From a virus (taxonomy: Duplodnaviria; Caudoviricetes), in IMG/VR virus record IMGVR_UViG_3300036798_000432, positions 1 through 58,643 of that record: a DNA stretch of 58,643 nt. One strand, written 5' to 3'. The translations under genes and the position numbers were made by a program. The notes below the pieces were generated by a model. The model searched no databases. It saw nothing but the letters and a program-made list of their open reading frames with translations, and had not been told where the DNA came from. Below, one piece after another: positions 1-58,643 of the stretch. Position 1 is the stretch's first letter; every line of letters begins with the position of its first letter.

Positions 1-152
1 CCGAGCTGACGCCGGCCTTTGCGGACGGGAATTACATCTCGAACGATTGGGGCCAGCAGTCCAATGGTCAAGGTTATCTGGAAGCCATCGCCGGGACCGG
101 AAGACCCGATCTTCAACGAAGGTCCGCGGAGCTACTCGCCACATTGGGGCCG
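1..152. repeat. Terminal direct repeat, left copy (circular contig overlap)
   Basis: 27-152 is identical to 58518-58643. 1-26 aligns to 58492-58517 with 6 mismatches, all synonymous in the spanning ORF. Confidence 0.95.
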
Positions 153-344
153 CGCGTATCTCAAGTCGAAGAAGAATTCGCCCGTACCCACGGGTGGACC
201 CCAGACCGGGCAACCCGGATCTGGGAGCAAAGTCCCCAAATCCAGCGATACGGAAACACCGTAGTGCCGGCACCGCCGCGGCCGTGGGCCGGTGGGCGGC
301 CGCCGGCGTTGGTGCCGGTCGATCACGATCCGTTCGCGCCGTGA
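3..344 (+). CDS. C-terminal part of the ~724-aa protein that starts at 56661 and crosses the contig junction
   Basis: Same frame as the ORF open at the window end (ELTPAFADGNYISNDW...). Ends PPALVPVDHDPFAP*. Confidence 0.85.
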   Translation, partial: ELTPAFADGNYISNDWGQQSNGQGYLEAIAGTGRPDLQRRSAELLATLGPRVSQVEEEFARTHGWTPDRATRIWEQSPQIQRYGNTVVPAPPRPWAGGRPPALVPVDHDPFAP

Positions 345-360
345 TCTGCCGATCGGGAAT

Positions 361-387
361 AAAACCAGGAATAAATTTCTTGGTTTT
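361..387. promoter_or_regulatory. AT-rich inverted repeat upstream of the sponge-like gene (hairpin or operator)
   Basis: AAAACCAGGAA-TAAAT-TTCTTGGTTTT, an 11-bp stem with one G-U pair, in a GC-rich background. Confidence 0.45.
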
Positions 388-425
388 GATCGTCAGCATG
401 GACGGCTTATCAAGGAATTAGACTG

Positions 426-650
426 ATGGCGCTGCACCCTTCCGTCTTTGAATACCTCACGCCCTCCGAAGAGCAGCTGACCCAGATGGCCGATGTTCGC
501 GCATACTTTGCCAGCTTCGCGCTATACCTCGACCACGCCCTGCCCGATGGTCCCGACAAGACCTACGTGCTGCGCCAGCTGCGCGACTGCGCGATGTGGG
601 CCAACGTGACGTTGCTGCGCACCGCCGACGGCACCCCGCGGACCCCCTGA
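426..650 (+). CDS. Acb2/Tad1-like helical-hairpin protein (putative cyclic-nucleotide sponge, anti-defence)
   Basis: 74 aa. FEYLTPSEEQ...VR...LPDGPDKTYVLRQLRDCAMWAN fits the F-x-Y-x-x-P...P-x-x-x-(E/D)K...MWAN pattern of this family as I recall it. Confidence 0.65.
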   Translation: MALHPSVFEYLTPSEEQLTQMADVRAYFASFALYLDHALPDGPDKTYVLRQLRDCAMWANVTLLRTADGTPRTP

Positions 651-677
651 GTTAACCGCCGCATGCGGAGCTGAGTG

Positions 678-941
678 ATGGCGATCAAGGCCGAAGAGCT
701 GGCGCTGATGGCCGAGGGCAAGGGCTGCCTCGGCAAGGCGGCCGACGACGAGCCGCTGTTTATCCTGCGGGCCAAGGACCCGGCGGCCGCCTTTATCGTG
801 CGGGTGTGGTGTCAGCTCGCCTGGCAGGCCGAATTGCACGAACCGGAGAAGATCGAGGACGCCAAGGTGCTGGCCGATCGGATGGAGGCCTGGCGTATGC
901 GGAATGTTACCGCGGCGCCGCTGCCCTGGAAGAAGGGCTAG
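678..941 (+). CDS. Conserved small phage protein (DEPxFxLRAxD motif)
   Basis: GGAG SD. DDEPLFILRAKDPAA...W...KIEDA...M..W is a recurrent phage hypothetical pattern. Confidence 0.75.
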   Translation: MAIKAEELALMAEGKGCLGKAADDEPLFILRAKDPAAAFIVRVWCQLAWQAELHEPEKIEDAKVLADRMEAWRMRNVTAAPLPWKKG

Positions 942-1240
942 GGCTTCTCCGGCGAATAGCCCCAGTCGACCGGGTCCTTTTCGCTGCCTGGAGTCCGCAT
1001 CGGCGGGGTCGGCTTCCAGCCCGGCGGGATCGGCGGCGGCCACTCGGGCTCGCGGATCACGACGCCACCCTCGCCGCGCACCCGCTCGCCCGTCAGCACG
1101 TCGAACCCGGACCAGTGGCTCGGGACGGTTGGCTCGCCGATGTGGCGCCACAGCGCGATGATCGACCGGCGCTGCTGGTACTCGTCCCAGGTTTCCGGGC
1201 GATCGTCGGGGCGAAGCGGGATTGGAGGAGGTAGAGCCAT
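938..1240 (-). CDS. Hypothetical Pro/Trp-rich protein, antisense within the portal-splitting cassette
   Basis: ATG at 1240 (MALPPPIPLRPDDRPETWDEY...). Fills the gap, and its stop overlaps the stop of 678..941. Confidence 0.55.
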   Translation of the reverse strand: MALPPPIPLRPDDRPETWDEYQQRRSIIALWRHIGEPTVPSHWSGFDVLTGERVRGEGGVVIREPEWPPPIPPGWKPTPPMRTPGSEKDPVDWGYSPEKP

Positions 1241-1257
1241 GGTCAGAAGGGTAGCCC

Positions 1258-2193
1258 GTGTCTGACCAGAGGAGCAATGTCGTCGGGTTTCCAGGTGGCG
1301 GCACCGTGCCGCCGGGGCCGGCCGGTGGGCCGCCTCCGGGGGTTGGGGGAACGCCTGCCCCACCGGGAACGACCGGGCCGCCCATTCGGCCAGGTCCGCC
1401 ACCGCCGGGCCCTGGGGGGCCTGCTTCAGGGCCCGGCGGGGCATCACCAGTCCCTGGCGGTCCGGCGCCGGGGGGTGCAGCGCCCGGACCGGGGCCGGTG
1501 GCGGCGCCGGGTATGACGCTCAACCCGGCTTTTATGCAATGGCAGCAAATGAGCCAGGCCTGGCACGCCGAAAACAACCGGCGCCGCCAGCAATTCCTGC
1601 AGGCGTGTCACACCCTGCGCCACGATGTGCGGACCGGCTACAAGATCGACATCGAAGCCGATTCGACGATCGCCCCCGATGAGCAGGCGGAAAAGCAGGC
1701 ACGCACCGAATTCCTGCAGTCGATCATGCCGATGCTGCAGATGATCATCCCGGAGGTGCAGAATAATCCGCAGGTCGCCCAGCTGGCGGCGGCACTGGTG
1801 ATGTTCGGGGTGCGGGCGTTCCCGGCGGCGCGCGGGCTCGAGGACACGTTTCTCCAGGCCTTTGCCGCGCTGGCGCAGGCGCCGCCGCAGCCCAATCAGG
1901 GGCAGGGCAAAGGCAACACCAAGTCGCCGATGGAGATCATGACCGAGGCGAAGACCGCGCAGGGTGATCAGCAGATCGATGCCGCAAAGGTCCAGGCTGA
2001 TCAGCAGAAAAACTCGATCGAGTTGATGAAGGCCTACATCGCGGCCCAGGGCGATCGGGCGAAATTGGCGCAGGAAGGCCAGCTCCGCGCCGCCGAGCTC
2101 GCGCAGCAGGGTCAGGAGATCCAGGACCGGTCGGCGCTCGAAGCGGCGCGGACCAGCCATTTGATGGCTCGCGACACCGCCGGATTGGTTTAA
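1258..2193 (+). CDS. Portal protein, C-terminal fragment (split portal, part 2)
   Basis: After a Pro/Gly tract, YKIDIEADSTIAPDEQAEKQARTEFL...FGVRAFPAARGLE and a Gln-rich coiled coil match the crown/barrel end of P22-like podophage portals. GTG start with AGAAGGG SD. An in-frame TAG lies at 1252. Confidence 0.8.
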   Translation: MSDQRSNVVGFPGGGTVPPGPAGGPPPGVGGTPAPPGTTGPPIRPGPPPPGPGGPASGPGGASPVPGGPAPGGAAPGPGPVAAPGMTLNPAFMQWQQMSQAWHAENNRRRQQFLQACHTLRHDVRTGYKIDIEADSTIAPDEQAEKQARTEFLQSIMPMLQMIIPEVQNNPQVAQLAAALVMFGVRAFPAARGLEDTFLQAFAALAQAPPQPNQGQGKGNTKSPMEIMTEAKTAQGDQQIDAAKVQADQQKNSIELMKAYIAAQGDRAKLAQEGQLRAAELAQQGQEIQDRSALEAARTSHLMARDTAGLV

Positions 2194-2223
2194 AAGAGCC
2201 CGTCTACATTCAAGTATGCCGGC

Positions 2224-3073
2224 CCGGGGATCCCCCTGACCGGCAGAGGGTAGGGTGTATCTGCAGGCCCCTGCAGGTGCAGGGTTGGGAGCGAACCGCG
2301 CGAGGGGCCTCGCGCTTTCCGCCAAAAAAGGAGTTCTGTGGTATGCCGTTTGTCGAAGGCTATTTGGACGAGAAGTGGATCATGGGAGGGCCAGGGCGCC
2401 CGACTCACCCGATCGCGCCCGGTGGTGGTGAGCCAGCGCACCCGATCGTGCTGCCGCCGGGGCCGGTCGATCCTGGTTATGGCGTGCCTTTGCCGCCAGT
2501 GGTGTCGCATCCGATCCCGCCATCGGTCTGGCCGCCTCAGCCCGGAAGTCCGCCGACCTATCCGGTTGACCCTGACTACGGGCTGCCGGTACCACCGACC
2601 GTGTGGCCGCAGCCGCCAAGGCCGCCCGGTCCCGATCAAGGCCTGCCGCCGATCCCGGTTTCGCCGGAGCATCCGATCTATTATCCACCGGAAGGCCAGC
2701 CGCCCGAGCTGCCGCCGGGGAGCGTGTGGCCCCCGCTGCCGCCGTCGGTGACGGGTATCATTACAGCCTTCATCTGGATTGTTGGCGTCGGCTATCGCTG
2801 GACCACGATCGATACCAGCCTCAAGCCCGTGCATCCGATCGTCATTCCACCGTCGAACGTGCCGGGGGTGCCAACGCACCCGATCGCACCAGGCGGGGGC
2901 ACCCCGACCCGTCCGATGGACCCGGGCGGCCAACCGACACCGACCGGTCGCCGAGGGTAAGTAATCGAGGGCTGAACTCTGGCGGCGGACCGGCAGATAT
3001 GAGGCCCTGGGGAGTAGAGCCCGGTCCGTCTAGGCAAACGCTCCCAAGCCGGTGATCCCCGGTCGAGCAGGGG
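2224..3073 (+). ncRNA. Putative large RNA structure formed by the two flanks of the 2343..2960 ORF
   Basis: Pairings: 2224-2232/3054-3062, 2239-2244/3048-3053, 2285-2293/3039-3047, 2319-2324/2980-2985 and 2331-2336/2974-2979, plus local hairpins. Confidence 0.5.
2343..2960 (+). CDS. Proline-rich protein with repeated P-x-HPI and PVDPxYG motifs
   Basis: AAGGAG SD before ATG 2343. Seven HPI motifs, then an FIWIVGVGYRWTTID segment. Confidence 0.8.
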   Translation: MPFVEGYLDEKWIMGGPGRPTHPIAPGGGEPAHPIVLPPGPVDPGYGVPLPPVVSHPIPPSVWPPQPGSPPTYPVDPDYGLPVPPTVWPQPPRPPGPDQGLPPIPVSPEHPIYYPPEGQPPELPPGSVWPPLPPSVTGIITAFIWIVGVGYRWTTIDTSLKPVHPIVIPPSNVPGVPTHPIAPGGGTPTRPMDPGGQPTPTGRRG

Positions 3074-3119
3074 TGGAAGGCCCCGCGTCTATTCGGTGGA
3101 AGAAAACCAGGAGAAAGCG

Positions 3120-3494
3120 ATGGCATTCCGGCGACGCTGGGTGGTGCGCGACGGCCGGCTGGTCGAGCTCGATCTCGAGGCGCCCTTGCCGCCGCCGGTG
3201 GCGCCGATGATACGCAGCGATATCAGTCCTTATCGCTCGGTGAAGACCGGGGAGATGATCACCGGTCGGGCGCAGCACCGCGAGCACCTGCAGCGGCACG
3301 GAATGATCGAGGTCGGTAACGAGCGCGCGCCGTTCTTCAACCGGCCGGCCGCCGGGCCGCCGCCGGGTGACATCGCCAGCGACATCAAGCAGCAATTGGC
3401 GCGCGATCCGGTGGAGCGGCGGAGCGAGGCGACCCGGGTGCTCAACCAGGCCGGCTATTCTGGACCGCAGGTGGAGCGCATCCTAAAATCCTGA
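3120..3494 (+). CDS. Conserved head-module protein of unknown function
   Basis: AGGAG SD. SDISPYRSVKTGEMITGRAQHREHLQRHGMIEVGNE is a motif often found between portal and scaffold genes. Confidence 0.8.
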   Translation: MAFRRRWVVRDGRLVELDLEAPLPPPVAPMIRSDISPYRSVKTGEMITGRAQHREHLQRHGMIEVGNERAPFFNRPAAGPPPGDIASDIKQQLARDPVERRSEATRVLNQAGYSGPQVERILKS

Positions 3495-3495
3495 G

Positions 3496-4155
3496 GTGCC
3501 CGCCAGTCTGATCATCCCGGTTGTTGTCCCGGCGCTAGCCGAGAAGCGCTGGAAGATCCGCCTGCGGGTCGACGCGGATCAGACGGCCTGGACCGAGTGC
3601 GAGAATTTTGCCGAGCTGACCCGGGCGGTCGGCCAGGCGCGCGAAATGTCGCCGGACGCCGAGCTCTACATCACCGCACCGAGCGAGGCTGCGTTGGATC
3701 ACGAGCTCCGGGTGGCGGCCGGAATGATCATGTTTGACGCGAGCGATCCGGCCTGGCCCGGGCCGCCGCTCGGCGATGTGTTCTTTGGCGGGCTGCGCAA
3801 CCTCGATCATCTCTATGCGCGGCTAAAGGGGGCGCGGATCAGCATCGAGGCCGGAATGGCGGCTGAGAATGCGGCAGTGTGTGTACTGAAGCGCATGGGT
3901 CTGCTCGAGCCGCCGCGTCCGGTGCGGGTGATCCAGCCGCCGGCATTGCCCAGGCCGCGCAAGGCGCGCAAGCCGCGCGAGACGAAGCCGCGCGAGACGG
4001 CGGCGGCCAAGATGCGCCGGCTGTGGGAGCGTGAGCGCCGCCGGAAGCTGCTGAACCGGGTCAAGGACGAGAGCGGTCCGCGGGATCAGTGGTTGAGCTA
4101 CGGCCCGACGGACTGGGACAATTTTGCGCCGATCAAACCGCGAAAACGCCGCTAA
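3496..4155 (+). CDS. Hypothetical protein with basic C-terminus
   Basis: 219-aa ORF abutting the upstream gene, with GC3-rich codons. Confidence 0.65.
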   Translation: MPASLIIPVVVPALAEKRWKIRLRVDADQTAWTECENFAELTRAVGQAREMSPDAELYITAPSEAALDHELRVAAGMIMFDASDPAWPGPPLGDVFFGGLRNLDHLYARLKGARISIEAGMAAENAAVCVLKRMGLLEPPRPVRVIQPPALPRPRKARKPRETKPRETAAAKMRRLWERERRRKLLNRVKDESGPRDQWLSYGPTDWDNFAPIKPRKRR

Positions 4156-4462
4156 CTCGTTGATCTAGCAGCGATCGCAACGCCATTGCGGCGGATTGCG
4201 GTTACTGTGCGATTTCGATCGCAACGCGTTGCGGCCGCTAGAGCCCCTGCGGGACAAGCTGGTTGGGGTCGTTGCGATCAGGTCCAATGACAAGGGCTGT
4301 CGGGATGGCCATCAGGCGGCCTCCAGCGCGGCCTATAGACGATTAATGATTGAGTGCGCACCGGCCGCCACAAGCGGCGAGTTTATGAACAAATCGCGTG
4401 GTGAACCCACCCGATTTTGTTCATGAACAGGCGTTCTCAGTGAACGCAGAGTGAACGCCGCG

Positions 4463-4678
4463 ATGCCCTGTGAATTTTGCCGCGGCCGCCGCTGGCTGCC
4501 GCCGTGTCCAGCCTGTGGCGGGTGTGCCATCGGCTCGTGCTGCGAAGGTGCGGTCGGCGGACCGTACGAAGTGGGCAATCTGGGGACAGCCAATGAAAAC
4601 CGTCGTGATGCGGCGCAGCGACCGCGAAAAGAAGGACGCTACGGAGAATTACGCGGTCCCGTTTCAGCCGCAGGCTGA
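4463..4678 (+). CDS. Small Cys-rich hypothetical protein
   Basis: CEFC...CPACGGC...CCEG. Overlaps the next gene by 86 nt, so uncertain. Confidence 0.35.
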   Translation: MPCEFCRGRRWLPPCPACGGCAIGSCCEGAVGGPYEVGNLGTANENRRDAAQRPRKEGRYGELRGPVSAAG

Positions 4679-4997
4679 GGACTATCACCACGGGCTGATG
4701 ATCAACCTCGACGACGACTGTCTGCGCAAGCTCGGGATCGACGAGATGCCCAAGCCCGGCGACCATTTCCGCATCGAGGGCGAGGCACACGTGATGGAGT
4801 CGGCGCAGCGCGATACCGACAAGAGTTCCGACCGCCGGGTCGAGATGGTCCTGCACAAGCTCGGCGCCGAAAAGCAGGGCGGCGGGGACAAACCGGAGAA
4901 GTCGATTCGCGACGAGCTCGAGGACGCCCATCACCGGGCGAGGGGGACCTCGAGCCCGTCGATCGGGGCCCGTGCCAATGGGCGCGCGGGCGGCTAG
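4593..4997 (+). CDS. Capsid staple/cement-like head protein
   Basis: YHHGLMINLDDDCLRKLGIDEMPKPGD...RVEMVL resembles the podophage capsid-staple family. Lies just before the scaffold. Confidence 0.6.
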   Translation: MKTVVMRRSDREKKDATENYAVPFQPQAEDYHHGLMINLDDDCLRKLGIDEMPKPGDHFRIEGEAHVMESAQRDTDKSSDRRVEMVLHKLGAEKQGGGDKPEKSIRDELEDAHHRARGTSSPSIGARANGRAGG

Positions 4998-5013
4998 CTA
5001 ACAGGAGAGCGCT

Positions 5014-6258
5014 ATGCCAGACGAGGATACCAAGACACTACCGGAGACCGGCAATACGCCGAGCGATCTACGGACGATGATCGCCGACACTCTGCGCGAC
5101 GCCAAGGAGGCGGACGCGGCTGCACCGGCGGCACCAGCTGCAGGCGGCTTGTTCGAGGGCCGGACCGCGGTCGGAAGCGCCGCGGCGGGAAGCGGCGAGC
5201 CGCCGCCGAAGTCCGGTGAAGGCGAAGACAAGGACAAGGACAAGGACAAGAGTGGTGAGCCCGGGGCAGCTCCGGCACCTGGTCCGACCGAGCCGGCCGA
5301 GCGTGAGCCGACCGGGCCGGCGGCCGCACCGCAGCACTGGGCGGCCGAGGACAAGGCGACCTTTGAGGGATTGCCGACGGCCGCCAAGGGGCCTTTCCTC
5401 AATCTCTACAAGCGGATGGAGAAGGGGTTCCAGCCGCGGCTCGAAAAGCTGGCGACCCTCGAGAAGGATCTGCCGGCGATGCAGGAGCGGGTCCAGACCT
5501 ATGACCGCGACTATTCGGAGATCGACCGGGCATTTGCCCCGCACCGCGAAAAACTGCGTTCGCAGGGCCGCGGTCCGAAGGAGATTCTGCAAATTTGGTA
5601 CAATACCGAAGCCGGGCTCGCCAATCCCGAGCAGCGCGACGCGGTGGTCGCCAACATTATCGCCGGCTACCAGTGCGATCCATTCAAGATCGCCGAGCAT
5701 CTGAATGCCAGGCGGGGTTTTGCTCCGCAGCCCCCGGGTGGCGACGGGGGTGGGCAGCCGCAGCCGCAGATGCGCAGCCAGATCGATCCGGCGCTGGAGG
5801 CGCGGTTTAGCGCCCTGGAGAACGCCGAGCGTAATCGCGTCGAGACGATCGTGCGCGACAACATGGACAACGCCAAACGCATCTATGAGGACTTCGCCAA
5901 CGCCAAAGGGGCTGATGGCGAGCTCCTTCATCCCGAACTCGTGGCGCTGGAGCCCCTGATGACCGCTTTTGCCGATGTCGACCGCAAGGCCGGCAAGCAG
6001 ATCGATCTGCAGGACCTCTACACCCGAGCCGAATGGGCCACTCCCTCAACCCGTGACCGTCTCCTCGAAAGGCAGGGCGCCGACGAGCAGAGAAAAGCGG
6101 CAGACGAGCGGAAGGCCAAAGCCGAAGCCGCACGACGGGCTTCCTCGAGCGTCACTGGTTCCCCTGGACCCGGTGCAGCGCCGCAGGATCTCGGCGCGCC
6201 GGACCGATCCATCCGTGATGAAATCCGGGCCCAAATGAACGGCGGGCGCCGCAGCTAG
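5014..6258 (+). CDS. Head scaffolding protein
   Basis: Acidic disordered N-terminus, APQHW...F..LP motif, coiled coils, DLQDLY..A.WA.P..R. Directly upstream of the MCP. Confidence 0.85.
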   Translation: MPDEDTKTLPETGNTPSDLRTMIADTLRDAKEADAAAPAAPAAGGLFEGRTAVGSAAAGSGEPPPKSGEGEDKDKDKDKSGEPGAAPAPGPTEPAEREPTGPAAAPQHWAAEDKATFEGLPTAAKGPFLNLYKRMEKGFQPRLEKLATLEKDLPAMQERVQTYDRDYSEIDRAFAPHREKLRSQGRGPKEILQIWYNTEAGLANPEQRDAVVANIIAGYQCDPFKIAEHLNARRGFAPQPPGGDGGGQPQPQMRSQIDPALEARFSALENAERNRVETIVRDNMDNAKRIYEDFANAKGADGELLHPELVALEPLMTAFADVDRKAGKQIDLQDLYTRAEWATPSTRDRLLERQGADEQRKAADERKAKAEAARRASSSVTGSPGPGAAPQDLGAPDRSIRDEIRAQMNGGRRS

Positions 6259-6303
6259 CACCGCTCGCCTTAGGGCCCTTTCAGCAACCCAGGGGAGAAA
6301 GGC

Positions 6304-7335
6304 ATGCCCTCACCGAACCCGAATTGGGGTGAAATTACGACAACCACGTTGTTCAATCGGAGCCGAAAACTCGCAGACAATGTGACGAAGAACAACGCCA
6401 TCCTGGCAAGACTGTCGCAAAGGAACAAAGTCAAGCCTGTCGACGGCGGTCAGGCGATCGTGCAGGAGCTCGAATACAGCGAGAACGGGACCTATAAAAG
6501 GTACACCGGCTATGACATTTTGAATGTCTCGCCGTCGGATGTATTCACCGCCGCACAGTACCCGTGGGCACAGGCCGCTGTCGCGGTCAGCATCAGCGGT
6601 CTCGAGGAATTGCAGAACAGCGGCGAAGAGCGGATGATCGATCTGCTCGAGTCGCGCATCGGCAATGCCGAGAGGACGATGACCAACGGGATCTCGGGCG
6701 ACTGCTACGGCAACGGCACCTTGGACGGCGGCAAGCAGATCGGTGGTCTGCAATTGCTGGTCGCCGATGTGCAGACTGCCGGGGTGGTCGGTGGTATCGA
6801 TCGCGGGTTGTGGCCGTTTTGGCGGGCCTACATTGGTTCCTTCTCGGCGGCGGCAATAACTCCGGGAACAGCCACCATCCAAACCATGATGAACCGCCAA
6901 TGGTTAAATCAAGTCCGTGGGACCGATAGACCAGACCTAATAATAGCTGACAACGCTTACTTCAGTTTCTACTGGGAAAGCTTGCAAGCTATTCAGCGTA
7001 TCACCCAGGCTAACGAAGGAATGGCTGGTTTCCAGACGCTGAAATTTATGGACGCCGACGTTGTATTTGACGGCGGCTTCCAGGGTGTCGCGGGCGGTTC
7101 GGGGACGACGATCGGAGGGGGGATCACCTGGGCGACCCCGAGTGGTGCTCCGTCCAATCACATGTATTTCCTGAACACCGACTATATATTCCTGCGTCCG
7201 CATCGTGAACGGAACATGGTGCCGCTCAATCCCGACCGGTTCACGGTCAACCAAGACGCAATGGTCAAGTTGGTGGGGTGGGCCGGCAACATGACGATGA
7301 GCAACGCGTTCTTGCAAGGTGTGCTCATCAACTAG
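6304..7335 (+). CDS. Major capsid protein (HK97 fold, podovirus type)
   Basis: ITTTTLFNRSRKLADNVTKNNAIL, GGQAIVQELEY, SISGLEELQNSG, YFLNTDYIFLRPH, NQDA...WAGNMTMSN. Confidence 0.95.
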   Translation: MPSPNPNWGEITTTTLFNRSRKLADNVTKNNAILARLSQRNKVKPVDGGQAIVQELEYSENGTYKRYTGYDILNVSPSDVFTAAQYPWAQAAVAVSISGLEELQNSGEERMIDLLESRIGNAERTMTNGISGDCYGNGTLDGGKQIGGLQLLVADVQTAGVVGGIDRGLWPFWRAYIGSFSAAAITPGTATIQTMMNRQWLNQVRGTDRPDLIIADNAYFSFYWESLQAIQRITQANEGMAGFQTLKFMDADVVFDGGFQGVAGGSGTTIGGGITWATPSGAPSNHMYFLNTDYIFLRPHRERNMVPLNPDRFTVNQDAMVKLVGWAGNMTMSNAFLQGVLIN

Positions 7336-7371
7336 CCGGTCGTCGTGCTAACGCTTAGAGCGGAGTGAGAA

Positions 7372-7860
7372 ATGTCTTGGTCAATACAAGATGACTTGAT
7401 CGGCATGCCGCCGATCACGACTGTGGATGCCGCGCCGCGGGTGGCGCCCGGCATGATTGCGCATGCTGTCGATCCGGTGCTCGGCGGGGGCGAGTTTCTC
7501 TACCTCCCGGGGGTGGTCAATACGGTTGTCGGGTCGCTGGTGACTTACAACCAGGCGGCGCCGTCGACCACCTTGGCGGCGACCGGGGCGCAAAACGGCA
7601 ACCCGGTGGCGGTCGCCATGGCCGCGGTCGGGGCCGGGCAGTGGGGCTGGTTTCAGGTCACCGGCCAGGCCAAGATCGCCAAAACCGCGGTGGCGATCTC
7701 GCTGGGAGCCGCGCTGGCGATCAGCGCCACCGGCGGCCAGGTCGCTGCGGCCGGCACACCTGGTGCCGCCGGCTCGCTCGATGCTGCACTCTGCTCGGCT
7801 GCGGCACTGGCGGGCGATGCCACGGTGTCGGCGCAGATCTCGCGCCCGGCGCTCAACTAA
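7372..7860 (+). CDS. Capsid decoration/minor head protein
   Basis: GGGEFLYLPG...AVAMAA...QWGWFQVTG. Directly follows the MCP. Confidence 0.75.
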   Translation: MSWSIQDDLIGMPPITTVDAAPRVAPGMIAHAVDPVLGGGEFLYLPGVVNTVVGSLVTYNQAAPSTTLAATGAQNGNPVAVAMAAVGAGQWGWFQVTGQAKIAKTAVAISLGAALAISATGGQVAAAGTPGAAGSLDAALCSAAALAGDATVSAQISRPALN

Positions 7861-7871
7861 GGGCGCGCGAC

Positions 7872-8108
7872 ATGCCTGCAACGATGCATGACCTCGTCGG
7901 GGTCAAGATGGCGCCGGCTATGGCGAGACTGCTCGGCACCGACGGGGCAAACGGGGCTCCGGCGCGGATGCTGCAGCATGTCGGAATGCCCTCGCAGCTG
8001 GCGCGGCTGCTCGGCACCGATATGCCGGGCGGCGGCACCAGCGTGCCGATGAGGCAGCTGTGCAATCAAGGTATGCCGTGGGCGCAAGCGCAGCGTTTGG
8101 GGGTGTAG
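7872..8108 (+). CDS. Small protein made of three L-x-x-x-(G/K)M-x-x-x-x-A-x-x-LG repeats
   Basis: VKMAPAMARLLGTD / VGMPSQLARLLGTD / QGMPWAQAQRLGV. Confidence 0.7.
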   Translation: MPATMHDLVGVKMAPAMARLLGTDGANGAPARMLQHVGMPSQLARLLGTDMPGGGTSVPMRQLCNQGMPWAQAQRLGV

Positions 8109-9281
8109 ATGGCAACCAAACGCGAGGTCATGCTTGGCGGGATTCCCGCCAAGCTCGCCCACATGCTGGCGTCCGATCAGATCTCCAGTGCCGAGCCTCC
8201 CGTGATGGCCGGCGGCCCCGATCAGGCGAGTGCGCCGCTGCTCGAGAAAAACATCGCATATGTGACGATGACCGCCACGGGGCAGGCGGTGCGGCTGCGA
8301 CCGGCGACCGGGCAATACCTGCACTTTGTGCGCAACGGCAGCAGTGCCTTTGGGCCGCTTACCGTATGGCCGGATAGCGACGAGACCTTCAATCTGCATG
8401 CGCCGGGGCAGACCTGGGGCATTGCACCCGGCGGCAACGCGATCTTTATTCCGGCGCGCCGGCAATGGGCGGCGATCTCCGGGCTCAACGATTCGGCGGC
8501 CGGGCAGAGCCTGGTCGGCCCGGTCGGCATCGGCATGCACGCGCCGGCCGATGCCACGCCGGGCGACATGTTTATCGGCGAGGTGCTGTGCATCGCCCTT
8601 GGATTGCGCGGAGTGCAGGCGCCGCCGGCCACCGGGCGGCTGTGCTTTAACGCCTACTTCGACGCCAACGGGGTGTGGCGCTATCTGGCCAACGGGCCGG
8701 CGATGCAGTTGCGCTTTGATGGCAACTCGGGGGCGCTCGCGTTCCACACCGTGCCCTACGGGACGGCCGACTCGCCGATCGGTGCGTGGGACCCGGCACC
8801 ACCCTCGACCCCGGTCGTCTCGGTTGGCCCGACGGCGATGAGCCTCGGGGCGGTCGCCCCCTTGGATGCCGCGCAGAGCTCGTTTTTCGCCAATTACATC
8901 TGCGTGCCGTGGTCGACCGGGATCGGCGGTGCGCTGGCGGCGCGGATCAATCTCAACTGCTACTTCGATCAGTCGCTGGCTTTGCGCTACGCGGCCGCCG
9001 GGCCCGCCTATCGCATCGTCTTCCCGTCAACGGTCGGCGGATTGCCGGGGATGCATGTGCGTGGCGCGCCGGCTGGCACGACCGATGCGGTGGTGGCGGC
9101 ATTTACCGATTTTTTTGCGGCCCTCTCACCCGAACAGCTGACCACCGGCCAGACCAACATCCTGTTGACCACCAACGAGGGCGGCACGATCACCTTTCAG
9201 CAGGTATTGGTCGGCACGCCGTTGGCGGCGGCCGGGGGCGGTTTGCCGGTCGGCGCCCGCGCGCTCTACGTCACGACTTAG
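8109..9281 (+). CDS. Putative head fibre/spike (virion structural protein)
   Basis: N-terminal GIPAKLAHMLASD matches the repeat of the preceding gene. Two copies of FNAYFD...WRY / LNCYFD...LRY, as seen in fibre proteins. Confidence 0.6.
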   Translation: MATKREVMLGGIPAKLAHMLASDQISSAEPPVMAGGPDQASAPLLEKNIAYVTMTATGQAVRLRPATGQYLHFVRNGSSAFGPLTVWPDSDETFNLHAPGQTWGIAPGGNAIFIPARRQWAAISGLNDSAAGQSLVGPVGIGMHAPADATPGDMFIGEVLCIALGLRGVQAPPATGRLCFNAYFDANGVWRYLANGPAMQLRFDGNSGALAFHTVPYGTADSPIGAWDPAPPSTPVVSVGPTAMSLGAVAPLDAAQSSFFANYICVPWSTGIGGALAARINLNCYFDQSLALRYAAAGPAYRIVFPSTVGGLPGMHVRGAPAGTTDAVVAAFTDFFAALSPEQLTTGQTNILLTTNEGGTITFQQVLVGTPLAAAGGGLPVGARALYVTT

Positions 9282-9394
9282 AGCTTAACCGGCAGGGCCG
9301 CTCCCTGCCGGCTACGAGGGAGGTCGCCCCTCCCCAGGCGTGTGTCCCCGAGCGACGCGAGTGTCGGGGATAAACCCTTACCGAGGAGGACATC

Positions 9395-10171
9395 ATGCAG
9401 GGGTATTCCCGGACCTATGACGGTCCGGCGCGGTCGACGCGAGCCGAATTTTACAGCGACGCCGAACGCGACGGCTTTGCCAGCGCCCAGGCCGGCCGCG
9501 ACATCTTTCGCGATGTCGACCTGGTCAAGATCTTTATCCCGGGCTCCGGGACGATCCTGGTCGAGCGGGTCAACGAAGGGCATGTCGAGCGCTGGCCCGA
9601 CGAATTCCGCGCCTTCAAAGCGGGCAAGGAGGCGCCGCTCAGCGGCACGCCGCTGACCGAATGGCCGCTCCTCAAGCGGGCGCAGATCGCCGAGCTCAAT
9701 TACCGCAACATCCGCACGGTCGAGGACATCGCGCTGTTGTCGGATCTGGCGGTGCAAAATCTCGGGATGGGCGGGGTGATGCTGCGATCGCGCGCCAGGG
9801 CGTTTCTCGACGATGCCGAGCACGAGGCGCTGGCGACCAAGCTGGTCACCGAGAACGACAATCTGCGGATGCGGATCTCGACCCTCGAAAACCAGGTCGA
9901 GCAGCTCGGCCAGCAATTGCTGCAGACCACCCGGGCGATCGAGTTTCAGCGCACCCAGCCGATGATGCCGACCTATATCCCGGAGTTGCACGACCCGGTC
10001 GAGGCGGCCAAGCAGCAGCGGTTCAACAACCCGGTGCAGATGACCTCGGCGCTCGATGCTTTTGCCGATATGCCGGAGCGGCCGTTGCGCCTGCCGCGCG
10101 CCGCGGGGGCGGTGATGCCCGAGGAGATCGCGCCGGCAGCGCCGGCTTATGAGCAGCAGGCGGAGGCCTAA
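9395..10171 (+). CDS. Conserved phage protein (GTPLxxWP / RTVEDIA motifs, coiled-coil tail)
   Basis: Strong GAGGAGG SD. Motifs recur in the head-tail region of similar podophages. Confidence 0.8.
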   Translation: MQGYSRTYDGPARSTRAEFYSDAERDGFASAQAGRDIFRDVDLVKIFIPGSGTILVERVNEGHVERWPDEFRAFKAGKEAPLSGTPLTEWPLLKRAQIAELNYRNIRTVEDIALLSDLAVQNLGMGGVMLRSRARAFLDDAEHEALATKLVTENDNLRMRISTLENQVEQLGQQLLQTTRAIEFQRTQPMMPTYIPELHDPVEAAKQQRFNNPVQMTSALDAFADMPERPLRLPRAAGAVMPEEIAPAAPAYEQQAEA

Positions 10172-10184
10172 GCGGGGCTAGCCG

Positions 10185-13010
10185 ATGCCGCAGGACGACA
10201 CCTGGTTTCCGCCGAGCCCGACCAAGCCTTTGCCCGTCCAGGCTTATGATGCTCCGCGGTCGGGCACCGGCGACAACACCTGGTATCCGCCGAGCCCGTT
10301 GAACCCACTGCCGGTGACGATCATCGGCTCGACGCCGATGTTCCCGGAGCCGCCGGACAACCAGCTCTACGGCCGGAGGGGACCATCCGGGTCCGGCGCC
10401 TGGTCATTGATCGCGGCGACCACCGGACCGCCCGAGGCGCCGACCGACGGCGCCATCTATGGCCGGGGCCATGTCGGCACAGCCCAGGCCTGGGCCGCGG
10501 TGGTGCCGCTGACCGGGGCGGTGATGACCGGCGTCTTGACCCTCAACGGCGATCCGCCGACCGGACAGCCCAACGCCGCGGCGACAAAAAACTATGTCGA
10601 CAATGTCGGGGCGACCGCCAACAACGCGGTGCGCCGTGCCGGCGACACGATGACCGGCATCTTGACCCTCTACGTCGATCCGCCGACCGGGCAGCCGATG
10701 GCGGCGGCGACCAAGGGCTATGTCGACAATGTCGGGACGGTGGCCAACGCCGCGGTGCGCCGAGCCGGCGATACGATGACCGGTTTGCTCCTGCTCAGCG
10801 CCGACCCGACGGCAGTCTTAGGTGCGGTCACCAAGCAATACGCCGACGCGATCGGTACCACCGCGAGTGCCGCGGTCCGCCGTGCCGGCGACACGATGAC
10901 CGGGCCCCTCGTGCTGAGCGCCGATCCGACGGCGGTGCTTGGTGCTGTGACCAAGCAATATGCCGACGCGATCTCGACCGTGGCCAATGCCGCGGTGCGC
11001 CGAAGCGGCGACACGATGACCGGGTTGCTGCTGTTGAGCGCCGACCCGACCGCGGTGTTGGGGGCGGTGACCAAGCAGTATGCCGACGCCATCATGGCGG
11101 TCGCCCAGAGCGGGGTCGATATTGCCGGCGATACGATGACCGGACCGCTGATCCTGTCGGGCGATCCGACGGTGGCACTCGGTGCGGCGACCCGGCAATT
11201 CGTCACCAACGGCTATCTGCCATTGGTCGGCGGGACGATTGCGGGGACGCCCGGCTCGCTGGTGATCGGCACTCCGCCGGCCGGGAGCCTCGGTGTCGGT
11301 ACGCTCAACATGAGCGGCCTGCTGCGGGTCAACCTGAACACCGCGGTCCCCAATACCCCGCCCGCCAACACGATCCTCCATCTGACGCACCAGAATACGA
11401 TCGGGCCGCGCGTGGTGCTCGACGGCTATGGCGCGCAAGGCAACCTGACGATCCGCCGGGCGAACGGCACCGCAGCCTCACCCACCGGGCTGATCGCGCA
11501 AGATCCGATCGGCCAGTTCGTCTTTATCGGCTACGGCGCCACCAGCTATTCGGTGGGTTTTCGGGCGGCTATCCAGGGGCGCGCGATCGAGACCTGGGAT
11601 GATACCCACCAGGGGACCTATCTCAATTTTTTGATCACCCCGGCCGGCACCACCGCCAATGTGACGGCGATGACCTTGGGGCCGGGATTGCAGCTCGGCA
11701 GTCCGCCGCCGCCGGATGGCGATCTCGGGTCGGGCTCGATCGACATGAGCGGCCCGCTGCAGGTCAATTTCAATGCGGTGGCGGCGATACCGAACACCAA
11801 CACGCCGCTGCACTTGAACGGCGCCGACAATTTGCCGACGCGGCTGACGATCGACCAGAATGGCGCCAACGGAAATCCGGCCGTGATCTTTCGCCGCAAC
11901 TACGGCACCGGGGCCGCCCCGGCGCCGCCGGTCGCCGGCCAAAGCCTCGGCACGTTGAATTTCCTGGGCTGGGTCACCGGCGGGTTTACGCAAGTCGCCG
12001 CCGCGATCAACGGAAACACCAGCGAGAATTGGAGCCCGACGAACAACGGGACGCAGATCGTCTTTCAGACGACGCCCGCAGGTCAGACCTTCGCCGGCAT
12101 AGCGACCCGGGTGGCGATCGGTCAGGGCCTGATCGTCGGGGCGCCACCCGACGGCGATCTCGGGCCCGGGACGTACAATGGATCGGGTTTGCTGGACGTC
12201 AACATGAACACCGTCGGCGCGCCGCCGCTTGCCACCGGCACCGGAATACGGCTAGTCGGCATCGACAGCACCTCGCCGCGCTATGTGGTGGATGCGTTTG
12301 CCGGGGCTGGTCAATTTCGCTTCCATCGCACCGATGGCAGTAATGCCTCGCCGTCCGGGGTGGTCAACGGTGATTCGCTTGGTGTCGTTGCCTGGTTCGG
12401 CTATGTCCCCGGCACCCCGGGGAGCCTGTCGGCCAGCCGAGTCATGGTCGGTGGTGTCGCGGCCGAAACCTACGGGGCGACGAACCAGGGCACCAACCTG
12501 CAATTTTCCACCACACCGCTCGGCGCCACCGCGCCGACGGTGGGAACCATGCTGCTCGACGGCGCCGGCAATCTGACGATCCTCGGCGCCACCGCGACCA
12601 AGCCTGGCGGCGGCAGCTGGGCGCTACCGAGCTCGCTCGCGGTCAAAAAGAACATCGAAAGCTATACCCGCGGGCTCGACGAGCTGCGTCAACTGCAGCC
12701 GATCTCGTTCGAGTACAACGGCGAGGGCGGCACCGTGGTCGACGGCAAGCGCTATGTCAGCCTGGCGGCCGAAGCGGTCGGGCCGCTGATGCCCGAGCTC
12801 GTCAGCGAAGATGTCATCCGCCGCTATCACGCCAGGGACCCGGACGGTGGCGAGCTCGAGGTGGCCGAGCATCGGACCATTTTGCTCGATCCGAGTGCCC
12901 TGACTTACACGTTGATCAACGGGGTGTGCGAGCTCGATCGCCGCCTGGCCGAACTCGAGGCGGCGGTGCGGGTTCTCTCGAGCAGCGGGGAGCGGCTCAA
13001 TGGCACGTAA
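10185..13010 (+). CDS. Tail fibre 1 with 40-aa repeats and C-terminal S74 chaperone/peptidase domain
   Basis: Foldon-like PEAPTDGAIYGR; GDTMTG-L-L-x-x-DP...TKxYxD repeats; KPGGGSW-LPSSLAVKKNI (Ser/Lys dyad)...LQPISFEYNG. Confidence 0.9.
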   Translation: MPQDDTWFPPSPTKPLPVQAYDAPRSGTGDNTWYPPSPLNPLPVTIIGSTPMFPEPPDNQLYGRRGPSGSGAWSLIAATTGPPEAPTDGAIYGRGHVGTAQAWAAVVPLTGAVMTGVLTLNGDPPTGQPNAAATKNYVDNVGATANNAVRRAGDTMTGILTLYVDPPTGQPMAAATKGYVDNVGTVANAAVRRAGDTMTGLLLLSADPTAVLGAVTKQYADAIGTTASAAVRRAGDTMTGPLVLSADPTAVLGAVTKQYADAISTVANAAVRRSGDTMTGLLLLSADPTAVLGAVTKQYADAIMAVAQSGVDIAGDTMTGPLILSGDPTVALGAATRQFVTNGYLPLVGGTIAGTPGSLVIGTPPAGSLGVGTLNMSGLLRVNLNTAVPNTPPANTILHLTHQNTIGPRVVLDGYGAQGNLTIRRANGTAASPTGLIAQDPIGQFVFIGYGATSYSVGFRAAIQGRAIETWDDTHQGTYLNFLITPAGTTANVTAMTLGPGLQLGSPPPPDGDLGSGSIDMSGPLQVNFNAVAAIPNTNTPLHLNGADNLPTRLTIDQNGANGNPAVIFRRNYGTGAAPAPPVAGQSLGTLNFLGWVTGGFTQVAAAINGNTSENWSPTNNGTQIVFQTTPAGQTFAGIATRVAIGQGLIVGAPPDGDLGPGTYNGSGLLDVNMNTVGAPPLATGTGIRLVGIDSTSPRYVVDAFAGAGQFRFHRTDGSNASPSGVVNGDSLGVVAWFGYVPGTPGSLSASRVMVGGVAAETYGATNQGTNLQFSTTPLGATAPTVGTMLLDGAGNLTILGATATKPGGGSWALPSSLAVKKNIESYTRGLDELRQLQPISFEYNGEGGTVVDGKRYVSLAAEAVGPLMPELVSEDVIRRYHARDPDGGELEVAEHRTILLDPSALTYTLINGVCELDRRLAELEAAVRVLSSSGERLNGT
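10510..11210 (+). repeat. About six tandem ~120-bp (40-aa) coding repeats in tail fibre 1
   Basis: Recurring GGCGA(C/T)ACGATGACCGG...ACCAAG...TA(T/C)G(C/T)CGAC. Confidence 0.9.
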
Positions 13011-13326
13011 GATCGAATTGCGCACCACCACCATGCTGGTCAAAAACGATGCCGGCGGCCCGGTCGCGCTCAAGTGGGGCGACATGATGGTGACCATCCT
13101 GCGCACCGCACCGCAGGGCGGGGTCAATCTCGATCAGATGGTGCGCACGGTCGAGGCGATGCGGCCGATCACCAAGGCGATCGACGAGGAGGCCGATTGT
13201 GTGACCCTGACCGACGAGCAATACCGCACCCTGCGCGAGCGCCTCGATCAGCACAATTTCGGGATCTCCGATCCGGCGATCGTCGAGTTCGGTCTGGCGA
13301 TCCGCAACGCTTCCGAGATCACCTGA
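13000..13326 (+). CDS. Putative tail-fibre assembly protein
   Basis: Overlaps the fibre stop. GVNLDQM...VTLTDEQYRTL pattern is common after fibre genes. Confidence 0.55.
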   Translation: MARKIELRTTTMLVKNDAGGPVALKWGDMMVTILRTAPQGGVNLDQMVRTVEAMRPITKAIDEEADCVTLTDEQYRTLRERLDQHNFGISDPAIVEFGLAIRNASEIT

Positions 13327-13500
13327 TGGCGGCCGCCGATGTGTTCCAAAAACCTCTAGGAAGGCCGCTGGTGAGCAAGTCGCGGCGGCGGGCAATCACG
13401 CGGGCGATCCAGCCGGCGTGTACGGGCGCCCCGGAAATCGGGTGCCACGTCGAAAATTTCGGCGAAGTCGTGTTTCACGTGAAACGGAGAGGAGGATCTG

Positions 13501-13758
13501 ATGCAAACCGTCCGCTTTTTTGAGGATCGCAACGGCCCCGGTGGCAGCCGCCGGCTGATGGTCGGGATCGCCAGCTGCGACGAGGCCTGGGCGGTCGACG
13601 GCGGCCGCCGCGAGGCGGTCAAGGTGGCGACCACCGAGGATGCCCAGGATTATGCCGCGGCCTATGCCGCCTATTACGAGAGTTTCGCCGCGGCCGGCGC
13701 TCATGGCGAGGCGGTCACACCGGAGCATGCCGGGGTGACCGGCTCGCGCGATGGCTGA
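13501..13758 (+). CDS. Hypothetical protein
   Basis: GGAGG SD, 85 aa, coupled to the next ORF. Confidence 0.7.
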   Translation: MQTVRFFEDRNGPGGSRRLMVGIASCDEAWAVDGGRREAVKVATTEDAQDYAAAYAAYYESFAAAGAHGEAVTPEHAGVTGSRDG

Positions 13759-13981
13759 GGCCGAGGGCGACCGACTGCTGGCCGAGCTCGTCGAGGCGAG
13801 CCTCGGCGGCACCCGCTCGAGGCGCGCGCGGCTGGCGGTGACCGCCGACGAATATCTGCTCGTCCGCCAGCATCTGCTGGAGCGCGACGGGCGATTTTAC
13901 GGCCGGGTGCGCAACGTCCCGCTGGTGGTCGCCGATGACGCGGCCAAGCCGCGATTTGTGATGGAGGCAGCTGATGCCTGA
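13751..13981 (+). CDS. Hypothetical protein
   Basis: Start and stop overlap its neighbours. Confidence 0.6.
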   Translation: MAEAEGDRLLAELVEASLGGTRSRRARLAVTADEYLLVRQHLLERDGRFYGRVRNVPLVVADDAAKPRFVMEAADA

Positions 13982-14258
13982 CAGCCAAGCGAAGACCAAA
14001 GCCGGCAAACAGCGCTTTGTTTCGAAGGCGATGGGCGAGTTCAAGTCGGGCGAGATGAAGAGCTCGTCCGGGCAGCCGGTCAGCGACCCCAAGCAGGCGA
14101 TCGCGATCGCGCTCAATCAAACCGGCCAGTCGAAGCCTAAACGCAACGGGAACGGCGGCCCGAAACGTAACGGGAATTCGGGAAAAGGCGGCTCCTCCAA
14201 TGCGAATTCGCGGATCGCCGGGAGGCTGACCGACCGCCTGGCGGCGCACGACCGGTGA
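13974..14258 (+). CDS. DUF6496-like small basic protein
   Basis: KAMGEFKSGEMKSSSGQPVSDPKQAIAIAL. GGAGG SD. Confidence 0.75.
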   Translation: MPDSQAKTKAGKQRFVSKAMGEFKSGEMKSSSGQPVSDPKQAIAIALNQTGQSKPKRNGNGGPKRNGNSGKGGSSNANSRIAGRLTDRLAAHDR

Positions 14259-14455
14259 GCCGAACGGCGCGGGGTATCCTGGCCGAGGCGGTGCGCTGGT
14301 ACGAGAACGCCGCCTTTGTCTTCAAGACCGCCGGCATGGAGCCGAAAGAGCCTCCGGCTTGGGTTGTCGCTGCCCGAAAAGTGGGGGTGCCAAATGACGA
14401 TTGTAGCCTATCGCGAGGGAGTGCTGGCGACCGACAGCCAGGCGACCAATCATGA
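14255..14455 (+). CDS. Hypothetical protein
   Basis: GTGA overlap with the upstream stop; also overlaps the next gene. Confidence 0.4.
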   Translation: MSRTARGILAEAVRWYENAAFVFKTAGMEPKEPPAWVVAARKVGVPNDDCSLSRGSAGDRQPGDQS

Positions 14456-14870
14456 CGGGGTGATCTCCGGCTCGGTGCGCAAGATCTGGGTGCGCATGGA
14501 TGGTGCGCTGTGCAGTGCGGCCGGCGGCACCGGCGATATGGGCAGCTTTGCCGCCTGGTTTCTCGCGGACAGCAAAGAACAAGGGCGCTGGCGCGGACGC
14601 AGTAAAGAGCACGGGTTTTCCGGGATCATCGTCGAACCCGACGGTCAGGTCACCCTCTACGACATCGACGGGCAGCCCTATCGCATGGATGCGCCGTTTT
14701 ATGCCCGCGGGGTCGGGTCGGAGCTGGCGATCGGTGCGATGGCGATGGGGGCGACGGCAGAGCAGGCGGTCGAGATCGCTTGCCGCTATTCGACCTATTG
14801 CGGCGGCCCGGTGCAGGTCGAGCGCCTGCCGCCGCAGGCCTGTCTCGATACCCGGCGCGGAGACAAGTGA
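14394..14870 (+). CDS. Ntn-hydrolase, proteasome-beta/HslV-like protein
   Basis: M-T-IVAY...LATDSQAT (N-terminal Thr nucleophile), RKI, GVGSELAIGAM..GATAEQAVEIA...GG. Confidence 0.8.
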   Translation: MTIVAYREGVLATDSQATNHDGVISGSVRKIWVRMDGALCSAAGGTGDMGSFAAWFLADSKEQGRWRGRSKEHGFSGIIVEPDGQVTLYDIDGQPYRMDAPFYARGVGSELAIGAMAMGATAEQAVEIACRYSTYCGGPVQVERLPPQACLDTRRGDK

Positions 14871-16087
14871 TGTCGCTGCAGACGATCTGCGTCAACGTCG
14901 CCCAGGACCTCGGTATCGACGAACCGACGCCGCCGATTTTTGGCTCGCGATTGCCGGCCGCCAAACGCCTGGTCGCACAAGCCCGCCGGGCGTTGCGGTC
15001 GCTCTCTTGGCGGGCGAGCTGGGCGAACCTCGTCATCGAGCACCAGTTCACCGCCAACGGCCAAAGCGACTATGCGTTGCCGGCGGATTTTCTGAAGGTG
15101 ATCAACGATACGGTGTGGGAGCGCACGCGCTACTGGGCGATGCGTGGGGCATTGTCGCCACAGACCTGGCAGCGCTATCGCAGCTCGATCTATGGCCGGG
15201 CGACGATCTGGCGGCGCTGGCGGATTCGCGTGCCGTCCGGCGAGAATGTCGGCTCGCCGGCCATGTTCTCGATCGATCCGCTCGTCGCGGCGACTGACTT
15301 CACCTCGCAATTCGTCTTCGAATACCAGTCGAGCTATACCGTCCAGCACGCCGACGGGACGCTGTCGGCGGACTGGACGGCCGACACCGACACCTCGATC
15401 CTCAGCGAGTTCCTGATCGAGCTCGGGACCCGCTGGCGGATGCTGCGCCGGCTCGGGCTCGCTTATGACGACGAGCGCGACGAATACGAGCGCGAGGTCG
15501 ACAAGGCGGTCGCGAGAAGCGGCGGGATGATGACGCTCAACCTGGTGCCGTTTCAGCGTGAGGATTTTATCGGCCAATATTCGCTCGGCGCCTTCCCGCC
15601 GGTCGGCACGCCGCCGGTGGCCGCGGGGCCGGCGATGATGCCGCCGCCGCCATTGCCACCCGACATTGCTCGGCTGATCGCACCGATGGAGCGCCCGGAC
15701 TGGCTGCCGCCGCCCGACCTCAGCCGGCCGCCACCGATGCCGCCGCGGCCGCCGGTGCGGCTGGCACCGAGTGCGGCGGAGCTGTTGGCGCGCGCCCCGC
15801 CCCAGCCGGTGATCGCCGCACCGCAGGTGCGCCGTTTGCGCTGGCGGCACCAGGCAGCACTGACCCAGCCGATACCGGCACCGGTTACCGCGCCCTTGGC
15901 AGCACCAACCGTGCCGCTCGATCCCGAGCTCGCCGCACGCCAGCCCGGCACACCCTATCCGCCGGCCGATCTGGCGCGCCAGCTATGGTCGCCCGCACCA
16001 CCGGCTCGCCGCGAATACCTGGATGGCGGTCCGGGTGATCCGTTGGCGCCAAAGCCGCCAGAGCCGCAATTGCCGCCGGGGACTTGA
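14870..16087 (+). CDS. Head-tail adaptor (T7 gp11/P22 gp4 position) with long Pro-rich C-terminal extension
   Basis: MSLQTICVNVA..LG, YALPADF, W.R.RYWAMRG.LSPQ.WQ, LIELG..WR....GLAY. Gene order supports the call. Confidence 0.75.
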   Translation: MSLQTICVNVAQDLGIDEPTPPIFGSRLPAAKRLVAQARRALRSLSWRASWANLVIEHQFTANGQSDYALPADFLKVINDTVWERTRYWAMRGALSPQTWQRYRSSIYGRATIWRRWRIRVPSGENVGSPAMFSIDPLVAATDFTSQFVFEYQSSYTVQHADGTLSADWTADTDTSILSEFLIELGTRWRMLRRLGLAYDDERDEYEREVDKAVARSGGMMTLNLVPFQREDFIGQYSLGAFPPVGTPPVAAGPAMMPPPPLPPDIARLIAPMERPDWLPPPDLSRPPPMPPRPPVRLAPSAAELLARAPPQPVIAAPQVRRLRWRHQAALTQPIPAPVTAPLAAPTVPLDPELAARQPGTPYPPADLARQLWSPAPPARREYLDGGPGDPLAPKPPEPQLPPGT

Positions 16088-16091
16088 ATTC

Positions 16092-17732
16092 ATGGCGATG
16101 GGACAGCGCCAGGCCGCCTTGTTGCAGCAGGCCGCGAGCCCGGGGATCATCCAGCCGATCCCGGTGCCGGCACCGGTCAAGGGGTGGAACACCAGGGACC
16201 CATTCGAAAACATGGACCCGCAAGACGCGGTGACCATGGACAACATGCAGCCCGACTATGGCGGGGTGATCCCGCGCGAGGGCTCGCAGATCTATGACCA
16301 GCACGCCAGTGTGCCGTCGAGCCCGGTCACCAGTCTTCTGGTATGGCGCAGCGGCAACCAGACGCAATTGCTCGCCGCGGGTGCGGACCGGATCTGGCGG
16401 GTCGGGCAAACCGCCGATCTCGGCACCGGATTTGGCAGCGCCTGGTGGTCCGGCGTGATGTTCAACGGCAAGCTCTTTCTGGCCAATGGGCGCGACCCGC
16501 TGCAGGTCTATGACGGCACGACATTGGCGCCGGCCGCCTTTGCCGTCGATCCGAGCCCGCCGGCTGGTTCGGCGATCTATCCGCCCTTTAATCTGTCGAC
16601 GATCGTCGGTCTGGCGGTCGCGCACAATCTCTTATTCATGTGGGACGGGCATTCGCCGGGGTTCTGGTACACCTCGGTGCCCTATGCGATCACCGGTGCG
16701 GTCATGCACTGGTTCCCGTTCGACATGGTGACCCCGGATGGCGCCAATCTGGTCGGGGTCCAGACCCTGACCTATGACGGCGGGCAGGGCATCATGAGCT
16801 ATGCCTGCTTTTTTCTGTCGTCTGCCGAGATGCTGATCTACTCCGGCACGAACCCCGACATCCCGCTGTCGTCGAGCACCACCGGCTGGTCGTTGCAGGG
16901 GATCTATACGGTGGCGCAGCCGGCTTTTGGCGAGACCACATTGCCGCGGGCGATGTGTCGCTATGGCGGCGATGTCTACATGATCTCGAGCACCGACTAT
17001 GTGAAACTGTCGCAGGTCATCGCCGGGCTAAAGGAGGGCGTCGTCCCGCCGCGCTCAAAGGCCTCGGGGGCTTGTCTGGCGGCGACCTCGCAAGGCCGGA
17101 CCTTGGATGGCTGGCAGATCGTCTACTGGGGCGGCGGCCGGCGTCTCATCGTCAATGTGCCGTTGGTGGCGCCCGACCCGGCCTATCACAACGCGAACTT
17201 CGAGCAGCACGTCTACAACACGGGTTTGGATGCGTGGTGCCGCTATCGCGGGCTCAACGCCTATTGCTGGGCGACCTGGGACGATCAGATCTTCTTTGGT
17301 ACGGTCGACGGCATCGTCAAGCAGTTCGGCACGGCGACCGGCGACGAGCAGCCCGACACGACCCAGTTCCCGGTCGACGCCTTCACATTGCAGGCCTGGG
17401 GATTGATGGGCACCGCGCACAACAAACAGGTCGCCGCGGTCAAGCCGGTGATCCGCTCGGCCGCGGCGGTCTACTACGAGTTTGGCATCGGCTTTGACTA
17501 CAATGTCCCGGACACGCCGATCGCGGTGCAGCACTTTGGCTCGCGCACGCCGTGGAACACGACACCCTGGGGCACACCCTGGGAGCGGCCGACCGAAACC
17601 GACAGTCTGTGGTACGTCGCCGGCGGCGATGGTGCGGCGATCAGTATCGGCATGCATTTGCTGACCAATAACGAGGACACCTGGGTGTGGTCGCGGACCG
17701 ACTACCGCGTCAATCAGTCGACCGCTTTGTAA
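16092..17732 (+). CDS. Tail nozzle/stabilisation protein (T7 gp12/P22 gp10-like)
   Basis: PAPVKGWNTRD, beta-propeller-like FNGKLFLANG, QHVYNT...AWCRY.G. About 546 aa, after the adaptor. Confidence 0.8.
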   Translation: MAMGQRQAALLQQAASPGIIQPIPVPAPVKGWNTRDPFENMDPQDAVTMDNMQPDYGGVIPREGSQIYDQHASVPSSPVTSLLVWRSGNQTQLLAAGADRIWRVGQTADLGTGFGSAWWSGVMFNGKLFLANGRDPLQVYDGTTLAPAAFAVDPSPPAGSAIYPPFNLSTIVGLAVAHNLLFMWDGHSPGFWYTSVPYAITGAVMHWFPFDMVTPDGANLVGVQTLTYDGGQGIMSYACFFLSSAEMLIYSGTNPDIPLSSSTTGWSLQGIYTVAQPAFGETTLPRAMCRYGGDVYMISSTDYVKLSQVIAGLKEGVVPPRSKASGACLAATSQGRTLDGWQIVYWGGGRRLIVNVPLVAPDPAYHNANFEQHVYNTGLDAWCRYRGLNAYCWATWDDQIFFGTVDGIVKQFGTATGDEQPDTTQFPVDAFTLQAWGLMGTAHNKQVAAVKPVIRSAAAVYYEFGIGFDYNVPDTPIAVQHFGSRTPWNTTPWGTPWERPTETDSLWYVAGGDGAAISIGMHLLTNNEDTWVWSRTDYRVNQSTAL

Positions 17733-17741
17733 GCCACCCTG

Positions 17742-18233
17742 ATGCGCGGCCTGCCGACGAGGATTGTCGTCGGCTGGGATGCCGATGTCGCCGAATGGGT
17801 GCGCCAGCGGGTCAGGCCACCGGTGGAGACCTGGGGCCCGTGCTGGGCGATCGGTATTACCCGCGACGGCGTGGCGATTGCCGGCATCGTCTACAATCTC
17901 TACCGGCACCCGATGATCGAGGCCTCGATCGCCTCGACCGATCCCAGCTGGTGCTCGCGCCGCAATCTGGCGGCGATCTTTGCCTTCCCGTTTCGCCAGC
18001 TCGGCTGCACCCGCATGGGGGCGTCGACTGACGCCGAGAACTTCGAGGTCAGGGGATTCCTCGAGCGTCTCGGCTTTCGTGAAGAAGGTCTTCTGAAATC
18101 CGCATTCCCGGGGCGTCGCGATGCCGTGCTCTACGGCATGACGCCCGAGGAGTGCCGTTGGCTAAGGAGCCCGGGGGAATGTCCAAAGGTGGTGGCAGCG
18201 GCGGGGGAGGCGGCAGCACCCAGCCCGCAGTAA
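17742..18233 (+). CDS. GNAT-family acetyltransferase-like virion assembly protein
   Basis: IFAFPFRQLGC.R...N.....FLERLGFREEG. Sits in the T7 gp13-like position. Confidence 0.8.
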   Translation: MRGLPTRIVVGWDADVAEWVRQRVRPPVETWGPCWAIGITRDGVAIAGIVYNLYRHPMIEASIASTDPSWCSRRNLAAIFAFPFRQLGCTRMGASTDAENFEVRGFLERLGFREEGLLKSAFPGRRDAVLYGMTPEECRWLRSPGECPKVVAAAGEAAAPSPQ

Positions 18234-19855
18234 ACCCGGCGGCGCTGGGACAAGCCCAGTCGCAAGCCAATATCACGACCGCGCAAAACCAGGCGCAGCT
18301 CAACAACATCAACACCTTTTCGCCGTTCGGCTCGTCGGTCTATACGCCGAGCATCGACCCGAACACCGGGCTGCCGTCCTCGTTCAAGGTCGATCAGAAC
18401 CTCAGCGCGCCGCTGCAGCAGCTGTTCAACACCCAGACCGGGCTGACCCAGCAATTGGTCAACCAGGGCCTTGGTCAGCTATTGCCGCAGGGGATGAACC
18501 TGACCGGTCTGGCGATGGACCCGCTGCAGCGGGCCGCGACCATGACCGGAGGGCTGCCGACCGGGCTCGATCTCTCCAACGTCCAGCCGGTCGCCAATCT
18601 GACGCCGGGCGCGTTTCAGACCACTGTCGCGACCGGCGCGGGCGGCCAACCCCTGCCGGGGGTGCAGACCGCAGCCGGCACCGGCCAACCGGTGCAAACC
18701 TCGGTCTCCAGCAATTTCCCGACCCTGATCAAGCAAGCGCAAGACGCCGCCTACCAGCAGCAGACGCAATATCTTGACCCGACTTTTACGCAAGGCCGCC
18801 AGCAGCTGACCCAGCAGCTCGCCGATCAGGGTCTGCAGCCTGGCACCGAAGCCTACGACCGGGCGATGGGCGACTTTAATCGCCAGCAGCAGATGGCCTA
18901 CCAGTCGGCCCAGACGTCCGCGGTGCAGGCCGGCAACGCCCAGGAACAGTCTCTCTTCGGCCAGTCGCTGGGCGCGGGCACCTTTGCCAACGCCGCGCAA
19001 GGGCAAATGTTTGGCCAGGCGCTGCAGGGCGGGCAATTCGCCAACCAGGCGCAGCAGCAGATGTTCGGCCAGGGTTTCAACCAGGCCAACCTCTACAACC
19101 AGGCGGTATTGGGCAGCGCCAATCAAAACCTGCAGGCGATGCAGGGCAACCTGGCGCGCTCGCAAGCGATGTTCGGCGCCCCGTTCACCGCGGCCAATGC
19201 GCAGCTCGGGATCGGCCAGGGGCTCTTTGGCGCCGGCATGGGAACCATCCCGACGGTCTCCGGGCTCACCGGGATCGCGCCGACCTGGCCGCTCTCGATC
19301 CCGACCATGGGTGGTCAGCAGACCGTCGTGCCGCCGACCAATCTGGCCGCCACCATGGGGGCCGCGACCGGAGCGAACCAAGCGGCTTACGGTCAGGGCC
19401 AGCAAAACCTCAGCAATATGCTGGGCTTCGCCAATACCGGTTCGCAATTGCTGACCGGGCAGGGCCTCGGCGGGCTGGGTGGCGCCAGCGGATTGTTTGG
19501 TTCGGGCGGGTTGCTCGGTAGCGTTTTTGGTGGCGGCAGCACAGGTTTCTCCGCCGCAGGGGACCCACTCATCGCCGAGAGCGCGCTCGGGTCAGATTTT
19601 AGCGGCGGTGCAGCCGGCGTGGGCGGTATTCTCGGCGGGATCGCGAGCCTCTTTTCCGATCGCCGGCTGAAGACCGATGTCGAACGCATCGGAACGGCCG
19701 ACAATGATCTGCCGCTTTATATGTTTCGCTATCTCGGGGACCCCTCTCGCCGGGTCGGCGTGATGGCCGACGAGGTCGAGCAGGTGCACCCGGAGGCTGT
19801 CGGGGTCGACCCGAGCGGCTTCAAATTCGTCGATTATCGCAAAGCGTTAAAGTGA
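18179..19855 (+). CDS. DNA ejection/pilot protein with C-terminal S74-like domain
   Basis: MSKGGGSG start, NTFSPFGS, Gln/Gly-rich body, FSDRRLKTDVERIG...GVMADEVE...VDY. Confidence 0.8.
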   Translation: MSKGGGSGGGGGSTQPAVNPAALGQAQSQANITTAQNQAQLNNINTFSPFGSSVYTPSIDPNTGLPSSFKVDQNLSAPLQQLFNTQTGLTQQLVNQGLGQLLPQGMNLTGLAMDPLQRAATMTGGLPTGLDLSNVQPVANLTPGAFQTTVATGAGGQPLPGVQTAAGTGQPVQTSVSSNFPTLIKQAQDAAYQQQTQYLDPTFTQGRQQLTQQLADQGLQPGTEAYDRAMGDFNRQQQMAYQSAQTSAVQAGNAQEQSLFGQSLGAGTFANAAQGQMFGQALQGGQFANQAQQQMFGQGFNQANLYNQAVLGSANQNLQAMQGNLARSQAMFGAPFTAANAQLGIGQGLFGAGMGTIPTVSGLTGIAPTWPLSIPTMGGQQTVVPPTNLAATMGAATGANQAAYGQGQQNLSNMLGFANTGSQLLTGQGLGGLGGASGLFGSGGLLGSVFGGGSTGFSAAGDPLIAESALGSDFSGGAAGVGGILGGIASLFSDRRLKTDVERIGTADNDLPLYMFRYLGDPSRRVGVMADEVEQVHPEAVGVDPSGFKFVDYRKALK

Positions 19856-19865
19856 GGGATCGGGG

Positions 19866-20618
19866 ATGGCGGGTCTGATCGATATTCTCTCGGGGGGCGC
19901 GCCGACCGCAGCCGACGAGACTACCGGGGCGATCGCCGGCTCATTGGCCAGCGATCCGTCACGGCTCGCCTACAGCTCGGGCCCGGTCGGCCAGGCATTG
20001 GGGCAGATCAGCGGGGGGGTCTACCAGGCCCAGGCGCGCGACGCCGCCCAGCGCATCGCCGATGCGCACGCCGCGGCGATGCCGTCGTTGCTCGGCGCCT
20101 ACGCCAGCGACAATCCGTGGCAGGCGATCGCCAACGATCCAAATGCGCCGCCCTATGCCAAATGGATGATCGGTTCGCAGACGCCATTGCAGGTCGGGCA
20201 GACCAAGAACCAGCTCGCCAACGCCGGATTGACGCGGGCCGAGATCCCGGGGGTCGAGGCGGTCAGCAAGTTAAAGCAGGCCGGTGCCGCCGAATATGGC
20301 GCCGGGGGTCCTGGCGCCGGAGGTGCCGCGCCGCCGACTGGTGGCCTGGGCGGCGGGGTGGCGCCGGTGGCGGCTCCGCAGCAGCTCTCGCCCGAAGCGC
20401 AAGCCGCCCTGGCAATGCCACCCGGACCGGAGAAGCTGGCGGCACTCAAGGCGCTGCCGCCGGCCATGCAGACCCTCATTCGAGGACGGGCGCGCCGACC
20501 GGCTGGGGTAACAGCGCCCGGCGGGGCCCCAGCAGCCGCTCCTGCAGCAGCGACGCCGCCGGCATCCGTCCCCGCACCCAGTGGCGGGAACCCTGCGTTC
20601 GGCGGCGTTTCGATCTGA
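19866..20618 (+). CDS. Putative internal virion (ejection) protein
   Basis: Ala/Gly/Pro-rich. Lies between ejection genes. Confidence 0.65.
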   Translation: MAGLIDILSGGAPTAADETTGAIAGSLASDPSRLAYSSGPVGQALGQISGGVYQAQARDAAQRIADAHAAAMPSLLGAYASDNPWQAIANDPNAPPYAKWMIGSQTPLQVGQTKNQLANAGLTRAEIPGVEAVSKLKQAGAAEYGAGGPGAGGAAPPTGGLGGGVAPVAAPQQLSPEAQAALAMPPGPEKLAALKALPPAMQTLIRGRARRPAGVTAPGGAPAAAPAAATPPASVPAPSGGNPAFGGVSI

Positions 20619-20630
20619 GCGAGGTAGAGC

Positions 20631-23282
20631 GTGCCTGAGGCAGCAACCAGCGACGACGTCCTCGATCAAATCGCCAGCGGCGCGATGACCGTCGCGCCGC
20701 CGGCGCAGGCGCACGCTTCGCTCGGCACCGTGATCCCCTATCAGCCAACGGACGACTTCACCGCGACGACCGGGATCACGCCCGATCAATACGACATCTT
20801 TCGCGGCTATTTGGCCAAGCGCGAAAGCCAGAGCTATGGCGAGCCGCCGCACGGCACCGGCAGTGCCACGACCCCGACGGTCAGCGGCCGCTATCAGATG
20901 GGGCCCGGCGAGATCACCGCCGCCTCGGCCCGGCTCGGTATCCCCAACCCGACGACCGACCAGTTCCTCGCCGACCCGGAATTGCAAGAGCGGCTATTCG
21001 AGAACTACACGCTCGACCACCACAACCAGCTGATGCACAACCCGCAGTATGCCAATGGCGACGCCAACACCCGGATGGCTTTGCTCGCCGGCGCTCATCT
21101 CGGCGGTCCCGGGGCGATTAGCGCGTGGCAGCGCGGACAAGACCGTTACGATCTGCTGCCGTCGGGGAAGCCCGGCACCCATGTCAGCAATTACATCAAC
21201 GGCATGTATGGCGCACTGACCGGCGAGGCCGGTGGGGTCCAGCCGGGCGGGGTGCAGCTCGCCTCGGCGACCGGACCGGCGCCGCCGGGAGCGCCGCCGA
21301 CGGCGGCTTCGTTTGGTGGCGCTGATCCGCTCGAGGCGATTGCCAGTGGGCAGGCCTATGTCGGCTTGCCGGCCGGGATGACGGCAGACAAGGCGTTGCC
21401 GTCGATGGTGACTTCGGATCCTGAGACGCTCGGCATTCCGAAGGGAGCCGCGCCGCTGCTCGACCAGCAGCAATTGATGCGGAAAGCCCAGGGGCTGGCT
21501 CTCGCCGGGATGAACGTGCAGCCGATCATGTCGCAGATCGATCAGCTGCAGAAGGGCTACCAGCTCTATCAAATGCCCGACGGCACCACCGATTGGAAGG
21601 TCCAGCCGGGCGGCCTCGCCGATCCCAAGCGCTCCGAATACAACACGCTTCTGGCCGCACACGCACAGGCCACCGGCGAGCTCGTCACCGTCCACATCAA
21701 CACGCCCTATGGTCAGCAGGAACTGCAGGTTCCCAAGGATCAATATCTCGATTTACAGCACAAATTTCCGTCGCTGACCTTGGCTGGTGGCGCGCCCTTC
21801 CCGCAGGGAGCGACAGCGCCACCGCCGCCGACCGGAACGGTTCCGCCCGCGCCGGGCGCAACGGTTCCACCCGCACCAGGTATCGCACCGCTTGGTGCGC
21901 CGCCGGCCGCTCCTGGCGCGCCACCGGTTGCGCCGCCCGGTCCTGGTGTTGCGGGACCCGGACCTGGTGTTCCGGCACCCGGACCTGGTGTTCCGGCACC
22001 CGGACCTGGGGCGCCAAGCGCGCCGCCCGCAGATCCCTTCGCGCCGATCGTCGACCGCTCCGGGAACGAGGGTCCGGCGGTGATTTCGCCACCGGCGCCG
22101 GGCCCGGGGTTGCCGCAGGGTTATGTCGGGCAGCGCTCTCTGCCGCCGGGTGGTGAGGGCTTGGTCGAGGCGCAGATCGGCAGCGATCAAAAAAGCATCA
22201 ACGATCTGCAGGCGCAGGCGAAGGACGCGCAGCGGTTGCAGTCGACCACACAATCGGTTCTCGGTCTGCTCGACGGGGTCACGACTGGCAAGCTCGGGCC
22301 GCTTGCCGGGACAATCTCGGGTTGGCTCAAGGGGCTCGGGATGAGCGACGAAGCGGCCCAGAATTTGACTGGGACCTCAGCCCCCAATCGCGACGTCCTG
22401 ATCAAGTCGCTGTTACAGCAGGCAGCGGCACAGATGGCCGGGTCAGGGCAGGGGGTCGGTCTGTTCAATGAGTTTCTCAGCGCCTTGCCGTCGATCGAGA
22501 CCTCGAAAGACGCGATCAAGATGTTCGAGAATACGGTCAATATGCAGGCGCAGCGGACGATCGACAATCGCAATCAGGCACAAGACTACTACAACAAATC
22601 GAGCCGTGATTACCTGTCGCAGAAGACAATCGGGTACAACCCGTTGACCGCGTTCCAGACTCAGTTCGATAAGGAAAACCCCGAGACGAATTATTATCGC
22701 GCGGCGCAAATAATGAGCAGCCCGAACTTTGCCAAGGAAGGGCACCAGACCGCTGCTGATACCGGCACCACCGACCAGGTCCTAAAGCTGATCCCGCGCG
22801 GGACTACATTTATCGACGCGAACGGCGTTGCGATGCGGCGCAACGCCAAGGGGGGCATTGAGCCGGCGCCCGCGCCGAAGCCTGGTTCCGGGCCTCAGGC
22901 TGCTTCTCCGCCTGGCTCGGCGCCTGGTCCCCCTCCTGCTCCGGGTCCTGCCGCGGCACCGCCCGCGCCGGCGTCCGGCGGACCGTTGGCCGCGCCCGGA
23001 CTGCCGGGCTCTTCGGCGCCGGCCGGGCCGCCGGTGCCAGGCCTAACGCCGTCGACGATCCAGTCCCTCAGAGATTCGGGCATGACGGACGCCGATATCG
23101 CCCGCATCCAGGCCGCGCCGTCGAGTGTGCCGTCGTCGGGAACGACCCCGTCCGGCAGCCCCTATGCGACGGCGCCGATACCGCCGCCTCCGGGGGTCCC
23201 GCAAGGCTCGCGGGTGATCGGCACGCGTGGCGGCAAGCCGGTTTACCAAACCCCTGACGGCCGCCGTTTGATGGTGCAGTGA
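20631..23282 (+). CDS. Internal virion protein with lysozyme-like (transglycosylase) domain
   Basis: LAKRES...GRYQM...FLADPELQE...LLAGAHLGG. Pro-rich linkers. C-terminal GKPVYQTPDGRRLMVQ. Confidence 0.75.
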   Translation: MPEAATSDDVLDQIASGAMTVAPPAQAHASLGTVIPYQPTDDFTATTGITPDQYDIFRGYLAKRESQSYGEPPHGTGSATTPTVSGRYQMGPGEITAASARLGIPNPTTDQFLADPELQERLFENYTLDHHNQLMHNPQYANGDANTRMALLAGAHLGGPGAISAWQRGQDRYDLLPSGKPGTHVSNYINGMYGALTGEAGGVQPGGVQLASATGPAPPGAPPTAASFGGADPLEAIASGQAYVGLPAGMTADKALPSMVTSDPETLGIPKGAAPLLDQQQLMRKAQGLALAGMNVQPIMSQIDQLQKGYQLYQMPDGTTDWKVQPGGLADPKRSEYNTLLAAHAQATGELVTVHINTPYGQQELQVPKDQYLDLQHKFPSLTLAGGAPFPQGATAPPPPTGTVPPAPGATVPPAPGIAPLGAPPAAPGAPPVAPPGPGVAGPGPGVPAPGPGVPAPGPGAPSAPPADPFAPIVDRSGNEGPAVISPPAPGPGLPQGYVGQRSLPPGGEGLVEAQIGSDQKSINDLQAQAKDAQRLQSTTQSVLGLLDGVTTGKLGPLAGTISGWLKGLGMSDEAAQNLTGTSAPNRDVLIKSLLQQAAAQMAGSGQGVGLFNEFLSALPSIETSKDAIKMFENTVNMQAQRTIDNRNQAQDYYNKSSRDYLSQKTIGYNPLTAFQTQFDKENPETNYYRAAQIMSSPNFAKEGHQTAADTGTTDQVLKLIPRGTTFIDANGVAMRRNAKGGIEPAPAPKPGSGPQAASPPGSAPGPPPAPGPAAAPPAPASGGPLAAPGLPGSSAPAGPPVPGLTPSTIQSLRDSGMTDADIARIQAAPSSVPSSGTTPSGSPYATAPIPPPPGVPQGSRVIGTRGGKPVYQTPDGRRLMVQ
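21936..22009 (+). repeat. 21-bp tandem repeat (PGPGVPA), about 3.5 copies
   Basis: CCCGGACCTGGTGTTCCGGCA twice exactly, plus degenerate flanking copies. Confidence 0.9.
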
Positions 23283-23284
23283 TT

Positions 23285-24142
23285 ATGCCGATTGTTGAAC
23301 TGTCACCAGATGACCAGCTCGATACGCCGGGAGCCGCTCCGCCTCCGGCTACGCCCGCTCCTGCAGAGACGGCCGATCCCGGAATTGCCGCCTTGAGCCG
23401 GAGCGGGATACGGCCCGGTTATGGCCTCACCGACGCGGTGGCGCGCGGCTTGACTTTTGGGCTAAGCGATCCGGTCAGTGCAGCCGGTGCCGCGACCGCC
23501 GGCGGACTCCCCGGCCTCGGTGGCTGGTCCGAGCGCTATCAGCAAGCCTTGAGGCGCGAGCAGGACGCCGCCGCGCAATATCGAGCGGACTCGCCGATCC
23601 TCAGCCGAGCCGGGCCGCTGCTCGGCATGCTTGCAACCAGCGCGCCCGGTGCACTCAGCACGGCCGCGCGCGCCACGCCTAGCGTAGCGCGCCAAGTTGC
23701 TCAAGGCTTGACGTTTGGCGTTGGCACTGGGGCGGCCGAAGCGGTGCCGCAAGCGACCCAGGAACCGACCTGGGGAAGGGCCGCCACCGATGTCGGGTTG
23801 GGAGCCACTATCGGTGGCGCAGGAATGGGTGCGACAGCTCCGATCGGGGGCGTAGTGGGCGCCGGGATCCCGGCGGCGGTCAAGGCCGCGCCTCTGGCTA
23901 TCGGCGGCGCGATTGGTGAGCATTTCTTCCCAGGCATGGAGGGGCTCATCGGGTCGTTGATCGGCAAAGAGATGCTGGGCCCGGTCGCCAGAGCGGCGAC
24001 GCCGGCGGCTGAGGCGACCGGCCGATTTCTCCAAAGGTATCTGCCCGGTCCGGGTACACGCACCACGGCCGCGGTTCCGAGCTCGCTGATCCAATATCTG
24101 ATGCCGGGGCAGCCAACCGGCGGGGTGCAGCCGGCGCAATAA
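23285..24142 (+). CDS. Putative internal virion (ejection) protein
   Basis: ARGLTFGLSD motif and glycine-zipper-like hydrophobic helices. Confidence 0.7.
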   Translation: MPIVELSPDDQLDTPGAAPPPATPAPAETADPGIAALSRSGIRPGYGLTDAVARGLTFGLSDPVSAAGAATAGGLPGLGGWSERYQQALRREQDAAAQYRADSPILSRAGPLLGMLATSAPGALSTAARATPSVARQVAQGLTFGVGTGAAEAVPQATQEPTWGRAATDVGLGATIGGAGMGATAPIGGVVGAGIPAAVKAAPLAIGGAIGEHFFPGMEGLIGSLIGKEMLGPVARAATPAAEATGRFLQRYLPGPGTRTTAAVPSSLIQYLMPGQPTGGVQPAQ

Positions 24143-24152
24143 AAAAAACCGG

Positions 24153-24431
24153 TTACGGCAGTACTCGCCCGAAGCTTCTTTTTTTGAGCACAATCTTAAT
24201 GTCGCGTTCGTCGAGCTTGATCACATCACCGGCATAGGCGCGGGCCTCACGAATAAGCTCATCGAGCGTGAACGTAGCGCCCGGTTCAGTAGTCAGCGAC
24301 AAGGCAGCAAGCTCAAGCAGTGTGACGATAACACCAAGGTCTTTGGAGGATTTGGGGACATTTCTGAGGAGGGTAGGCCGCCCCGCATCATAAGAAAGCT
24401 CTTGTCGTCCCACGTCAACGTCATACGCCAT
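24153..24431 (-). CDS. Hypothetical protein, lower GC
   Basis: GGAGGAGG SD before ATG 24431. Convergent with the ejection operon. Confidence 0.7.
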   Translation of the reverse strand: MAYDVDVGRQELSYDAGRPTLLRNVPKSSKDLGVIVTLLELAALSLTTEPGATFTLDELIREARAYAGDVIKLDERDIKIVLKKRSFGRVLP

Positions 24432-24523
24432 ATCAGTCCTCCTCCAATGAGAGTGCCCCGACACTCTTGCGCCGCAACGGTGCTCAAGAAGGTCAGCGGC
24501 AGCCTCGTCCAGTTCCTTTAACC

Positions 24524-24748
24524 CTACCAGCCGAGAGAGCGGGCGCGTTCACAGATCACGAGCCCGGCAAGCGTCAGTTCGCGTGAGCTATTGGTCCAGG
24601 GTGTGACCAGCTTTTTGCGTTCAAGCGCGATCCCGGCATTCCCGCCGCTGATACCGTCGCCCCGCTTGATGCGGAACAATGTGGTCAGCTGCGCCTCGGT
24701 GATACCGACGTCCAGGGCGGCGACAATACTCTTGATCTTAAAGGTCAT
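24524..24748 (-). CDS. Small winged-helix-like hypothetical protein
   Basis: ITEAQ...L...ALERKKLV...LTLAG pattern. Confidence 0.55.
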   Translation of the reverse strand: MTFKIKSIVAALDVGITEAQLTTLFRIKRGDGISGGNAGIALERKKLVTPWTNSSRELTLAGLVICERARSLGW

Positions 24749-24774
24749 TGGATTTCCAGCGGTTTTCAGCAGTT

Positions 24775-25194
24775 TCAGACGAGGAGCAAGAGCAGGCCGT
24801 CGAGGATCAGCATCGCGGCGATTGAGAATGTGCCCCACGGTGGGAGCGCCGCTAGAAGCCGGAGGATCCATCCGCCGATCGTCGTCACGCCGCGGCTGAG
24901 AGCGAGCCATCTCACCAAGCGGAACAGGGCAGCCAGCAAGCGGGCCAGGGTCACCACCGAATAAAATAGGATGTAGCAGCCGCCGACGAGCGCCCCGATG
25001 GCGACCGCGATGATCAGCACCGGGACGATGAGGCCGGTAATGGTTGAAAACCCGCCACCGATTAGCGCAAAAGCGATCAGCGGGGTCCAGTCGCCCTGAG
25101 CGGCGCGGGCGCCGGCATAGACGCCGAGTGCGGTGTTGGCGACCTGCGAGCTGTCGAGGCCTTGATGATGGTGATGCTGATATTGGTCGTACAT
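24775..25194 (-). CDS. Membrane protein
   Basis: GGAGG SD and several hydrophobic helices. Confidence 0.7.
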   Translation of the reverse strand: MYDQYQHHHHQGLDSSQVANTALGVYAGARAAQGDWTPLIAFALIGGGFSTITGLIVPVLIIAVAIGALVGGCYILFYSVVTLARLLAALFRLVRWLALSRGVTTIGGWILRLLAALPPWGTFSIAAMLILDGLLLLLV

Positions 25195-25240
25195 GAGATC
25201 CTCCGTGGGGTGGCGGGAGTTCCAGGCCGCCGTCGTGCCC

Positions 25241-25302
25241 TATATATCGGGCGTCTCGCCCGAGATTTCAAGAGGAACACCCCGGCCGGGCATACTGCCC
25301 GA
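25241..25302 (-). promoter_or_regulatory. Sigma70-type promoter (TTGAAA...TATATA) with TCGGGC-N5-GCCCGA operators
   Basis: Palindrome at 25247-25263 in the spacer. A second copy at 25286-25302 has one mismatch. Confidence 0.65.
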
Positions 25303-25495
25303 GATTTCAGGTCTGAAAAACCCCTCCCGGTTCCTGGGGGGAATGAAACCGGGAGGGGCTCTACGCCGGCCGGGGGAGAGAAGGAGACCTCGGCCGGCGA
25401 TCCTTATGAGAAGAGCCAGATCATGACGACGACGGCGCAAATCCCGACCGCGGTGACCACACCGGTGAACGGGCTGCCGTGGCCTCTTGCGTGGG

Positions 25496-26263
25496 TCATC
25501 CGAGGATCAACACGCCGCGGCGGTTGTCGATCGTGTACGTCCCTAGTTGCCGCAGGAAATCCTGGCCGAGGAGAGGCACCGAAGAAATCGTCGCGGTGAG
25601 ACCGGAAACGGTGCGGCCGCCGACGGTGAGGCGGTCGAGCCTGACGGTTCCGACCTGTGACGCGTGGCCGTCGGCGTTGCTCATCGAAGCCATGCCGCGC
25701 CAATCAGCCTCGGTCAGCAGCCCCTGGTTCACCAGCTGCCGCGCCATCTCCTTGGTGATCTGCGTCGTGCCGGCGCCGGTATCGAGCATAAAGCGCGCGG
25801 GCAGACCATTGATCGAGGCGGTGAGCGCGTAGTGCTGGCCCATGACGTTGTCGAGCTTGACTTCGGTGGCGCCGTTCATCGGCGCGGCTGCCGGGGGCTC
25901 CCATCGTGGATTGGCATAGGCCGGGTTTTCGTAAGGCGGCGCCGGGGGTAGGTTTTCGTAAGACGCCGCCGGCAGGCCGCAGCTACTGACGATCTGCTGC
26001 GCCTGGGCGCGGGTGCCGGCGTCGTAACGCGGATTATTGAGAACCGCGAGCCATGACTGGCAGGCGGCGCTGTTGGGGGCGTAGGCGGGCTGAGGCGGAT
26101 AGTAGGCTGGCGGCGGCTGGTTGGCGTTGGCGACGGCGGCCCCAGCGATGATGCCGCCGATGATGCCGAGAGCGAGCCCGACACCGTTGCCGCGAGCCGC
26201 GGCGGGAACGGGCGCCAGGGCGACGGCGCCGACAAGCGCGATCGCGGTCAAGGTCTTGAACAT
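25496..26263 (-). CDS. Secreted retropepsin-like (clan AA) aspartyl protease
   Basis: Signal peptide; ASING...FMLDTGA...IT and LLGQDFL motifs. Confidence 0.9.
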   Translation of the reverse strand: MFKTLTAIALVGAVALAPVPAAARGNGVGLALGIIGGIIAGAAVANANQPPPAYYPPQPAYAPNSAACQSWLAVLNNPRYDAGTRAQAQQIVSSCGLPAASYENLPPAPPYENPAYANPRWEPPAAAPMNGATEVKLDNVMGQHYALTASINGLPARFMLDTGAGTTQITKEMARQLVNQGLLTEADWRGMASMSNADGHASQVGTVRLDRLTVGGRTVSGLTATISSVPLLGQDFLRQLGTYTIDNRRGVLILG

Positions 26264-26307
26264 TGAAAGTCTCCGTGGAGTTTAAAGGCGCTTCCAGGCG
26301 CCGGGAT

Positions 26308-26619
26308 TTATTGGCAGGACGAGAAGCCGCCACCCAGGCTAGTGCAGGTAAAGCTGTGGCCGTGCTCGTCATTGCACGAGCTCATGCCGCCACCGAGATC
26401 CATGCAGGTGGTCGTGTTGCTGCGGCCGGCGCTGTTGCTGCTGTTGCAGGTCCCAAAGCCGCCCCAGTCCTGACAGGTGGCGGTGCCGCCGCGATCGCTG
26501 GTCCACGAGCTCATACCGCCGCCGAGATCCATGCCGGTCCAATTGGTCTGGGCGTCAGCGGGAGCCGCTAGGGTGACGGCGAGGACGAGGGTGGCGGCTG
26601 TGGTTAGGGTCTTGAACAT
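26308..26619 (-). CDS. Small secreted Cys/Gly beta-hairpin repeat protein
   Basis: Signal peptide with the same MFKTLT start as the next gene. MDLGGGMSS twice, CQDWGGFGTC, CTSLGGGFSSC. Confidence 0.8.
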   Translation of the reverse strand: MFKTLTTAATLVLAVTLAAPADAQTNWTGMDLGGGMSSWTSDRGGTATCQDWGGFGTCNSSNSAGRSNTTTCMDLGGGMSSCNDEHGHSFTCTSLGGGFSSCQ

Positions 26620-26637
26620 TGGTGGGTTCTCCGTGGG

Positions 26638-26805
26638 TTAGGGCCAGGTGGAGACCTGGCCGGTCGGGCTGCGCAGAAAGATCTGCGCGCGAGGAAAGAG
26701 CCGGCGCGCCTCGGTGGCGAGCTCGCGGGCGTCGACGCGGCCGATTTGAGCGGCAAACAGCAGCCGCTTACCGTCGGCGGTGAAGATCGAGATGCCCCAT
26801 TTCAT
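26638..26805 (-). CDS. Small hypothetical protein, paralogue of 48900..49106
   Basis: MKWGISIF...LLFAAQ...ELA..AR....IFLRSPTG. Confidence 0.65.
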   Translation of the reverse strand: MKWGISIFTADGKRLLFAAQIGRVDARELATEARRLFPRAQIFLRSPTGQVSTWP

Positions 26806-26852
26806 GATGGCCGGCTCCGTGGAAAATGGCGGCGTTTCCAGACGTCGCCGCC

Positions 26853-26882
26853 CATATATCGGGCAGCCTGCCCGAACTTCAA
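26853..26882 (-). promoter_or_regulatory. Sigma70-type promoter (TTGAAG...TATATG) with TCGGGC-N5-GCCCGA operator
   Basis: Perfect palindrome at 26859-26875, with the same layout as 25241-25271. Confidence 0.65.
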
Positions 26883-27030
26883 GGGGTGTTAACATCGGTT
26901 AACTGTCACAAAAGCCGGATCTTCTGTCCCCATCGTATGACCGATGCCCGAAAAAACGGTTGCTATGTGTCGAAAAGTAGACATAATCCCGGCCGCCCAT
27001 GATCGGGCGTAACCAGAGAGGTACATTGCG

Positions 27031-28194
27031 ATGAGTTTGAAGAAAGCCGCCCAGGTCGGGCTGCTGCTCGGAACGGCGCTCGCTGTGGCGGGACCGGTCT
27101 CGGCGCAGGTCCGGCCGCTGCAATTGGGCGACGCCACCGAGGCGGGGAGCGTCATCGTCTTCCCGAAGTTCATCAACGGGACTGTCAGCCTGCCGGAAGG
27201 CACGGTGGCGCCGATCACCGAGCTCAACGTTGGCGTCGTCTGTCCAAAGGGCGTGACCTGCGCGGAGCATCAACCGGTCAAGATCCGGTTTCACTGGGTC
27301 TGCGGCACCACCGAAGCGAATGAAGCCGGGAGTTTTATTTGCCCGGAAGTCAACTTCGACGTGACCGCTACGGTGTGGGAGAAGATCGTCCTCGTCCCCG
27401 GGGGCAACTTCCCCAACATCTCGACCAAGGCCGTCCCACCGGCGCCTTGTCCGGCCGGGTATTTGATCGGCTGGGTGATCACCCCGTCGAGCGACACGCC
27501 GATCAAGTTCGACGCGCTGGTCGGCGACGCCGATCTGCGGCCGGGCACGGTCGTCGACGGAGCAGGGGCACCCAATCCCTTTGCCGGCAGCCCGCAGTCG
27601 TTTGCCAGCTATCAGGCGCTGCCGATCCAGGCCGACCCGGCGCTCCCGAGCGGCGCACCGGTGCAGACCAACTTGAACGGCGCCTTGCTGTTTGATGGTG
27701 CCGCAGGCCATTACCAGGCGGTTACCGGTCAGGTGATGGGCGATGTCAGGTACACCAACCTGACGACCGGCCCGACCTTCGCCCTGGGCGCGCTGACCCT
27801 CTTGACCTTGGACGTCAAGTCGAACCGGCCGAACAACGCGGTCTTTGTCGACCTCGACTTCTTTGGCGGCAACCCCAGCCTGATCGGCAACGAGAACCCA
27901 TTGTCGACCTCGACGGAGTTCATCTGTTGGGGCGAATTCCCGCTGTCGACGTTGGCGGGCGGGGACCTGACGACGGCGCTGATGGGCCGCAAGGGCGTCT
28001 TTCTCTCCGGCCAGGCGACCAAGGTGGGTCTTTTTGGTATCCAGGACGAGACCGGACCGACCTCGTTGATCGGCCTGGTCGAGACCTTTGAGGGTGGTGT
28101 GTTCCCGCCGGTGGGTCCGTGGCCACGGGTGTCGTTCAGCGGCTTGTTCAATTCGAGCGTGCCGTCGCCAACCCACTTCTTGCCGAGTCACTAA
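27031..28194 (+). CDS. Secreted beta-rich protein (host-like cargo)
   Basis: Signal peptide ending VSA-Q; GSVIVFPKF; several Cys; 387 aa. Confidence 0.8.
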   Translation: MSLKKAAQVGLLLGTALAVAGPVSAQVRPLQLGDATEAGSVIVFPKFINGTVSLPEGTVAPITELNVGVVCPKGVTCAEHQPVKIRFHWVCGTTEANEAGSFICPEVNFDVTATVWEKIVLVPGGNFPNISTKAVPPAPCPAGYLIGWVITPSSDTPIKFDALVGDADLRPGTVVDGAGAPNPFAGSPQSFASYQALPIQADPALPSGAPVQTNLNGALLFDGAAGHYQAVTGQVMGDVRYTNLTTGPTFALGALTLLTLDVKSNRPNNAVFVDLDFFGGNPSLIGNENPLSTSTEFICWGEFPLSTLAGGDLTTALMGRKGVFLSGQATKVGLFGIQDETGPTSLIGLVETFEGGVFPPVGPWPRVSFSGLFNSSVPSPTHFLPSH

Positions 28195-28216
28195 CAACAG
28201 GGTACTTCCGACGACC

Positions 28217-28255
28217 GAGGGGCGGCCTCTAGGGGCTGCCCCTCCTTCTCTCTTC
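28217..28255 (+). terminator. GC hairpin with pyrimidine tail
   Basis: GAGGGGCGGCC...GGCTGCCCCTC then CTTCTCTCTT. A similar hairpin lies at 29003-29033. Confidence 0.55.
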
Positions 28256-28280
28256 CCGCAGACCTTTAGAGGAGACCGAC

Positions 28281-28976
28281 ATGTCGAAAACACTTCTCGC
28301 CGCAGCCGCCCTGACGCTGGCGGCCGTCGCGGCCGCCCTCTCTGGCTCAGCCCAGGCCGGCGTGCTGAATTGCGAGATCACCATCGACGGCGCGCAGGTC
28401 GCGACGTGCGCCACTTCGAGCACCGGCTCGCTGTCGTTTTCGAGCAACCTGGTGTCGCCGCTGTTCTCGTCAATTTCGCTAACCGCCGATGGGCCGCCTG
28501 TTCTGCCAAATCCCGATCTGAGTACCGTCACCCTCGACGTCTCGTCGTCGGCTGGCTTTTCGGGCACACATGTTCTGGGTGTCGATATTTTCCAAACCGG
28601 GGTTAGTGCGCCGGCCGGCACCACGCTGGAGAGCACGGCAACGATCAACGGGCTGATCAACCTGCCGGGGCCGACCACGCTCTCGGACGCCTTCAACGGC
28701 ACCGCCTCGACATTGGGCACCACCCTGCGAAGCTCGACCTTCGCTTCCACGTTTACCGGAGCGGTCGGGCCTTTCTTCGACGTCCTGAGCGTGCCGCTGA
28801 CCGCCGATGCGGAGCAGTACCTGATCACCTTTACGGCGCCGAACCAGAGCGCGAACGACACGATCCAGCTCCAGGGCGTCATTCCAAGCGTGGGCGAGCC
28901 GTCCACGCTGGCCTTGCTCGGCAGCGCGCTGATCGGCTTGGGTTTGTGGCACCGGCGCCGCTCGGGCCTAAGCTGA
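28281..28976 (+). CDS. Secreted protein with PEP-CTERM-like exosortase sorting signal
   Basis: Signal peptide, Ser/Thr-rich body, C-terminal VGEPSTLALLGSALIGLGLWHRRRS. Confidence 0.85.
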   Translation: MSKTLLAAAALTLAAVAAALSGSAQAGVLNCEITIDGAQVATCATSSTGSLSFSSNLVSPLFSSISLTADGPPVLPNPDLSTVTLDVSSSAGFSGTHVLGVDIFQTGVSAPAGTTLESTATINGLINLPGPTTLSDAFNGTASTLGTTLRSSTFASTFTGAVGPFFDVLSVPLTADAEQYLITFTAPNQSANDTIQLQGVIPSVGEPSTLALLGSALIGLGLWHRRRSGLS

Positions 28977-28984
28977 CAAACCGA

Positions 28985-29317
28985 TTACTTTGTTCGCGCG
29001 GCGGGGCGGCCTTGGGGCCGCCCCTTCTCTTTTCGGGTTGTTTGTCTCGACAGCAGCGCCAACCATTCGAGCAGGTCATGATTGAGCTGGGGTTCGTTCC
29101 AGTCTGGCTCGGGCAGCTGGTCGATGATTTTCTCGGGAACCGACAGAAATGTGTAGGCATTGTTGACGAAGGCGATCATCAGCTCGCGCATGTCGCCTTC
29201 GTCGATCTTGTGCCCCATGTTGCCGTGGAACGGCTCCAGAAGGTCGCGAAAGCAGTAGCAAACGAGACGCCGTGCCACCATGTGGGCGCGCGCCACCCGG
29301 TCGCGATCGTTCATCAT
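28985..29317 (-). CDS. Hypothetical protein
   Basis: 110 aa, DW.EP motif, SD present. Confidence 0.7.
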   Translation of the reverse strand: MMNDRDRVARAHMVARRLVCYCFRDLLEPFHGNMGHKIDEGDMRELMIAFVNNAYTFLSVPEKIIDQLPEPDWNEPQLNHDLLEWLALLSRQTTRKEKGRPQGRPAARTK

Positions 29318-29440
29318 TGGTCCATCCCTCAGAGTGCGAAGTTAGCCAGACAGACCACACCCCAGATCAGCGCCGCGAGCCCCAGGGAGGCCACCACGAG
29401 CAGGCTGATCTCCTGGGCAGGGTTCAATGGGCGCGGCATC

Positions 29441-29764
29441 TCAGTGCTTCGGCGCATCGTCGGGGAGCCCATCGAGCACCGCCTTCTCGACGTGGTCTTT
29501 GAACTCCTCGATCCGCTCCTCCTCATCCTCGGCCGCGATCATGCCCATCTCCCATGCCGCGGCGTGCGTCGCCTCCAGGATGGAGCAAATCGCGTACTGC
29601 ACCAGCTCGTCGCCGTCGCCCCACTGAAACCGCCAGGACAATTCCTCGGCGAGAAAGTCGGTCAGGAGCTGGATACGCAGGCGGCGATCGGTGAGCGGCT
29701 TTAGGGCCGCTTCCAGGGCGAGGTAGCCGCGCCGCTTGCGTTCCTGTTTGGTGATCCGTGGCAT
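29441..29764 (-). CDS. Hypothetical protein (Arg-rich N-terminus, acidic C-terminus)
   Basis: ATG at 29764, MPRITKQERKRRG. AAGGA SD. Confidence 0.7.
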   Translation of the reverse strand: MPRITKQERKRRGYLALEAALKPLTDRRLRIQLLTDFLAEELSWRFQWGDGDELVQYAICSILEATHAAAWEMGMIAAEDEEERIEEFKDHVEKAVLDGLPDDAPKH

Positions 29765-29790
29765 TGAGGGGGGGGGTCCTTTCCAGAGGG

Positions 29791-29991
29791 CTAATCGCGG
29801 TCGAAGCGGCCCCGCAGGTCGAAGAGCTCGATCAGGCGCTCGACCTCGCCGCGGGTGATATTGACGGTCCACACGCCGTCGACACCGGTGAGCTCGAATT
29901 GGGCGCCGGAGTTGTGGCGCTTTAGGGTGGCGTTGCTGTCCGACACGATGAAGCCGGCCGGGCTGTTATATTTGGTTCGCCAGATTTCCAT
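29791..29991 (-). CDS. Hypothetical protein
   Basis: GGAG SD, 66 aa. Confidence 0.65.
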   Translation of the reverse strand: MEIWRTKYNSPAGFIVSDSNATLKRHNSGAQFELTGVDGVWTVNITRGEVERLIELFDLRGRFDRD

Positions 29992-30003
29992 TGGGTGCTC
30001 CCT

Positions 30004-30753
30004 TCACGGGTTCTTTCGTTTGGCGCGTTGCCGGGCGACCCATTGCAATCGCCGGCCTTCTTCTTCTGCGGCTTTCCGGGCGGCCTTTTCGGCGGCGGCC
30101 GCGGCCATTGCCGCCTTGTGCAGCCGGGTTTTCTCGGCGAGCTCGGCGGCGCGCCGATTGGCTTCTTCGATGCCCTCGAGCCGAGCCTGCTCGAGAGCGG
30201 CGGTGTGGTCTTGGGCTGGCGAGGGCGGTTTTGACCGCTTGCGGGCGAGCCGATCGGCCGTTCTGGCCTCCTTGGCGGCCATCGCTTCGCGCTGGCGCTT
30301 TTGCCGTTTGCGCGCGGCCATGTTGTAATGCTGGGTGCACAGGCGGTCGCGATCCCAGTAGCGATCGATGGTTCGGCTGCAGCGTGTGCCGCGCAAGGTG
30401 CGAGCTTTGCAGCGGCCCAAGCCTGGGTATTTTGGCGGCGGGTCACGTATCGGGAAGCCCGCTAGGTCTCGCTCCAAGATTCCGCGCGCCATAGTCAGCT
30501 TGATCGGCAGAAGACGCGGATCGGGATCGGCGAGGAGCTCGGCCTGCTCCATGGCGGTCATCTCGACCAGTGCCAGCCCGCCAGCGGCCACCTGAAATTT
30601 GAGGGCTGTCTTGCAGTAGACGCACACGCTGATGTCGCCGGGCTTGGGCTGCGGGGCAGGGCCGCTGCCTTCGTCGTAGACGCTAACCCCGCTCAGCACC
30701 GTCCCGCAGCGCGGGCAGCGGGGTGCCGGATCTAGTTTGCGTGGTTCCCTCAC
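30004..30753 (-). CDS. Zn-binding protein (two CxxC plus a C-C-C-H finger) with basic helical tail
   Basis: CPRC, PKPGDISVCVYC, RCKARTLRGTRC...LCTQH. Confidence 0.7.
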   Translation of the reverse strand: MREPRKLDPAPRCPRCGTVLSGVSVYDEGSGPAPQPKPGDISVCVYCKTALKFQVAAGGLALVEMTAMEQAELLADPDPRLLPIKLTMARGILERDLAGFPIRDPPPKYPGLGRCKARTLRGTRCSRTIDRYWDRDRLCTQHYNMAARKRQKRQREAMAAKEARTADRLARKRSKPPSPAQDHTAALEQARLEGIEEANRRAAELAEKTRLHKAAMAAAAAEKAARKAAEEEGRRLQWVARQRAKRKNP

Positions 30754-30805
30754 AAGTCGCGGGTCCCCACGATCGCGGTTTCTGGCCCGACCCGTTCAAC
30801 CGGCA

Positions 30806-30970
30806 TCAGAGGATCCCACGCAACAGCGCGCCGATAAAAACGCCGAGCAGAAAGATCGCCGAACCGTGCAATGCCATCATCCGGGTCGTGTAGGGCGGCG
30901 GCATGTCGCGCAGCTCGTCGATGCGGCGCTCGAGCCTCTTGAGCAAGAGCTCGAAGCGATCGTCGTTCAT
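30806..30970 (-). CDS. Small membrane protein
   Basis: MNDDRFELLLKRLERRIDEL followed by a C-terminal TM helix. Confidence 0.55.
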   Translation of the reverse strand: MNDDRFELLLKRLERRIDELRDMPPPYTTRMMALHGSAIFLLGVFIGALLRGIL

Positions 30971-31143
30971 CGTGGGCGCAGCGGCCGCGGCCGTTTGGCG
31001 TTCTCGCCGTCTTCGCACCACTTTTGCAGGATGTAGCCGATGGTTGCCGCGCGCGACGGCGAGATCGGTTGCGCCAGACGCCATTCGTCGATCTTGTCGA
31101 TGATCTCCTGGTCGACGCGGATGTCGAGATGTCCAGCCTTCAT
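30967..31143 (-). CDS. Ribbon-helix-helix DNA-binding protein (58 aa, absent from the ORF track)
   Basis: My translation: MKAGHLDIRVDQEIIDKIDEWRLAQPISPSRAATIGYILQKW. GAGGA SD. Paralogue of 50370..50594. Confidence 0.8.
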   Translation of the reverse strand: MKAGHLDIRVDQEIIDKIDEWRLAQPISPSRAATIGYILQKWCEDGENAKRPRPLRPR

Positions 31144-31217
31144 GTGGCCTGTCCTCTTAACGGGTGTCCGTCCGTGATATCGGGCATCTCTTCCAAGTTT
31201 TCAAGGAGAAGGCGCTA

Positions 31218-32615
31218 ATGGGCTGGCAAAGCGGGACCTTTCACCGGCTCTATTCGTGGAACTCGGACGCCAACGCCGGGCTCGACATCCTGGCGCCGCG
31301 GATGGACTCGGATACCGACGACATCGCCAACGGGATCTCGAACTGTATCGCGCGCGACGGGCAGAATGTGCCGCTCGCCAATCTGTCGATGGGCGGGTTC
31401 AAGCACACCGGCGTGGCACAGGCGTCGAACCCGACCGACTATGCTCGGTTCGACCAGGTGCTGCTGAACACCGGCAATCAAACGATCAACGGCAATCTGA
31501 CGACCACCGGTACCCTGACGGTCACCGGCGGCACCACGCTCAGCGGCGCAGCCAGTCTCAACGGTGGTGCGAACATAACCGGCGGGGCGACGATCGACGC
31601 GCTGGCCGTCAGCGGAAACACCACACTGAATGGTGCTGCCACGCTCCATGGCGGTGCGACGATCAGCGGCGGGGCGACGATCGATCAGCTTTCCGTGACC
31701 GGCCCTGCCGGTGTCGGCGGTAATCTCAATGTCAACGGTGCCGCCTCTGTGGTCGGCGGCCTGACCAGCGGCGGCCTGGTCGTCAACGGCGGGAGCTCGC
31801 TCACCGGTATGGCCACGCTCAGCGGCGGCGCGAACATCACCGGCGGGACGACGACCGATCAGCTTTCCGTGACCGGCCCTGCCAGTATCGGCGGTAATCT
31901 CAATGTCAACGGTGCCGCCTCTGTGGTCGGCGGTCTGACCAGCGGCGGTCTGACCGTCAACGGCGGAGCCACGGTCAACGGGCCGCTGGTCGGGGCGGTC
32001 GACCGCATCATTTCGGTAGGCACCAACGCGCCCAGCCTGGCGGTGTACAACAGCACCGCCGGGGCGGGGTCTTGCCTGTGGATCGGCACCGGCGGTCTCA
32101 ATTTTGGCCTGGCTGACAGCACCGGCACCCCGACGACGGCATGGGGCTATTTCGACGCCAGCGGCAACTTCAATCTCGACTTTGGCCTAAACGTCACCGG
32201 TTACGCGAGCCTGAACGGTGGCTTGCGGGTCCAGAATGGCGACCTCAACGTCTACGGCAACGCCTACAAGCCCGGCGGTGGCGCATGGGGCGACACGGCT
32301 TCCGATGTGCGGCTCAAGCAGAACATCACGGATTACTCGGCGGGGCTCTCCGCGATCCGCCGGCTGCGTCCGGTGTCGTACCAATTCAACGGGCTCGGAG
32401 ACACGACCGCCGATGGGAAAACCTATTACGGACTGGTGGCGCAGGATGTTGTCGACATCATGCCGGAAATGGTCAGCCAGAGGCTGACCGAACGCCGCGG
32501 CGAGCCGGTCTCGTCTTACTACTACACGCTGGATGCCACGCCGCTGCTCTACGCCCTGGTGAACGGGTTAAAAGAGGTGGTCGAGCGCCTCGAGGCGCTG
32601 GAAATTCGCACATAA
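31218..32615 (+). CDS. Tail fibre 2 with virion-anchoring N-terminus and S74 chaperone
   Basis: DDIANGISNCIARDGQ..P.ANLSMGGFK; beta-helical L.V.G repeats; ASDVRLKQNI...GLVAQDV...MPEMV. Confidence 0.9.
   Translation: MGWQSGTFHRLYSWNSDANAGLDILAPRMDSDTDDIANGISNCIARDGQNVPLANLSMGGFKHTGVAQASNPTDYARFDQVLLNTGNQTINGNLTTTGTLTVTGGTTLSGAASLNGGANITGGATIDALAVSGNTTLNGAATLHGGATISGGATIDQLSVTGPAGVGGNLNVNGAASVVGGLTSGGLVVNGGSSLTGMATLSGGANITGGTTTDQLSVTGPASIGGNLNVNGAASVVGGLTSGGLTVNGGATVNGPLVGAVDRIISVGTNAPSLAVYNSTAGAGSCLWIGTGGLNFGLADSTGTPTTAWGYFDASGNFNLDFGLNVTGYASLNGGLRVQNGDLNVYGNAYKPGGGAWGDTASDVRLKQNITDYSAGLSAIRRLRPVSYQFNGLGDTTADGKTYYGLVAQDVVDIMPEMVSQRLTERRGEPVSSYYYTLDATPLLYALVNGLKEVVERLEALEIRT
31682..31966 (+). 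repeat. Internal ~110-bp direct repeat (period 174 bp) in tail fibre 2
   Basis: 31682-31792 is nearly identical to 31856-31966. Confidence 0.9.
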
Positions 32616-32624
32616 GGAGGAGAG

Positions 32625-33023
32625 ATGGCCAAGGGTCGACAGCATCCTGAGCGCAACGAACGGCTCGAGGAAGACCGCCGCCACGAGGAGGAGCGCGAGG
32701 AACGCGAAGATCACGAGCGGGAGCGCGCGGTGCAGCAGCAGGAAGGAGGCCAGGCAGAGGCGAGCGAGCGCCTCGAAGAGCAGACCATGCGGGCGGGCGA
32801 GCCGACACCGGTGCCGGCTGAAGTTCACGAGGGCGAGCCGGCGTTGCGGCCAGGCTCGGAGCGGGGTGAATTCCGGCCACTGATACCGCTGGCTCCATCG
32901 CCGGCAGAGCTGGCGATGTCCGAGGAGCCGCCGATCGCCGTCTCGCCGGACAACGAGCCCTTGATATTGCCGCCGGTGCCGGCGCCGGTGCCGGCCGACA
33001 AGCCGCTCGAGCCGGCTCCCTGA
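32625..33023 (+). CDS. Glu/Pro-rich disordered protein
   Basis: TAAGGAGG SD. Confidence 0.7.
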   Translation: MAKGRQHPERNERLEEDRRHEEEREEREDHERERAVQQQEGGQAEASERLEEQTMRAGEPTPVPAEVHEGEPALRPGSERGEFRPLIPLAPSPAELAMSEEPPIAVSPDNEPLILPPVPAPVPADKPLEPAP

Positions 33024-33094
33024 CCGGGCTGCCTCCGGGGATCGTCGATAAGCTTTTCGGTTGGGTCGACAAGCCGTGGAAGATTGCCGCGGCG

Positions 33095-33625
33095 GTGATC
33101 CTCGGGCTGACGGCGATCGCCGGCATCACCTTGTGGGAATACCGCGCCTCGGTTGCCGAGGCGATACTGGAGAACTGGGTCAAGCCAGCTTTGCACCCGG
33201 CTGCCTTTCCCAAGATTGCGGCCAAACTGATGGCCGACACCGGGGCTGAGATCGTGGTCCTCGCCGAAGTCGCGATCCGCTCGAACGTGATCAAGAACAT
33301 CGACGGATTGCGGCGCAATCAGCCGGGCTGGGAGCCGGCACTCAACCCGCGGCCGCTCTATGCTTCGATGCGCGATCCGGCCCGCTATGCGGCCTTTATC
33401 GAGGGCCGACCGGTGTGTCACGACATCGACTCGAATGCTGGCGAAGAGGAGCGGGCGGAGGCGGTGCTGGGGATCAAGCGGCGGTGTTATGTCGCTGTGC
33501 CGCCGGTGCTCGACGCATTGGTCGGGATACTCGCGATCGGCTGGACTTCGCGGCCTTCGGACGAGGCCGAAGCCGGAGCGAAGGGCCTGCTCTACACCGC
33601 CGCGACGCAACTGGCGTCGTGGTGA
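33095..33625 (+). CDS. Putative holin of T4 gpT architecture (single TM plus GAF-like domain); true start may be near 33020
   Basis: N-terminal TM, then a GAF-like CYVAVPP...VGILAIGW segment. Located at the end of a late unit. Confidence 0.5.
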   Translation: MILGLTAIAGITLWEYRASVAEAILENWVKPALHPAAFPKIAAKLMADTGAEIVVLAEVAIRSNVIKNIDGLRRNQPGWEPALNPRPLYASMRDPARYAAFIEGRPVCHDIDSNAGEEERAEAVLGIKRRCYVAVPPVLDALVGILAIGWTSRPSDEAEAGAKGLLYTAATQLASW

Positions 33626-33730
33626 GCTCGCGACATGCCGAAAATCGTCATCCAAAAGAGGACCGAGAGCACCACAGCGATTATAAAGCCTTCGGCCGCA
33701 CCTAGTGGGGCCGACTACCTCCCTGACTGG

Positions 33731-33762
33731 GGGATCGCCTTCGGCGGTCCCTCATTTTTTTT
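33731..33762 (+). terminator. Intrinsic terminator between convergent units
   Basis: GGGATCGC-CTTCG-GCGGTCCC followed by TCA and T8. Confidence 0.75.
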
Positions 33763-34414
33763 GCCCGCGGTAGCCGATCTGTGCGCGCCGCTCACCGACT
33801 CGGCCGCGGATCAATGAGGCGCTGGCCCCGGCGTCGCGGCCCGCTTCCGACGTGCCGGGGCCGCCAATCAGTTGTTCATGAAAGATTTCGTTGTGTGCCT
33901 CAAACCAGAGCTTGGCCTGACGGCTGGCCTCGACGATTGCCGGAGTGCCGTGCAGTAGAGTGCTAATCTTGCCGGCGAGCGCTTTGGCATAGGCAAAAGA
34001 AAACGCCCAGAGATTGTCAGAGCCTTGGGGGCTGTTCTTGTACTCAAGCCAGGCCTTAATTCGCTGATTATTGATCTCACCGATCATGTAGCGCCAAGCT
34101 TCGACGTCGGCGACGGTGCCGGCTACTCTGATGAGGATGAATTCGCCTTGCCAATACGCTTCGCAGCCGCACAGACGCGCAAGCGCTTGGGCGATAATGT
34201 ATTCCCACTGCGCACCTTTGGCCCAGGGGATGTGTTCTTCGATCTCAAACCGGGTGCGGCCCTTGCTGCCTTCAGTCAGGTCGACATTGAATTTGGTGCG
34301 CAATTCCTCAGCCATCGCCCGCGCTGTCGCCGCCTCCTCGGCAAAGCGCGTGCTGCCTGCGACAGCCAGCAGTTTGAGGATCTTGTCGATCAGCTTTTGA
34401 CGTTCTGGATCCAT
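33752..34414 (-). CDS. DUF2786-domain protein
   Basis: KLIDKILKLLAVAGS...EEAATARAMAEEL...; C-terminal AGRDAG. Confidence 0.8.
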   Translation of the reverse strand: MDPERQKLIDKILKLLAVAGSTRFAEEAATARAMAEELRTKFNVDLTEGSKGRTRFEIEEHIPWAKGAQWEYIIAQALARLCGCEAYWQGEFILIRVAGTVADVEAWRYMIGEINNQRIKAWLEYKNSPQGSDNLWAFSFAYAKALAGKISTLLHGTPAIVEASRQAKLWFEAHNEIFHEQLIGGPGTSEAGRDAGASASLIRGRVGERRAQIGYRGQKK

Positions 34415-34437
34415 CGCTTGGAACCGGCCCATCCGGG

Positions 34438-35424
34438 CTAAATGTCCAGCTTGGGGAAGGGTTCGGGTTTTTGCCCCTGGTTGACCCAGCGCAGCTGGCT
34501 AACCTCGCGGCCGGCGACGATCAAATTGGCGGCTTTAAAGGTCAGCGCGATCGACATGACCGGGTCTTTGATCTTCTTCGCCTTGCTCTCCAGAAAATAG
34601 GCGCGCAACTGGAAGAAGGGGTGAGTGACGGCGAGCGCGCCCGGGTCGATCATCGCCCCGATAAAGGTTTCGGCGATGTGCGGATTCACGGTCGACATCA
34701 CGTAATAGGCAAAGCCGGTGAGCGCCGGGTTGGCGACGAGCCGCGCCTTCATCGCCGCGTTCACCGCACGCTCGATGCCGGGATGCTCGCCATAGGCGAT
34801 CTGGATGTCGGAATTCTCGATGCGGTTGGCCGGCATCCGATGGGCTTCGATGACCCCGCGCTCGTACCGCAGGAGCCAACCCAGTGCGCCTGCGATCTGG
34901 TTGCGATAGGCCCGCTGACCACTCAGCGCGATGGTGTCGCCGCCGCTGCGCAGCCGGCGCACGGTGTCGATCGTGGCAAAAGCCTCGGGCTCGATGCCGT
35001 AGACGATCACCGTGTCAACCGCGATGTTGGCTTCGATGATCGCCCACAGCCGATGCTGACCGTCGAGCACGTCGCCGGTGGTCGAGATCTTGATCGTGTC
35101 GCCGTTGTAGCGCCAATGGCCGCCGATGATCTGGCGGGCGATGCGTTGGGTATGCTGATCGCTGAGCGGCCGGTTGAGCATGTTGCGCTCAAGGAGCTCG
35201 GTCGCCCGTTGCGGGGTCAATGTGATCTTCTGCGGCAGATTGGCGATTACGGCATCGGCGATGGTGCGCGCCTCCTTCTTCGACAACGTGCTGTCGGCGG
35301 TGACGGTCGGAGCGACCACCTTTAGACTGGGTCGTTTCGTTGTGGTTCGACGAAACGCGGTCGAGATCTTAGGCTCGGGGGGCTTTCTGCCGGGATCGCC
35401 CGGCGGATGTCCGCGTGTATTCAT
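34438..35424 (-). CDS. ParB/Srx-superfamily (DGQHR) protein
   Basis: TPQRATELLERN..NRPLS, W..NGDTI, LDGQHRLWA, TIDT.R.RS..D. Confidence 0.8.
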   Translation of the reverse strand: MNTRGHPPGDPGRKPPEPKISTAFRRTTTKRPSLKVVAPTVTADSTLSKKEARTIADAVIANLPQKITLTPQRATELLERNMLNRPLSDQHTQRIARQIIGGHWRYNGDTIKISTTGDVLDGQHRLWAIIEANIAVDTVIVYGIEPEAFATIDTVRRLRSGGDTIALSGQRAYRNQIAGALGWLLRYERGVIEAHRMPANRIENSDIQIAYGEHPGIERAVNAAMKARLVANPALTGFAYYVMSTVNPHIAETFIGAMIDPGALAVTHPFFQLRAYFLESKAKKIKDPVMSIALTFKAANLIVAGREVSQLRWVNQGQKPEPFPKLDI

Positions 35425-35426
35425 GG

Positions 35427-35885
35427 CTATTTCTCCGTGTTGTGAGTTGGCCGGGTCCAGAGTTCAATCAGTTCACCCAGGCGCTCGTGGGCGCGCAGCA
35501 GTTTCCGGTCGACCAAACCGGATCTGTCAAAGCGACGAGCGATGTCGACGACATCCTCCGTGCGCGGCAGGTCGGCCGCCTCCAGCGCCTGACATAATTG
35601 GCGCCAGACCATGCCCTTGAGACGCTGGGTTCGAATGCGGCTAGGAAAATCGCCGCGTTCCTCCATCGGGATTTGGGCTAGCCGACGGCGTTGTGCCGGG
35701 CTCAGGCCCAGGCGAATTTGGCGCGCGAGATTTGAGATCCCGGCCCCGGGTTCATGATCGCCCTGTTCGATGGCGCGGATTTCGGCGGCGGTGCCGTGCT
35801 TGAGAACAATCCTGGCGCTATAGCCTAGTGCGGTCGAGACGCCCACGATCCGGGTGGCTTCGACCATCGTGATAGTCGTTCTCAT
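35427..35885 (-). CDS. HTH-like hypothetical protein
   Basis: ITMVEATRIVGVS...AR.VLKHG. Coupled within the operon. Confidence 0.6.
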   Translation of the reverse strand: MRTTITMVEATRIVGVSTALGYSARIVLKHGTAAEIRAIEQGDHEPGAGISNLARQIRLGLSPAQRRRLAQIPMEERGDFPSRIRTQRLKGMVWRQLCQALEAADLPRTEDVVDIARRFDRSGLVDRKLLRAHERLGELIELWTRPTHNTEK

Positions 35886-35888
35886 TTT

Positions 35889-36143
35889 CTAGCCTGATGA
35901 CGAGGTGGATGTTTGTAGAAAATCGGCGACGCGAGCGGCGATCATCGCCCGCTGACTTTCGCGCAGCCCGCGCAGCTCGCGCTCAAGGGCCACCCGCTCA
36001 TCATCGTCCGCATTACCGAGAATGATCTCGCGCAGCCGCTCGGCGAGCGTTGCGCAATCGAGCGGCGGCCGCAGCGCGACGACATTTCGCGAACGCATCG
36101 CCTTGCGCAGCGCGCGTCGTTTGAGGTTTATGTCTTCAGGCAT
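35889..36143 (-). CDS. Hypothetical protein
   Basis: GGAG SD, 84 aa. Confidence 0.65.
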   Translation of the reverse strand: MPEDINLKRRALRKAMRSRNVVALRPPLDCATLAERLREIILGNADDDERVALERELRGLRESQRAMIAARVADFLQTSTSSSG

Positions 36144-36239
36144 GGGTGCTCCGTTGCTAGTGTCCCCAAAGGGGTTCGAACCCTTGTTTTCGCCGTGAAA
36201 GAGCGATGTCCTGGGCCGCTAGACGATGGGGACGAGATC

Positions 36240-36452
36240 ATGGCTAAGGCCAAAGACGAGAACGGGAAGGTCCCGGACGAGCTCTTCCGCCGGGTGTGGG
36301 GTCCGGTGCTCAATATCGACAACTGGGATGAGTGGGTGTTGGCGCCGGGAGCGCTGAACTTCACCGACGCCGAGACATGGGCGAAGAACCGCGGTAGCCC
36401 GGAGGCCGTTCCGCTGAGCAGCGGGCAGACCTTGGTGCGGCTGCGGCGCTGA
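36240..36452 (+). CDS. Hypothetical protein on the opposite strand inside a minus-strand operon
   Basis: MAKAKDENGKVPDELFRRVW, GC3-rich. A competing minus-strand ORF 36128..36493 looks less protein-like. Confidence 0.5.
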   Translation: MAKAKDENGKVPDELFRRVWGPVLNIDNWDEWVLAPGALNFTDAETWAKNRGSPEAVPLSSGQTLVRLRR

Positions 36453-36493
36453 TCGGCCCATTGCCAAAGGTCCTCCGGCGGGTCGCTGGGCAT

Positions 36494-36823
36494 TTATTTG
36501 GCCTCGCGCGGCCGCCTCCGGCGGCGATGGGAGAGGAACTCCTCGGCCTCGGGTGGGTCAGGCTGCGGCGCCTCGTGGGCCGCCAGGCGGGCTGCCAGGG
36601 CCCCTAGCGGCTCGGTCCCGAGCTCCTTGGCGAGCCGGTCGAGGCGCTGGGCCATACGAATCAGCCCATAGTCGATCTTGAAGGGGTCGGCCTTGGGCGG
36701 ATGAAAGGTCTTCGAGAGTTCCTCGAGAGACTCGGCCAGCCGCAGCAGCGCGTAGGCGAGCGCAAAGCCGGCGCCGTCCTCGTCAAGCGACCGATCGCGA
36801 AAATAGGTCAGGAGTTCGGTCAT
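36494..36823 (-). CDS. Hypothetical protein
   Basis: DGAGFALAYALLRLA motif. Confidence 0.65.
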   Translation of the reverse strand: MTELLTYFRDRSLDEDGAGFALAYALLRLAESLEELSKTFHPPKADPFKIDYGLIRMAQRLDRLAKELGTEPLGALAARLAAHEAPQPDPPEAEEFLSHRRRRRPREAK

Positions 36824-37076
36824 CGTGCTGCAGCTGCCGTGGCTTGGCGGGTTGGCGTGGCACTGGAGGCGGATAGATGTCCGGGCGTAGCAAGTGCCGC
36901 TTGCAGGTCACCGGGAACATCTTCTCGATCGTCAGCACATGATGAACCGGTACGCGCTTCCACAGGCAGGGTGCATTACCGGAGAGGCCGAGGCGGCGTC
37001 CGAGCTCGGCGAGGTTGCCGATCGCCGCCACGACGGCCCTGAGACCTGGGTCCTCTCGTTCCTGTCGTACGGACAT
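36783..37076 (-). CDS. Cro/YdaS-like HTH transcriptional regulator
   Basis: GNLAELGRRLGLS..A...WKRVP..HVL.IE...RHLLRPDIY. Confidence 0.85.
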   Translation of the reverse strand: MSVRQEREDPGLRAVVAAIGNLAELGRRLGLSGNAPCLWKRVPVHHVLTIEKMFPVTCKRHLLRPDIYPPPVPRQPAKPRQLQHDDRTPDLFSRSVA

Positions 37077-37221
37077 TCATCCCGTTCCTTCTGCAATTTG
37101 CCCGCTGTTCGGGCACGATAAGCCGGGATAAGTCTGGGGACAAAATTGCCGCTTGACAACCGATATGTTGCCGGCGTGTGCTGATTGTGCGCCTATCGCC
37201 GGCTTGGGTGGGGGAGAACCA

Positions 37222-37581
37222 ATGTCAGAACGCATCAAATTGCCGCCGCGACGACCGATCGTCACGGCCCGGTTGGCTGATCCGCTGACCGGGCACTGGC
37301 ACCTGACCACGGGTTTTGGCCTGGATGGAAAGGTGCGCGAGATCTTTCTCGACCATGCTGGCCATGCCGGCGAGCCCTTCGACGCGCTGATTCATGATGC
37401 CTGCATCATCTTTAGCCGCGACGCATTGCAGCGCGGCTGTACCGCCGCGGAGCTCGCCCGCAATCTCAGTGAACGGCCACCGTCGCTGTTTGCCCAGGCG
37501 TTTACGGTCGCCGCGGCTCTCGAGGCCGATTTTGGACCGAAACTTCTACACGGAGGAAGTGATGCAGCTTGCGACAGTTAA
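37222..37581 (+). CDS. Stand-alone TSCPD (NrdJ C-terminal-like) domain protein
   Basis: RIKLPPRR...TTGF..DGKVREIFL...S..ALQRG...EL...L. Confidence 0.7.
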   Translation: MSERIKLPPRRPIVTARLADPLTGHWHLTTGFGLDGKVREIFLDHAGHAGEPFDALIHDACIIFSRDALQRGCTAAELARNLSERPPSLFAQAFTVAAALEADFGPKLLHGGSDAACDS

Positions 37582-38152
37582 GTTTTACGGTGACGAGATC
37601 CTGGCGATGCGCGACGACATCGGCAGGCCCGTTGTTCCGATGAGGCCCATCTGTAAAAATCTCGGTCTTAGTTGGGGGAGCCAATACAATCGGATCAATC
37701 GCGACGATTTTTTATCGACCTGCGTCGTCAAAATGAAGGCGCAGATCGATGGTCAGTCTCGGGTAATTGTCTGTTTGCTGTTCGAGGCGCTCGCTCTTTG
37801 GCTTGTGACGGTCTCTAGCGGCAGTGTCAAAGAGGAGCTGCGGCCTCAGCTCAAGCTCTACAAAGCCGAAGTTGCGACGGTGCTGGCCAGACACTTTCAC
37901 TTAGTGCCCCCGGACGAACCAACGCAGCTGCAGCGTCGGCTGACCATCGGCGATGATTTGGCCCGTGTTGCCGCGATCCTCGCGGTTGTGCGCGAGGCGC
38001 GGATGACCATCGGGCGCACGGTCGCGATCCAAATCTGGCGCCAGCATCTCGAACTGCCAACCTCGCCGGCTTTTGAGCAGATGATGCGCGTAATGGGGAA
38101 TGTTGGTCCGCTTTTCGACCTACCAGCCGAGGAGGAGGACATCCATGGCTAG
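37562..38152 (+). CDS. Antirepressor with P22_AR_N domain
   Basis: VKFYGDEI...PVVPMRPICKNLGLSWGSQYNRI..D. GGAGG SD. Confidence 0.85.
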   Translation: MQLATVKFYGDEILAMRDDIGRPVVPMRPICKNLGLSWGSQYNRINRDDFLSTCVVKMKAQIDGQSRVIVCLLFEALALWLVTVSSGSVKEELRPQLKLYKAEVATVLARHFHLVPPDEPTQLQRRLTIGDDLARVAAILAVVREARMTIGRTVAIQIWRQHLELPTSPAFEQMMRVMGNVGPLFDLPAEEEDIHG

Positions 38153-38345
38153 AGGAAGCACACGAGGATCGACCCCGCCATCACGCGTCGGCGGGGTGCG
38201 TACCTACCAGCTGTCGACCACCTATGGGCGCTCCAGGGCGCAAGGAGCCTCTCGTTTCAGCCGGCCGTCGGCAAAGCTGTTGCGTGCCGGGCGCGCTGTG
38301 GGTCATCCGCGGCCGGACGGGAAACCAGAGCCAAGCGATAAGTGA
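38145..38345 (+). CDS. Small basic hypothetical protein
   Basis: GGAGG SD; fills the gap between neighbours. Confidence 0.5.
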   Translation: MARGSTRGSTPPSRVGGVRTYQLSTTYGRSRAQGASRFSRPSAKLLRAGRAVGHPRPDGKPEPSDK

Positions 38346-38849
38346 ATGTCGACCCGGGGGACCGGGTCCGGCACGCATCAGCATACACTGGTCCTCGGAC
38401 TCGAGGATCAGCAGCGGATCAAAGAGCTGATCGCGCGAGCGGCTGCCCGGCCGCTGACCCGTGAGACTGTGATGAGCCAGATCATGATCCGCCGTCGGGC
38501 GGGGCGTGTGGCGCTCGATCCTACCCGCTGCGTGATGGTGCCCGAGGGCTACCTCGTCGCGTTCTGGCTCGAAGACGCGCCCGAATGCGGTCTTGCCCGC
38601 CATCTGGCGGTCAGCTGCGGCACCGGGCTGCCCAACCATTCGGCGCTGCTCATGCTGCTGCGCGAATTCGGGTTTGTCGGAAGGCTCTCCGAGCAATGGA
38701 ATTTGGCCTGGCTCGAACCGGTCAGCGGGCGCGGTCGCGCGGTGCATCTGATCGAGCCGGTCGGGGTGGGCGAATTCGGCGCGACGATCAACCCGGATGA
38801 GATCGTCCCGCCGTCTCCCGACGAGATCGAGGAGGACGACGCGGAGTGA
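38346..38849 (+). CDS. Hypothetical protein (RHLAVS motif)
   Basis: P.GY.VAF..E...G..RHL.VS pattern. Confidence 0.7.
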   Translation: MSTRGTGSGTHQHTLVLGLEDQQRIKELIARAAARPLTRETVMSQIMIRRRAGRVALDPTRCVMVPEGYLVAFWLEDAPECGLARHLAVSCGTGLPNHSALLMLLREFGFVGRLSEQWNLAWLEPVSGRGRAVHLIEPVGVGEFGATINPDEIVPPSPDEIEEDDAE

Positions 38850-39049
38850 AACGACGCGGGAACGAACGGCAGGATAAAGCGCTCGCCCTGCGCCAGGCCG
38901 GGCTCGATTTCTCCTCGATCGCGGCAAAGATCGAACGCCTCGACGGGGATGGCTGCATTTCCGTGAGGATGGCGCAAACCCTGGTCCGCAAGGCGTCGGA
39001 TCGTGCTCGCCTCCCGCCGAGCTCAAGGAGGGAGGAAAACCCGCTATGA
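38846..39049 (+). CDS. Small HTH protein
   Basis: ALALRQAGLDFSSIA...ISVRMA. Confidence 0.6.
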   Translation: MKRRGNERQDKALALRQAGLDFSSIAAKIERLDGDGCISVRMAQTLVRKASDRARLPPSSRREENPL

Positions 39050-40182
39050 AGGGCGAGGCCTCCGAGCTCGCGCGCCATCTCGGCGAGCGGATCGATGCAT
39101 TGGTGCGCGATTTGCTGCCTCGAGGCAGGCGGAACGGCATTTGGTGGCGGGTCGGCTCGCTTGCCGGCGAAGAGGGTCAGTCGCTCGCCGTCACCCTCTC
39201 CGGGCATCGCCGCGGCCGCTGGACCGATTGGGAGGCCGACCAGGGCGGCGATGCGCTCGACCTGGTCGCGCAGATCGAGTGCAACGGCGACAAGATCGCG
39301 GCGATGGACTGGGCCCGTGATTGGCTCGGGCTCCCGGCCTTTGATCCGAGCAAACCGCTGGCCGAACGCAAACCACGGCGGCCGGTGCCGACGGCGACCG
39401 ATGGCCGGGCCGAGGCCGAGCGGCTGCTTAAACGCAACCGCAATCGTGCGTCGGAGATCTTCCTCAGCGCCAACCCGGTCGAGCGCGATGATCAGGTGTG
39501 GCGTTATTTCGCCGGCCGCTCGATTGATCTTGGCCGGCTGCCGCAGCTGCCGCGCGCGCTGCGGTGTCATCCCAAGCTGTGGAACGAGGAGTCGCAACGC
39601 GCCTGGCCGGCGCTGGTGGCGATGATCACCGATGTCGAGGGGCGCAACTGCGCGGTGCATCGCACCTGGCTCGAGGAGCGCAATCTCGCGTTTGAAGATG
39701 CGCCGATGGTCGGCAAGGCGCCGCTCGAGAATCCAAAGCTAAGCCTCGGCTCGTTTCGTGGTGGCTACATCCGGCTGTGGCGCGGTGCCGAGGGGCGCAG
39801 CTGGAAGTCATTGCGCCCGGGCGAGCCGCTACTGATCGGCGAAGGACTCGAGGACGTGCTGAGCTATCTGCAGTTCGATCCCGAGCCACGCGCCGCGTGT
39901 GCAGTGTCGCTCAGTTTTATGGCGGCGATGGAATTGCCGCCGGAATTCACCGAGATCCGCATTCTGGCCCAGCGCGATCCTCGGCTGACACCAAAAGGTC
40001 AGAAGATCACCGACGGGCGCACCGTGCATCTCTCACCGGCGCGCAAGCTATTGACGCGGGTGATCAGGCGATTTGAGGGCGAAGGCCGTAAAGTAAAACT
40101 CTGGACACCGCCAGTTTTCGCCAAAGACATCAACGAGTACGTGCAACTAATAGCTCGGGAGGGGGTTGTGTATGAGCGATGA
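39046..40182 (+). CDS. DNA primase (Toprim, P4-alpha-like primase region)
   Basis: GSLAGEEGQSL, GGDALDLV, PALVA, AVHRTWL, LLIGEGLEDVLS, KDINE. Confidence 0.85.
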   Translation: MKGEASELARHLGERIDALVRDLLPRGRRNGIWWRVGSLAGEEGQSLAVTLSGHRRGRWTDWEADQGGDALDLVAQIECNGDKIAAMDWARDWLGLPAFDPSKPLAERKPRRPVPTATDGRAEAERLLKRNRNRASEIFLSANPVERDDQVWRYFAGRSIDLGRLPQLPRALRCHPKLWNEESQRAWPALVAMITDVEGRNCAVHRTWLEERNLAFEDAPMVGKAPLENPKLSLGSFRGGYIRLWRGAEGRSWKSLRPGEPLLIGEGLEDVLSYLQFDPEPRAACAVSLSFMAAMELPPEFTEIRILAQRDPRLTPKGQKITDGRTVHLSPARKLLTRVIRRFEGEGRKVKLWTPPVFAKDINEYVQLIAREGVVYER

Positions 40183-41626
40183 GCATGCGGCTGTCAGCGA
40201 TCCCAAGATTGTTGATTTCGGCAAGTTTCGCGAGGAGTTCGGAGGCGGCGGTCGAGGTGGCGGCGGGGGGCCGCCCGGTGGTGGTGCGCCGAGTGAGCCG
40301 GAGTCATCAGCGGTTTTTGCCAGCGAGGACGCGATGGGGCTACAACTTGTCGATGAGCTCGGCGAGGATTGGCACTACGTCGAAAAGTGGGATGATTGGA
40401 TTACTTGGAACGGCAGCTATTGGGAGCGGGATCAAAAATGCCAAGTATTCGATCGGGCGCGCATTGTATGTCGAGGCACCGCCGGTCCGATCGACACAAG
40501 AGCGGGCGCGCTGAGGCGCTTTATCAGCTCGCGTCGTGTCACGTGGAGTGTCGAGCAATTTGCTCGCAAAGATCCGAGGATGATCATGACCCCTGAGGTT
40601 TTTGATGGCGATCCGTTTTTGCTCAACACGCCGGCCGGGATCGTCGACCTCAACACCGGTCAGCTCTATGGGCATGACCGCGACAAGTGGATGACGGAGC
40701 TCGCCGGTGCCGGCCCGGAGGGCGAGTGTCCGACCTGGATGCGGTTTTTGCACGAGATCACTGGCGGCGATGTCGTCTATCAGCAATATCTGCAGCGCCT
40801 CATCGGCTACAGCCTGACCGGCTCGTGCGAGGAGGAGATATTCGCATTTTGCTACGGCCCGCCGAATACCGGAAAATCGAAGTTCGTCGAGACCATCCGG
40901 TTGTTGCACGGGACCTATGGAACAAGCGCTCCAATGTCCAGCTTCGTCGCGACCACCGCAGAGAGACATCCGACTGATCTTGCTGGTTTTGTTGGCAAAC
41001 GGCTGGTGACAGCGGCTGAAACCGACGAGGGTCGACGGTGGGATCAGCAGCGGATTACCAACCTGACCGGACGGGATCAGATCAAGGCCCGATTTATGCG
41101 CGGTGACTTTTTCTCGTACTATCCGCAATTTCTTCTGATCTTTCATGGCAATTGCCGTCCTAGGCTTGGTGGTGTTGATATGGCGATGCGACGACGCTTG
41201 CACCTGTTGCCGTTCACAAATAAACCAAAGCAAATTGACGCTCATCTAATTGACAAATTCAAACTGGAACTGGGCGGCATCATGGTCTGGGCAGTGCATG
41301 GTGCAGTGTTGTGGCGAAAACACGGGCTGCAGCCTCCGCCAATTGTTCTGCAAGCAACAAAAGACTATTTCGACCGCGAAAGCTTGATCGAGAGCTGGCT
41401 CGACGATCGCTGTGCGCGCGACCCGAATGCGAAGACCGAGTTGAGCACGCTTTATGCCGATTATGCCGCGTGGGCTAAGAAGGCCAACGAGTACATCCTG
41501 CCGCAGCGGCGTTTTACCGACGCTCTCGAAAACCTCGGTTTTAACCGTGATCGTGATTGGCGGACGCGACATGTGCAAGTTGTTGGCTTGGCAATTACCG
41601 ACAGCAATGGGGAGTTGGGGCTGTGA
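40172..41626 (+). CDS. D5/P4-family SF3 helicase
   Basis: D5-N (W..WNG..W, LNTPAGIVDL.TG); Walker A YGPPNTGKS; GKRLVTAAE; LTGRD.IKARFM; AMRRRL. Confidence 0.95.
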   Translation: MSDEHAAVSDPKIVDFGKFREEFGGGGRGGGGGPPGGGAPSEPESSAVFASEDAMGLQLVDELGEDWHYVEKWDDWITWNGSYWERDQKCQVFDRARIVCRGTAGPIDTRAGALRRFISSRRVTWSVEQFARKDPRMIMTPEVFDGDPFLLNTPAGIVDLNTGQLYGHDRDKWMTELAGAGPEGECPTWMRFLHEITGGDVVYQQYLQRLIGYSLTGSCEEEIFAFCYGPPNTGKSKFVETIRLLHGTYGTSAPMSSFVATTAERHPTDLAGFVGKRLVTAAETDEGRRWDQQRITNLTGRDQIKARFMRGDFFSYYPQFLLIFHGNCRPRLGGVDMAMRRRLHLLPFTNKPKQIDAHLIDKFKLELGGIMVWAVHGAVLWRKHGLQPPPIVLQATKDYFDRESLIESWLDDRCARDPNAKTELSTLYADYAAWAKKANEYILPQRRFTDALENLGFNRDRDWRTRHVQVVGLAITDSNGELGL

Positions 41627-41952
41627 CCGCCGAGTATCGCCAGCAGCAAAGGGAAAGCGCCAAACGTCAGGGGATTGGCAGCGATTTTAGGCAGAACACG
41701 TTCAGTCGGGTCAACCGCGCGCTCCGTGCGTTGGAGCGGGCTGAGACCCAGCATGAGTGGTTCAGGTTTTACGAGACCATGCATCCGCTGGCGCAGTTTC
41801 TTAAGCTTGAGGAGGTGCTTGCTCTGTTTGAAAACGTCTATGCCAAGGGCAATCAACCGACCTTCGACGACGTTCAACACCACCGCAAGCGGCTGGAGGA
41901 GATCCTCACGGAACTGAGGCAGGAATATGCTCCTCGTGCGCGCCGTGGTTGA
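41623..41952 (+). CDS. Hypothetical protein
   Basis: GTGA overlap with the helicase stop. Confidence 0.65.
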   Translation: MTAEYRQQQRESAKRQGIGSDFRQNTFSRVNRALRALERAETQHEWFRFYETMHPLAQFLKLEEVLALFENVYAKGNQPTFDDVQHHRKRLEEILTELRQEYAPRARRG

Positions 41953-42016
41953 GTGGTGGATCTACTCCTGGAAGTTGAGTGTGGCATCGTCGCACGTGTG
42001 TGTTGTTTGCGTACCA

Positions 42017-42120
42017 CTACATCGACCTACATCGAACCTCCGGCTGAGGAGGCATACGGGCGCGCATGTACGCGCGCGCAAAGGGTCGTTGGACCGGAGG
42101 GTCGATGTAGGTCGATGTAG
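42017..42120. repeat. 27-bp inverted repeat with internal CTACATCGA iterons; putative replication origin
   Basis: 42017-42043 versus 42094-42120, one mismatch. Purine-pyrimidine alternating centre. Downstream of the helicase operon. Confidence 0.7.
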
Positions 42121-42227
42121 GTCTCACTTTGTTCTCGTTTTCCGCGCGAAAGCGGTTGCAGCCATCCAGGTCGGGCTCGGCCGGTTGGTAAGTCGCTGAC
42201 AACGCGGAATAAACTAAGGGGGTTATA

Positions 42228-42776
42228 ATGGCCGATCGCGGTTTCAAGGCGGGTCTCGCCGAGGCGGTCGAGGCGGCGCGCCAGCAAGAGTTGCAGCAAT
42301 TGGCCCGGCAGCTCGACTTTGGCTTCGATCCAGGCCAGGCGACCCCTGACCAGAGTGTGCAGGATGCGCCCGGTGAAGTTGCAAAGCGCGGTCGACCGGC
42401 AGGGTCTCGGAACAAGAGAACTGACGCGGCCTCGCGGTTCTACATGAGCCAGTTTGGCGACCCGCTGGCTCGCGGAGCGCAGATTTCGGCCTTGCCGATA
42501 TTGGCTGAGGGCGTTTTGCCGGAGCTCGCCAAGGTGTTGGGCTGCGAGCGCTTTGAGGCGGCAAAATGGTGGGCCGGCATTTATGCCGCGACGCTCCCGT
42601 TTATGCATCAGCGGTTGAGCACGCTCACCGTTCGGCCGGAAGGCTCGCCGGAGGGTGAGCCGGTCAGCTGGTCGTTCAGCGAGGAGATCCTCGAACTCGT
42701 CCACACCACACAAGACGCGCGGCGCCAGGAAGCGCTCGATGCCGAGCTCGAGCGCGAAGAGCAATCCGGGGAATGA
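42228..42776 (+). CDS. terS: Putative terminase small subunit
   Basis: KRGRPAGSRNKRT...DPL...ELAKVLGC...EA...LPFMHQRL, a TerS-like pattern in alphaproteobacterial phages. Confidence 0.65.
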   Translation: MADRGFKAGLAEAVEAARQQELQQLARQLDFGFDPGQATPDQSVQDAPGEVAKRGRPAGSRNKRTDAASRFYMSQFGDPLARGAQISALPILAEGVLPELAKVLGCERFEAAKWWAGIYAATLPFMHQRLSTLTVRPEGSPEGEPVSWSFSEEILELVHTTQDARRQEALDAELEREEQSGE

Positions 42777-42974
42777 ATATTGCGATGGCCGTGATTATTG
42801 CGCTCGAATGTCGCATAAGCTCCATTATGGAAAATCGGGTTCTCAGTGATATCAACTGGTTAGACCGTTGCGTGCCGTATCAGCAACAACAGAAGCTGCC
42901 GATCACTAGATCTAGGGGGTGGTGATGCATCAGAGAGCGCGCAACCATCGCAATATTGCGACGAACCGAGGCTG

Positions 42975-43178
42975 ATGTCGTGGTCGTTGGAGACGTTTGT
43001 TGGTCTGGTGGCGATCGTGGCGTTGATGTGGCTGACGGCGCGTGTTGGCGACGACGAGAACGGGCTCGAAGTGGTCCGCGGGTTCGTCTATGCGGTCCTT
43101 CCGTCGGTGTTGATATGGTGGGGGATTATTTGGGTTGTCCGAGCAATACTGTGCTATCTCTTGCTACTGGTAGCATAG
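42975..43178 (+). CDS. Small membrane protein
   Basis: Two or three hydrophobic helices; GAGG SD. Confidence 0.5.
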   Translation: MSWSLETFVGLVAIVALMWLTARVGDDENGLEVVRGFVYAVLPSVLIWWGIIWVVRAILCYLLLLVA

Positions 43179-43230
43179 ACTGGGGAACTGATGTGATTAC
43201 TGTGGCTCTATTAGGAAAGGCACTCCAAAG

Positions 43231-43346
43231 ACCCCCCGGTGGGTATCCCGGAAAAAGCGGCGATACCTGGGTAGGGGGTGGGCTGGCTCGAGCGCCTCGA
43301 TTTCTGAAAAATTTTTACAGACCGCTGAAATTTCAGAAAATTTTTT
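43231..43346. other. Putative pac/genome-end signal
   Basis: C6 and G5 tracts, then the AT palindromes CTGAAAAATTTTTACAG, CTGAAATTTCAG and AAAATTTT, downstream of terS. Confidence 0.5.
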
Positions 43347-43393
43347 GCGTGCGCAGCAGCTGACATGGACCTGGCACTATTGAGGAGGGATTG

Positions 43394-43948
43394 ATGGGTG
43401 AAGCAAAGCGGCGCGAACTGATCCGCAAAACCCTCGAAGCGGTGCGGGCCAGCATGTGGACGTTTCTCGGCGACGCGGCGGAGCGGGTCCAGGTCAAGCG
43501 CGCGGATCTCTTGGCGCTGCTCCTCGAGTACGGGATGCTAGGCGGCGGCTTTACCGAGGCGGAGTCGGATTACTTCATCAGCCGGATGGAGGCGATCGAG
43601 CAGGCCTTAGACCAGCACCTGCGGCAGGAAGCGGGGGCCCCATCTTCACAACTCAAACCGGCGGCGGCGCCGGTCGATCTGACTGCGGTAGGCCGGTTGG
43701 CGCTGCGCCAGGTGGGCGATCAATGGGTGGCCTTCTATGCGGTGCCTGAGAGCATGGAAGGGGCGTTGGAGCTCGGCCGCATCCAGCTGGTCCTGGTTGA
43801 ACGAGAGGAGCGTCGGCGAGCATTTATGAACCTAATGAGCGATGTCGTCGCCGATCTGATCGAAGAGCGCGTCGGGGTGCGGCCGTTCATGCCGGGACCC
43901 CAGCCGGCGCCGCCTCCGAACCGAGGGAGGGTCGATGAGCGCGAATGA
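43394..43948 (+). CDS. Conserved phage hypothetical protein
   Basis: GAGGAGG SD; MGEAKRR; GRLALR..G..WVAFYA. Confidence 0.75.
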   Translation: MGEAKRRELIRKTLEAVRASMWTFLGDAAERVQVKRADLLALLLEYGMLGGGFTEAESDYFISRMEAIEQALDQHLRQEAGAPSSQLKPAAAPVDLTAVGRLALRQVGDQWVAFYAVPESMEGALELGRIQLVLVEREERRRAFMNLMSDVVADLIEERVGVRPFMPGPQPAPPPNRGRVDERE

Positions 43949-44038
43949 GCAGCTGTTGTTGCGCCAAATCCTCGAAACATTGCGCGAGATCCTCCAGGTG
44001 TTGCGCAAGATCGAGCGGCAGATCCCCGCGGATTGCTG

Positions 44039-44272
44039 ATGGAAATCAAGCTGCGGATCAGCGGCAGCGGGATCGCCCACAACGGCATCAGGGCGATCGG
44101 AGGGCGCGAAGAGCTCTATGCCGCGACCTCGGCAATTAGTTGCCTGCACGACGCATTACTTGCTGTAGCAAAAGGAACTGTCACTCCGGCCGAGATCCAG
44201 GATTTCTTTTGGCATCGCGATCTTGACCAGGCGGAGTTTTTTGGTGACGTGATTTCGTTTCACACGGACTGA
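44039..44272 (+). CDS. Hypothetical protein
   Basis: Open frame between neighbouring genes. Confidence 0.5.
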   Translation: MEIKLRISGSGIAHNGIRAIGGREELYAATSAISCLHDALLAVAKGTVTPAEIQDFFWHRDLDQAEFFGDVISFHTD

Positions 44273-44283
44273 AGGGTGAGGGA

Positions 44284-44646
44284 ATGATCTCGCTGTTGAT
44301 GGCGGTCCGGGGCGGTGGTCAACCGGTGCCGGTGATCGAGGTCGCTGGGCCGGCGCCAACCTTTACGTTTTGGTATCCCCCGAGCATGGCGAACCCGCTG
44401 CCAGTCATCGATATGGGCGGTGCGGGTGCCGGGGCGTCGATCAATGGGCCCTATCCGCCGACGGCGAGCGCGCCGTGGCCGATGCACGTCGTGCCGGGCG
44501 GGGTGGTGCCGCCGATCGACACCTGGTGGCTGCCGACGACCGATAATCCGTGGCCGGTGGTGCTCGTCACCGGGGTAACGCTGCCCGACATCCACACCTG
44601 GTGGCCGCCGTCGGCGCAGATGCCCTGGCCGGTCTATTTCGTATGA
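44284..44646 (+). CDS. Protein built from W-x-P(P/T)-x-x-x-P-(L/W)-PV repeats
   Basis: FWYPPSMANPLPV, YPPTASAPWPM, WWLPTTDNPWPV, WWPPSAQMPWPV. The same motif begins tail fibre 1. Confidence 0.8.
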   Translation: MISLLMAVRGGGQPVPVIEVAGPAPTFTFWYPPSMANPLPVIDMGGAGAGASINGPYPPTASAPWPMHVVPGGVVPPIDTWWLPTTDNPWPVVLVTGVTLPDIHTWWPPSAQMPWPVYFV

Positions 44647-44918
44647 TCGTTCGAAAGTGGTGGAAGGAATTTGAGGGTCTGACCGCGGAGAGGGTCGCCG
44701 ACATCGTTCGCGTCACCTGCCTCAATCGCGCGGCGCGCAAGGGGGTCGAGCCGCTGGAAGTGGATATCTCTGGTTGGCAAATTCCCAGCGACGGGGGTGA
44801 GTTGATCGATCTGATCGAGGGCAAAATTCGCCAAGCCGAAGAGGCGGCGGGCTGGGACAAGATCCCGGATTTGCCGCTCAACGAACGGCGGCGGCGGCTA
44901 GGGCTTCCTCCGATATGA
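44643..44918 (+). CDS. Hypothetical protein
   Basis: ATGA coupling. Ends NERRRRLGLPPI. Confidence 0.65.
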   Translation: MIVRKWWKEFEGLTAERVADIVRVTCLNRAARKGVEPLEVDISGWQIPSDGGELIDLIEGKIRQAEEAAGWDKIPDLPLNERRRRLGLPPI

Positions 44919-45023
44919 TCGGGCCGACCTTCATCTATCGCGGCATCGAGGGTCTCGATTATGACGAGAAATGCGTCGGTTCAACCGACGTATTTCGCGG
45001 AATGATTGATGGAGCTTAGAGGC

Positions 45024-45365
45024 ATGACCGACCGCCCGGGGATGCGCCTGTTGACCTGGCGCAAGATCGGCAAGGGCAAGGTGATCGGAGTCGCCAGCAT
45101 CGAGCTCCCGAACGGGTTTCGGGTCCACGAGATCATGGTGTTTCGCGGGAAGGACGGCCCCTATGCGATGCTGCCGTCGCGGCCGCAGCTCAATCGCGAC
45201 AGGCGGCCCGTCGTCGACCAGGCCGGCAAGGTGATCTACACGACGCTGAACGAGTGGAAATCGGCCGCGCTGGGCAAGGCGTGGAGCGCCAAGCTGATCG
45301 AGCTCTGCCGGGCGGCGCACAGCGATGATTTCTATGATCCCGAGACCGGGGAGTTTGATGCGTAA
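45024..45365 (+). CDS. SpoVG-like / ssDNA-binding protein
   Basis: GVASIEL.NG.RVHEI.V...KDG.YAMLPS; acidic aromatic tail YDPETGEF. Confidence 0.65.
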   Translation: MTDRPGMRLLTWRKIGKGKVIGVASIELPNGFRVHEIMVFRGKDGPYAMLPSRPQLNRDRRPVVDQAGKVIYTTLNEWKSAALGKAWSAKLIELCRAAHSDDFYDPETGEFDA

Positions 45366-45500
45366 GCGAGGCGCGGTGCCGAATGGCGGATCGTTTCGGT
45401 CAAATGGCGTCCGGCAGATACCCAGAGCGACAGCCGCGTCGGTATGCGTGTAGGTAGGCGGCCGCCCTCGCCGTGGCGGTTGAAAACCGAAGGAGAGCCT

Positions 45501-45959
45501 ATGACCGAATATCGAATGCCGCCGCTGCCGCTCGAGGGGGGCGACGTCGCGCGCTCGGAAAAACCGGTCCTGTGTCTCGATTTTGACGGGGTATTGCACT
45601 CCTATGTGACCGGCTGGAAGGGAGCGACCGAAATCCCCGACCCGCCGGTCCCCGGCTTTGCCGAATTTTTGGCGGCCGCGGTGATGAAGTTCCGGGTGTG
45701 CGTCTATTCTTCGCGTTCGTCCTCGCCGGCGGGCATCAAGGCGATGCAGCGGTGGCTTTACGATGCGTTAGCCCAGGCCGCGGATCCCCGCACTGCCGCT
45801 GTGCTCTTTGATATGATCGATTTTCCCAAAACCAAGCCGCCGGCGTTTCTGACGATCGACGATCGCGCGCTGACATTTACCGGGACCTGGCCGGCGGTCG
45901 ACGAGCTGGTCAACTTCCGGCCTTGGTATCGGCGTCCCCCAACCGAAGAGGAGGCATAG
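45501..45959 (+). CDS. HAD-superfamily phosphatase
   Basis: LCLDFDGVLHSY, YSSR, KPPA...IDDRA. Confidence 0.85.
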   Translation: MTEYRMPPLPLEGGDVARSEKPVLCLDFDGVLHSYVTGWKGATEIPDPPVPGFAEFLAAAVMKFRVCVYSSRSSSPAGIKAMQRWLYDALAQAADPRTAAVLFDMIDFPKTKPPAFLTIDDRALTFTGTWPAVDELVNFRPWYRRPPTEEEA

Positions 45960-45961
45960 GC

Positions 45962-46204
45962 GTGCATTACATGCGGCAGTTTTTCACCTTCGAGCACCTG
46001 CCCGAACACCTGCAGGAGATCAGCAAGCCGTTCGCCGGGCTCGCCGAGTGGATCGACGATACGTGCCCGGGAAACCCGGAAAAGACGACGGCGCTGCGCA
46101 AGCTGCTCGAAGCAAAGGACTGCGCGGTCCGGGCGACGCTGTTCCGTGCGTCAGCGACGAACCGGAGCGACTCTGGCGCCGAGCAGCTGGCGGCGCGCGA
46201 GTGA
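45962..46204 (+). CDS. Second Acb2/Tad1-like helical-hairpin protein
   Basis: FFTFEHLPEHLQEISKPF..LA......P..PEKTTALRKLLEAKDCAVRA. Confidence 0.55.
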   Translation: MHYMRQFFTFEHLPEHLQEISKPFAGLAEWIDDTCPGNPEKTTALRKLLEAKDCAVRATLFRASATNRSDSGAEQLAARE

Positions 46205-46437
46205 CCGAAAAGCAATCCGCTACTCTCGAGCAGGCGCTGACAAAGGCGGGATTTGCCAGCGACACCGAAAGCCTGCGCGAGCTGGCGAAACTGGAAGAGC
46301 CGCCGGTGGGGCTGCCCTGGCTAATTTCGGTCGAGGACCGACTGTATCCCGATTTCAAGCATTGGCTGCCGGTCCCTCAGGTCGCCGAAGCGTTGGTGCG
46401 TTTTCGCGATGCTCGCGGAGCCGGCGATGCCCGGTGA
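46201..46437 (+). CDS. Hypothetical protein
   Basis: GTGA coupling. Confidence 0.55.
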   Translation: MTEKQSATLEQALTKAGFASDTESLRELAKLEEPPVGLPWLISVEDRLYPDFKHWLPVPQVAEALVRFRDARGAGDAR

Positions 46438-46771
46438 GACCTGGGTGTGGATCGCGCAGTGCCTCTGTCCGCGGCGCCATTGCATTTGTGCTGGGGTCGA
46501 TGAGGCGGCCGACGAGCTCGACGCCGAGATCAAGATCGCGGCGCCCCTGCGAGAGGAGCTTTCAAGACTGATCGAGAGCGGGGGCGTCAACCCGTGGTGC
46601 GGGATCTGCCACGCGCCGCGCGAGACCTGGCATTTCGAGCTCGGAAGATCGCGCTGGACGACTCTCGCCGAGGCGGCGCCGGAGATCCATAAAATCGCTG
46701 CCGAACAGGCGGCGACGGGCGCGGTATTTGGCGAATTATTGGGTGCCAAAACCCGCGGGCGGATGCACTAA
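46427..46771 (+). CDS. Small Zn-binding hypothetical protein
   Basis: QCLCPRRHC...NPWCGIC. Confidence 0.7.
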   Translation: MPGETWVWIAQCLCPRRHCICAGVDEAADELDAEIKIAAPLREELSRLIESGGVNPWCGICHAPRETWHFELGRSRWTTLAEAAPEIHKIAAEQAATGAVFGELLGAKTRGRMH

Positions 46772-46938
46772 CCCGTGGTTTCGTCGCTGGGCGGCGGCGG
46801 GGTATTGCAGTTCGGGCAGGCGATCCAGATCAGTTTTCGTGGTGCTTCGGGGGTGTCGCCGGGGACCAGGCGGGGCACCATCCCGGCCTCGCCACCGTAA
46901 GGTGAGCATTCGGGACAGCCGGCGGGTTTGGGGATCAT
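46768..46938 (-). CDS. 56-aa zinc-ribbon protein (absent from the ORF track)
   Basis: My translation: MIPKPAGCPECSPYGG...WIACPNCN. CACGGAG SD. Confidence 0.6.
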   Translation of the reverse strand: MIPKPAGCPECSPYGGEAGMVPRLVPGDTPEAPRKLIWIACPNCNTPPPPSDETTG

Positions 46939-46954
46939 AGAACTCCGTGAAACG

Positions 46955-46985
46955 AAAAAGGGCGCCGCTTTCCAGGGCGGCGCCC
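46955..46985 (-). terminator. Terminator-like hairpin with CCUGGAAA loop downstream of sciP
   Basis: GGGCGCCGC-CCTGGAAA-GCGGCGCCC-TTTTT on the minus strand. Confidence 0.7.
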
Positions 46986-47011
46986 TTTAGTTGCAGAGAA
47001 CTCTTTATCGG

Positions 47012-47293
47012 CTATCCGACGATGAGCCGCAAGGGTCGTGCCCGGCGGCGGGTATCGACGAGCGAGGCCTTCAGACCACCCTTGCCGTGCCGCTCGACGG
47101 CGACCTGCCACTCGCTGAGCTCGGCCTGGGTGATCTCGTAACGGCGATAGGCTTCCTCGGCGGTCAATTCGTTGAGGCGGAAGGCCTCGACGACGGCCAG
47201 CTTTTTGCCGGGTGTCCACCGCTTCACCGGTGGTGCGGGCAGCTGCACCGGCAGAAAACGTGGTTGGGTCATGGTGATCTCCTTGGGTTTCAA
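47012..47293 (-). CDS. sciP: SciP (DUF1153) CtrA-inhibitor homologue
   Basis: LP.PPVKRWTPGKKLAVV.A.....LT.EEAYRRYEIT..EL.EW...V.RHG..GL, the DUF1153 signature. AAGGA SD. Confidence 0.85.
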   Translation of the reverse strand: MKPKEITMTQPRFLPVQLPAPPVKRWTPGKKLAVVEAFRLNELTAEEAYRRYEITQAELSEWQVAVERHGKGGLKASLVDTRRRARPLRLIVG

Positions 47294-47529
47294 CGGTAGT
47301 ATCGCGGCGGCGGCGGGGTGGTGATCAGACCACCGACCGCGCCGACGGCACCGCCGACCGCCGCACCCATCGCCGCACCTGGTCCGCCGCCAGCCGCGGC
47401 GCCGATGGCCGCTCCGCTGCCTGCGCCGATCAGACCGCCCCCAATCGTCCGCTGCACCGGGTCGTAGGGGTTCGTACAGCCGACGAGCGCGCCGCTCATC
47501 ACAAGAACAACCAGCAAAATCCGTGTCAT
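47290..47529 (-). CDS. Glycine-zipper lipoprotein
   Basis: Lipobox LVGC; GGGLIGAGSGAAIGAAAGG...GAAVGGAVGAVGG. Confidence 0.85.
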   Translation of the reverse strand: MTRILLVVLVMSGALVGCTNPYDPVQRTIGGGLIGAGSGAAIGAAAGGGPGAAMGAAVGGAVGAVGGLITTPPPPRYYR

Positions 47530-47555
47530 TCCTTCCTCCAAAAAGGGTCTAGAAT

Positions 47556-47831
47556 TTACGTCTCGTTTCCCGACGAGGGTTCTCCGTGGCCCCAATCGCC
47601 GGGGGCGGGCACGCCGCCCGTGTGTTCCAGCACAGCGGGCGGCACCTCGCCGCCCGTGGCACGACAGCGCGCCATGAACATCTCGACCTTGGCCGGGGGG
47701 ATCACGGCGCCATCGCCGGCAAACGCGCGTAGCTGTGCCACCCGCTGGCGGCACAGCTCGTCCGGGGTAGAGCAGGCCGCGAGCAGCATTACTGCTGCTC
47801 CGGCGAGCGTGCGGGCTAATCGCGCCGACAT
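47556..47831 (-). CDS. Putative lipoprotein
   Basis: Lipobox LAAC. Confidence 0.65.
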   Translation of the reverse strand: MSARLARTLAGAAVMLLAACSTPDELCRQRVAQLRAFAGDGAVIPPAKVEMFMARCRATGGEVPPAVLEHTGGVPAPGDWGHGEPSSGNET

Positions 47832-48112
47832 TGCTCTTCCTGTTCTTGACGAATACGGCTCAGGCGCTCTTCGAGCTCCTCACGGGCGTTGTATCGAGCC
47901 CGATCGATTGCCCGTTCCAGCCGGTGCTCGGCGTAGCGCAGCTGCTCGCAATGTTGCCAGTGATCGCGGCCGCGGCCGCCCTGGACGGGCTGCGGGATGG
48001 CGATGCCGGGGGCGATAGTGACGCCAGGGACGGGTATCTGGACATATTGCGCCGCGGCCGGGAGGGCTGCGGTGGCGAGTAGAACGGCGGCGGTCAGTGC
48101 AGTTTTTAACAT
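47816..48112 (-). CDS. Small secreted protein
   Basis: Signal peptide ending AAA-Q; CACGGAG SD; paired Cys. Confidence 0.75.
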   Translation of the reverse strand: MLKTALTAAVLLATAALPAAAQYVQIPVPGVTIAPGIAIPQPVQGGRGRDHWQHCEQLRYAEHRLERAIDRARYNAREELEERLSRIRQEQEEQCRRD

Positions 48113-48129
48113 TTCTAATCTCCGTGGTT

Positions 48130-48318
48130 TCAGGGACGGGGGGTGCGACGGCGGTCACCGAGGTGACGGCGGATAAACGCCGCCTCCTTCGCGGGATCGA
48201 GGACCTCGCGAAGATCGCGATCGGCCGGCAATTGGGCGGCGCGCTCGAAGACCACCTCGAGGTGCTCGAGCGCCCGCCGAAGGCGGCCGATGGGTGTCAG
48301 ATCGTCTTGGTTCTTCAT
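48130..48318 (-). CDS. Hypothetical protein
   Basis: ATGA-coupled to the ctrA-like gene. Confidence 0.55.
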   Translation of the reverse strand: MKNQDDLTPIGRLRRALEHLEVVFERAAQLPADRDLREVLDPAKEAAFIRRHLGDRRRTPRP

Positions 48319-48653
48319 TGCCGCAGAACGTAACCGCGGCCCCAGACGGTCTGGATCAGCTGGTCGGCCGAGGGCAGCGTGCCGGCGAATTTGCTGCGGA
48401 TCTTGCAGACAAAGACGTCGATGATCTTCTGGTCGGGCTCGGTCGTCGACGGATAGAGGTGGTCGAGGATCTGGCTCTTCGAGACGATAGTCCCGGCGTG
48501 CAGGGCCAGGCACTCGACGATCGCATATTCCTTCTTGGTCAGACGCACCGGGTGTCCGGCGAGCTCGACCGTGGTCGCCACGCAGTCGATGCGCAGCGGG
48601 CCGACCTGGTGCCGTGCGCAGACCGGGTTTAGTTCGGTAGACGGATCTGGCAT
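48315..48653 (-). CDS. ctrA: CtrA-like OmpR winged-helix DNA-binding domain without a receiver domain
   Basis: LTKKEY...L.L..GT...K...L.HLY....EP..KIIDVFVCKIR.K...I.TVWGRGYVLR closely follows the CtrA C-terminus (KIIDVFICKLRKK, TVWGRGYVLR). AGGAG SD at a short N-terminus. Confidence 0.85.
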   Translation of the reverse strand: MPDPSTELNPVCARHQVGPLRIDCVATTVELAGHPVRLTKKEYAIVECLALHAGTIVSKSQILDHLYPSTTEPDQKIIDVFVCKIRSKFAGTLPSADQLIQTVWGRGYVLRQ

Positions 48654-48857
48654 ATGATGGTTCTCCTGGTTCTAGTAGTGCCCAACACAACGAACCGGAA
48701 GGACGCCGCTCCCTCTGCATTGATGGATCCGGGGACGGGCTCAAACCGTCGCCGGTGACAGATCGATGGGGACGGTCCGGGGAAGGCCGGTCACTCGGCC
48801 TGAGACCCTCGGCCCTCGCGAGTGTCCGCGGGGGGCGGCGTCGATCGGTACGCCGTA

Positions 48858-48886
48858 CATATACGTCTAATACCGTACAGAGACAA
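48858..48886 (-). promoter_or_regulatory. Promoter TTGTCT-N17-TATATG with TACGG-N6-ACGTA operator
   Basis: Upstream of the ctrA-like to sciP operon. The operator resembles the one at 50605-50620. Confidence 0.6.
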
Positions 48887-48899
48887 GGGGGAAATTAAG

Positions 48900-49106
48900 C
48901 TAGAATTCGATGATCAAACCTGTGGGGGCACGCAATATGATCTTGAGATCCCGGCGCTCCCGGCGGGCGTGGCGGGCGCAGGCCGTGAGCTCGTCGCGGT
49001 CGAGGCTCTTGGCCTGAAAGACCAGGCGAATGATGCTGTCGACCTCGCGGGTGATCGTCAGGTGCCAGGCTGGGCGGCGGCTGCCGCCGGTCGCGTCGAT
49101 GATCAT
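48900..49106 (-). CDS. Small hypothetical protein, paralogue of 26638..26805
   Basis: RLVFQAK..D..EL...AR.....IILRAPTG. Confidence 0.6.
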   Translation of the reverse strand: MIIDATGGSRRPAWHLTITREVDSIIRLVFQAKSLDRDELTACARHARRERRDLKIILRAPTGLIIEF

Positions 49107-50335
49107 GGGGTCGCTCCTTCCAGCGGCATGTCGATCGGGAATGGCAAGGCTTCGCACAGCGTTTGGTCTTCCGGGCGCATGCGGTTTGACTTGGCCGAAT
49201 TGTCGCGCGCCGGCAAATATTGCAAATTCCAAGGAACGTGCAGGCCGCTGATCGGGTAGCCTTCTGTTGTTATTGCGTGGGATTTTCGACCGCCCAATGG
49301 CACGATGTGGTCAACCTGTTTTCCGGCCGGGCAATCAGCAAAGATGCGTCTCAAGGCCGCAAGATTAACCCAAGGGGGCGCGCGATAGCTGGCGCGGTAT
49401 ATACTATTTCTAAGTTTTCGGCCCACCGGGTGGACCGTGGACCAGTCTTTGGACTGACGGTTTGTTTTGATTATTTGCTCTTCTGATTGATTGTTGCGCG
49501 TGTTCTGTTTGCTGAGTTGCACACAACCAAGACAGGCGTTGTCGGATACTCGGCGCTCGGTGATGTGGCCGTATTTGCAGGGTTCTCCCGTAAAAAAACG
49601 CTTCAGGCCGGCAGCGTGGGCGTCGACGCGGAGCCTCGCATTTTGCATAAGCCGCGGGCCGGGCGGCTTTGGCGGTTTAGGCGGTTTGGCTTGCCAGTGA
49701 TTGATTTGAGCGGCCGCGCATGCTAGGCACTCGCCATCCGACGTGAGCCGTTTAGACTTATGTCCGTTTGCGCAAGGTAGGCCTGTGGAATAATATTCCA
49801 GCCCAGCCGCGCGAGCCCTTTCGCGTGCGCCGATGCGCTGCGGCGGATGCGTCTTCTGGTAGTCGGCGCCACACCCGGCGCACCCGCTATTCGACGTGTA
49901 ACGCTGGGTATGTCCTTGCGGACAAGGCGAGCCGGTGAAGTATGGCAGCCCGGCGGCACGGGCCTCCTCACGAGCGCGTTGGTTTAGCGTCGGCCCCTTT
50001 GGCGGCGATTTGGGTCGGGCTGCGTTTCGGGTCTCCCAACAAGCAATACAGCCCCCTGTCGACACCCAGCGATCGGCGATGTGGCCGTGTTTGCAGGGCT
50101 TGCCCGTGAAGTAGCGCTGGAGCTCGAGGGCGCGGGCCGCCTGACGAATGGGCTGACTTAACGCCCACCCCGTTGGCGGGTGTTTGGGTTTCGAGCAGGC
50201 GACGCACCACTTTGTGGATACATAACGATCGGCGATGTGGCCGTGTTTGCAGGGCTGACCGGTGAAATAGTGTCGGAGCTTGCGGGCTTTGGCCTCGGCG
50301 CGGGTGATTATTTCGGGAAGGATAGTTTCGGGCAT
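49103..50335 (-). CDS. HNH endonuclease with five tandem Cys/His zinc-binding repeats
   Basis: (Y/F)-x-TG-x-PC-x-x-GH...R-x-x-S...CxxC five times. C-terminal VDHIVPL...GLHVPWNLQYL...N..KSN. Confidence 0.9.
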   Translation of the reverse strand: MPETILPEIITRAEAKARKLRHYFTGQPCKHGHIADRYVSTKWCVACSKPKHPPTGWALSQPIRQAARALELQRYFTGKPCKHGHIADRWVSTGGCIACWETRNAARPKSPPKGPTLNQRAREEARAAGLPYFTGSPCPQGHTQRYTSNSGCAGCGADYQKTHPPQRIGARERARAAGLEYYSTGLPCANGHKSKRLTSDGECLACAAAQINHWQAKPPKPPKPPGPRLMQNARLRVDAHAAGLKRFFTGEPCKYGHITERRVSDNACLGCVQLSKQNTRNNQSEEQIIKTNRQSKDWSTVHPVGRKLRNSIYRASYRAPPWVNLAALRRIFADCPAGKQVDHIVPLGGRKSHAITTEGYPISGLHVPWNLQYLPARDNSAKSNRMRPEDQTLCEALPFPIDMPLEGATP

Positions 50336-50369
50336 AGCGCCGCAAATATGCGGCGGTTGCCGTACGGCT

Positions 50370-50594
50370 TCAAGGGCTGTGGCGGCGGCTTCGTCTGACC
50401 GCCGAGCGGATCGTACGGCCTTCCTTGCGCTCGTCGGATGCGATCAGGTCGAGGGCGAAATTGATCAGGTAGACGATCGCGGCGGTGCGCGAGGGGGCGA
50501 CCTGCTGCTCTTGACACCAGCCGTCGACCCGCTCGACGAGCTCCGGGGGGACGCGGAGCTCGAGACGGGCGGTGGCTTGGGGGGTGCGCGGCAT
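50370..50594 (-). CDS. Ribbon-helix-helix regulator, probably leaderless
   Basis: RLELRVPPELVERVDGW.......SRTAAI.YLI. Confidence 0.8.
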   Translation of the reverse strand: MPRTPQATARLELRVPPELVERVDGWCQEQQVAPSRTAAIVYLINFALDLIASDERKEGRTIRSAVRRSRRHSP

Positions 50595-50600
50595 CCCGTC

Positions 50601-50628
50601 ATTGTACGGAAAATGCCGTATAGGTCAA
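50601..50628 (-). promoter_or_regulatory. Promoter TTGACC-N16-TACAAT with TACGG-N6-CCGTA palindrome
   Basis: The -10 box ends 6 nt before ATG 50594 and there is no SD. Confidence 0.65.
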
Positions 50629-50831
50629 TGGATTGTCACGCAGCGGTAGTGAACGGCGACGGGTAACCCGGTGACCACCAGCGCGCGGTTGTCCTCGCGT
50701 TGAAACTGCCGGGCGAGTGGGCTGCAGTCGGTCCAGCCGTGATGGTAGCTCAGCGGTTTGCAGCCGGACTGGGTGCGGGTCGCGTAGCACTGCAGAAGGG
50801 CTACCAGGAGCAGCGGCACCAGGCTTTTCAT
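50625..50831 (-). CDS. Small secreted Cys-containing protein
   Basis: Signal-like MKSLVPLLLVALL. Confidence 0.5.
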   Translation of the reverse strand: MKSLVPLLLVALLQCYATRTQSGCKPLSYHHGWTDCSPLARQFQREDNRALVVTGLPVAVHYRCVTIH

Positions 50832-50865
50832 GGCTTCCGTCGCTGGAAATCGGCGGTGGTTTCCA

Positions 50866-51198
50866 TCAGGTCTTTCCCGCCGGTTCTTCCGCCAATTGTG
50901 GCGAGAGCAGAGGCTTGAGCAGTTGTTCCAGCGCCGCGACGTGTTCGGGACACAGCAAGCCGTCGCGATACCACCGGGTGCCTGGTCCAAAATCGAGGAC
51001 AAGCGTCGGGGTGCGCTGCCAGAAGACGTGAAGGTAGACCCAGCCCCGAGGCAGGGCGGTGCCGTTGGCGCAAGCGGTGGCCACGCAGTTGCCCCAGGCG
51101 CAGGCGGTGGGTAAAGCGGCATATTGGCTCGATGACATCTCGACCTCGCCGATCAAGTGGAAGGTCGGTGCCTTGCTGCGGCGTTGGTGACGGTTCAC
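50866..51198 (-). CDS. Zn-binding hypothetical protein with N-terminal NRHQRR motif
   Basis: GGAGG SD; CAWGNC, LPRGW, LCPEH. Confidence 0.7.
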   Translation of the reverse strand: MNRHQRRSKAPTFHLIGEVEMSSSQYAALPTACAWGNCVATACANGTALPRGWVYLHVFWQRTPTLVLDFGPGTRWYRDGLLCPEHVAALEQLLKPLLSPQLAEEPAGKT

Positions 51199-51283
51199 TG
51201 ATATTCCTCCGCGTGTTGCGTTAAGCGCCGGAACAATATGACAGAAACCCGTGCTTCGGGCAAGTGTACGGGAGGGGATTTTT

Positions 51284-51622
51284 GTGCCGCCACGTTGGAC
51301 AAAGGAGAACGACGCTTATGTCGACCGCCGCACCGCCGAGGGAGCGAATTACACGACGATTGCCGGGGAGCTCGGGCCCGAGATCACCGCCGCGGCGATC
51401 GCCGGCCGGATGCGGCGACGAATACTGGCCGCCGACGGCCGCGAGCCGATCAGTGCCGCCGTGCTCGATGAGCGTCTCACAACCGAGGGATGTCGCTGGG
51501 TCATTGGCGACCCCGGTCGCGGTGGTGACTGGCGTTGGTGCGGGGCAAAAATTATCGATGGCAGCTGGTGTGCGGAGCACGCCGCGATTGGGCGAATGCG
51601 AGGGGGAAGCAAACTACTATGA
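51284..51622 (+). CDS. gcrA: GcrA-family cell-cycle regulator (compact)
   Basis: N-terminal WT.E.......EG..Y..IA.ELG..IT..AIAG...R. C-terminal CRWVIGDP....WCG....WCAEH. GGAGG SD. Confidence 0.8.
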   Translation: MPPRWTKENDAYVDRRTAEGANYTTIAGELGPEITAAAIAGRMRRRILAADGREPISAAVLDERLTTEGCRWVIGDPGRGGDWRWCGAKIIDGSWCAEHAAIGRMRGGSKLL

Positions 51623-52191
51623 GACAGCAACGGGACAAGCGGCGGGTCGGGGGAGAGGAAGCGCGGATTGCACCACCGCCGGAGCGGTTTCGGGCAGATC
51701 ACGTCTCGGGTGCTCTGGTGGTGCGTTGCGAAGAGCCGGTGGCCGATGCCAATGGCGGAGTTGGCCGGCCGTGGAAGGCGCTCGACACACTGGCCAGGAT
51801 GGAGCGCGCCGGCTCGATCTCGCGTGGCATGCGAGCGGCCGGGGTCCTCTTTAACGAGTATTTTAACGATGCCGGCTTAGACCCGCTGTGGGCCGCCGAC
51901 CCAACGCGGATTCCGGTATTGACGATGAGCGGCAAGCCTTGGTCGATCGGTCGCCGCGGCTCGACCTCGGCGCTGGAGGCGGTGATCGATGCGTTGGTGA
52001 TGCTGGGTGGGATTTCGTCGCCCGGCGGGTCGTGTGCCTGGCATGTTCTGGGGTGCGAAATGACAATCGAACGCTGGGCAATCTCGCGATCGTGGTGCGG
52101 TCACCCGGTGCACCGCAAGGTGGCGGCCGGCATCCTGTTGACGGATCTCGGAATTTTGGAAAATTACTTTGGGCTGAGCAAAGACGCTTGA
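51619..52191 (+). CDS. Putative late transcription regulator (DUF6456-like)
   Basis: D.LARM...G.IS.....AG..F...F..AGL...AL..LGG..SP.GS.AWHV.G. Last gene before terL. Confidence 0.55.
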   Translation: MRQQRDKRRVGGEEARIAPPPERFRADHVSGALVVRCEEPVADANGGVGRPWKALDTLARMERAGSISRGMRAAGVLFNEYFNDAGLDPLWAADPTRIPVLTMSGKPWSIGRRGSTSALEAVIDALVMLGGISSPGGSCAWHVLGCEMTIERWAISRSWCGHPVHRKVAAGILLTDLGILENYFGLSKDA

Positions 52192-52275
52192 CAGGGTGGG
52201 GTCCCCCAGAAAAAGTTTTTGCCCGACGGGTGGGGATGCGACTCCACCCTAGACCAAACCCAGAACATCGGAAAA

Positions 52276-54483
52276 ATGATGCCGAGCTACGAGCCGCAGG
52301 GCGCGCAGCTGCGTGCCTTTTCCGCCTCCAATGCGTTTTTGCGGGCCCTGATCGGGCCGATCTACGGCGGCCGCAAAAGCTGCTGCATCAACGATATCGT
52401 TCGACGGGCGACAATCCGGCGGTGGGCGAAGCAAACCCGCTGGCGGTGGGTCGTAGTGGCGCCGATTCGCCGCGAGCTCGAGCGATTTGTGATCCCAACG
52501 ATCAAGAATTGGCTGGAAGTCGGCGAATACGACGACAAAGGGCGGCATTTCGCCCTGCATTACCGCCTCGAGGACGGGGTCCAGCGTCTGATCGAGATCG
52601 ATTTCCTCGGTATGGACGATGCGCAGGACCGAAAACGCTTCGCTGTGGCCACGGCGACGGGTGTCTGGCTCGATGATGCCCGAAATTTGAGCGAAAGCGT
52701 CCTCGAAGACGCGATGCGCATCGCCGGCACGTACCCGACACCGCTCGCCGGTGGGGCGATGTGGTCGGGGGTGATCTGCTCGTCGCGGATGCCGCCGCCT
52801 GGTCATTGGCTGGTGCGCAGGCCAGAGGACCCGGGCGATTTACAGCTGTTTCGTCAGCCTGGCGGGCGGACCGCGGAGGCCGAGAACCTGCCGGCGCTGC
52901 AGGCCAGGGGCTTCAGCTACGAGGCGTTTGCCAGCGAGCGCGACGCCGACTGGATCAGGGTCAATATCGACGGCGAGCTCGGGCAAACCGCGACCGAGGC
53001 GGCGGCCGAGGCCGAACGAGCCGCTGCCCGCCAGCAATTGACCCGTTGGGTCGGGCTGACGATGCCCGATTTGACGCCGGCACGGCATCACGAGCTGCTG
53101 ATTGCCAAGCTCGAGGCCCTGGCGCGGCGCGAAATCAAGCGTTTGATGTTCTTTTTGCCGCCTGGATCGGCCAAAAGCACCTATGGCAGCGTGCTTTTCC
53201 CCTCCTGGTACATCGGCAACCACCCGACGCACTCGGTAATCGCCGCCTCGCACTCCAAGGAGCTCGCCGAGCGGTTTGGCCGCCGGGTCCGCAACATCGT
53301 CGGTTCACCAATCTTTCGGGAAACGTTCGGGTTTGGCCTGAGCGGCGATTCGGGTGCCGCCGGGCGCTGGGAAACCGCCCGCGGGGGCGAATATTTTGCC
53401 GTCGGCGTCGACGCCTCGGTCACCGGCCGGCGCGCCCATCTCGGTATCATCGATGATCCGGTCAAAGGCCGCGCCGAGGCCGACAGTGCGACGATCCGGC
53501 AGCACGTTTGGGAGTGGTACAAGGCCGATTTCTGGACCCGGCTCGTGCCCGAGGCGACGATGCTCTACATCGGCACCCGGTGGCACGAGGATGATCTCGC
53601 CGGGCGCCTGCTCGAGGACGCCAAGGTCGGCGGCGAGCAATGGGAAGTGGTCAGTCTGCCGGCGATCGTCGAGGAGGAGGGGGATGCGCTGGGCCGGATC
53701 ATCGGCGAGCGGCTCTGGCCCGAGTGGTACACCCCGGAGATGCTGGAGGTCGCCCAGCGCGACACGCGGAACTGGTCGGCACTCTGGCAGCAGCGGCCAA
53801 TGCCGGAATCGGGCGACTATTTCCAGAATGACTGGGTGCGCTGGTATGACAGCGCCCCGCCGCGTGACCGGCTGCGCACCTATGGCGCCTCGGATTACGC
53901 GGTGAAGGCCAATGCCGGCGACTGGACGGTGCACCTGGTCGCCGGGATCGACCCCAACGATGATCTCTATCTCCTAGATCTGTGGCGCAAACAAACCGCC
54001 TCGAACGAATGGGTCGAGTCGGTTATCGATCTGATGGATCTGTGGAAAACCATCACCTGGGCCGAGGAGGCCGGGCAGATCGAGAAGGGGGTCGGGCCGT
54101 TTCTGACCAAGCGTCAGCTCGAGCGCAAGATCTACGCGGTCAGAAAGCAATACAGCTCGGCCGCGGACAAGGCGGTGCGAGCCCAGGCGATCCGCGGCCG
54201 GGTGGCGATGGGCAAGGTGTACTTGCCCAAGCGCGCGCCCTGGGCGCCGGTGCTGCTCGACGAAATGCTGCGCTTTCCGGCTGGGAAAGCAGATGACCAG
54301 GTCGACGGCCTGGCCCTTTTGGGCCGGATGCTCGACGAGATGGTGCCGGGGAGCAAACCCAAGCCGGCGGCCGAGGAGCCGCGCGGGGTTTCCGGCATGA
54401 CGCTCGACGAGCTGTGGAAGCTCGATAAGCGATATTTCAAAAATGGCCGGTTTGTCGGGGATGGTCGGCCGCTGAGGATCTGA
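52276..54483 (+). CDS. terL: Terminase large subunit with an extra, degenerate N-terminal TerL ATPase domain
   Basis: Intact unit: PPGSAKST, IIDDP, GTRWH, nuclease ASDYA / AEEA / DDQVD. Extra unit: GPIYGGRKS, GVWLDD, G.YP...GG..WSG, FRQPGG....AENL. Confidence 0.9.
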   Translation: MMPSYEPQGAQLRAFSASNAFLRALIGPIYGGRKSCCINDIVRRATIRRWAKQTRWRWVVVAPIRRELERFVIPTIKNWLEVGEYDDKGRHFALHYRLEDGVQRLIEIDFLGMDDAQDRKRFAVATATGVWLDDARNLSESVLEDAMRIAGTYPTPLAGGAMWSGVICSSRMPPPGHWLVRRPEDPGDLQLFRQPGGRTAEAENLPALQARGFSYEAFASERDADWIRVNIDGELGQTATEAAAEAERAAARQQLTRWVGLTMPDLTPARHHELLIAKLEALARREIKRLMFFLPPGSAKSTYGSVLFPSWYIGNHPTHSVIAASHSKELAERFGRRVRNIVGSPIFRETFGFGLSGDSGAAGRWETARGGEYFAVGVDASVTGRRAHLGIIDDPVKGRAEADSATIRQHVWEWYKADFWTRLVPEATMLYIGTRWHEDDLAGRLLEDAKVGGEQWEVVSLPAIVEEEGDALGRIIGERLWPEWYTPEMLEVAQRDTRNWSALWQQRPMPESGDYFQNDWVRWYDSAPPRDRLRTYGASDYAVKANAGDWTVHLVAGIDPNDDLYLLDLWRKQTASNEWVESVIDLMDLWKTITWAEEAGQIEKGVGPFLTKRQLERKIYAVRKQYSSAADKAVRAQAIRGRVAMGKVYLPKRAPWAPVLLDEMLRFPAGKADDQVDGLALLGRMLDEMVPGSKPKPAAEEPRGVSGMTLDELWKLDKRYFKNGRFVGDGRPLRI

Positions 54484-54493
54484 GGGGGCAACA

Positions 54494-54898
54494 ATGGCTG
54501 TTGGCGTGCCGTCTGCGGCGAACGAGGCCTTGATCTCGATCGAATACGACGAAACCGCGCTCCTCTGGGCGACGATGTACGACAATCACGTGGTGGCGTG
54601 GATTGTCGACGAGGCCGAACCGCAAAGCTTTGAGCCGGCGCCGCGGGTCATCGGCCAACTGCCGACCGCGGCACCCGACACCGCACCGGTGCAGTCGCCG
54701 CAATGGGCCCTGGTGCTGACATCGGGCACGGTCTATGTGCCGGACCAGGTGCGGTTGCCGCTCGCGCAGTTTTTTGACTGGCTGGCCTCGAACGGCGGGG
54801 CCCGGCGGCAATTGCGCGGGGTGTTCTCGCAGAACTTCCTGGTGGCGACCTGGAATGACTGGGCCGCGAAGAACCCCGGCGCGGTGTGGCGGGGCTAA
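54494..54898 (+). CDS. Hypothetical protein between terL and portal
   Basis: GAGGGG SD, 134 aa. Confidence 0.7.
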   Translation: MAVGVPSAANEALISIEYDETALLWATMYDNHVVAWIVDEAEPQSFEPAPRVIGQLPTAAPDTAPVQSPQWALVLTSGTVYVPDQVRLPLAQFFDWLASNGGARRQLRGVFSQNFLVATWNDWAAKNPGAVWRG

Positions 54899-54904
54899 CC
54901 GGCG

Positions 54905-56647
54905 ATGGCCGATTTAGCGGTTGCCTCGACAGTTGTCGGCACGATCGAAGAGCGCAAGGACCTCGGCACCGAGCCGAATGCGATCTGGCGCTTCTGGAAC
55001 TCGCAGCTGAAGCTCGCCGAGCGAACTGATGAGGACTGGATCAAGCGGGGGCGCCAGGCAGTCGACCGGTACCGCGACGAGCGCGACCAGAACGAGGCGC
55101 GGGCCAGCAAATACAACGTCTTGTGGTCAAATGTGGAGACCCTCAAGCCGGTGCTCTACGGGCGGACGCCAGAACCGGACGTCGCCCGCCGGCACAAGGA
55201 TCAGCATGACGCAGTGGCCTCGCTGGGCGCCCAGATCCTCGAAACCGCGCTGGATTACGAGAACGATATCGAAGAATTCGACGCGGTGATGCAGCAAGTC
55301 GTCGAAGATCGGTTATTGCCCGGCCGTGGTGTCGCCAGAGTGTTCTACGAGCCGGAATTTGGCGAGGAAGAGGAAGACCAAGACGCCGAGCCCGATGAAG
55401 AGGGTAATCAGCCGACATTTCAGTCGGTGACCAATGAGAGAGCGCCGGTGCGCTATGTATTCTGGGAAGATTACCGAGAAACACCGGCCAGAACGGAAGG
55501 CGAGATCTGGTGGAAGGCCTACCGGGTATTTATGACCCGCGACGAGCTCGTCGAGCGGTTTGGCAGTGAAATCGGCAAAAAGGTGACCCTCGATTACACC
55601 CCGTCGGGGGTGCATGCGGTGGCCAGCGAGGCGCAATGGGGCCCGCTGGCGGACATGTTCAAAAAGGCGACCGTCTGGGAGATTTGGGACCGCAAACGCA
55701 AGGAAGCGGTGTGGATCGCCAAGGCCTGGTCGGACGCGCCGCTCGACAGCCAGGACGACCCTTTGGAATTGCCGGATTTTTTCCCGTCGCCGCCGGCTTT
55801 GCGGGCGACCACGACCAATGAGCAGCGGGTCTCGGTCAACGATTATGTTGAATATCAAGACCAGGCGATGGAGCTCGACACATTGACCGCGCGGATCGAC
55901 CGCCTGACCCGGGCGCTCAAGGTCTCGGGTGTCTATGCGGGCTCGGAGAAGATGACCCTGCAGCAGCTGGTCGACGATTCGAGCGAGAACAAATTGATCC
56001 CGGTCGAGGATTGGACCGGGTTTGCCGGCGACAAGGGCGGGCTCAACGGGTTGATCCAGTGGCTGCCGGTCGAGCAGATCGCTCGCGTCCTGATCCAGCT
56101 CTATGACGCCCGCGAGCGCACCCTGCGGATCATCTACCAGACGACCGGCATCGCCGACATTCTGCGCGGCGAAACCAATCCGATCGAGACGCTGGGCGCG
56201 CAGCAGCTGAAGACCCAGTTTGCGACCCGGCGCATCACCCGGGCGCAAAAGGACGTCGCCCGCTTCGCCCGCGATCTGCTGCGGCTCAAAGGGGCGGTGA
56301 TGGCGCGGCATTTTATGCCCGAGACGCTCTCGCGGATGTCCGGGCTTCCCGAACCGCTCCCGGCACTGCCGCCACCCCCGCCGATGATGATCCCGGCGCC
56401 GTCTCCTGCGGCGGCCGGTTCGGCGCTAGGCGGCCCGGCGCTACCCTCGTCGGCTCCCGTCCCGGGAGCGGTACCAGCAAGGCCCCCGGGCATGGCCCCG
56501 GGCCTTCCGCCGGGTGCTGGTGGTGCACCTGGCATCCGGCCACCCCTGGCACCGGCGGCGCCGGTGCCAGGGGCACGGCTCGCGCCCGATGGCCGCCATT
56601 ATGTGCCGGACCCGCGGCGCCCCGGCAAATACCTGATGGTGGCTTAA
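54905..56647 (+). CDS. Portal protein, N-terminal fragment (split portal, part 1)
   Basis: YNVLWSNVETLKP.LY...P.PDV.RR, DRLLPGRGVARV, VWEIWD, DPLEL..FFP.P, IYQ.TGIADILRG, ETLGAQQLK. Then Pro-rich tail and stop, lacking the IDIEADST region. Confidence 0.9.
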   Translation: MADLAVASTVVGTIEERKDLGTEPNAIWRFWNSQLKLAERTDEDWIKRGRQAVDRYRDERDQNEARASKYNVLWSNVETLKPVLYGRTPEPDVARRHKDQHDAVASLGAQILETALDYENDIEEFDAVMQQVVEDRLLPGRGVARVFYEPEFGEEEEDQDAEPDEEGNQPTFQSVTNERAPVRYVFWEDYRETPARTEGEIWWKAYRVFMTRDELVERFGSEIGKKVTLDYTPSGVHAVASEAQWGPLADMFKKATVWEIWDRKRKEAVWIAKAWSDAPLDSQDDPLELPDFFPSPPALRATTTNEQRVSVNDYVEYQDQAMELDTLTARIDRLTRALKVSGVYAGSEKMTLQQLVDDSSENKLIPVEDWTGFAGDKGGLNGLIQWLPVEQIARVLIQLYDARERTLRIIYQTTGIADILRGETNPIETLGAQQLKTQFATRRITRAQKDVARFARDLLRLKGAVMARHFMPETLSRMSGLPEPLPALPPPPPMMIPAPSPAAAGSALGGPALPSSAPVPGAVPARPPGMAPGLPPGAGGAPGIRPPLAPAAPVPGARLAPDGRHYVPDPRRPGKYLMVA

Positions 56648-56660
56648 GCCGGGAGGGCCG

Positions 56661-58643
56661 ATGTCGGAGACTCGGGTTGACCCGGACACCGGTGCCACCC
56701 TGGTGCCGGTCGATCACGACCCGTACACCGAGGCGTCGCCGCCGGGTTATTTTGACAAGATCGGTCAGGATCTCGCCGATTTCTGGCAGCAGCCGCTGGC
56801 CCACGTCAAACAGCGATTGTCCGATATCGGACAGTCGTTTAGCGATGTCGCGACCGGTGGATTGCAGCGCCAGGCCGAGCTCACCGGTGCGGACTATTCA
56901 GGCCAGCCGCTGATCGGGGTCGATCCCTCGAGCGGCGAGCTCACCGGGCGATTGCCGGCATTGGCCGAGCTGGCGCGCAGTGGCATGGCTGGGCCGGTGC
57001 CGGGTGGCGCCTTGGGTGCGGGGCCGGCGATCCTCGGACGAGCGGGCCGTGCTGCGGCCGAGGCGGGCAATCTCGACACGCCGATCAGCGACACATTGCA
57101 GGCCGGCAAGTTCGCTGATCAGCTGCGGGCCGAGCACCTGGCGCGCGACAGCGGGTTGCCGTTGAGCGGTGCCGATCAGCCGGTCAGCCCGCCGCCGCAC
57201 ATCCAGACGCCGGCCGACATGGATGGGCTGGTCAACCGTTACGCCGATCTTGCCGAAAGCGGGGCTAATGCCAAGGATTGGTACGCTCAAAGCGGACGGG
57301 CAATCCTCAACGCGGCCGGTGACCCCGAGGCCGCCGACCGTCTGGCCGCGACGTTGGCGGTATCCTCGCCACGCACTAGTGTCGCCGAGAACGCATCGCG
57401 GGCCGTCACGCTATGGAACCAGGCGATGACCAACGAGCCGGTGCTCGCGGTCGGCGGCCGCGGCGGCATGCAGATCGGTGAGCGCGCGGCACCGCTGCTC
57501 TACGAGGGCGCGCCGATGACCGGCGAGAAGACCGGACCCTTTAAGACCGCGCTGGGCTTGACCTGGGATCCCGACCCGGCCGGGCATCCCTTTGTCAACG
57601 ACATCTGGAACATGCGCGCCGCCGAATATCCGCCCGAGCTCGGCAGTGACAAAACGGCGCCCTACTACACCGGCTCGCCGACCCTTGGGCAGCACAACTT
57701 CACGAGAATTCTGGCGGACCGGGCGGCCGATGTGCTGAATTCGCGCACCGGCGAGAATTGGAGCCCGGAACAGATCCAGGCCTCGGTGTGGGCGGGCAAG
57801 AAATCGGCGGTCGAGGGCACGCCGGTCGGGGATGCGGCGTTCAATTTCGCCGACGCGCTGAAGTCCCGCTTTGGGCAGCAGAGCTGGGAGTCGGCGCCGG
57901 GCGAGACCTCCAACAACCTGCCCGAGTTTCATCAGGCCGCGGCGCCGGACCAGCAGGCCTATCACGACGCGATCCGCGGTGCGCTGGAGGACGATCAGGG
58001 GCGCGACATCATCTCGCGCCACCTGGGGCTGCTGACCGGGCCCAGCTTTGAAGGGCCGGGGGTCTTTCAAGGAGTGGTGCGGCCGGGGAGCCAGGCGCAA
58101 AGCCTGGCCGGCGCGGCGATACAGGGCGGCTATCTCGGCGGGGTCGATCAATCGACCCGCGACCTCTTCGACACCGCGGAAGCCACTCGAGGGCTGCTAT
58201 TGCGCCAGGATGCTTCGGCCTGGCACGTGCCGACCTATCGGGCTGGGCTCAAGCCGGGCGACAGCAACATGGTCGACGTCAATATCGGCCGGCCGCTCAG
58301 TGCCGAGGAGGCGCGTTCGGTGGTCGATGCGATGCAGACGGCGACCGGCAAGGACTTCTTCAGCCCGATCGCGACGCAGAACGGGTTCCGCCTGCAGAAC
58401 GTGCCCGACCAATCGGGCGTCAAGAACATAGACTTCCAAAAGTCGGTTGAAAAAGCCCTCGGAAATGCCGATTTTCAAGGGGTCGACAAGGCCGAATTGA
58501 CACCCGCCTTTGCCGATGGGAATTACATCTCGAACGATTGGGGCCAGCAGTCCAATGGTCAAGGTTATCTGGAAGCCATCGCCGGGACCGGAAGACCCGA
58601 TCTTCAACGAAGGTCCGCGGAGCTACTCGCCACATTGGGGCCG
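56661..58643 (+). CDS. Large cargo protein (continues to 344) with an HhH-glycosylase-like/DUF7178-like domain
   Basis: GGAGG SD. No stop through the window end in my translation. WY...LAVSSPRTSV.EN...GEKT.PF...VNDIW...EQIQASVW. Starts ...LVPVDHDPY. Confidence 0.75.
   Translation, partial: MSETRVDPDTGATLVPVDHDPYTEASPPGYFDKIGQDLADFWQQPLAHVKQRLSDIGQSFSDVATGGLQRQAELTGADYSGQPLIGVDPSSGELTGRLPALAELARSGMAGPVPGGALGAGPAILGRAGRAAAEAGNLDTPISDTLQAGKFADQLRAEHLARDSGLPLSGADQPVSPPPHIQTPADMDGLVNRYADLAESGANAKDWYAQSGRAILNAAGDPEAADRLAATLAVSSPRTSVAENASRAVTLWNQAMTNEPVLAVGGRGGMQIGERAAPLLYEGAPMTGEKTGPFKTALGLTWDPDPAGHPFVNDIWNMRAAEYPPELGSDKTAPYYTGSPTLGQHNFTRILADRAADVLNSRTGENWSPEQIQASVWAGKKSAVEGTPVGDAAFNFADALKSRFGQQSWESAPGETSNNLPEFHQAAAPDQQAYHDAIRGALEDDQGRDIISRHLGLLTGPSFEGPGVFQGVVRPGSQAQSLAGAAIQGGYLGGVDQSTRDLFDTAEATRGLLLRQDASAWHVPTYRAGLKPGDSNMVDVNIGRPLSAEEARSVVDAMQTATGKDFFSPIATQNGFRLQNVPDQSGVKNIDFQKSVEKALGNADFQGVDKAELTPAFADGNYISNDWGQQSNGQGYLEAIAGTGRPDLQRRSAELLATLGP
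58492..58643. repeat. Terminal direct repeat, right copy
   Basis: Matches 1-152. Confidence 0.95.

Follow-up and report, generated by a model that had tools for sequence, protein, structure and literature searches.

A C-terminal hairpin on phage portal proteins and a terminal peptide on the next-encoded protein as a candidate docking pair for virion cargo

The window considered here, the whole 58,643-nucleotide stretch of viral DNA that was analysed, carries near its right-hand end part of a portal gene followed by the gene for a putative cargo protein. The two ends of the window overlap over 152 nt, where positions 1-152 repeat 58492-58643 with 6 mismatches that all fall within the first 26 nt. 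Because the contig ends overlap, the contig is circular and the cargo ORF at 56661..58643 runs on at 153-344, giving a protein of about 725 aa that wraps round the circle. The features of the locus are as follows.

54905..56647, plus strand: portal protein, N-terminal part, 580 aa, with fold region, Pro-rich linker and hairpin (phrog_12082 match)
56348..56566, plus strand: Pro/Gly/Ala-rich flexible linker, portal residues about 482-554 (translation; outside the portal profile match)
56567..56644, plus strand: C-terminal hairpin module PGARLAPDGRHYVPDPRRPGKYLMVA, proposed receptor (conservation across tails)
56661..58643, plus strand: cargo gene, first 661 codons, open at the window end (ORF list and end overlap)
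56700..56726, plus strand: putative N-terminal docking peptide LVPVDHDPY, cargo residues 14-22 (translation, homologues)
56727..57083, plus strand: low-confidence linker between peptide and folded body, cargo residues 23-141 (AlphaFold2)
57084..58643, plus strand: folded cargo body, DUF7178-like (atlas feature matches, Foldseek)
153..344, plus strand: cargo gene, last 63 codons and stop (frame 3..344)
309..335, plus strand: putative C-terminal docking peptide LVPVDHDPF, 2 residues ahead of the stop (translation, homologues)
1258..2193, plus strand: portal C-terminal part, a separate ORF of 311 aa that starts MSDQRSNVVGFPGGG and a Pro/Gly linker (phrog_12082)

Inspection of the portal ORF 54905-56647 reveals that its residues 21-481 align with positions 14-473 of the 715-position profile phrog_12082 (E 6e-139). 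This family is a Mx8-like portal protein, the N-terminal two thirds of whose profile are matched by the ORF; a Pfam search gave no match. The chain then passes through a Pro-rich linker of ~75 residues and terminates in ...PGARLAPDGRHYVPDPRRPGKYLMVA*. The distinctive portal tail described by a sequence-only reading of this DNA is therefore real, and in 7/7 close relatives it is kept, together with the peptide in the next gene, although the preceding linker has diverged. A six-frame scan of ORFs of at least 60 aa finds exactly one hairpin and exactly two peptide copies in the window.

The cargo gene starts 14 nt past the portal stop in a different reading frame. As that reading had also proposed, LVPVDHDP stands at both ends of the protein, once at residues 14-22 and once 2 residues before the stop, where the C-terminus reads ...LVPVDHDPFAP*; the two copies are identical at 24/27 nt. 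Among 19 homologues, counting the first 45 residues as the N end and the last 45 as the C end, the motif is N-terminal in 14, C-terminal in 14 and at both ends in 13. AlphaFold2 assigns pLDDT values below 50 to nearly all of residues 1-141 and mostly 80-94 to residues 142-661, and on this model residues 23-141 are probably disordered. The body matches DUF7178 clusters with an atlas feature match score of 0.90-0.92, and a Foldseek search against BFVD returns 20 matches at E<=1e-3 (best 2e-32), some of them to models named 'Large polyvalent protein associated domain-containing protein'. As modelled, the cargo body has the same fold as domains found in large phage 'polyvalent' proteins. A structure search against the PDB gave no match at E<=1e-3, and the protein has no match in Pfam or PHROG and no recognisable enzyme domain.

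Scans of IMG/VR from either side of the pair indicate that its two parts recur in adjacent genes. The hairpin-side scan yielded 100 stretches, of which 80 loci were examined, and in 80/80 the hairpin is C-terminal, at most 15 aa from the stop. A strict peptide lies at most 450 nt downstream in 51 of these 80 loci, and in a further 20 the next ORF begins with the core P[VI][DE]x[DN]PF, so that a hairpin followed by a peptide-starting gene is seen in 71/80 loci found by the hairpin alone. Three more hold a peptide variant or a copy farther away, and in the remaining 6/80 a peptide after the hairpin was not found. The peptide-side degenerate scan gave at least 135 stretches; the 80 loci examined among them contain 104 copies, almost all of which lie at one extreme end (N or C) of an ORF, and the gene upstream mostly terminates in the hairpin. 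The proposed co-occurrence in adjacent genes was thus strongly borne out from the hairpin side (71/80, and 18/18 in bacterial genomes) and from the peptide side. The hairpin profile matches 1165 clusters at 50% identity (E<=1e-3), and in 147/149 of the best of these matching clusters the hairpin is C-terminal.

The hairpin spans ~30 residues with the consensus P-x-P-G-A-[RK]-x-A-x-D-G-x-x-Y-[VIL]-P-D-P-x-R-P-G-K-Y-L-x-V, in which D, G, Y, R, G and K are invariant across 68 tails; its probable fold is a small beta-hairpin or meander. The peptide consensus is L-[VI]-P-V-[DE]-[HYF]-D-P-F-[AG]. Tagged proteins carry one to four copies of it at their extreme N-terminus and often a further copy at their extreme C-terminus; 51 complete tagged ORFs divide into 39 N-only, 2 C-only and 10 with both ends tagged. 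Conservation of both elements is far above chance. Every synonymous codon occurs at their invariant residues in loci of 35-72% GC, and pairwise codon differences are more often synonymous than non-synonymous (13909 vs 7552 for the hairpin, 5133 vs 1453 for the peptide). Judged from these codons, selection on hairpin and peptide operates at the protein level. Covariation between the two is weak: where a His precedes the invariant hairpin Tyr, 37/42 pairs have His-only peptides, compared with 19/45 where an aromatic residue stands there, a difference (Fisher p 1e-5) that is uncorrected for relatedness and confounded by shared ancestry. Some proteins carry both parts. A GNAT family has the peptide at the N-terminus and the hairpin at the C-terminus, and a single-chain AlphaFold2 model of this adaptor places strands at both termini with a pLDDT of only 57-72; in one 480-aa protein, the C-terminal order is peptide, peptide-like element, hairpin.

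Profile matches identify the hairpin carriers as portals and ejection-type internal proteins. A PHROG search of 61 distinct carriers assigned 33 to portals of three families (12 to phrog_12082, 17 to phrog_156 and 4 to phrog_1216/332) and 6 to other families that include an endolysin, a protein 'released from the phage upon host infection', an injection transglycosylase and a DarB-like protein, with 22 lacking a match. On the peptide side, Pfam matches were obtained for 23/83 tagged proteins and none for 60/83. ART-PolyVal occurs in 8 of the 83 (3 exceed Pfam's cut-off), WHH in 3 and NucA/NucB in 2, and HNH, Tox-ART-HYD1, VgrG3-like C, LPD23, GNAT, histidine phosphatase, phosphoribosyltransferase, DUF4329, DUF4951 and DUF7178 in single proteins each. 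By domain match, the recognisable payloads are of toxin, polyvalent and effector type. In the cultured cyanophage Pam5, the hairpin closes the 'tail lysozyme' ORF12 and two peptides open ORF13; Supplementary Table 2 of PMC9382816 gives both proteins the MS '+' mark. That paper equates MS-found proteins with structural proteins, and the legend of its supplement indicates that the Pam5 lysates used for MS also contained phage Pam1. The anchor in Pam5 is of ejection type rather than a portal, and the MS listing attests to virion presence, not injection.

The pair is not confined to phages. Bacterial genomes yielded 44 hairpins, 18 of phage type and 26 with a variant tail, and 43/44 have the hairpin at the C-terminus of the upstream protein. 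All 18 phage-type hairpins are followed by the peptide, and 8/8 inspected of the 26 variant tails extend aminotransferase-like sequence. At one such locus (L295), an ACP-Aminotran_3-hairpin subunit overlaps the start of a peptide-Condensation-AMP-binding-PP-binding...Thioesterase subunit. No peptide lies within 450 nt of 23/26 megasynthase-type tails. In 4/5 cyanobacterial genomes (Nostoc and three further genomes), V[DE]xDPFA has a single match in the whole genome, and that match is on the hairpin's strand, about 1.5 to 3.5 kb downstream of it and directly ahead of a condensation-domain-like N-terminus (controls 0); in the fifth genome this peptide was not found genome-wide. The megasynthase peptide sits 9-30 residues from the N-terminus, immediately ahead of the condensation domain. 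A homologous pair is thus placed at polyketide/peptide-synthetase subunit junctions, where, by analogy with such assembly lines, docking would be the expected role.

Since the two parts recur jointly in phages and in enzyme assembly lines, they probably snap together in order to load proteins into the phage head. That is to say, we consider it fairly probable, though well short of secure, that hairpin and peptide constitute a portable docking pair whose non-covalent contact keeps cargo tethered to the portal within the head. The receptor would be the hairpin, held at the very C-terminus on a flexible linker, and the ligand would be the terminal peptide of the next-encoded protein, split from its payload by a disordered linker. 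In solved portals the C-terminus faces the head interior. By analogy with those structures, rather than from this split portal, the tail is presumably directed into the head, where each of the twelve portal subunits would offer one receptor. These receptors would capture the doubly tagged, 725-aa DUF7178-like protein during procapsid assembly; it would be packaged along with the DNA and set free upon infection. We infer both the hairpin-peptide contact and the injection of the cargo; portal-held cargo would have to detach for injection, which we count against the docking reading. The modular cargo-loading tether proposed from the sequence is in this respect supported by the co-occurrence, the carriers, the payloads, the Pam5 MS listing and the homologous pair at megasynthase junctions, and its ejection-protein example is not supported. 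The last 50 residues of ejection protein 20631-23282, said to end in a 'comparable module', match the hairpin profile only over 'LMV', with an hhalign probability of 1%. Nor do this protein and the following gene hold as a second pair, as the single relative ends differently and its next gene starts MPQISPDQIEEE. The ADPFAP within the ejection protein is present but sits inside a Pro-rich run.

Several other readings account for parts of these data. One that we regard as unlikely accepts the docking and assigns it to assembly, such that the pair would attach a morphogenetic or head-internal structural protein, not an injected effector, to the portal or ejection complex; in the window's lineage it may aid assembly of the two portal pieces and their neighbours. 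The absence of a recognisable enzyme domain from the window's tagged protein, the location of the cassette within the split portal gene, the 60/83 tagged proteins that lack a Pfam match and the fact that an MS listing means virion presence, not injection, are consistent with such a role. Against it, the recognisable payloads are nucleases, ADP-ribosyltransferases, a cell-wall hydrolase and acetyltransferases, families known from injected or polymorphic effectors; the cargo body has a fold in common with polyvalent-protein domains; and the payloads are freely interchangeable, unlike structural parts. It is quite unlikely, in our estimate, that hairpin and peptide each bind a common third partner (a scaffold, the inner capsid surface or a conserved host protein) instead of one another, and that they travel jointly only through a shared address. 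Both elements are terminal on flexible linkers, as any short linear binding signal might be, and their mutual contact is a proposed one. However, the homologous pair occurs at synthetase junctions that have no phage scaffold or capsid, where both elements lie on consecutive subunits obliged to meet. Such a partner would need to be conserved from cyanobacteria to Alphaproteobacteria, Bacteroidia and candidate phyla, and the near-obligate adjacency (71/80 and 18/18) also argues against it.

A junction that serves mainly as a DNA-level recombination site round exchangeable cassettes, with the peptide copies as direct repeats devoid of a binding role, would suit the 24/27-nt identity of the window's two copies, the widely differing payloads found past the same junction and the landing of a cassette within the portal gene. 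We hold this to be highly improbable given that all synonymous codons occur at invariant residues in loci of 35-72% GC, that most tagged proteins are single-ended (39 N-only and 2 C-only, against 10 with both, n=51) and that the pair occurs at megasynthase junctions too. Least credible of all is that the peptide is a processing site at which a head protease trims or activates the protein, comparable to the removal of targeting peptides by the T4 prohead protease. The terminal position of the peptide and an HslV-like peptidase gene at 14316-14870 within the window's structural module would fit, but such a site leaves the obligatory hairpin on the preceding protein and the tandem copies unexplained, and the peptide also occurs on synthetase subunits of genomes in which a phage protease would not be expected.

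To our knowledge, how tailed phages choose the proteins that are packed and injected has been worked out in just a few model phages. In phage T4, an N-terminal capsid targeting sequence on the otherwise unrelated proteins IPI-III and Alt directs them to the head and to injection, acting through the scaffolding core and being cut off by the prohead protease. The present peptide is likewise a short N-terminal element common to unrelated tagged proteins. In contrast to T4, the proposed receptor is a dedicated module on a portal or ejection protein, and the peptide also occurs C-terminally or in tandem. Encapsulin cargo-loading peptides bind the shell protein itself, and gp7 of SPP1 is a MuF-family protein bound to the portal; we know of no LVPVDHDP-type peptide in SPP1 gp7. 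As in these two systems, a terminal peptide or small protein would tie cargo inside an HK97-fold shell or to the portal. MuF toxins are reportedly the subject of work by Jamet and colleagues in 2017. Polyvalent and MuF-type effectors, in the available part of their description, are covalently fused to a portal or MuF domain (Iyer et al. 2017, PMC5512222). Measured against that part, the tagged proteins resemble them in their ART-PolyVal and LPD domains, nucleases and lysozymes, in genes that adjoin the portal gene and in the proposed fate of packing in the head and injection. They differ from such fusions in that anchor and cargo are separate genes (a stop follows the hairpin in 80/80 loci), and since the two are separate and joined non-covalently if at all, several cargoes and chains are allowed.

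The closest parallel lies in the SLiM-betaHD class of NRPS and PKS-NRPS systems, where, according to the portion of the review PMC9113145 available to us, a short disordered peptide at the C-terminus of the upstream subunit docks on a small beta-hairpin element at the N-terminus of the next one. The same combination of a portable peptide and a portable hairpin is present here, with a homologous pair at an aminotransferase-to-condensation-domain junction. In contrast, the polarity relative to that portion's account is reversed, with the hairpin C-terminal on the upstream protein and the peptide N-terminal on the downstream one (80/80; 43/44), and the receptor of ~30 residues is far smaller than the N-terminal alpha-beta-beta-alpha-alpha betaHD domain described there. 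The megasynthase peptide lies directly before the condensation domain and therefore leaves no room for a betaHD domain. That same portion of the review lists no such docking class and makes no mention of phage virion use, and the term 'aminotransferase' is absent from the review as a whole, which suggests that the PKS-to-NRPS pair belongs to a docking-domain class absent from this 2021 survey as far as its available text extends.

A docking pair of this kind would supply a searchable sequence rule, with the receptor on a portal or ejection protein (1165 clusters carry it) and the peptide on the cargo. Many 'hypothetical' phage proteins could then be annotated as virion-delivered effectors such as nucleases, ADP-ribosyltransferases and probable counter-defence factors, and the peptide becomes a small candidate tag for loading proteins into phage heads. 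A bolder proposal, which we hold tentatively and with doubt slightly outweighing belief, is that a single hairpin of ~30 residues and a single peptide of 9 make up a universal snap-fastener which evolution has moved between natural-product assembly lines and phage particles, and which in phages holds exchangeable and chainable injected effectors. The twelve portal tails, or ejection proteins, would be the points of attachment, adaptors bearing both peptide and hairpin would lengthen the chain, and tandem-hairpin anchors would add sites. Were this true, the peptide on any protein would lead to its loading into such a phage head, and the pair would be able to rewire synthetase subunits. The pair joins two fields normally without exchange, those of phage particles and synthetase assembly lines.

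The portal gene is itself split in the window. The C-terminal third of the portal is absent from the 580-aa polypeptide and is encoded ~3.2 kb downstream on the circle by ORF 1258-2193, which covers positions 526-703 of the 715 in phrog_12082 (E 1e-20). Over its residues 115-213, this ORF shows 43% identity to residues 486-585 of a 708-aa portal that is not split (E 2e-19), and it is conserved at three other loci (L001, L002 and L004). Hairpin-bearing phrog_12082 portals stop at profile position 473 or 474 in 12/12 cases. The hairpin/cargo cassette interrupts the portal gene, and a cassette of this type would appear able to enter an essential structural gene in a lineage that survives.

Inspection of the window reveals a circular phage contig of ~58.5 kb and 64.6% GC, whose ends overlap: positions 1-152 match 58492-58643 except at 6 sites, all within the first 26 nt. 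These differences lie at synonymous positions and suggest that the assembly draws on a population with two variants. The portal is encoded in two pieces, by ORFs that cover separate parts of the phrog_12082 profile, and the features around the split are as follows.

52219-54483: large terminase
54905-56647: portal, N-terminal part, 580 aa; phrog_12082, residues 21-481 against profile positions 14-473 of 715, E 6e-139
56661 to the window end, resuming at 153-344: cargo gene
1258-2193: second portal piece, phrog_12082 profile positions 526-703

Residue 481 of the first portal piece is followed by a ~75-residue Pro-rich stretch and then by the C-terminal hairpin module (the tail), which ends in PGARLAPDGRHYVPDPRRPGKYLMVA. 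Between the two portal ORFs lie the hairpin, the cargo and a further two small genes; the second piece opens with a conserved start, MS[DE]QR[SN]NVVGFPGGG, and a Pro/Gly linker. The cargo gene starts 14 bases past the portal stop behind a GGGAGG ribosome-binding site; its residues 14-22 read LVPVDHDPY, its C-terminus ends in LVPVDHDPFAP, and the two copies of this peptide share 24 of their 27 nt. Scanned in all six frames (ORFs of at least 60 aa), the entire window contains exactly one hairpin and two copies of the peptide, both in the cargo, so the coordinates and letters that the sequence-only reading gave for this pair are correct. On a reading of the sequence, a split intein and a frameshift signal were each rejected as the identity of the tail, as intein termini and a slippery site are absent. 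No solved structure of the module turned up when PDB sequences were searched with the hairpin profile; a 29-position partial match to the SodC-family protein 9m58 (E 3e-5) was set aside, and the rest was noise.

Two further genes of this contig were noted. At 426-650, past the cargo gene and ahead of the second portal piece, lies the gene for a 74-aa protein that contains an Acb2/Tad1 hairpin domain (PF24729, E 1e-8), from a family of anti-CBASS/Thoeris nucleotide sponges; in two relatives (L002 and L004) this interval is too short for it. Within the structural module, an HslV/proteasome-like peptidase gene at 14316-14870 (phrog_1040, E 3e-33; Pfam Proteasome, E 2e-5) overlaps the start of an SU10-adaptor-like gene and may serve as a protease in head or tail maturation.

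Comparison with relatives separates the tail from the portal proper. Scanning IMG/VR with the portal gave 10 loci, where the seven close portals (68-90% identity) all keep the tail nearly letter for letter behind an altered linker, and the three distant portals (37-42%) are long and unsplit, with neither tail nor cargo gene. Alignments to the named relatives (Mx8, Mx9 and Brucella phages) end before the tail, as do those of Pseudomonas phage TL and a Bradyrhizobium phage to another hairpin-bearing portal; the records of these last two hold neither tail nor cargo. These two named phages have related portals without either element, which makes the tail an add-on. The cargo has 19 database homologues, at identities down to 43%, with the peptide in the first 45 residues of 14, in the last 45 of 14 and at both ends of 13; the four most distant have it at neither end. 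In one close relative, a 59-kb contig (L196), ~720 nt lie between the portal hairpin and the cargo start, and therefore an insertion separates them.

Since the cargo gene wraps round the contig end, it was analyzed as 661-aa and 113-aa pieces together with full-length homologues. AlphaFold2 modeled the cargo from an 18-row alignment at a mean pLDDT of 72.5, where residues 1-141 are of low confidence, consistent with disorder, and the body (residues 142-661) is well folded. A Foldseek search with the body gave no PDB match at E<=1e-3 and 20 BFVD matches at that threshold (best 2e-32), these being large proteins from uncultured phages, several of them named polyvalent-protein-associated. The protein atlas points to a DUF7178-like body, and a tblastn search with the cargo found no match in 50,697 phage records.

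The adjacent-gene co-occurrence proposed by the sequence-only reading as a check is borne out across IMG/VR. A hairpin-side scan (pattern Y-x-P-D-P-x-R-P-G-K-Y) gave 100 stretches, and in all 80 that were fetched the hairpin lies within 15 residues of the stop. The strict peptide follows within 450 nt downstream in 51 of the 80, a core form, P[VI][DE]x[DN]PF, stands at the start of the next ORF in 20 more, and 3 have a variant or more distant peptide; none was found in the remaining 6. From the peptide side, L[IV]P[IV]D[HY]DPF, written as a fully degenerate pattern, matched at least 135 stretches. The 80 fetched hold 104 copies, almost all right behind a start codon, often as 2-4 in tandem, or a few residues from a stop, and in most cases the preceding gene has this hairpin at its end. 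Searched against 1.84 billion representative proteins, the hairpin profile matched 1165 clusters at E<=1e-3 (464 at E<=1e-10), and in 147 of the 149 best that were re-read the module ends no more than 15 residues short of the C-terminus. Two or three hairpins stand in tandem in three of these 149. Small database proteins of 67-219 aa (P0027-P0030) consist of two or three tandem modules and little else, and could be multivalent hubs.

Codon usage bears on the level at which the pair is conserved. Invariant residues use all of their synonymous codons, pairwise codon differences are mostly synonymous (13909 versus 7552 non-synonymous in the hairpin core; 5133 versus 1453 in the peptide core), and the loci compared span 35-72% GC. 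Judged from these codons, selection is on the protein, and a nucleic-acid signal is therefore unlikely.

The 61 distinct hairpin carriers, that is, proteins ending in the hairpin, comprise 33 portals, 6 proteins that match other families and 22 without a match. The portals divide into 12 of phrog_12082, all of which stop at profile position 473 or 474, 17 P22-like (phrog_156) and 4 SU10-like (phrog_1216/332). The families matched by the six non-portal carriers include endolysin, proteins described as 'released from the phage upon host infection', tail injection transglycosylase and DarB-like or minor head protein. Peptide-bearing proteins matched Pfam in 23 of 83 cases, with payloads of ART-PolyVal (8, of which 3 are above Pfam's cut-off), WHH (3), NucA/NucB (2) and one each of HNH, Tox-ART-HYD1, VgrG3-like C, LPD23, GNAT, histidine phosphatase, phosphoribosyltransferase, DUF4329, DUF4951 and DUF7178. 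In 51 complete tagged ORFs the peptide is at the N end only in 39, at the C end only in 2 and at both in 10. Some proteins combine both elements as adaptors: a GNAT family has an N-end peptide and a C-end hairpin, and a 480-aa protein carries, in C-terminal order, a peptide, a peptide-like element and a hairpin, with a next gene that is peptide-first too.

A second pair had been proposed at the ejection protein (20631-23282), and here the evidence points the other way. The protein does terminate in GGKPVYQTPDGRRLMVQ; its likeness to the hairpin does not hold, as a profile built from 68 hairpins aligns to it over 'LMV' alone (hhalign probability 1%), which removes the claim of a comparable module. 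ADPFAP is indeed present, but within a Pro-rich run. The sole retrievable relative (70% identity) likewise fails to reproduce the pair, ending in GKPVYMAPDGSYHVSP ahead of a gene that starts MPQISPDQIEEE. The gene after the ejection protein (23279-24142) matches phrog_5880 (E 9e-9), as does one hairpin-bearing non-portal carrier (L155, E 5e-25).

The pair extends, unexpectedly, from phage particles to biosynthetic assembly lines. Bacterial genomes gave 44 matches to the hairpin pattern, of which 18 are phage-type hairpins, all 18 with the peptide in the next gene, and 26, mostly in cyanobacteria, are a variant tail containing PGAKLGRDPQGNPSWYIPDPERPGKYLQV; all eight variant tails read extend an aminotransferase-like sequence. 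One fully read bacterial contig (L295) has the order A-PCP, KS-AT, a 714-aa ACP-Aminotran_3 protein with a hairpin end, and a 1944-aa protein whose start the former overlaps; this start includes SVPVNYDPFADG directly ahead of Condensation-AMP-binding-PP-binding...Thioesterase. In Nostoc carneum, a PKS subunit that ends in the hairpin comes first, then an ORF whose sequence reads like a membrane acyltransferase and then an NRPS beginning with TAVEFDPFAEGEL. Four of five cyanobacterial genomes contain the pattern V[DE]xDPFA exactly once, downstream of the hairpin by ~1.5 to 3.5 kb, on the same strand and just ahead of a condensation-domain-like N-terminus; reversed-pattern controls gave none. 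Puwainaphycin-type lipopeptide clusters (L295, 4242-12213; L299/L300, Nostoc genome G001) have homologues of both hairpin and peptide at the junction from aminotransferase to condensation domain.

In solved portals the C-terminus faces the head interior, and because of this the twelve flexible tails, each ending in a receptor, could fish for peptide-tagged proteins during procapsid assembly. A bivalent cargo with the peptide at both ends, as in the window, could bridge two portal tails, and docking of moderate affinity, the strength described for megasynthase docking domains, would let the cargo go at ejection; with an ejection-protein anchor, the cargo could leave together with it. We consider this docking and loading, whose steps are inferred, the probable account. 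Most of the weight outside it falls on two alternatives, of which a docked protein with a role in assembly only is unlikely, and a third partner common to hairpin and peptide slightly more so. Docking domains act at the ends of consecutive megasynthase subunits, according to the accessible part of a review (PMC9113145), and this is the strongest argument that the hairpin meets the peptide, as against a phage-specific third party. No class in that part of the review has the present arrangement: in its beta-hairpin docking class the polarity is reversed and the N-terminal receptor domain much larger, and the word 'aminotransferase' is absent from the review. In cultured cyanophage Pam5 (ON014757), ORF12, a 735-aa 'tail lysozyme', ends in APDGNTYVPDPNRPGKYLMVQP and ORF13 (692 aa) opens with two copies of the peptide. 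Both are marked '+' for 'identified by mass spectrometry' in Supplementary Table 2 of PMC9382816, where the accessible text terms proteins so marked structural in figure legends and the lysates behind the listing also contained phage Pam1.

Related known kinds are targeting peptides, docking domains and portal-linked effectors. The accessible part of Iyer et al. 2017 (PMC5512222) describes effectors covalently fused to portal or MuF domains, in contrast to the non-covalent pair proposed here. A literature search with the letters of peptide and hairpin, with subscription journals and bioRxiv supplements outside its scope, returned no relevant paper, and none was listed for virion-packaged effectors with portal motifs.

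Complex prediction with the 45-residue portal tail and the first 45 cargo residues, run without controls, scored 0.23 and 0.22 against a mark of 0.32, which weighs neither way on binding. Single-chain AlphaFold2 of the GNAT adaptor places both termini as strands at pLDDT 57-72, using an alignment from which peptide rows were left out because MAFFT set them on hairpin columns. Covariation links the residue before the invariant hairpin Tyr to the fourth peptide residue, where His-only peptides accompany a hairpin His in 37 of 42 pairs versus an aromatic residue in 19 of 45 (Fisher p 1e-5, with kinship ignored).

Follow-up and report, generated by a model that had tools for sequence, protein, structure and literature searches.

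The window analysed here is the whole 58,643-nt stretch of a virus record (IMGVR_UViG_3300036798_000432), which is a complete IMG/VR entry. Its bases 1-152 duplicate 58492-58643 with six mismatches in the first 26 nt and exactly thereafter; all six are synonymous, and the peptide read from the two copies is identical. Since the contig ends overlap with the same peptide, the open reading frame (ORF) at 56661-58643 runs on in frame at 153-344 and encodes 724 amino acids in total.

A profile search matched the 580-aa ORF at 54905-56647 to positions 14-473 (of 715) of the phrog_12082 'portal protein' profile (E 6e-139); past this match come about 99 aa of Pro-rich sequence before the stop. A second ORF of 311 aa with a GTG start (1258-2193) matched positions 526-703 of the same profile through its residues 117-298 (E 1e-20), whereas Pfam matched neither of the two. 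The initial annotation had described a portal gene in two parts around a cassette of about 3.1 kb, and this is indeed what both matches to one portal profile indicate: on the circular map, the halves are separated by 3,101 nt holding four genes. The features of the locus are as follows.

52219..54483, plus strand: large terminase subunit (phrog_38, E 1.5e-109; Pfam Terminase_6N, E 3.8e-13)
54905..56347, plus strand: portal N half, conserved core (residues 1-481; phrog_12082 positions 14-473)
56348..56572, plus strand: Pro-rich linker of the N half (tblastn matches of relatives end at residue 480-485)
56573..56647, plus strand: C-terminal 24-residue tail of the N half (ARLAPDGRHYVPDPRRPGKYLMVA) and stop codon, near-invariant as protein in 8 loci
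56661..58643, plus strand: putative 724-aa cargo gene, first 661 codons (ORF tables), with LVPVDHDPY at 56700-56726 (motif scan)
1..152, plus strand: contig-end overlap, copy of 58492-58643
153..344, plus strand: putative 724-aa cargo gene, last 63 codons and stop, with the LVPVDHDPF motif at 309-335
426..650, plus strand: Acb2/Tad1-like small protein, 74 aa (Pfam PF24729, Acb2_Tad1_hairpin; phrog_1454)
675..941, plus strand: 88-aa protein, with a 95% identical copy in locus L004
938..1240, minus strand: 100-aa ORF, its first 36 aa 53% identical to the plus-strand ORF L006:12573-13055
1239..1265, plus strand: eight-codon upstream ORF, its TGA overlapping codons 2-3 of the C half (direct sequence reading)
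1258..1512, plus strand: portal C half, Pro/Gly-rich head, with the NVVGFPGG motif at 1276-1299 (alignment)
1513..2193, plus strand: portal C half, conserved part (NPAF..., YKIDIEADST strand, helices, GLV end; phrog_12082 positions 526-703)
3096..3494, plus strand: conserved gene after the portal (tblastn: L004-L007, and directly after the single-chain portal of L011)

The portal lies after the large terminase gene and before the head genes; the terminase is upstream of the portal in relatives too, the single-chain portals of Mx8, Mx9 and P22 included. The gene at 3096-3494, which follows the portal in split and single-chain relatives alike, marks its original 3' neighbour. Instead of one polypeptide per protomer, the locus has two ORFs, the first ending with a stop codon at 56645-56647 and the second starting at 1258. 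Aligned with P22-type portals, the N-half core probably corresponds to wing, stem and stalk. The linker sequence is not kept among relatives, and in contigs from other studies the segment 56411-56562 has diverged at equal length. The conserved part of the C half gave 1,743 library hits, both to free-standing and to full-length proteins, and the residues DIE[AT]DST..D, F, P and F..R..E are common to free-standing C halves and single chains; single-chain fragments, P0028 among them, also have an NVVGFPGG-like motif in their linker. An in-frame TAG (1252-1254) precedes the GTG of the C half, and GGAGGAGG at 1224-1231 is closer to the eight-codon upstream ORF, possibly a coupling device for the C half, than to that GTG. 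In comparison with L004, dN/dS was 0.086 for the N half and 0.115 for the C half, and it was below 0.5 in seven more distant comparisons. Both halves are under purifying selection, in agreement with the earlier view that they are intact and not pseudogenised.

As to the slot between the halves, the 724-aa protein has 20 homologues, two of which (P0168, P0169) match DUF7178 in Pfam (PF23802). The protein itself and its L004 copy have no Pfam DUF7178 match; the ESM Atlas features of the 724-aa protein score 0.93 to DUF7178 clusters. Pfam and NCBIfam searches recognised no enzymatic, conflict-type domain in the 724-aa protein. The ORF at 426-650 scored 35.6 bits against PF24729 (cut-off 27; E 1.1e-8) and so carries, above the curated cut-off, the hairpin domain of the Acb2/Tad1 anti-CBASS and anti-Thoeris sponges; by family name it is a putative anti-CBASS nucleotide sponge, its nucleotide binding being predicted, and its location within a portal gene is unusual. 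The 88-aa protein had no Pfam, PHROG or NCBIfam match. The minus-strand ORF, probably a real gene, gave one weak PHROG HNH match (E 0.0037) and no Pfam match. Neither Pfam nor NCBIfam revealed an HNH, GIY-YIG or LAGLIDADG homing endonuclease in any slot gene, and no recombinase was found in the cassette with Pfam, PHROG or NCBIfam. There was no promoter or terminator of note, and no repeats flanked the cassette, the longest direct match being 11-13 nt in GC-rich, low-complexity DNA.

That the halves are parts of one ancestral portal, as had been suggested, follows from their colinearity with single-chain relatives. Mx8 and Mx9, whose portals belong to the same profile family, have a single portal gene across the match, and within one annotated gene in each of Rhizobium RHph_I3_18 and Ruegeria 45A6, about 300 nt separate the matches to the two halves. 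Among 82 IMG/VR loci with both halves, 65 had one ORF, 14 were split at the linker and three were broken elsewhere; the corresponding figures for 80 loci on metagenome contigs were 59 with one ORF, eight split or broken and 13 with one half only. A tree of the N half (32 rows) placed 15 rows in one clade (SH-aLRT 99), all 15 of them split, and at least four separate lineages were cut in the same linker. At the level of sequence, these comparisons establish that the portal is encoded by two cistrons, an ancestral Mx8/phrog_12082-type single chain having been cut inside a linker of variable length, and that the fission was inherited by a whole clade and recurred in other lineages.

A survey of relatives for the same break with other inserts, which had been recommended, found the slot occupied by 0, 0.26, 0.9, 1.5, 3.1-3.8 and 4.5 kb (range up to 4.8 kb) of differing genes; one insert held an IS1595 transposase, and opposite-strand genes were also present. 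Where no insert is present, the cistrons meet as TGA-G-GTG (L015), ATGA (L025, L122, L156) or TGAcATG (L128), and L017 has an 85-aa ORF with ATGA on both sides. Every lineage retains its stop, Shine-Dalgarno and start signals. L127, 99.65% identical to L128/L016, lacks 454 nt, which fuses the N and C halves in frame. In the window, 3.1 kb including an opposite-strand gene separate the halves, and the translational coupling of the insert-less relatives is lost.

The break had been placed in a Pro-rich loop tolerant of cargo genes, and both parts of this proposal are borne out, since 50 single-chain relatives carry a linker of 30-135 aa at the equivalent place and the inserts described above occupy it in split ones. 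The portal family has distant P22_portal and SU10_portal kin. In hhalign comparisons of single-chain relatives with P22-type portals (probability 87.5%, E 3.6e-6), the alignment ended at about P22 residue 488. According to Lokareddy et al. 2017 (PMC5290284), the hammer loop of the P22 portal (gp1) comprises residues 456-505 and is surface exposed and disordered in the mature virion, with the crown at 525-600 and the barrel at 600-725. [quoted passage not shown] In contrast to Mx8, Mx9 and P22, the chain ends in this loop here and resumes 3.1 kb further on. The ESM Atlas model of the single-chain relative L011 aligned to portal clusters across the break (residues 3-626, TM 0.59-0.77). Compared with the C-terminal part of P22-type portals, the C-half profile showed no detectable similarity; its position and the Atlas alignment of L011 suggest that the C half is presumably crown plus barrel.

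The conserved tail and the motif-flanked gene that follows it are additions to what had been observed before. The 24-residue tail is almost invariant as protein, and its DNA changes are synonymous (8 loci). It forms the C-terminus of 41 proteins, 17 of which are P22_portal, and an SU10-type portal and a VanY-domain protein have such tails as well. Fifteen of the 244 portal-selected sources had both the tail and the LIPVDHDPF motif, 229 had neither and none had only one; in these portal-selected loci the tail always stood before a gene with such motifs at its product's ends (15/15 vs 0/229). Among 40 P22-type portal loci, the two with the tail were the only two with a motif gene, and in phage Pam5 the tail is on gp12 and the motif on gp13. 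In three unrelated payload families the end motifs are the only shared feature, and payloads sharing the motif elsewhere included DddA-like deaminase domains (64 and 45.7 bits) and an ART-PolyVal domain (32.2 bits). The pair of tail and motif was not found described in the literature.

Taken as a whole, these observations are best explained by a portal of two chains that assemble without a covalent bond and that arose by fission of an Mx8-type gene in a hammer-like loop, with the resulting slot used for cargo; we assign this reading a probability of roughly 75%. Physical assembly of the chains is predicted from homology. One chain would be the N half with wing, stem and stalk, the other the C half, which covers what follows the loop and is presumably crown and barrel; produced separately, they would meet in the portal ring. 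Fission would have converted the loop into an intergenic slot and left a free C-terminus of the N half in the capsid interior. In the lineage of the window, the C-terminus of the N half carries the conserved tail on a Pro-rich tether, and the first gene of the slot encodes the 724-aa protein, with LVPVDHDP(Y/F) at both ends; the Acb2-like gene and two further genes would share the slot as counter-defence or moron cargo. The lost coupling counts against a two-chain portal, in which the halves would have to be kept in equal amounts.

We propose that the tail is a docking peptide. Tail and motif may form a docking pair that brings the 724-aa protein to the portal vertex, where it would be packaged and then ejected with the DNA, and we consider the chances of this evenly balanced. 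As a more tentative generalization, somewhat short of even odds, the two may constitute a portable head-loading address consisting of a short basic tail (...APDGxxYVPDPxRPGKYLxV) on a portal-vertex protein and, on the cargo, one to six acidic (L/I)xPVDHDPF tags; the cut in the hammer loop would create the free C-terminus, and twelve tethered tails per portal would hold exchangeable effectors (deaminases, ADP-ribosyltransferases, DUF7178) for ejection with the DNA.

A serious contender, if a less probable one, is that tail and motifs are no docking pair and are instead maturation-protease sites, signals recognised by some third partner, be it the capsid, the scaffold or a host protein, or handles that cassette recombination keeps alike. 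Such roles would accord with several observations: (i) among 59 ORFs of motif-selected loci that bear the motif close to their start, 24 had no tail-like peptide encoded directly upstream, (ii) the motif occurs in one to six copies and at both ends, (iii) Asp-Pro is common to tail and motif and (iv) the tail adjoins the cargo gene, so that joint movement is expected anyway. The tail may indeed not be the receptor of the motif, or not the sole one. However, both elements are conserved as protein, with synonymous DNA changes, in phages of differing base composition, and they co-occur on three portal families and two cell-wall-hydrolase virion proteins. Furthermore, their charges are complementary (basic tail, acidic motif), and in L138 a related payload without motifs is paired with a portal N half without the tail.

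T4 internal proteins, by means of capsid-targeting peptides, and P22-like ejection proteins are loaded into the head through short signals or placement at the portal vertex; neither has a sequence relation to the tail-motif pair. Effectors fused to portal or MuF domains have already been proposed as injected (Iyer et al. 2017, PMC5512222), and the fused effectors and packaged polyvalent proteins treated there resemble the present case in being payloads beside the portal that are thought to be packaged and injected, with ART and deaminase-like types in the relatives studied here. In contrast to them, the payload here is a separate chain with short end motifs, the portal bears a tail and not an effector, packaging is a prediction, and the 724-aa protein carries no known enzymatic domain. 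An essential portal that a soil phage builds from two genes, with a probable injected protein and an anti-defence gene in the gap, suggests a new way of mounting cargo on the portal.

The two-chain portal also has to be weighed against the improbable case that the N half alone forms the ring and the C-half gene encodes a separate or dispensable protein, e.g., a barrel-like or scaffold-like accessory. The P22 portal cut at residue 602, with the barrel gone, still yields a portal core, and its crown is joined to the wing only flexibly, as described in the report on that structure (PMC5290284). The missing profile similarity of the C half to P22-type C-termini and the uncoupled expression of the halves in this virus would also fit. 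Against this, the C half retains residues conserved in single-chain portals, lies at the ancestral site ahead of the conserved downstream gene and is under purifying selection; it is coupled in translation with the N half wherever the insert is absent and is fused to it again in frame in a near-identical strain, and the Atlas alignment of the single-chain relative to portal models extends through the C part.

The initial annotation had left two routes to a working portal, assembly from two chains or rejoining at the RNA or protein level, of which the former is favoured. Rejoining into one chain, be it by RNA splicing of the 3.1-kb insert, protein trans-splicing, ribosomal bypass or frameshift, or programmed DNA excision, is very improbable. 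It would restore the single chain usual for portals, L127 demonstrates that fusion at the DNA level can happen, and relatives lacking an insert keep the C frame open over some codons ahead of the stop. However, at the gathering threshold Rfam gave only a tRNA at 36161-36233 and no group I or group II intron, and an intein or split intein was rejected as Pfam detected no Hint/intein domain in either half and the Pro/Gly-rich tails have no nucleophile (Cys/Ser) start or HN end. The inserts vary in length and content and include opposite-strand genes and an IS, the direct match at the flanks is as short as 11-13 nt and the cassette has no recombinase. Moreover, initiation and stop signals persist in every lineage, down to the insert-less stop-start junctions, and the very end of the N half, the tail, is conserved at the protein level.

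A precedent for assembly without splicing is the ribonucleotide reductase of Aeromonas phage Aeh1, presented by Crona et al. 2010 (PMC3045599) as 'genes in pieces', in which the mobE homing endonuclease splits an essential gene into two intact cistrons (NrdA-a and NrdA-b). As proposed here, function there is achieved by two-chain assembly, and in both cases inserted DNA has left new C- and N-terminal tails at the cut. Unlike in Aeh1 nrdA, no homing endonuclease was found in the slot, the cut has been passed on through a clade and has arisen again in other lineages, and the content of the slot varies, with 0 to 4.8 kb of cargo. The portal is, in addition, a ring-forming structural protein and not an enzyme, and its tail, unlike the Aeh1 tails, is a portable peptide that is also present on unsplit portals.

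Despite the mismatches in the contig-end overlap, the listing of the record as linear in IMG/VR and the error-prone nature of Pro-rich, GC-rich DNA, there is a negligible probability that the split reflects chimeric assembly, a frameshift introduced by sequencing or gene decay in a defective phage, given that contigs from several samples carry the order contiguously, that dN/dS is 0.09-0.12, that CheckV completeness is 98% and that the split clade is old (N-half identity as low as about 61%). The split is genuine: the order of N half, large gene, (variable genes) and C half is unbroken by a contig junction in L004, L006, L007 and others, the end of the N half is joined to the large gene on contigs from two further soil studies, and a second assembler reproduced 56143-58643 without any difference.

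Portals are taken to be single-chain dodecamers. In the window, the portal gene was found as two ORFs that match successive positions of one PHROG family (phrog_12082), which bears out the initial annotation: the portal ORF ends at 56647, and its C-terminal part is encoded separately at 1258-2193. Neither half was matched by any Pfam or NCBIfam model. On the circular map, the DNA between the halves (hereafter the slot) spans 3,101 nt and holds the same four genes that had been described there, one of them Acb2-like and one antisense. The features are as follows:

54905-56647: N half of the portal gene (portN), 580 aa, after the large terminase gene; phrog_12082 "portal protein", positions 14-473 of 715, E 6e-139
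56661-58643 and 153-344: cargo gene, 724 aa, DUF7178-like type
426-650: Acb2/Tad1-hairpin protein, 35.6 bits versus a cut-off of 27
675-941: 88-aa protein without a family
938-1240, opposite strand: 100-aa ORF; its first 36 residues are found again in a plus-strand ORF carried by the relative contig L006
1258-2193: C half of the portal gene (portC), 311 aa; phrog_12082 positions 526-703, E 1e-20

The record (58,643 nt, CheckV completeness 98%) is classed as linear in IMG/VR. Bases 1-152 are a copy of 58492-58643, with six mismatches within the first 26 nt and identity thereafter; all six are synonymous, and both copies encode the same peptide. Since the end copies are nearly identical and differ only synonymously, we concluded that the contig closes on itself through two strain variants joined at its ends, that the mismatch between these variants accounts for the linear class, and that the cargo ORF therefore runs on in frame from 58643 to 153-344, giving 724 aa in total. 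The opposite-strand ORF was considered as a homing endonuclease and rejected, as it gave a single weak PHROG match and lacks the HNH residues.

The possibility that the contig junction is an assembly artefact was addressed with relatives. A search with portN as the query yielded 10 IMG/VR loci, three of which (L004, 90% identical, L006 and L007) carry portN, a large gene and portC on one unbroken stretch, while in L005 another large gene lies between the halves, which are separated by 3.8 kb. Both portal parts are in one ORF in L011 and L013 (37-41% identity), and the remaining four (L008-L010 and L012) stop too early to show the split state. Furthermore, the probable source run as assembled independently in Logan contains 56143-58643 unchanged, and two other soil studies yielded contigs that run from the 3' part of portN through a Pro-rich stretch, diverged but equally long, into the large gene; no RNA data set was listed as containing the sequence. 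The halves had been judged intact rather than pseudogenised, and this was supported by dN/dS values versus L004 of 0.086 for portN and 0.115 for portC; in seven more distant comparisons, in which dS is saturated, dN/dS was below 0.5. The initial observation is correct in every point that could be checked.

The alignment of C halves, used as a query, retrieved 80 loci, 79 of them new (L007 recurred). Both portal parts were present in 82 loci of the L004-L092 set, as one ORF in 65, split at the linker in 14 (L004 and L014 being the same contig) and broken elsewhere in 3. Among 80 metagenome loci, some of which duplicate IMG/VR contigs, 59 had one ORF, 8 were split or broken and 13 showed one half only. 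The species genomes carried a single ORF in 32 of 34 loci, the other two being L122, split at the linker, and the decayed-looking L119. At E ≤ 0.001, the C half retrieved 1,743 matches from the library. Among the best 150 of these, 53 were of at least 600 aa, 17 were fragments still containing N-part sequence, 38 began with methionine and a leader ahead of the conserved strand (at least two of these, P0007 and P0022, being single-chain fragments), one had a leader without a methionine start, and 41 began inside the C part or lacked the strand motif.

The split is inherited and has recurred. In a quick maximum-likelihood tree of the N part (32 rows), every row of a 15-row clade is split (SH-aLRT 99), and its sister group comprises three single chains and the split L025. 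Since L025, L122 and L156 fall outside the main clade, cuts in this linker have arisen at least four times. Where the halves follow each other without an insert, the junctions are those of coupled cistrons: TGA-G-GTG in L015, ATGA in L025, L122 and L156, and TGAcATG, preceded by GGAGGAG, in L128. In L017, an 85-aa ORF is bordered by ATGA at each side. In the window, 3.1 kb of DNA and an opposite-strand gene, convergent and divergent to its neighbors, separate the halves, and translational coupling is lost; a short upstream ORF (1239-1265) overlaps the start of the C half. Promoter and terminator scans of window positions 1-2600 revealed nothing above shuffles, and the one terminator-like site of L007, 3' of the cargo gene, was within expectation. 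The reverse event probably also occurs: L127 (2-877) is 99.65% identical to L128 (5388-6717) and L016 except for the loss of 454 nt between 6-nt microhomologies, which joins the N and C parts in frame through about 20 aa of linker. Because only 157 nt separate the junction from the contig end, this natural re-fusion is graded probable rather than certain.

The break had been placed in a Pro-rich loop, and single-chain relatives do have a linker there. Measured from "...HF" at the end of the N part to the "DIE(A/T)DS" strand of the C part, it is 30-135 residues long (median 73.5; 50 single-chain relatives). The motif N-V-(V/I/M)-(P/G)-F-P-G heads most free-standing C halves and is also found within the linker of single-chain fragments, the cut lying just upstream of it; it occurs at window 1276-1299 and in P0003, P0004, P0011, P0026, P0028 and P0031. 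When single-chain members were compared at profile level with P22-type portals, including P22 gp1, the probability was 87.5% (E 3.6e-6) over P22 residues 81-488, and the alignment ended exactly at the end of the N half's conserved part. The hhalign probability was 4% for the family versus P22 gp1 alone and 3%, that is, no match, for the C half versus P22-type portals; a sequence search of solved structures with portN, portC and the family profile gave nothing significant (best portal rows, E 0.26-0.29). Residues 456-505 of the P22 portal form the surface-exposed "hammer" loop of the wing, which touches the crown at the procapsid stage and is disordered once the virion has matured, and are followed by the crown (525-600) and the barrel (600-725) (PMC5290284). 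As the alignment ends at about P22 residue 488, the cut corresponds in position to the hammer loop. The ESM Atlas model of the single-chain L011 matched portal clusters, one of them named P22_portal, over residues 3-626 to 3-687 (TM 0.59-0.77). From its position and this model, we infer that the C half would comprise the remaining wing strand, the crown and the barrel.

The halves are thus two intact, selected and colinear cistrons, cut recurrently at one place and bearing coupling signals where they abut. The N and C chains would then assemble into a portal without a covalent bond. An essential phage gene in assembling pieces is already known: NrdA-a and NrdA-b of phage Aeh1 likewise assemble noncovalently from split chains, and tails made at the cut are required for their function (PMC3045599). 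The alternative, that the halves are rejoined into one chain, is disfavored by several observations: (i) an Rfam search of the window found no intron family, (ii) neither half contains a Hint domain, (iii) no long repeats flank the cassette, direct matches being limited to 11-13 nt in low-complexity DNA, (iv) no recombinase was found in the cassette, and (v) gene content varies among the inserts, some of which carry opposite-strand genes or, in the case of L020, an IS1595-family transposase (DDE_Tnp_IS1595, E 3.7e-39; 6670-7626, minus strand, inside the slot). A frameshift fusion, conceivable in insert-less relatives, is inapplicable as a general mechanism to kilobase inserts.

The survey of relatives for the same break with other inserts, suggested earlier, revealed 0-4.5 kb of differing content.

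Length of the insert, from the N-half stop to the C-half start
0 kb: L015, L025, L128
0.26 kb: L017, L018, L021
0.9 kb: L019
About 1.5 kb: L022, L138
3.1-3.8 kb: window, L004-L007, L024, L130
4.5 kb: L020

The slot gathers counter-defence and effector-like genes, including the Acb2-like gene. A tblastn search of 50,697 phage records with the cargo protein gave no match. Small genes move into and out of the slot: a 77-aa gene with repeated "VGMPxxxARLxG" units lies in the slot in L006 (12153-12386) and 3' of the C half in L005 (9225-9458).

The N half ends in a 24-residue tail, ARLAPDGRHYVPDPRRPGKYLMVA, which is nearly invariant in relatives whose N halves are 61-90% identical, the DNA changes being synonymous. 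The gene 3' of a tailed N half encodes a product that always begins, and usually ends, with a tag, (L/I)(I/V)PVDHDP(F/W/Y). These products belong to three families with the end motifs alone in common: DUF7178-like proteins of 724-800 aa, the type of the window; proteins of 841-933 aa; and proteins of 446-591 aa with weak ART-PolyVal matches. When 244 portal-selected sources were scanned in six frames, 15 had both tail and tag, none had just one of them and 229 had neither. In L138, the payload is related to that of L022 and has no tags, and the N half has no tail. The counts in this work rest on regular expressions, and some of them are lower bounds.

The tail is not confined to split portals. 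It ends 41 proteins retrieved by a tail-only search, 17 of them full P22_portal proteins and four (P0204-P0206 and P0209; 491-497 aa, no Pfam or PHROG match) ending in the variant ...APDGKYYVPDPKRQGKWLQVTR. In 40 P22-type portal loci, the tail occurred only in L208 and L213, and only these two have a tagged gene directly downstream. The sole match for tail and for tag among the 50,697 phage records was the cultured short-tailed cyanophage Pam5 of Pseudanabaena (L248, ON014757, 3868-8153), in which gp12, a "tail lysozyme" with a Phage_lysozyme2 domain, ends in ...APDGNTYVPDPNRPGKYLMVQP, and gp13, encoded by the next gene, starts with two LVPVD(Y/H)DPF tags; Pam5 is a ready experimental system. 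A DNA pattern for the tag hit at least 130 places in IMG/VR, a lower bound. The 80 tag-selected loci contained 77 distinct tagged ORFs, in 59 of which no more than 25 residues separate the tag from a methionine, a few of these tags being really C-terminal; a tail-like peptide was encoded within 600 nt upstream of 35 of these 59 and was absent from 24. Of 14 chosen tag loci, 13 had an upstream ORF, and a Pfam scan of 10 such ORFs identified an SU10-type portal, a P22-type portal and a VanY-domain protein among them and no match in seven. P0213 and P0216 combine six tandem N-terminal PVDHDPF-type tags with a C-terminal DddA-like double-stranded-DNA deaminase domain (64 and 45.7 bits versus a cut-off of 25). 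ART-PolyVal scored 32.2 bits versus 31.2 in one other tagged protein and just under the cut-off in three. The layout of P0213 and P0216 resembles that of polymorphic toxins.

Packaging and injection have been proposed for effectors in fusion with portal or MuF domains (PMC5512222); in contrast to such fusions, the cargo of the window is a separate gene. Taken with the tail/tag co-occurrence and the payload domains, this proposal led us to put at roughly one half the chance that the acidic tags dock with the basic tail to load exchangeable cargo at the portal vertex. Within the capsid, the tail would hang from a flexible tether, and fission would give it the free C terminus that it needs. It is also possible that tail and tag are protease sites, marks for a third partner or recombination handles. 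If they do dock, they would amount to a simple and transferable code by which chosen proteins can be packaged into phage heads and would predict which phage proteins of no known function are injected.

We found no report of a split portal gene, of DUF7178 or of the tail and tag motifs in the open-access papers searched, and the tail and tag pair is possibly a new system. A natural, heritable split that recurs in one loop marks the place where this indispensable machine can be interrupted. The break is a naturally provided place for engineering or for display within the capsid. The slot is a new kind of hot spot, within an essential structural gene.

Among genomes, the closest relatives are prophage-like loci of Alphaproteobacteria and Xanthobacteraceae assemblies (portN identity 52-57%), and the hosts of the window phage are probably soil Alphaproteobacteria. 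The window also encodes a tRNA (36161-36233, minus strand; Rfam RF00005, 59.7 bits). Finally, three distant single-chain portals (L045:8998/8999, L162:6778/6779 and L202:2734/2735) contain one in-frame stop near residue 125-140, after which the frame resumes; it could reflect read-through, recoding, a pseudogene or an error, and its position is common to L045 and L162.
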